Source: a virus (lineage: Duplodnaviria; Heunggongvirae; Uroviricota; Caudoviricetes). From it: a DNA stretch of 29,095 nucleotides. The notes beneath the pieces are model-generated. The model was not told the DNA's origin. It saw only the letters and a program-made list of their open reading frames with translations, and ran no database searches. The DNA lies in the IMG/VR virus record IMGVR_UViG_2872158770_000007. One strand, given 5' to 3'. Position 1 is the first letter of the stretch; every line of letters starts with the position of its first letter. Below are positions 1-29,095 of the stretch, piece by piece. The position numbers and the translations under genes are program-made.

Positions 1-795
1 TCATAGAATAGGAGAGTAAATTTCCACCTCAGGGTAATAAGCTCTAAGGTAATTTATAAGACCTTCATAAGCATTAAGAAGAGATATTTTATGTGAAATC
101 AAATCTTGTTCTATTATCAGTGCTTTATCGGATGGTAGCTCATCATAATTGAAATGACAAAGAAGATTATGATTCGCACCACCAAACACCTGAATGTTTC
201 TATTATCGGAAATCGGCAAATGTCCAGATATGATAAAATCAATATTTTTATACGAATCAATAAAACTTTGGAAATGACCGTGGAGTAATTTATCATTTAA
301 AGGATAGCTCGCTGGAAAATCCCTTAAAATACTATCAAACTGATCTCCAAAAATAAGAAGATTGATGTGAAAAGAATTAGGTAAAGTTTCAACTAATGAA
401 CGTACCCTCGCAAACGGTGTAAAGTGGAAGTAAGCGTTTAAAAAGTCCACATCTGACTGTCTTTTTTTATCTGAAAATAATGTATTATCGGTTGCACCCT
501 GTATATAAGCCTCATGTTCACTTTTGATTTGATGCAATTTTTCTACTGTATAAGTGAATGGATCTCTATCAACAAGAATATGATCATTTGCACAAAGCAG
601 GATAAGATTTTCATAAGAATTGTCATTTGCTAACAGGTCATCGCCCCTTGGTCCTTTTGGGCTTTTGGCTATTACATGAGCCATTTGTCCGATGTGAACC
701 TGCTCTTTAAAAAGAGAAGTTCGGCAAATATTACATTGCCCAGCGGATAGTCCATACAATTTTTTTATTGCTGCTGTAGTAATTGCATCACTCAT
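1..795 (-). CDS. HNH endonuclease-domain protein (N-terminal HNH, C-terminal ~170 aa domain of unknown function)
   Basis: 264-aa ORF complete within the window (stop at 1-3). N-terminal CNICRTSL...HVIAKSPKGPRGDD...NLILLCANDH matches the HNH/His-Me finger pattern (Cys pair, His, Asn, Cys-x-x-x-His). The C-terminal half has no motif I recognise. Confidence 0.6.
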   Translation of the reverse strand: MSDAITTAAIKKLYGLSAGQCNICRTSLFKEQVHIGQMAHVIAKSPKGPRGDDLLANDNSYENLILLCANDHILVDRDPFTYTVEKLHQIKSEHEAYIQGATDNTLFSDKKRQSDVDFLNAYFHFTPFARVRSLVETLPNSFHINLLIFGDQFDSILRDFPASYPLNDKLLHGHFQSFIDSYKNIDFIISGHLPISDNRNIQVFGGANHNLLCHFNYDELPSDKALIIEQDLISHKISLLNAYEGLINYLRAYYPEVEIYSPIL

Positions 796-855
796 AAATC
801 AAATCCTTAGATTGCTATTTTATTAACTCAAAACACATATTAAAGGAAAAATCTT

Positions 856-1149
856 TCAGCTTCCACCAACCATAATCAATAGCACTTGCAAAAGTTGTCC
901 TAATGGAACTTGGATCACAATAATTCCAAAAGCATCAAGTACTGGTACTATGATCCAGTTATAGAGAATGATAAGGGTTAGTACAAAACCGAGGGCATTA
1001 CGCCAGTGGAATGTTACCTTTTCAATCTCTTCTTTATTCGTTTCAATCTGCCCTTCTACATTCGTTTTCTTTACTTCCTGTTCAATAGTTTTCTTCTTAA
1101 TGAAAAAATCCAATCCTGACTTCAGAAACTCAATCAATATACTAATCAT
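856..1149 (-). CDS. small membrane protein (charged N-terminal half, two C-terminal hydrophobic segments)
   Basis: 97-aa ORF. K/E-rich N-terminus followed by ALGFVLTLIILYNWIIVPVL and FGIIVIQVPLGQLLQVLLIMVGG hydrophobic stretches. Overlaps the next ORF start by 4 nt, suggesting translational coupling. Confidence 0.35.
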   Translation of the reverse strand: MISILIEFLKSGLDFFIKKKTIEQEVKKTNVEGQIETNKEEIEKVTFHWRNALGFVLTLIILYNWIIVPVLDAFGIIVIQVPLGQLLQVLLIMVGGS

Positions 1150-1457
1150 TCAATAATCCCCACGGCATATACCCAAAAATGTTTACCCTTCACAAAGAGC
1201 TTTTTACTCTCAATTAGAAATACAGGCATCTTTTCACCCTGTAATTCCCATTCAAGTACTTCACCAACTTTGAAATCTTTCTTCTTCTCATAAATAACGT
1301 TCATATAGCTATCAATCTGATAATTACTTTTCTTAACGACCTTTTGAAATTTCTTATCAAGAAAACATTTGTTAATTGGCATACTATTACCATCTGGTGT
1401 CATGCCATTTAGCTTAATCTTGCTTATTAAATCACCATAATGTTGCTCAAAATTCAT
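1146..1457 (-). CDS. hypothetical protein
   Basis: 103-aa ORF, same strand and tightly packed with its neighbours. No recognisable motif. Confidence 0.4.
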   Translation of the reverse strand: MNFEQHYGDLISKIKLNGMTPDGNSMPINKCFLDKKFQKVVKKSNYQIDSYMNVIYEKKKDFKVGEVLEWELQGEKMPVFLIESKKLFVKGKHFWVYAVGIIE

Positions 1458-1532
1458 TGTCTACTTATCCTGAATGTTCCCTGAATACCGCTCATAATTA
1501 CCCTTACACCATCATTGGCTTCCTTATAGAAG

Positions 1533-2033
1533 TCAATAGATAAGGCGACGTTGTTTCTTCTCACGTAAGCCAATTACACGTTTGGTTTTCTTCTTGGTAT
1601 CTTTCTTTGCGGTATCAATTAATCGTTCTTTACCATTCTTACCCTTCACTACCTTATATCGTTCACTTAAAAGATTCTTTTTCAGTCCTGAAATGTTGCC
1701 CTGCTTAGTTAATCTTGTAGATGAAGTAGGTATAAACTTATCAATTGCCTTTGGCTGTACCAGTACTTGATAAAGGTACTTAGCCTGAATATCTTTAACC
1801 ATGATGGTCGATGTAACTGAATTTCTCCCAACCTTTCTATAGAAGAAAAGGATGGAACGTTGAGTAAAGCCCACTGCCCCACGGTCAACGCTATTATTCA
1901 AATCACCCTGCATTCTTTGGGATAGTAGCTTGGAACGTTTAATTATTTCATTCTGGAATTGATTATTTAATCTAACTCCCTGCGTTTGTATATAGTTCCT
2001 TATACTACCAATCCCATTTATTCCACTTGCCAT
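1533..2033 (-). CDS. hypothetical protein with highly basic C-terminal tail
   Basis: 166-aa ORF. The C-terminus KKDTKKKTKRVIGLREKKQRRLIY is strongly basic, suggesting nucleic-acid binding. No catalytic motif recognised. Confidence 0.4.
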   Translation of the reverse strand: MASGINGIGSIRNYIQTQGVRLNNQFQNEIIKRSKLLSQRMQGDLNNSVDRGAVGFTQRSILFFYRKVGRNSVTSTIMVKDIQAKYLYQVLVQPKAIDKFIPTSSTRLTKQGNISGLKKNLLSERYKVVKGKNGKERLIDTAKKDTKKKTKRVIGLREKKQRRLIY

Positions 2034-2042
2034 ATATTTACC

Positions 2043-2477
2043 TCAATTCAAGTACTCCAATAGTTCCTGTACTATTCCGAGTAGTCTTTTTTTATCCTTT
2101 GCATTTGGTGATCTAATCTTACTCATCATTGCCAGATTCAAACATTCCGGTTTAAGCATCTGATGAAGGATCAGTATTGCCTCTACAATCATTACCTCTC
2201 GCATAGTTGCGAAGCACCATAGAATCGTTTTTGAGTACTGTTCACCATTTTCAATTTTGTTTTTAACGACATTGGAACTACTGAGGTACTCACGCCAGCC
2301 ATTTTCCTTTGAAGTGGGCTTTAGCTTTCTCGCATCCTTAACCCGCTGATAGATTTGCTTAGCACCGACATAATTAGAACCATCCTCAAACTGAAAGATA
2401 TAAACGAAACCAGCATATTCACCGGATAACATTTCCTCCTCGCTCCAATCATCCGAGTATTTCCATTCACTCATCAT
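2043..2477 (-). CDS. putative GIY-YIG-like nuclease domain protein
   Basis: 144-aa ORF. GFVYIFQFEDGSNYVGAKQ has the Y-I-F ... Y-V-G spacing (about 10 residues) typical of the GIY-YIG motif, followed by a conserved Arg. Weak, motif-level only. Confidence 0.35.
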   Translation of the reverse strand: MMSEWKYSDDWSEEEMLSGEYAGFVYIFQFEDGSNYVGAKQIYQRVKDARKLKPTSKENGWREYLSSSNVVKNKIENGEQYSKTILWCFATMREVMIVEAILILHQMLKPECLNLAMMSKIRSPNAKDKKRLLGIVQELLEYLN

Positions 2478-2513
2478 AAATATTCCTATAAATTCATTAT
2501 AGGTATTTAGTAA

Positions 2514-2963
2514 ATGAGCGATTTAAAAACACGATTAAAAGAATATGAAGGTACTAAAGAGTATCAGGCAAATTTGAAGTACTTCAGAAATGGGAAATTC
2601 TATCCATATGCTGATAGTTTAGGATGTAGTACTATTGTATATGGTCACTTAATTCAGGCGGGAGAAGATTTTAGTACTGGCATTACTGAAAGCGAAGCAG
2701 ACAAGTTACTATCTCGCGATTTAGCCAAAACAATTATGCAGGTACAGACATTAGGGTTAAATCTTCCCGATGACTGGAATGATTTTATTATTATCATGAC
2801 CTTCCAGTTAGGTATTGGCGGGGTGAAGAAATTCCGTAAGATGTTAGCAGCCCTGAAAGCACATGATTACCTTGAAGCAATTAAACAGGCTAAGTGTTCT
2901 CTATGGTACAGGCAGACACCAAACCGTGTGAATTCCATGATTGCAGTACTTAAAAACAAATAA
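2514..2963 (+). CDS. phage lysozyme (endolysin), T4 lysozyme-like glycoside hydrolase family 24
   Basis: 149 aa. Collinear with T4 lysozyme: YEG (Glu11 equivalent), YADSLG (Asp20), STIVYGH (Thr26), ITESEADKLLSRDL versus T4 ITKDEAEKLFNQDV, and C-terminal SLWYRQTPNRVNSMIAVL versus T4 SRWYNQTPNRAKRVITTF. Confidence 0.9.
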   Translation: MSDLKTRLKEYEGTKEYQANLKYFRNGKFYPYADSLGCSTIVYGHLIQAGEDFSTGITESEADKLLSRDLAKTIMQVQTLGLNLPDDWNDFIIIMTFQLGIGGVKKFRKMLAALKAHDYLEAIKQAKCSLWYRQTPNRVNSMIAVLKNK

Positions 2964-2969
2964 AGAAAA

Positions 2970-3004
2970 GGCATAGTACGAATGACATACTATGCCTTTT
3001 TTTA
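2970..3004. terminator. bidirectional rho-independent terminator between convergent genes
   Basis: Perfect 9-bp stem ggcatagta / tactatgcc (2970-2978 and 2988-2996), 9-nt loop, then a T-run on the plus strand 2997-3003. An A-run (aaaagaaaag) precedes it, giving a U-tract for the minus-strand transcript. Confidence 0.7.
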
Positions 3005-3274
3005 TGGTCGTTGTTTCTGCTGAAGAATTGCAATAATCCTTTCAATCTTAACATCAAGTTCATGGATTTGTGTTTCCAGTTTACTTAGTGTATCTCTCAT
3101 CTTATCCTGATCATCCTCAATACGGGAAATACTACTTTCCAGTACAGCAATGGTAGTTTCAAGAGTAGCAACGCGAGTTAATAGATCATTCGTATCCTTT
3201 GTATTATCTCTAAAGATAGTATAAAGGAATACGCATCCAGAAATAACAAGAGCTAAAATAGCACCGATATCCAT
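3002..3274 (-). CDS. membrane-anchored coiled-coil protein (spanin-like or holin-like; function unproven)
   Basis: 90 aa. N-terminal hydrophobic segment AILALVISGCVFLYTIF followed by a heptad-like charged region (LETTIAVLESSISRIEDDQDKMRDTLSKLETQIHELDVKIERIIAILQ). AAGGGA-like Shine-Dalgarno about 8 nt upstream of the ATG. Confidence 0.4.
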   Translation of the reverse strand: MDIGAILALVISGCVFLYTIFRDNTKDTNDLLTRVATLETTIAVLESSISRIEDDQDKMRDTLSKLETQIHELDVKIERIIAILQQKQRP

Positions 3275-3287
3275 ACTGAAATCCCTT

Positions 3288-3338
3288 TGTTGTTATTGTT
3301 ATTGTTATTGTTATTGTTATTGTTATTGTTTTTGTATT
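3288..3338. repeat. hexanucleotide microsatellite (TGTTAT)n: 6 perfect units at 3291-3326 plus degenerate flanking units
   Basis: Direct reading: tgttat x6 followed by tgtttt and tgtatt. It occupies nearly the whole 59-bp spacer between the stop of the 218-aa gene (3334-3336) and the RBS/start of the 90-aa gene (3274). Confidence 0.9.
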
Positions 3339-3993
3339 AATACCCTGTAAATGTCGCCAATGCTATCTGGATACCATTATTCCCCATTGCCTGGCGGTAG
3401 GTTTTCTGGTTCTTTGAAACGTACTGTAGACTGAATGAAGTACTGGAATTACGCCTGATAACCAGACCAGAGTACCCAATTACTGTACCATCATCTGATA
3501 TGTTCCCCGGACATTGTGACCAGCAGAACCAGGGATCAGCTACTGGAGACGTTACCGTAATGGCAGTACTGAGATCGGTAGCCGCAGGTGCTGTCAAAAA
3601 TCCCCTGATACGTGGCATTGTTGCCGCTGATGCAGCAGACCAGATTAAAGTACCTTCTTCACTGAACACATCAAGAAAACCAGATGTGGGGGTAGCCGTG
3701 TGACTACTTGTCATGAACCTGCCCATGCCAGGCTGGAACATATAGGCACCAGGGAAACACCATGCCCCGTCTTTCTGTATCTGGAACCAGTACTGTGTTG
3801 TGTTCCTGTTAGCTACTACTGATGGCATAACGAAACCGAGCGATCCACCATTACCGAAGGCACAGGTAAAGCCTGTGTAGTATCCCGTATCAGTTAGATT
3901 TCCCATGGCCTTTACTGCACCCGTCATTATCGACTTGTTAGTACTATCTATAGTCAGTGCACCCGCTGAATTATATACCTCGAAACCTGCCAT
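3337..3993 (-). CDS. tail-associated hypothetical protein (paralogue of the adjacent 98-aa protein)
   Basis: 218 aa, immediately downstream of the J-like gene. N-terminus MAGFEVYNSAGALTIDSTNKSI aligns with MAQGLQCWNAAGVLVVDLTDYNI of the upstream gene. Gly/Thr/Ser-rich, beta-rich composition typical of fibre or receptor-binding proteins. Confidence 0.45.
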   Translation of the reverse strand: MAGFEVYNSAGALTIDSTNKSIMTGAVKAMGNLTDTGYYTGFTCAFGNGGSLGFVMPSVVANRNTTQYWFQIQKDGAWCFPGAYMFQPGMGRFMTSSHTATPTSGFLDVFSEEGTLIWSAASAATMPRIRGFLTAPAATDLSTAITVTSPVADPWFCWSQCPGNISDDGTVIGYSGLVIRRNSSTSFSLQYVSKNQKTYRQAMGNNGIQIALATFTGY

Positions 3994-3994
3994 C

Positions 3995-4291
3995 TTACGC
4001 CGTCCACTTATATACGTTAAAAGTGTAGTTACCAGCTAACGGTGCATATGTTGGCAAATAAACCGCAGTAAATGACCCATTATTACAAAAGGCTGACCAC
4101 TCATTAAAGGTATCACTGGCGGGGGCATAGTGTACAAACCAGCCTGTAGTTTTCATATTTGGTACTGATACAGTATAGGTCTGTGCAGAAGTAGCCTTGA
4201 CAGTATAAGTACCCATAAAACGTATGTTATAATCAGTCAGATCTACTACTAATACACCCGCTGCATTCCAACATTGTAATCCCTGTGCCAT
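3995..4291 (-). CDS. tail-associated hypothetical protein (short paralogue)
   Basis: 98 aa. Shares the N-terminal M-A-x5-N-x-A-G-x-L-x-x-D motif with the 218-aa gene. Its stop abuts the next start. Confidence 0.45.
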   Translation of the reverse strand: MAQGLQCWNAAGVLVVDLTDYNIRFMGTYTVKATSAQTYTVSVPNMKTTGWFVHYAPASDTFNEWSAFCNNGSFTAVYLPTYAPLAGNYTFNVYKWTA

Positions 4292-4448
4292 AGCTCTTAC
4301 TCCTGTAAATCCTTTTCTTCATTCCAATTGTTTCTTTTCCGCTAATACTGAATGGGTTAGTACTGGTACTATTGAAAGTACGTTCATTAGATTTCATTTA
4401 TGTATCCTTTTGAAATGAGGTTACAGTTAATAATCCCTGAATTATTTA

Positions 4449-9399
<4,951 letters not shown>

Positions 9400-9400
<1 letters not shown>

Positions 9401-10023
9401 TACTTGTATTTCCAGTTCTGATTTTGATTAACTTGACCTAACAGACTAAAGTACTCATCATTTCTATAGTAAGATTGATATACTGAGTTGGCGGCAATTA
9501 ATGCAGGTTGTCTGTCTAATTTCTTATAGACAGAATTCACATATATAGTCATTTCGTTTTGCTTCTGATTTGGATCAGTTACTGCCTGTACATAGTCAAT
9601 AAACCCCGTAAACATGAGCATTGAATCAATTACAGTACTATCATATGGATTGAGAATTACTAACTTGATATTCATCTGTGCATCTTTCAAGAAACCACCA
9701 AGGGCAAGAGCACGAACCGAGGCGTTTACATTGCTAATTTTAAAATTGATAGCATCATTAGACATGCCCTTTTGTTCAGAATATGAAGGTAATGAACCAC
9801 TGATAATGTCGGGGAAACTTATGTACTTATAACCATCCAGATCTATATCAATTAGTGAATCCGTCCAGTGAAAACCATTAGTACCTTTTGGTAGTACATC
9901 AAAACAAGTAACATTAACGCCTAAGCTCATAATTTCCATTAGTGTTAATCTTGTCTTGGTTGTACCTCTGACTAACTTCCAGTACTTAAGAAGATTAGCA
10001 TTAGTATATATACCTGAGTCCAT
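9400..10023 (-). CDS. minor tail protein, lambda gpL-like
   Basis: 207 aa, second gene after the tape measure. Weak collinearity with gpL. Start and stop overlap the neighbouring genes, suggesting coupling. Confidence 0.45.
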
Positions 10024-10580
10024 TAGATGATATTCTCCGTTGCTTTCAATGTAATATTCATGATGTTCCCAATAGGCAATGAATAATCATTGTCTGGATC
10101 TAATACAGCCTCGATCATGAGATTGTTATATTTGAGTGCTTCACTTGCCTGTACTGTATTTTGTAGAGCAGGGAAAATAGTAATTGAAGTACTGGTACGT
10201 TCTACGATTCGATATAGCTTATTGTGATTGGAAAACTGTACCCACTCACCCACAGCTAATGTGTTAGTACTGATAGGTACAACCATATTACCCGGTTTAG
10301 TGAGAGCAGTAGCGGTTACTGCACCAGTCTGTTTACCGTAATATGTACCTGCAAGCCCCAATGACATAGTGAAAGGTTTGCCCTGTGCATATTGAGCTAA
10401 AAAGCTATTCACTTCATTTAGTGATGCAGGATTAAAATTAAGGGTGAACTGAATTTGATAGTATTGAATTCCAGTACTTCTCATGATACGTTGACCTGTC
10501 CATGTTTGATTAGAATAGATCGGTTCAGTACTTTTAATTTGAAAGTTCGTTACTTTTATTTGATTTGAAAAGGATGCCAT
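10023..10580 (-). CDS. minor/distal tail protein, lambda gpM-like
   Basis: 185 aa, first structural gene after the tape measure module. Assignment is by position and weak motif similarity. Confidence 0.4.
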   Translation of the reverse strand: MASFSNQIKVTNFQIKSTEPIYSNQTWTGQRIMRSTGIQYYQIQFTLNFNPASLNEVNSFLAQYAQGKPFTMSLGLAGTYYGKQTGAVTATALTKPGNMVVPISTNTLAVGEWVQFSNHNKLYRIVERTSTSITIFPALQNTVQASEALKYNNLMIEAVLDPDNDYSLPIGNIMNITLKATENII

Positions 10581-10680
10581 TTTGTTACCTCGAATATCTT
10601 CTTTCTTTATTTATTTAAAAACCTCGATTCGTATTTTTTTTAACAGGCTTGATTGGCAGGCTGCATCCGTCATCGTTGCT

Positions 10681-11154
10681 ATGTTGTTATTTGCAGGCCA
10701 AATAGGCTATAACGCATATGATAAATGGAAAGAAAGTTCAGATGATGTTTTTAAGATGCGTGTAATCTTATTGAGCGAAATCAACAATAACCTTTTAGCT
10801 CTTGCTACTGGTGGCGATGAGTCTCAGGTGTTAGGCACATATGAAATATGTATTCCTCTTCCAACTGAAGATACAGAAGCTATTAAAAGAGTAGCAACTG
10901 CCGTTTCTTATTTGCATGATGATGTATATTATTCCCAATTAGAAAAATTAGCATCACTCCCAAAAAAAGAAGTAGATGCCATCGTAAAGAGTTATTATTC
11001 ATTATCGAGATTACGTACTCTTTCAACACAGCTTGCATACAATATTAAATACTCACCACCTAAAGTTAAATTATTGCGGGAAGAGTATTACAATCTCTAT
11101 ACCCTTTCATCTTCTCTTTCACAATATTTGTCTTATCACACGGAAAATCCCTAA
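10681..11154 (+). CDS. opposite-strand moron: hypothetical protein
   Basis: Only long ORF in the 585-bp gap between tape measure and gpM-like gene, on the opposite strand. The ATG at 10681 is preferred over the track's TTG at 10582, which abuts the divergent gene start. Predicted helical protein with no recognisable catalytic motif. Confidence 0.4.
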   Translation: MLLFAGQIGYNAYDKWKESSDDVFKMRVILLSEINNNLLALATGGDESQVLGTYEICIPLPTEDTEAIKRVATAVSYLHDDVYYSQLEKLASLPKKEVDAIVKSYYSLSRLRTLSTQLAYNIKYSPPKVKLLREEYYNLYTLSSSLSQYLSYHTENP

Positions 11155-11164
11155 CTGGGCTTTC

Positions 11165-13378
11165 TTATGTATTACGTTTTTGACTACTTCTCACAGCTTG
11201 AGAAACACTATTGGCGTGTTTCTTAAGCATCTCATTAAATTTCTTGTCATCATCAGCTACATCACCCTGGATGATCAATGGTGCGTTAACGGTAATATCA
11301 CCTGAAGTACTTCCACCTTCTTGTTTATCCAAGAATGCTGTTAATTTCTTATTCGCTTCAGGCTGCACCACTCTCTCGCCCTGCTTAAGTACAAATGATT
11401 TGTTGTCATAACTTGCTGGTAGTTCATCTACCCCGCCATGGAACTGACCAGCAGCAGCACCCTTTGCAGTACTAATAATCGACATACCAAGTGAAAGTAC
11501 TTGTGCATAGTTTGCCAATGAAGCTGGCCAAGGGGTAGCGAGTGCTTGGGCCAATGCTGACTGAATTGAAAGTACTGTCTGTGCAATGCTTATGCTCTTA
11601 CTTAGGGTAAATGCAGCTTGTGCAGCCCCACTACTTTCCCCAAACGCATCAACCATGCCCTGTGATAGTGACTGTGCAGTACTTGAGAAGATACTTAACT
11701 GATCCTGTGCATTCTGGTTACTGATTTGGATGGCCTGTGCATTGTACTTTGCCGTGATCTCAGCTTTACGTTTCTCATAGTCCTCATGGCCTTTCAGCAA
11801 CAACTCATTCTGCTGAAGTTCAGCATTCATAGCATCAGCGTTATCTTTCAACTTCTGATCGGTATCGTTATAGGCTAATGGATTACCACCATTGATACGC
11901 TGATTCTGTTGCTGTGCCAGATACCCCTTCTGATTGTCATTGAGTAGACCGGAACCAATAAGAGCATTGGTATCTTTCAGACCCTGATTAGGATCTTGAT
12001 AACCAACCATTGAATTCAGTAAATCAGTACGTTGTTTAGCACCATATGCAGTAGCGTTCTTTAGCATTTCATCAGGATTGATACCGAGTACTTGAGCACT
12101 ATCGGTGATGGTTTTAAGAAGTGCCTTTTGTTGTCTGTCGAACTGCTGTAGACGTACCTGAAAACCATCTTCCCCAACTTGAGCAAGAGCAGCTTCCAGA
12201 TTACGTTGAGCCTGTAGGCGTTTTGCATCTGCCGCCTTTTGTGCCGCTTCTGCCTGTTTACGTTGTTGTTCTAACTTCTTCGCTGCATCTTCAGCTTCTT
12301 TTGCCTGATCAACCCATCCGCCAGTAGGAGCGGTAGCAACCGCAACATCGGACTTTAGGTTGTTTGCCAGTTCTTCTAAACGTGCCTTAGCCTGAGCGAA
12401 CTCATTACCCTTGTTGCCCTTATCATCCATGATGCCAGTATTGAGTGCTGCACCCTGGTAGTTTAATGCCCCTGCTGTACGTAATTTTTCCCAGATATCC
12501 AACATATCCTGTAGAGAACCCTTGGAAGTTTTAATACGTTCATTCAGATCTTCAAACAAACCTGCCTCGTGAGGTTTTTGATTTGCAGCATCATAGACAC
12601 TGTTCATGGCATTAACTAAAGGTGATAGGCCATCAGCAATAGTACCTTTAATGCTGGTAGTAAGTTTCCCAAGGTTTTTATCGAATTCAGCATATTTTTC
12701 AGCAGCATCATTAGTTACTTCAGCATTTTGTGACTGGATATAGGCTGTAGCTTGAGCCTCATTATTGAACTGCTGAAGAGTACTAATCATGTGGCTTGAG
12801 TCACTGGCTAACGTTTCCATTACGTTAACTATTTCACTCTGTGATTTACCTGCATCACGCATGGCGTAAAAGGTGTGGATCACAGCCTGCATACCACCAT
12901 CAGCCTGTTTTAAGTACTTGTTATAGTCCTGTAGGTTGAGTCCATATTCTTTAAGATCATCGGATACACCACCGCCAGCACGAAAAGCATCACCGAGCTT
13001 ATCCAAGGTATCCTTGTTGAAATCACCAAACTTATCAATCTCAAGACCGAGGCCACTAAACGCCGCTGATAGCTGTTGTAACTGAACCACGGACAATCCG
13101 GTACTCTTACTGATCTGGTTCATTTCACGCACATATTCACGTGATGATTCTACTAATGCTGCCAGGCCACCAATACCAATAGCCGCAGCACCCGCGATCC
13201 CGGTCATAGCAGTACCGAACCCGCCAGCCATACCAGTTATTCGGCCTGTGAACTCTTCAACAATGCCACCAGCAGTACTACCAAATTCCTCTAATGATTC
13301 AGTACCAGACCTTAAAGCACGCTGTAAACCGGAAGAATCACCCGTAATATCTACACGTATTCTATTATTATTTGCCAT
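11165..13378 (-). CDS. tail tape measure protein
   Basis: 737 aa. Gly/Ala-rich N-terminal region (GMAGGFGTAMTGIAGAAAIGIGGLAAL) and long coiled-coil Q/A/K-rich repeats, directly downstream of the G/GT chaperone pair. Length implies a long non-contractile tail. Confidence 0.85.
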   Translation of the reverse strand: MANNNRIRVDITGDSSGLQRALRSGTESLEEFGSTAGGIVEEFTGRITGMAGGFGTAMTGIAGAAAIGIGGLAALVESSREYVREMNQISKSTGLSVVQLQQLSAAFSGLGLEIDKFGDFNKDTLDKLGDAFRAGGGVSDDLKEYGLNLQDYNKYLKQADGGMQAVIHTFYAMRDAGKSQSEIVNVMETLASDSSHMISTLQQFNNEAQATAYIQSQNAEVTNDAAEKYAEFDKNLGKLTTSIKGTIADGLSPLVNAMNSVYDAANQKPHEAGLFEDLNERIKTSKGSLQDMLDIWEKLRTAGALNYQGAALNTGIMDDKGNKGNEFAQAKARLEELANNLKSDVAVATAPTGGWVDQAKEAEDAAKKLEQQRKQAEAAQKAADAKRLQAQRNLEAALAQVGEDGFQVRLQQFDRQQKALLKTITDSAQVLGINPDEMLKNATAYGAKQRTDLLNSMVGYQDPNQGLKDTNALIGSGLLNDNQKGYLAQQQNQRINGGNPLAYNDTDQKLKDNADAMNAELQQNELLLKGHEDYEKRKAEITAKYNAQAIQISNQNAQDQLSIFSSTAQSLSQGMVDAFGESSGAAQAAFTLSKSISIAQTVLSIQSALAQALATPWPASLANYAQVLSLGMSIISTAKGAAAGQFHGGVDELPASYDNKSFVLKQGERVVQPEANKKLTAFLDKQEGGSTSGDITVNAPLIIQGDVADDDKKFNEMLKKHANSVSQAVRSSQKRNT

Positions 13379-13730
13379 TCTTTTTCTTTCCTAATACCTG
13401 AGATTTAATTAACTCCCCTATAGATTTAATATCATTGGATTGAGCCTCTTTAGTTTTTAATTTTCTTTCTTCAGCTTTCTCTGAAGTACTCTTAGTACTA
13501 TCACTAAGCACATCAAGAAAATCAAAATCCTGTACCTTGATACTTTTCCTTGCTTCTGGTGTTAGGTTGCCATTACTGATAGTGGTGTAGTAACACTGGT
13601 ACGCATGTTTCATCATTTCAATCTGCGTACCGGATGGTTCTATAAAAGTATCGTAGATCATAAGCATATTGAGTACATCAGGATCTAAACTAAAGTATTC
13701 TTCAGGTGATAAGCCTCTTTTGTTAACCAT
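13368..13730 (-). CDS. tail assembly chaperone T-like segment, expressed as G-T fusion by -1 frameshift
   Basis: 120-aa ORF in the -1 frame relative to the upstream G-like ORF. Translation across the junction in the -1 frame is open (KKVRGDIELKYFCKMVNKRG...). Confidence 0.55.
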   Translation of the reverse strand: MVNKRGLSPEEYFSLDPDVLNMLMIYDTFIEPSGTQIEMMKHAYQCYYTTISNGNLTPEARKSIKVQDFDFLDVLSDSTKSTSEKAEERKLKTKEAQSNDIKSIGELIKSQVLGKKKNGK

Positions 13731-13762
13731 CTTACAAAAGTACTTTAATTCGATATCACCTC

Positions 13763-14074
13763 TTACTTTTTTTCTACTTCATCTACAGGTTTCGCAGTAT
13801 TGATTAAAGCAATAATTGCTGAGTAAATTTCATTCTGGATTACAAAATCAATAGAGTTAACATTAATTCGTCCATCAATATCTTCTTCTGCGAAGATAGG
13901 ATCACCATTTTCATCTTTTACACATAGGATTAGAGTTTTAGCCACATCAGTGCATTTCTGGAAATCCTGACCATTTGGACGATGAATAAAGATGATTTCA
14001 CCCATTACTTCATGTGGTTTTAATTCTGGTTGTAGTTTTTTCTTCAATTCGTTTAAATTCATTTTCATCTCCAA
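13763..14074 (-). CDS. tail assembly chaperone, lambda gpG-like
   Basis: 103-aa acidic protein between the major tail gene and the tape measure. Ends ...VEKK at a slippery heptamer. Confidence 0.6.
   Translation of the reverse strand: MEMKMNLNELKKKLQPELKPHEVMGEIIFIHRPNGQDFQKCTDVAKTLILCVKDENGDPIFAEEDIDGRINVNSIDFVIQNEIYSAIIALINTAKPVDEVEKK
13766..13772 (-). promoter_or_regulatory. programmed -1 ribosomal frameshift site A AAA AAG (dnaX-type) at the end of the G-like ORF
   Basis: Minus strand reads gta gaa aaa aag taa. Plus strand carries c-ttttttt-c at 13766-13774. The stop codon follows immediately; the -1 frame is open into the T-like ORF. Confidence 0.6.
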
Positions 14075-14107
14075 TAAAAAAGGGAAAGTTGAGCACCTTC
14101 CCTTTAT
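14075..14107 (-). terminator. rho-independent terminator/attenuator after the major tail tube gene
   Basis: Minus-strand RNA: aaagggaagg-ugcucaa-cuuucccuu followed by a U-run (plus-strand A-run 14075-14080). Imperfect ~8-bp GC-containing stem. Confidence 0.55.
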
Positions 14108-14113
14108 TTATTA

Positions 14114-14587
14114 TTATTCGCCCGATTCTGGTTTTGGAGTAATCAGACCTGAATCAATTGCTTCACCATCAACTGCAAGGGTGAAAGTCTTAGTTACTAC
14201 TTCATCTTTATCACCACCGATAGTGGTACTTGAAACAAAGCAGGTATAAATTACAAAGAAACCTTCTTTTTTAGTTGCATCGGTAAAATAGCTTAGTTTT
14301 ACCTGACAACGTTTCTGATCGTCTGCAAGTTGTTCTAAATTCTGATGTACTGCATTATCTGGTAAGTAGTTAACTGCAAGAGAAATGTCCGGGATTGACT
14401 TAGTACCCAATAGCTTACGATCATAAGCATTATTGAATGTTTTTACGCTAATTACAGTACTTTCAAAGCCTGAAGTACTGAAGGTGTTTACCTCTGGTAC
14501 TTCTACAAAGTCAGTAGCAACTGTTTTACCAGCACTTGAACCTACTTCTACAGTAAGGTTAGCACCGGAAAAAATATCCATAGCCAT
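14114..14587 (-). CDS. major tail tube protein
   Basis: 157 aa, immediately upstream of the G/GT chaperones (conserved position of the major tail protein). Followed by a terminator. N-terminal ~145 aa paralogous to the N-terminus of the 883-aa protein. Confidence 0.65.
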   Translation of the reverse strand: MAMDIFSGANLTVEVGSSAGKTVATDFVEVPEVNTFSTSGFESTVISVKTFNNAYDRKLLGTKSIPDISLAVNYLPDNAVHQNLEQLADDQKRCQVKLSYFTDATKKEGFFVIYTCFVSSTTIGGDKDEVVTKTFTLAVDGEAIDSGLITPKPESGE

Positions 14588-14645
14588 AGTTTTATATCCT
14601 TATAAGAAAATTTTATTGGAGTGAATCCGTTCACCCCGTTTATAT

Positions 14646-17297
14646 TTATTTATTATTTAATAGCTGTTGTACTAAATCTTTTAGCTGATTAATTTCTTCT
14701 TGTTGGGCTTGAATAGCTCCCATCAAGTCCATCACTATTGGATTTAAATCAACACGTGGATGATCACGAGTGACAATCTCCCCTTCTATTTCAACTGTTT
14801 CTTCATCATGCTTAATGTACTGCGGAGCAGTCAACTCAGCATCTTCGGCGATAACACCAAACCTAACCCTTTCTTGTTCATCATCCTTGTAGATAAACGT
14901 TACTAAATCTTGTGACATTATCCGATCTAATGCTTCAACTGGATTTGCTGGAGTTATGTCTCTTTTAAACTCACGACCTGATGTACCTTGAGCTTGCATT
15001 ACTAACCATCCAAACCATGTTGTACCGTTCCCGCCTCGTACTCTTAAAGTACCACCACCGTCTATCTGAAGCTGAGAGCGATTTGCCCCTGGGTATCTTT
15101 GCATGTGCAATAAAGGGGAATATTTTTCACTATAGTTAATACCTGAGTCACCTGGCCCTGCATACATACCGTTAAAGGTGATGGTATTGGCATCTGTCGG
15201 TCCCGAAACAGCGGTATTAGTCATCCATCCTGATTGAACATCAGTTAGGATCGTTCCAGTCGGCCCTTTTAGCCCCCATAGTTTATCCTCTGCACCATTT
15301 TCAGAAATAAAAAGGGTGAGATCAGCCTGTCCAGTCTGTCCCATCGTTTTACCAACCCGAAAACCACCAGATATTTCAGTTGATGTACCAATGTTGCATA
15401 TCGAACGAATACGCCCTCCAGTTACATAACTACCAATTGCCGTAGAGGAAGGGGAAGAAGCAATAACATCCCATTGAGGACTAACTGAAGTACGACTACT
15501 CAGCAAGTTTTCAACCCAGCGTTTGGTAGTCGCGTCAGAATCAGAGACAGGATCTCCTGCTAAAGAAGTTGCACCCGTAGGACGAATCGCAGGCCATAAC
15601 TCAGCCTGAGTCTTAACACCAGTACCGCCCTGCGGAATTGCTAATGCTTTCCAGCCAGTGAAAGCACCCGCAATATATGTAGCTGAACCCCATTGCCCTC
15701 CATCATAAACCACTAATGCAGCGGAAGAATCAGCGGATTTAATAGTTGTTAAATTACTACCTTGATTAAAGCGATCCACCTGAAAGTTTAGGCGAGCACT
15801 CAAAGCATCTGTAGCCCCTGTCCCCCCCTGACCTATACCTAAAGCAATCCATCCAGTACCAGTACTTGCACCCCATGCCCCGTTATCCTGAATTCGGATA
15901 CGGTTAGTCAGGTCATTACTCATCAGATCGGTGTACGTAGCACCCTGAGTCAAACGGTTCACCTGTAGGTTAGTACGTGCTGTAGAGAGACTGGATAGAT
16001 CAGAAAGGTTACTCGCTTTCTTCATGGAAGCGGAATCAAGGGAAGTAATACTGTCAGCTAAAGCCGTTACCTCTGCATCTACTTCATCCATTGAGTAAAC
16101 AGCAAGGTTAATACGTGCTTCTTCCACGTCCCCCAGATCACTTAGATTACCTGCTATCGTAAGCTGGGCATCATCTGTAACCTTCCCTAAGCCAACATCA
16201 GTACTGGTAAGTACTACATCCTCACTGAGTACATGACCGTTGACCATACGTGTATCAGGTACTGAACCTGTATCTTCACTACTCAGTACTACATTTTCAC
16301 TAAGTACATGACCGTTCACTGTACGCGTGTCAGGTACTGAACCTGTATCTTCACTACTCAGTACTATATCTTCACTGAGTACATGACCATTAACTGTCCG
16401 TGTATCTGGTACAGAGCCGGTATCAGTACTGGTAAGTACTACATCCTCACTTAGAGGCTTACCATTCACAGTACGTGTATCAGGTACTGAACCTGTATCT
16501 TCACTGTTCAGTACTAAATTGGCCGTGAGTGCATGGCCGTTGATGGTACGTGTAAGGGGTACGTATCGCCCGTCCATCTGTGTAGCGGTATATATGCGTG
16601 TCCAGGCGGTTGTAGCGTTCTTTGCATAGATACTTAGAGTACCCGTCTTTGTCATCGCAAGAGAACTTACAGTAGTGCCATCTACAAGCCCTACTCCCAT
16701 CAGATCCGCCCCGGCAGGATTGCCTGCTTGAGATGATGGTACTTTGATGAAGCTGTTACCCGTAGGTACTGATGGTGAGTACTGAGGTACATCCGTAGTG
16801 TTCGAACCTAAACCGTAGTCCCCCTGATAGATTGGCGATAGTGCGTTAATGGTCATTGCACGTGCGATCACATCATGTGGGGCAAAACTGTATGCCTTGG
16901 TTACTACTGAACCTTTATCACCGTCCAACTTATAAGAGGTGATATAACCATTCACCATCGCATAAGTAATGGTATTTTCATCCTTATTCATCTGGTACTG
17001 AATGATGATCTGGAAAAGCTGCTGAGACTTAGCGGCATTATCCAAGAATTGATGTGTAGGATCATCAGGTAGGTAGTTAACTACAATATCAAATGGTGCT
17101 ACTGATTTATCAGATAGTAGTACTGTCCTGTAATCACTATCATACGTTTCAAAATTATTTGCTTCTGAATTTATTGTTAAGGTTGGAAAAGTATTAATCT
17201 GTTTAATTACTACATTGCCTGCTCCCTGTGGTGTTCTGTTACCAATATCAGCATTATACTGTACTGATAATTCTCTTCCTGAGAAAATATCACTCAT
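14646..17297 (-). CDS. tail-tube-domain protein fused to a repeat-containing fibre with C-terminal intramolecular chaperone (peptidase S74-like) domain
   Basis: 883 aa. Residues 1-150 align with the 157-aa tail tube protein (DIFSG..L.V, NTF.T, VNYLPDD..HQ.L, GDK..VVTK). Five tandem 25-aa repeats (PDTRTVNGHVLSEDVVLSSEDTGSV). Phage-fibre motifs GQGGTGATDALSARLNFQV and PQGGTGVKT. C-terminus SGREFKRDITP...RFGVIAEDAEL...QEEINQLKDL resembles the self-cleaving chaperone of tail fibres and endosialidases. Confidence 0.6.
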   Translation of the reverse strand: MSDIFSGRELSVQYNADIGNRTPQGAGNVVIKQINTFPTLTINSEANNFETYDSDYRTVLLSDKSVAPFDIVVNYLPDDPTHQFLDNAAKSQQLFQIIIQYQMNKDENTITYAMVNGYITSYKLDGDKGSVVTKAYSFAPHDVIARAMTINALSPIYQGDYGLGSNTTDVPQYSPSVPTGNSFIKVPSSQAGNPAGADLMGVGLVDGTTVSSLAMTKTGTLSIYAKNATTAWTRIYTATQMDGRYVPLTRTINGHALTANLVLNSEDTGSVPDTRTVNGKPLSEDVVLTSTDTGSVPDTRTVNGHVLSEDIVLSSEDTGSVPDTRTVNGHVLSENVVLSSEDTGSVPDTRMVNGHVLSEDVVLTSTDVGLGKVTDDAQLTIAGNLSDLGDVEEARINLAVYSMDEVDAEVTALADSITSLDSASMKKASNLSDLSSLSTARTNLQVNRLTQGATYTDLMSNDLTNRIRIQDNGAWGASTGTGWIALGIGQGGTGATDALSARLNFQVDRFNQGSNLTTIKSADSSAALVVYDGGQWGSATYIAGAFTGWKALAIPQGGTGVKTQAELWPAIRPTGATSLAGDPVSDSDATTKRWVENLLSSRTSVSPQWDVIASSPSSTAIGSYVTGGRIRSICNIGTSTEISGGFRVGKTMGQTGQADLTLFISENGAEDKLWGLKGPTGTILTDVQSGWMTNTAVSGPTDANTITFNGMYAGPGDSGINYSEKYSPLLHMQRYPGANRSQLQIDGGGTLRVRGGNGTTWFGWLVMQAQGTSGREFKRDITPANPVEALDRIMSQDLVTFIYKDDEQERVRFGVIAEDAELTAPQYIKHDEETVEIEGEIVTRDHPRVDLNPIVMDLMGAIQAQQEEINQLKDLVQQLLNNK
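16180..16560. repeat. tandem 75-bp direct repeats (about 5 copies) inside the fibre gene
   Basis: The unit tcaggtactgaacctgtatcttcact... recurs at 16255, 16330, (variant) 16405 and 16480. It encodes the 25-aa protein repeat. Confidence 0.85.
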
Positions 17298-17314
17298 CCT
17301 TTATATCCTTTTAG

Positions 17315-17706
17315 TTATCTTGTCTTTTCCGTAACTTGAATATTTATCGTAAAGGATAGGGAAACCGAGCCAGTTATAGGATCTGTGACAATATCGGATT
17401 GTTCATAAGAACACGAAAGCATTATTAAACCTGCATCACTGAATGCTGAAGTTTTCTCTTTATCAAAAGTACTAATAATCTGATCATAAGTGATGGATGG
17501 GGCTGTATTACCTGATTCTGGTTTAGGGGAAATCAGATACTGAATTGCAAAGTTACCTGCCCGGCGTTCATTGCTGAAACTTAAACTCGTTAATGAGTAA
17601 TCAAAAGCAATTTGTTCAAATACATCAACATCACGTGATACTGTCAGATTCTTAGTAGCATTGATAAGCTGCTTCATCGTATTCCGTACTTTTTGTACTA
17701 ACATCA
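17315..17706 (-). CDS. hypothetical head-tail joining protein
   Basis: Located between capsid and tail genes. Start moved to the ATG at 17706, just after the upstream stop; the track's N-terminal 26 residues overlap the previous gene in another frame. Confidence 0.35.
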
Positions 17707-17708
17707 TA

Positions 17709-18032
17709 TTAGTAGTCCTCTGCAAATGAAGCACCAGCAGAAGTACGGAAATAGCAATTAACCATACCTGATAGATCATCTTCAATGTTATAGATTGTCT
17801 GGTTTACACCATCAATGATTAGTACTGTACCAATTGCCACGTTTGCGGTTATTAGATCGTCCTTTCTGATTGTTAGGTATGTTTCCACGCTTTCGATAAA
17901 TCCACCTGCCGCCTCAATAGAAACGGGAAGTACTTCTACTATTCCTGTAAAAGTACTTCCCGTACAAGTTTGGATAGACTGACCGAAAGCATTTAGAAAC
18001 GCATCACACTGCGTATCTTTAAATACTCTCAT
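17709..18032 (-). CDS. hypothetical head completion/connector protein
   Basis: 107-aa ORF immediately downstream of the capsid gene. Assignment is positional only. Confidence 0.35.
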   Translation of the reverse strand: MRVFKDTQCDAFLNAFGQSIQTCTGSTFTGIVEVLPVSIEAAGGFIESVETYLTIRKDDLITANVAIGTVLIIDGVNQTIYNIEDDLSGMVNCYFRTSAGASFAEDY

Positions 18033-18045
18033 TATCTAATCCTTA

Positions 18046-23388
<5,343 letters not shown>

Positions 23389-23796
23389 TAGACTGGCCCC
23401 CTGAATCTCCAGACAACCAGTATCACTTAAATAAGTGATAGTCTTAATACTAGTTTTTAGACTAGTCATTGGAGTACAGATGATTGATGTCTTAGGGCCG
23501 GAGAAACGCAGACGGCGTACCACACAGGAAAAGATCGCAATTGTTCAGCAGAGCTTTGAACCGGGGATGACGGTCTCCCTCGTTGCCCGGCAACATGGTG
23601 TAGCAGCCAGCCAGTTATTTCTCTGGCGTAAGCAATACCAGGAAGGAAGTCTTACTGCTGTGGCCGCCGGAGAACAGGTTGTTCCTGCCTCTGAACTTGC
23701 TGCCGCCATGAAGCAGATTAAAGAACTCCAGAGCCTGCTCGGCAAGAAAACGATGGAAAATGAACTCCTCAAAGAAGCCGTTGAATATGGACGGGC

Positions 23797-26181
<2,385 letters not shown>

Positions 26182-26326
26182 ATGCGGTGCGGGTATGATC
26201 ATTTTGTTCACACACAATTGATTAAACCCGCTGCCGAAAACCCTCGATAGTACCGCCAGTATGGAGGGACCCATTGAATGCAATGGTTAATATACTTTGT
26301 AAGCTATATACAATGAATCATGAGTA

Positions 26327-26629
26327 TCAAAGCCGCTTACATTTAATATCATCGTACAAAGTTCCTTCTTTGTTTAGATATCTCGAACCGTAATTATATC
26401 CATCATCAAATGCTTCATTGGTTATTACCAGTTCCCTGTAAAATTTCTCATCAGGTGCTGTTTCATAATGAAATGCACCATAAGGCGGCGGCATTTTACC
26501 GAGATATCTTGTAACGTAGAAACTCATGTCAGTACTAAATGAATCGTTATGAATATCCCAGCATTTAAAGTCTGGAATAGCTGCACTTGTTGTTAAAGGT
26601 AATAATAATAGCAATATCAATTTTTCCAT
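26327..26629 (-). CDS. small secreted protein (signal peptide MEKLILLLLLPLTTSAA)
   Basis: ATG at 26629 gives a classic signal peptide; the track's upstream start is TTG. Mature protein about 80 aa with three Cys. Confidence 0.45.
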   Translation of the reverse strand: MEKLILLLLLPLTTSAAIPDFKCWDIHNDSFSTDMSFYVTRYLGKMPPPYGAFHYETAPDEKFYRELVITNEAFDDGYNYGSRYLNKEGTLYDDIKCKRL

Positions 26630-26848
26630 AAGAGATACCAATGCAAATGATTTAATTGCATGATAACACCTACAAAGTCTCAATACCAATTAACAAGCGA
26701 TATGGCTGATTTTGTTTCAATTACGTAAAATAATTTAAAATATCGTTAATTAAAACAATTGTGATGAAATGCTCACCTTGTAATTTGTTGCGTATTTGAT
26801 GAAAGTACTTACCCTTCATCAAATACACATTTCTTTAGTACTTGCCCT

Positions 26849-27289
26849 TTACTTGATAAGCAAACTATAGAATTTTCTTGTCTGCTCAACTGCAACGACA
26901 AAACAGCCAATTGCAAAACATGCTCTCAACCCACCATCCCCGCCGTGTAATGACATTGCGGTAGTGAATATAAAATTAGTCACCAAGAAAGTAATAGCCA
27001 TATACAAGATGAAATATAGAAATGAGAAAATGCGGCAAAGTATATTACTGCTTTTAATATCAAATATCTTTGCAAATACTTTCGTTAGTGGTGAAAAAAG
27101 CATAGCAATAAAACCAGGAACTACAGTTAGTAAGAATATCATTACTAACATTAAAGGTACTTTAACGTATTCATAACCACTAACACGAGTTAAAATAAGT
27201 ACTCCGACGATACCTGTTATTAAGCCACCGATTAGTAGTTCTTTAGTTCCTGCAAACATTTCAGAGATATTATCGACTGTAATTTTCAT
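26849..27289 (-). CDS. integral membrane protein, about 4 transmembrane segments
   Basis: 146 aa with four hydrophobic stretches (LLIGGLITGIVGVLIL, LMLVMIFLLTVVPGFIAMLF, IFSFLYFILYMAITFLVTNFIF, ACFAIGCFVVAV). Confidence 0.45.
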   Translation of the reverse strand: MKITVDNISEMFAGTKELLIGGLITGIVGVLILTRVSGYEYVKVPLMLVMIFLLTVVPGFIAMLFSPLTKVFAKIFDIKSSNILCRIFSFLYFILYMAITFLVTNFIFTTAMSLHGGDGGLRACFAIGCFVVAVEQTRKFYSLLIK

Positions 27290-27394
27290 TCTACTAACTA
27301 TTCCTTCATAAAAAGTTCACTCCGATCTTATCACCGCATAAAGAAAAAGCCCTGTAGATTCTCACCATACAGCCTAAGCACTAAACTTTTCGGA

Positions 27395-27664
27395 TTACTT
27401 CGATACTACCTGCCATTGTCCATCATGCCGGATGATCTCATACTGGTACTTACCATCACACCGTACATCAATACGTCCTGTACCATTCTCAGTACTATCC
27501 ATAGTCACCATATCGCATGGGTACTTACCCTTGATTAGTGACTGTGCGAAATCCATAGCGTTCTGGTTCTCATTGTCCGTGTACTGTGGCTGGGGTGCAT
27601 CCTCACCTGCAATGTTGAAGAGTACCCCAGCCAGTACTAACAAAATCACCATTACCTTTCCCAT
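27395..27664 (-). CDS. small exported protein
   Basis: 89 aa. N-terminal hydrophobic signal-like segment VMVILLVLAGVLFNIAG, then a polar domain with two Cys. Confidence 0.45.
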   Translation of the reverse strand: MGKVMVILLVLAGVLFNIAGEDAPQPQYTDNENQNAMDFAQSLIKGKYPCDMVTMDSTENGTGRIDVRCDGKYQYEIIRHDGQWQVVSK

Positions 27665-27671
27665 ACGTACC

Positions 27672-28034
27672 CTATAGATTGTCGAGGATATGGGATGGTG
27701 AATTGACCCCTTCTAACCAATCGTGAACACTATCGGTCTGATGTGGTACTACCTTACTTACATGCTCTCTATAGGGATGTAGTTCAGCAATGCGGGAATC
27801 TCGTATGAGGCATCCAGTACTTGTATTGTCATCATGATAGATCTTGTTATAGATGCGACCGCAATCACTCTGGAACTGAGGACGGTAGTACTTCACCCCA
27901 TTACGTGTTCCTGCATCAAACAGTACTACGGCCTTGTCATCTACATAGCCAACGTAAGCTTTATCCATGAAGCTGTGCGTAGTAGTACATCCAGTACTAA
28001 GGGCAATCAGTAACCCAATTAGTAATTTTTTCAT
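27672..28034 (-). CDS. putative lipoprotein
   Basis: MKKLLIGLLIALSTGC: positively charged n-region, hydrophobic core, lipobox-like STGC. 120 aa. Confidence 0.5.
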   Translation of the reverse strand: MKKLLIGLLIALSTGCTTTHSFMDKAYVGYVDDKAVVLFDAGTRNGVKYYRPQFQSDCGRIYNKIYHDDNTSTGCLIRDSRIAELHPYREHVSKVVPHQTDSVHDWLEGVNSPSHILDNL

Positions 28035-28039
28035 TATTG

Positions 28040-28591
28040 TTATCCTATTAATTTTTCACATTGCTCAAAACGCATTGGCCTGAACTCTCCCTGTACCGCC
28101 CATACACCGGCCTCTCTGAGAATTGGGTAATACGTTTTATCTCTGACGGGTACGATCACCTTCTCGCAGTACTGGCGAATGCTTTTTATGAGTACTGGAA
28201 AGATCAGACGGTCAATGTTCTCTTCTGTGTACCTTCTATTTAATCGGGCAACCTCGAAATCACCTGTAACCAGAGGAATAGCAGAACCACCATGTACACC
28301 GAGATCATCAAGCCACTGCTGGTTATGTACTTTCATATCCCTTGTCATCTGCCGAAGGAATGGTAAGTACTCGTATGGTTCACCACGGCCAGTAGTAATC
28401 ACACAATACAAACCGTTATCCCTGAACCATGCCGCCTTGCTTTCAATAAGCATTAGTTGCCCATGAAGTACTTCTTCTTCCCATAGGCCGATCTGCCTGA
28501 TTCCCTCGCGTTCTACATGGCTGACCAACTCAACCCCCAGCAACTGACCACCCAAACTTGTTATCGGTATTGCCCAATTATCAATGTTCAT
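28040..28591 (-). CDS. degenerate EAL-like domain protein (YdiV-like?), function uncertain
   Basis: 183 aa. QLLGVELVSHVEREG resembles the EAL/EVL motif region of degenerate EAL proteins. DDLGVHGGSAIPL sits where active EAL domains have DDFGTGYSSL. C-terminal AVQGEF is where QGY would be. Too short for a complete catalytic EAL domain. Confidence 0.3.
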   Translation of the reverse strand: MNIDNWAIPITSLGGQLLGVELVSHVEREGIRQIGLWEEEVLHGQLMLIESKAAWFRDNGLYCVITTGRGEPYEYLPFLRQMTRDMKVHNQQWLDDLGVHGGSAIPLVTGDFEVARLNRRYTEENIDRLIFPVLIKSIRQYCEKVIVPVRDKTYYPILREAGVWAVQGEFRPMRFEQCEKLIG

Positions 28592-28742
28592 AACTTTGCT
28601 CGTTACGCTTTAAGTTATTGATAATTGATCATTTTTAAAACATTGGCAATTAAATCGATCAATTTTATTGATCATTACAATAGAATTAATCATTCAAAGT
28701 GGTAAACAAAGGGGTGCTGGATTTTTGGGAAACTGACTGCAA

Positions 28743-28762
28743 TACTGTACATATATACAGTA
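28743..28762 (+). promoter_or_regulatory. LexA (SOS) box TACTGTACATATATACAGTA, 21 bp upstream of the ATG at 28784
   Basis: CTGT-N8-ACAG with an AT-rich spacer, 19/20 match to the enterobacterial consensus TACTGTATATATATACAGTA. Followed by AGGAGG (28771-28776) and the ATG. Confidence 0.8.
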
Positions 28763-28783
28763 ATACATAGAGGAGGGTAACAA

Positions 28784-29095
28784 ATGAGCAAAGACGGCTA
28801 TGATCCATCCATTACGCGAGGGGTTCAGAAGTTCTCACATAACGGTCGCTGGGCAACCGTGTGTTATTGGGGATCTGCACTAACAGAATTTCATTATGGG
28901 GATAGGGTATTCTTCCAGAATCAGTACAGGGAATACTGGTTAGGTACTATAGAGAGAGATTGTTTTGTACTTACCTGTGAAACACCACTAATAAGTGTTA
29001 TTGATGGGTTAGCATATCTATCTGCTGAGTACCGGATGAATCAAAGCAGTGAAGAAGGTGATTGGTTCTGTGATCAGGGGGAACTACCCTTCTGA
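28784..29095 (+). CDS. SOS-regulated small protein of unknown function
   Basis: 103-aa ORF with a strong RBS and a LexA box overlapping its promoter. No motif recognised. Stop at the window end. Confidence 0.5.
   Translation: MSKDGYDPSITRGVQKFSHNGRWATVCYWGSALTEFHYGDRVFFQNQYREYWLGTIERDCFVLTCETPLISVIDGLAYLSAEYRMNQSSEEGDWFCDQGELPF

Follow-up and report, generated by a model that had tools for sequence, protein, structure and literature searches.

A putative YeiE-type LysR operator at the predicted promoter of a prophage-borne STM1697-like gene

The whole stretch of DNA analyzed in the current study, referred to below as the window, is 29,095 nucleotides in length and carries a 183-aa EAL-like gene on the backbone of a defective lambdoid prophage. 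This gene diverges from a 103-aa ORF, and the short repeats and GATC sites of interest lie between the two (Table 1), which confirms the divergent intergenic location within a prophage given by the original prediction. STM1697 of Salmonella is an inhibitor of the flagellar master regulator FlhD4C2. The 183-aa protein has the features of the STM1697/YdiV family and is predicted to be a degenerate EAL protein with a putative anti-FlhD4C2 function. This is supported by several observations: 1) the EAL-like family profile matches STM1697 (PDB 5hxg) with an E value of 1.4e-28, 2) the prophage protein and STM1697 share 31% identity in a pairwise comparison (E 2e-31), 3) the FlhD-contact helix FPxLxKxIRxYC is conserved between them, and 4) STM1697 residues F160/L172/L173/H176/Y180, taken from the published list of FlhD contacts (PMC5622320, PMC8262846), align with Y/V/L/S/Y of the prophage protein. 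There is also a weak match to NCBIfam PRK11596. Deletion of yeiE raises STM1697 mRNA (PMC8262846) and strong induction of STM1697 has been observed inside host cells (PMC5622320). STM1697-like genes are found on lambdoid prophages of Escherichia/Shigella, Enterobacter, Lelliottia, and Scandinavium, where they occur together with the regulatory cassette described below.

Table 1. Genes and sequence features at the divergent intergenic region, in window coordinates; negative numbers in descriptions are relative to the predicted transcription start of the EAL-like gene.
Feature	Position	Strand	Remarks
Degenerate EAL-like gene, 183 aa	28040..28591	-	Homolog of Salmonella STM1697; downstream of the cluster
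Inverted copy CAATTATCAAT of the promoter block	28575..28585		In codons 3-6 of the EAL-like gene
TATCAATAACTTA, perfect match to IHF core WATCAANNNNTTR	28611..28623	-	-9..+4 of the predicted start
Conserved block GATCAATTATCAAT (plus strand ATTGATAATTGATC)	28617..28630	-	Holds the -10 hexamer
-10 hexamer AATTAT of promoter P1 (predicted)	28621..28626	-	Promoter scan; conserved
GATC-1, -16..-13	28627..28630		Abuts the -10 hexamer; 14/16 promoters
-35 hexamer TTGCCA (predicted)	28644..28649	-	Promoter scan
13-bp tandem duplication, AATTAAATCGATC then AATTTTATTGATC	28648..28673		10/13 identical; repeat family D1
GATC-2, -46..-43	28657..28660		Right arm of the ATC-N9-GAT dyad; 15/16 promoters including STM1697
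Dyad ATC-N9-GAT, T-N11-A geometry, centre -51	28658..28672		In the window, L003, L005, L007
yeiE-yeiH core match, TTACCACTT..GATTAATT..ATRATCAAT	28661..28705	-	32/45 gapless identities
GATC-3, -59..-56	28670..28673		Left arm of the ATC-N9-GAT dyad, inside the second decamer; window group only
Dyad ACC-N9-GAT, centre -82	28689..28703	-	31 bp from the ATC-N9-GAT dyad
LexA (SOS) box TACTGTACATATATACAGTA	28743..28762		1 mismatch to consensus; sole match in the window
103-aa ORF, phrog_2100	28784..29095	+	Predicted SOS-controlled; homologs all annotated hypothetical

The cluster had been proposed to control both flanking genes. This part of the proposal does not hold: only the EAL-like gene on the minus strand is served by the cluster, and the ORF on the plus strand is equipped with a separate LexA box, which overlaps the promoter of the ORF and is conserved in related loci. 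One locus retains both the ORF and this box but lacks the EAL gene, and the cluster is absent there as well; the cluster therefore tracks the EAL gene. The LexA box itself went unmentioned in the original prediction. Searches for the function of the 103-aa ORF in Pfam, NCBIfam, PDB, and a set of 5.8 billion proteins returned only "hypothetical" entries and no similarity to a named family.

Both copies of the decamer ATTGATCATT (28624-28633 and 28667-28676) and the GATC sites at 28627, 28657, and 28670 are present at exactly the positions previously reported. The related 12-mer TTATTGATAATT exists as well, except that it occupies 28615-28626 rather than 28614-28625. Three additional copies belong to the same decamer family: ATCGATCAAT at 28654-63, ATTAATCATT at 28685-94, and, on the minus strand, ATTGATAATT at 28576-85 within codons 3-6 of the EAL-like gene. 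When the window was searched for the decamer with at most one mismatch, 12 copies were observed versus 4.5 expected, with 5/12 located within 28576-28694; likewise, 5 of the 29 ATTGATM heptamers of the window fall within 95 bp. When the local AT-rich sequence was shuffled by dinucleotide, the exact 10-mer repeat by itself has a p value of 0.06 and the 5-member motif family a p value of ~0.005. Three GATC sites per 43 bp are unremarkable over the whole window (p ~0.4, Markov-1 model), while three within a 192-nt region of 30% GC have a p value of 0.006. The strongest argument against chance is the conservation of the cluster, which is kept in ~16 related promoters. The 16 promoters compared are that of Salmonella STM1697 and those of the 15 prophage lineages with the conserved block.

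The proximal part of the cluster is readily assigned. The decamer and 12-mer at 28615-28633 are the -10 region of a predicted σ70 promoter of the EAL-like gene, in which the spacer between TTGCCA and AATTAT is 17 bp and falls within the 17 +/- 1 bp typical of σ70. From the positions of the hexamers, transcription on the minus strand is predicted to begin near 28614, giving a 5' UTR of 23 nt. The conserved block, which combines the 12-mer and the first decamer of the original prediction, is identical in 13 of the 15 prophage lineages that carry it (L136 and L222 differ by 1-2 bases) and its end is located 25-26 nt from the ATG. A single lineage, L229, is without the block and has an odd -35/-10 spacing. 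Among the lineages with the block, protein identity ranges from 49 to 100% and the spacer and UTR sequences are free to diverge. Of these lineages, 14 of 15 have TTGnnn exactly 17 bp upstream of AATTAT, and L001 has AATGAT. The orthologous -35 hexamers include TTGACT, TTGATC, TTGATT, TTGATA, TTGAGT, TTGCGA, and TTGCTA; the TTG is retained in all but L001, with or without a GATC. A search of IMG/VR for the exact 14-mer GATCAATTATCAAT yielded >120 matches, of which only the one in L075 adjoins an EAL homolog and the others are due to chance. Megablast and blastn searches of the region against complete E. coli genomes and phage records returned no match.

The distal part of the cluster has a different character and contains two LysR-type dyads. 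A T-N11-A dyad is present in the range of a recognition site (centre about -55 to -80), and the pattern A[CT]C-N9-G[GA]T occurs at this register in 11 of the 15 lineages with the block, centred at -82 in the window and L005 and between -69 and -71 in another 9 prophage lineages; at this register, it is absent from L003, L007, and L134. The second dyad, ATC-N9-GAT, survives even where its GATC has been destroyed (GATT in L005, AATC in L007). The two dyads are 31-31.5 bp apart in the window, in another 9 prophage lineages, and in STM1697 (-70/-38), a pairing that resembles the classical LysR RBS/ABS layout. In such a layout, the second (activation) site is expected at or close to the -35 hexamer; relative to the predicted start, the second dyad is centred at ~-38 in the remaining lineages and STM1697, whereas the 13-bp duplication has placed it at -51 in the window lineage. 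Compared to the lineages outside the window group, this duplication has pushed the upstream dyads 12-13 bp away from the promoter and has also created GATC-3. Covariation of the dyad arms (ACC/GGT, ATC/GAT, ACC/GAT, ATC/GGT) was considered as evidence as well, and it was set aside due to too few independent changes.

YeiE is a sulfite sensor (PMC8931317) that binds the yeiE-yeiH intergenic region, as demonstrated by EMSA as well as by ChIP in E. coli, and it represses its own gene and activates yeiH (PMC12880088). The invariant portion of this intergenic region in ~20 enterobacterial lineages is a 45-nt core, which is contained within the published EMSA probe (PMC12880088). Over both strands of the 29-kb window, the best match to this core is the 32/45 position that coincides with the dyads (next 27, mean 13), and shuffles of either partner (2 x 3000) reached a maximum of 31 with none at 32; a match to a YeiE-bound region is not equivalent to a match to the YeiE site within it. 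The same register is the top match in L003, L007, L137, L130, and L075, with p<1/300 for the local alignments. The suggestion of operator-like sites in a promoter region is supported at the level of sequence, given that the motifs fall upon a conserved σ70 promoter and upon LysR-type dyads that match the YeiE region. We propose with moderate confidence that the cluster is a putative YeiE-type LysR operator on the promoter of a prophage moron.

Certain features fit this assignment poorly. Dyads at -82/-51, as found in the window lineage, are atypical for -35 occlusion and STM1697 has only a relaxed dyad without the TTACCAC box, both of which count against YeiE. The dyads also leave unexplained the near-invariant full GATCs at -16/-46, the whole GATCAATTATCAAT block, and a near-invariant TTA at +2..+4. 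The cysJ promoter of E. coli K-12 was tried as a comparison for a YeiE site, since YeiE binds the Cronobacter cysJI promoter, and was rejected for its weak 17/20 match.

From the architecture of the locus, we infer a transcription start, YeiE binding at this DNA, and a direction of regulation, which may be combined as follows. The cluster would serve as the promoter-operator of a moron gene encoding a degenerate EAL protein that inhibits FlhD4C2. Its distal repeats would provide two LysR-type dyads, at -82 and -51 and thus three helical turns apart, with their ATC/GAT arms, and this pair would copy, in register, the conserved yeiE-yeiH core bound by YeiE. A YeiE-type tetramer could then occupy both the upstream recognition dyad and the promoter-proximal site to repress the promoter, with the ligand-bound form possibly releasing or activating it. 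Expression of the anti-flagellar protein would thereby be tied to the YeiE signal of the host. Most of the GATCs presumably arise because the dyad arms are (G)ATC and GAT(C), and Dam methylation of arm adenines could modulate binding as a secondary effect.

The original prediction also raised the possibility of methylation-sensitive control. As a primary mechanism, the methylation state of the clustered GATCs would set promoter activity directly, through SeqA on hemimethylated pairs, or through competition with a regulator as with OxyR/agn43, OxyR/gtr, and HdfR/std, and the outcome could be replication-coupled or phase-variable expression. We regard such a switch as unlikely, with the following observations in its favour. 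Every lineage has 2-4 GATCs per ~60 bp of 30% GC DNA, and those at -46 (15/16 promoters) and -16 (14/16) persist while the neighbouring bases vary. The distance from -16 to -46/-47 is 30-33 bp (~3 turns) and that from 28627 to 28670 is 43 bp (~4 turns). Furthermore, the host enterobacteria are Dam-positive, GATC is not avoided in the prophage (116 observed vs 93 expected), and the GATT/AATC of the chromosomal yeiE-yeiH core is GATC in the prophage operators. The LysR regulators OxyR and HdfR are classic Dam-sensitive binders, while YeiE is not known to be Dam-sensitive. Other observations speak against a switch. GATC-3 is a lineage-specific by-product of the duplication, found only in the window, L003, and L005, and it is AATC in L007, aligning with the AATC of the yeiE-yeiH core. 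Both it and the GATC at -33 are dispensable among orthologous promoters, and the -35 GATC of other lineages can be swapped for TTGCCA, TTGATT, or TTGACT with the promoter geometry intact. The -16 GATC is missing from L222 (GATT) and STM1697 (GCGC), while L005 (GATT at GATC-2) and L007 drop GATCs and retain the dyad arms. In addition, no OxyR half-site ATAGnTnnnAnCTAT was found at <=2 mismatches within 28592-28783. Since the ATC/GAT arm persists in lineages that have lost a GATC, and the YeiE core of the chromosome is without GATC, Dam sensitivity is possible, but is not supported as the primary logic of the promoter. If the dyads are real binding sites, at least two GATCs lie inside the promoter operator. 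It is also conceivable, though distinctly improbable, that the prophage made a YeiE-type operator Dam-sensitive by converting GATT/AATC arms to GATC, with YeiE and Dam in competition in the manner of OxyR and Dam at agn43, gtr, and opvAB. If true, a phage-borne FlhD4C2 inhibitor would be subject to heritable ON/OFF or replication-coupled expression, yielding a prophage-imposed, phase-variable flagellar shut-off wired to the sulfite sensor of the host.

Nucleoid proteins acting upon AT-rich acquired DNA provide another potential explanation, in which the repeats exist because such proteins favour sequences of this kind and no dedicated regulator is involved. Silencing of the moron would begin with H-NS nucleating at TCGATCAATT, and IHF would bind TATCAATAACTTA across the start. 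We consider it quite unlikely that this suffices. The intergenic region is 30% GC, and TCGATCAATT (28655-64, plus strand), which holds GATC-2, is a 9/10 match to TCGATAAATT, reportedly the high-affinity H-NS motif of Lang et al. 2007. Equivalent H-NS-like sites are found in most lineages, but their orientation flips among them and the window contains no excess of the motif (2 observed vs 3.4 expected). Only 2 IHF core matches exist in the window, this being one of them; across the lineages, the N positions of the site vary, whereas every lineage but L136 keeps the consensus positions. L136 nevertheless breaks the IHF consensus and keeps a -10 hexamer, and because the match overlaps both the -10 hexamer and the start, promoter constraint could explain it instead. 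Induction inside host cells, as reported for STM1697 (PMC5622320), is typical of silenced islands. Conversely, AT-richness does not account for the 32/45 in-register core match or for the fixed 31-bp spacing of the dyads. Binding of nucleoid proteins is in any case compatible with a YeiE operator.

A very improbable scenario would place the conserved element in RNA. Transcripts started upstream would fold CAAUUAUCAAU of the -10 block onto AUUGAUAAUUG of codons 3-6, burying the AUG, and the block would be conserved as an anti-start-codon arm that limits translation. The inverted repeat concerned (I4) is 11 nt long and 100% complementary with its arms 31 nt apart, the predicted fold has a dG of -16 kcal/mol (z -3.8), pairing is predicted in 10/12 lineages, and an Asn(AAT) to His(CAT) change shifts the pairing register to the AAUGAUCAAU half of the block. 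Nonetheless, transcription from the conserved promoter would start only past the 5' arm, no compensatory substitutions were seen across lineages (the upstream arm does not vary and the downstream arm has to encode the conserved I-D-N/H-W peptide), and the L130/L002 lineage loses the pairing and retains the block. The hairpin was consequently rejected as thermodynamically good, but without covariation and with its 5' arm upstream of the predicted start. An Rfam search of the region matched no family.

Operators of a prophage-encoded repressor, or a chance low-complexity repeat, are scarcely credible: the motif copies are operator-like and the immunity region falls outside the window, but the motif does not recur elsewhere in the 29-kb window, the same architecture is found in prophages of very different backbone (49-100% protein identity) as well as at chromosomal STM1697 and therefore points to a host factor, and chance is excluded by the conservation and the shuffle tests. 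By-eye consensus comparisons likewise gave a poor match or wrong spacing for a Fur box, FNR (TTGAT-N4-ATCAA), CRP, sigma-28, a DnaA box, and the P1 C1 operator. P1 pac-like TGATCA/G hexamers, a cos site, and a replication origin were also set aside, as the block is fixed ~25 nt from the EAL ATG and is ~3 kb from Nu1, with a terminase of the lambda gpA/Nu1 (cos) type.

Should the cluster be a YeiE-type operator, several implications would follow. The mechanism of STM1697 repression by YeiE and the intracellular signal inducing STM1697 are posed as open questions in two papers, and the architecture described here offers a testable answer. The layout common to STM1697 and ~15 prophage homologs leads to the prediction that YeiE binds directly, at specific bases, and makes sulfite a candidate for the signal that induces STM1697. 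As anti-FlhD4C2 genes travel with a regulatory cassette, a prophage could therefore plug host motility control into a host regulon. Moreover, the presence of GATC in the prophage versus GATT/AATC in the chromosome would constitute a natural contrast for studying Dam tuning of LysR regulators beyond OxyR and HdfR.

When compared to known systems, the locus exhibits both obvious parallels and clear distinctions. LexA-controlled prophage genes outside of the immunity region include the Gifsy antirepressors and 186 tum. Like these, the divergent ORF is small, is located near the terminase end, and has an SOS box over its promoter, whereas its 103-aa product is unlike any named family and it lies outside the repeat cluster. 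The Dam/LysR switches (OxyR at agn43, P22 gtr, opvAB, and Mu mom; HdfR at std) place an operator overlapping or adjoining the promoter of a prophage-borne accessory gene, and by analogy the cluster would share with them multiple GATCs in LysR-type half-sites; unlike in those switches, there is no OxyR consensus here, the number and position of GATCs vary among lineages, and the putative operator resembles that of YeiE. STM1697 itself differs in being chromosomal, in its 235-aa length with an additional ~40-aa segment, in its promoter having neither the -16 GATC nor the TTACCAC box, and in having no adjoining LexA-controlled ORF within the fragment examined. Even so, its promoter can be aligned in the same register with those of the prophages (p 0.006-0.02), with TTGATT-17-CATTAT, ATC-N9-GAT at -38, GATC at -46, and a relaxed dyad, ATT-N9-GAT, at -69. 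With respect to yeiE-yeiH, the target of the putative prophage operator is an EAL-like gene instead of yeiH, its divergent partner is a LexA-controlled ORF instead of a regulator gene, GATC replaces the GATT/AATC of the core, and in the window lineage the dyads have been shifted to -82/-51 by the 13-bp duplication. Despite these differences, both are divergently arranged, both have TTACCACTT, GATTAATT, and ATRATCAAT in register, both have the same ACC-N9-GAT dyad with the ATC arm 31 nt later, and even the same A/G polymorphism (GATTAATT/GATTGATT) is found in the yeiE-yeiH and prophage sets.

The cluster of repeats and GATC sites is a real, conserved and functional-looking feature, which is best read as the promoter-operator of a prophage accessory gene (a moron), comprising a predicted sigma-70 promoter, P1, and a LysR-type operator resembling one that is bound by YeiE. 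Both copies of the decamer ATTGATCATT and all three GATC sites occur where the original prediction placed them, and the related 12-mer TTATTGATAATT is present as well, although one base away from its predicted coordinates. A search of the entire window for the decamer with at most 1 mismatch yields 12 matches in 29 kb, 5 of which fall inside this 120-bp stretch, and 5 of the window's 29 ATTGATM heptamers sit inside 95 bp. When the AT-rich DNA around the cluster is shuffled with its dinucleotides preserved, the exact 10-mer repeat taken by itself gives a borderline p=0.06 and the five-member repeat family reaches p about 0.005. Finding three GATC sites in 43 bp is no surprise in 29 kb of sequence (p about 0.4) and is unusual for 192 nt at 30% GC (p=0.006).

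The window is lambdoid prophage DNA of low GC content with Nu1 and gpA terminase genes, the latter (large subunit) being split into two ORFs due to insertion of an IS3-family element with a GC content of about 49%, versus about 37% in the surrounding DNA. Because of this split, the prophage is probably defective. The cluster sits in 192 bp of divergent intergenic DNA, with a 183-aa ORF on one side and a 103-aa ORF on the other. The 183-aa product is a degenerate EAL protein, whose family profile matches only the crystal structure of the Salmonella protein STM1697 (E 1.4e-28); pairwise, the two share 31% identity (E 2e-31), with conservation of the FlhD-contact helix. STM1697 binds FlhD and keeps FlhD4C2 from bringing in RNA polymerase (PMC5622320). 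Upstream of the 103-aa ORF, a LexA/SOS box absent from the original prediction overlaps the likely promoter and is kept throughout the related loci, even in L227, where the EAL gene is missing. Every homolog in the family of this ORF (phrog_2100) is annotated as hypothetical, and a LexA-controlled, antirepressor-like role is only a guess. Between the EAL-like gene and Nu1, small ORFs vary (window 25561-28034; related lineages L003, L005, L132 and L134-L137) and include lipoprotein-like and membrane-protein-like products without family matches, one example being the ORF at 27672-28034; this stretch seems to be a region of cargo or moron genes that differs among lineages. L137 also encodes a second EAL gene, a canonical PF00563 member.

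Coordinates of features in the window (lineage handles denote related loci)
Feature	Coordinates	Remarks
Decamer ATTGATCATT	28624-28633; 28667-28676	
12-mer TTATTGATAATT	28615-28626	
Extra copy ATTAATCATT	28685-94	not in original prediction
Extra copy ATCGATCAAT	28654-63	not in original prediction
Extra copy ATTGATAATT	28576-85	inverted; within start of minus-strand gene; not in original prediction
GATC sites	28627; 28657; 28670	-16, -46, -59 from predicted start near 28614
Block GATCAATTATCAAT	28630 to 28617	minus strand
13-bp tandem duplication, AATTAAATCGATC then AATTTTATTGATC	28648-28673	window, L003, L005, L007
ATC-N9-GAT dyad	28658-28672	at -51
ACC-N9-GAT dyad	28689-28703	at -82
Best yei core match	28661-28705	minus strand
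IHF core TATCAATAACTTA	28611-23	covers -9..+4
Inverted repeat	28575-28585; 28617-28627	perfect, 11 nt
LexA/SOS box TACTGTACATATATACAGTA	28743-28762	1 mismatch to consensus; sole such site in window
183-aa EAL-like ORF	28040-28591	minus strand
103-aa ORF	28784-29095	plus strand
Small ORF beginning MKKLLIGLLIALSTGC	27672-28034	
gpA ORFs	24679-25122; 21888-23348	N-terminal; C-terminal
IS3-family element	23435-24708 (within 21888-25122)	HTH_Tnp_1 and rve ORFs

Homologs of the EAL-like protein (49-100% identity) were compared on contigs of metagenomic, isolate-genome and IMG/VR origin, the named isolate hosts being Enterobacter, Lelliottia, Scandinavium and E. coli. With one exception (L136, in which no 103-aa ORF was called), the contigs share the same order, with the 103-aa ORF and LexA box divergent from the EAL-like gene, then small genes, then terminase. 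Among 5426 complete E. coli genomes the locus is rare, with one carrying the L130 type and none the window type. When the upstream regions are aligned on the ATG, the block GATCAATTATCAAT shows essentially no variation, its end lying 25-26 nt ahead of the ATG. A spacer of exactly 17 bp separates TTGnnn from the downstream AATTAT in 14 of the 15 block-carrying lineages; the exception, L001, has AATGAT in the TTGnnn position. The -35 variants are TTGACT, TTGATC, TTGATT, TTGATA, TTGAGT, TTGCCA, TTGCGA and TTGCTA, and the spacer and 5' UTR sequences are free to diverge. Together, the block and TTGnnn very probably constitute a conserved sigma-70 promoter, the predicted P1, and given this conserved geometry the 12-mer and first decamer are its -10 region; the GATC at 28627 occupies -16..-13. 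A locus with the 103-aa ORF and LexA box, in which a resolvase replaces the EAL gene, has none of the cluster motifs. The cluster can therefore be assigned to the EAL gene, and the proposed control of the flanking genes would apply to the EAL-like gene but not to the 103-aa ORF. In a distant lineage, L229 (1765-1960), all that remains is a CCTACC-N10-GGTAGG dyad and ATGATCAATAT, and a perfect TTGACA is present at odd spacing.

An A[CT]C-N9-G[GA]T dyad, typically TACCACTAAAAnTGGTA, is centred at -69 to -71 in 9 of the 11 block-carrying lineages outside the window group (window, L003, L005, L007), and most of these carry a second dyad, ATC-N10-GAT, centred at -38.5 over the -35 hexamer, 31.5 bp from the first. 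The 13-bp duplication created the third GATC and the second decamer, and it shifted the dyads further upstream, where the spacing between them remains 31 bp. The -51 dyad has lost one of its GATCs in L005 (GATT) and in L007 (AATC), while both lineages retain ATC-N9-GAT, which argues for selection on the dyad arms rather than the Dam site at this position.

The STM1697 promoter can be aligned with those of the prophages without a change of register (p 0.006-0.02) and has TTGATT-17-CATTAT, ATC-N9-GAT at -38, ATT-N9-GAT at -69 and GATC at -46, but not the -16 GATC. This promoter is that of OR851295.1 (L138), which carries STM1697 itself (1116-1823) and in which the protein matches chromosomal STM1697 (PDB 5hxg) over the full 235 residues (E 2e-157); this 2175-bp GenBank entry, labelled 'Salmonella phage S.Kent 1-2-1' (UNVERIFIED_ORG), is probably host rather than phage DNA. 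Deletion of yeiE, encoding a LysR-type regulator, increases STM1697 expression, the mechanism being unexplained in that study (PMC8262846). YeiE senses sulfite (PMC8931317) and binds its own yeiE-yeiH intergenic region, repressing itself and activating yeiH (PMC12880088; probe sequence checked in the supplement). Based upon this literature and the likeness of the STM1697 promoter, we compared the prophage promoters with E. coli K-12 yeiE-yeiH; the window, L007 and L137 gave significant local alignments (p<1/300). A core of about 55 bp, CTTACCACTTATAWAGATTRATTATAAATATATAATCAATTTTA, is almost invariant in the yeiE-yeiH region (L139 5620-5717; L140-L219) of about 20 enterobacterial lineages and contains no GATC in any lineage compared; its flanks diverge. 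Several lineages have insertions of about 60-100 bp between core and yeiE. When 45 nt of this core were slid gapless along both strands of the whole window, the single best match (32/45; next best 27, mean 13, sd 3.1) fell within the cluster's intergenic region, and none of 3000 intergenic-region shuffles or 3000 core shuffles reached this score. Its in-register segments are TTACCACTT (9/9), GATTAATT (8/8) and ATGATCAAT versus ATAATCAAT (8/9), and the top match has the same register in L003, L007, L137, L130 and L075. The core also contains an ACC-N9-GAT dyad with an ATC arm 31 nt further; by hand count, taking TAACCT as the -10, the yeiH sites lie at -65 and -34. The repeated operator-like sites originally proposed for this promoter region would thus correspond to the conserved P1 and to putative LysR-type dyads resembling the yei core. 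Similarity and the published genetics on a homolog tentatively suggest a YeiE-type operator, at slightly below even likelihood.

Methylation-sensitive control was also part of the original prediction. Weighing the evidence on both sides, sensitivity to Dam or SeqA is a plausible add-on rather than demonstrated logic, and we consider it rather improbable. The -46 GATC is kept in 15 of 16 promoters, STM1697 included, and the -16 GATC in 14 of 16, although the bases immediately preceding it vary. OxyR and HdfR, the classic examples of Dam-sensitive binding, belong to the LysR proteins, a kinship that counts in its favor. However, the third GATC is a by-product of duplication, the -33 GATC of other lineages is TTGCCA in the window with the -35 hexamer intact, the intergenic region contains no OxyR consensus, and the -16 GATC is missing in STM1697 and L222. 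In L222 (about 1460-1475), GATTAATTATCAAT replaces GATCAATTATCAAT, which removes the -16 Dam site and makes the block 13/14 identical to the yeiE-yeiH core.

IHF could conceivably bind across the start of P1, as its perfect core there is kept, the N positions varying, in every lineage except L136, although this may simply mirror promoter and initial-transcript constraints. Alternatively, the -10 block could pair with codons 3-6 of the EAL-like gene through the inverted repeat, forming an RNA hairpin that would enclose the AUG. Such a hairpin is thermodynamically good (dG -16 kcal/mol, z -3.8) and the block/codon pairing recurs in 10 of 12 lineages, but covariation is lacking and transcripts starting upstream of P1 would be required. 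Where Asn (AAT) has become His (CAT), the coding copy is instead complementary to the neighbouring half of that block, AATGATCAAT. H-NS binding is suggested by TCGATCAATT, a 9/10 match to its motif, but the motif is not enriched. Operators for a phage repressor are unlikely, since the architecture is common to chromosomal STM1697 and very divergent prophages.

If the cluster is indeed a promoter-operator, its LysR-type operator would consist of recognition and activation sites upstream of P1. If STM1697 is a guide, YeiE would act as a repressor of the promoter, and its ligand-bound form may lift the repression or activate, as at yeiH. This reading would yield a specific testable prediction, namely direct YeiE control. 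A promoter with a LysR-type operator is of an ordinary kind; its interest lies in its place, at a mobile STM1697-like anti-flagellar gene. Compared to yeiE-yeiH, the prophage operators carry GATC where the chromosomal core has GATT or AATC, a difference that also counts toward Dam sensitivity.
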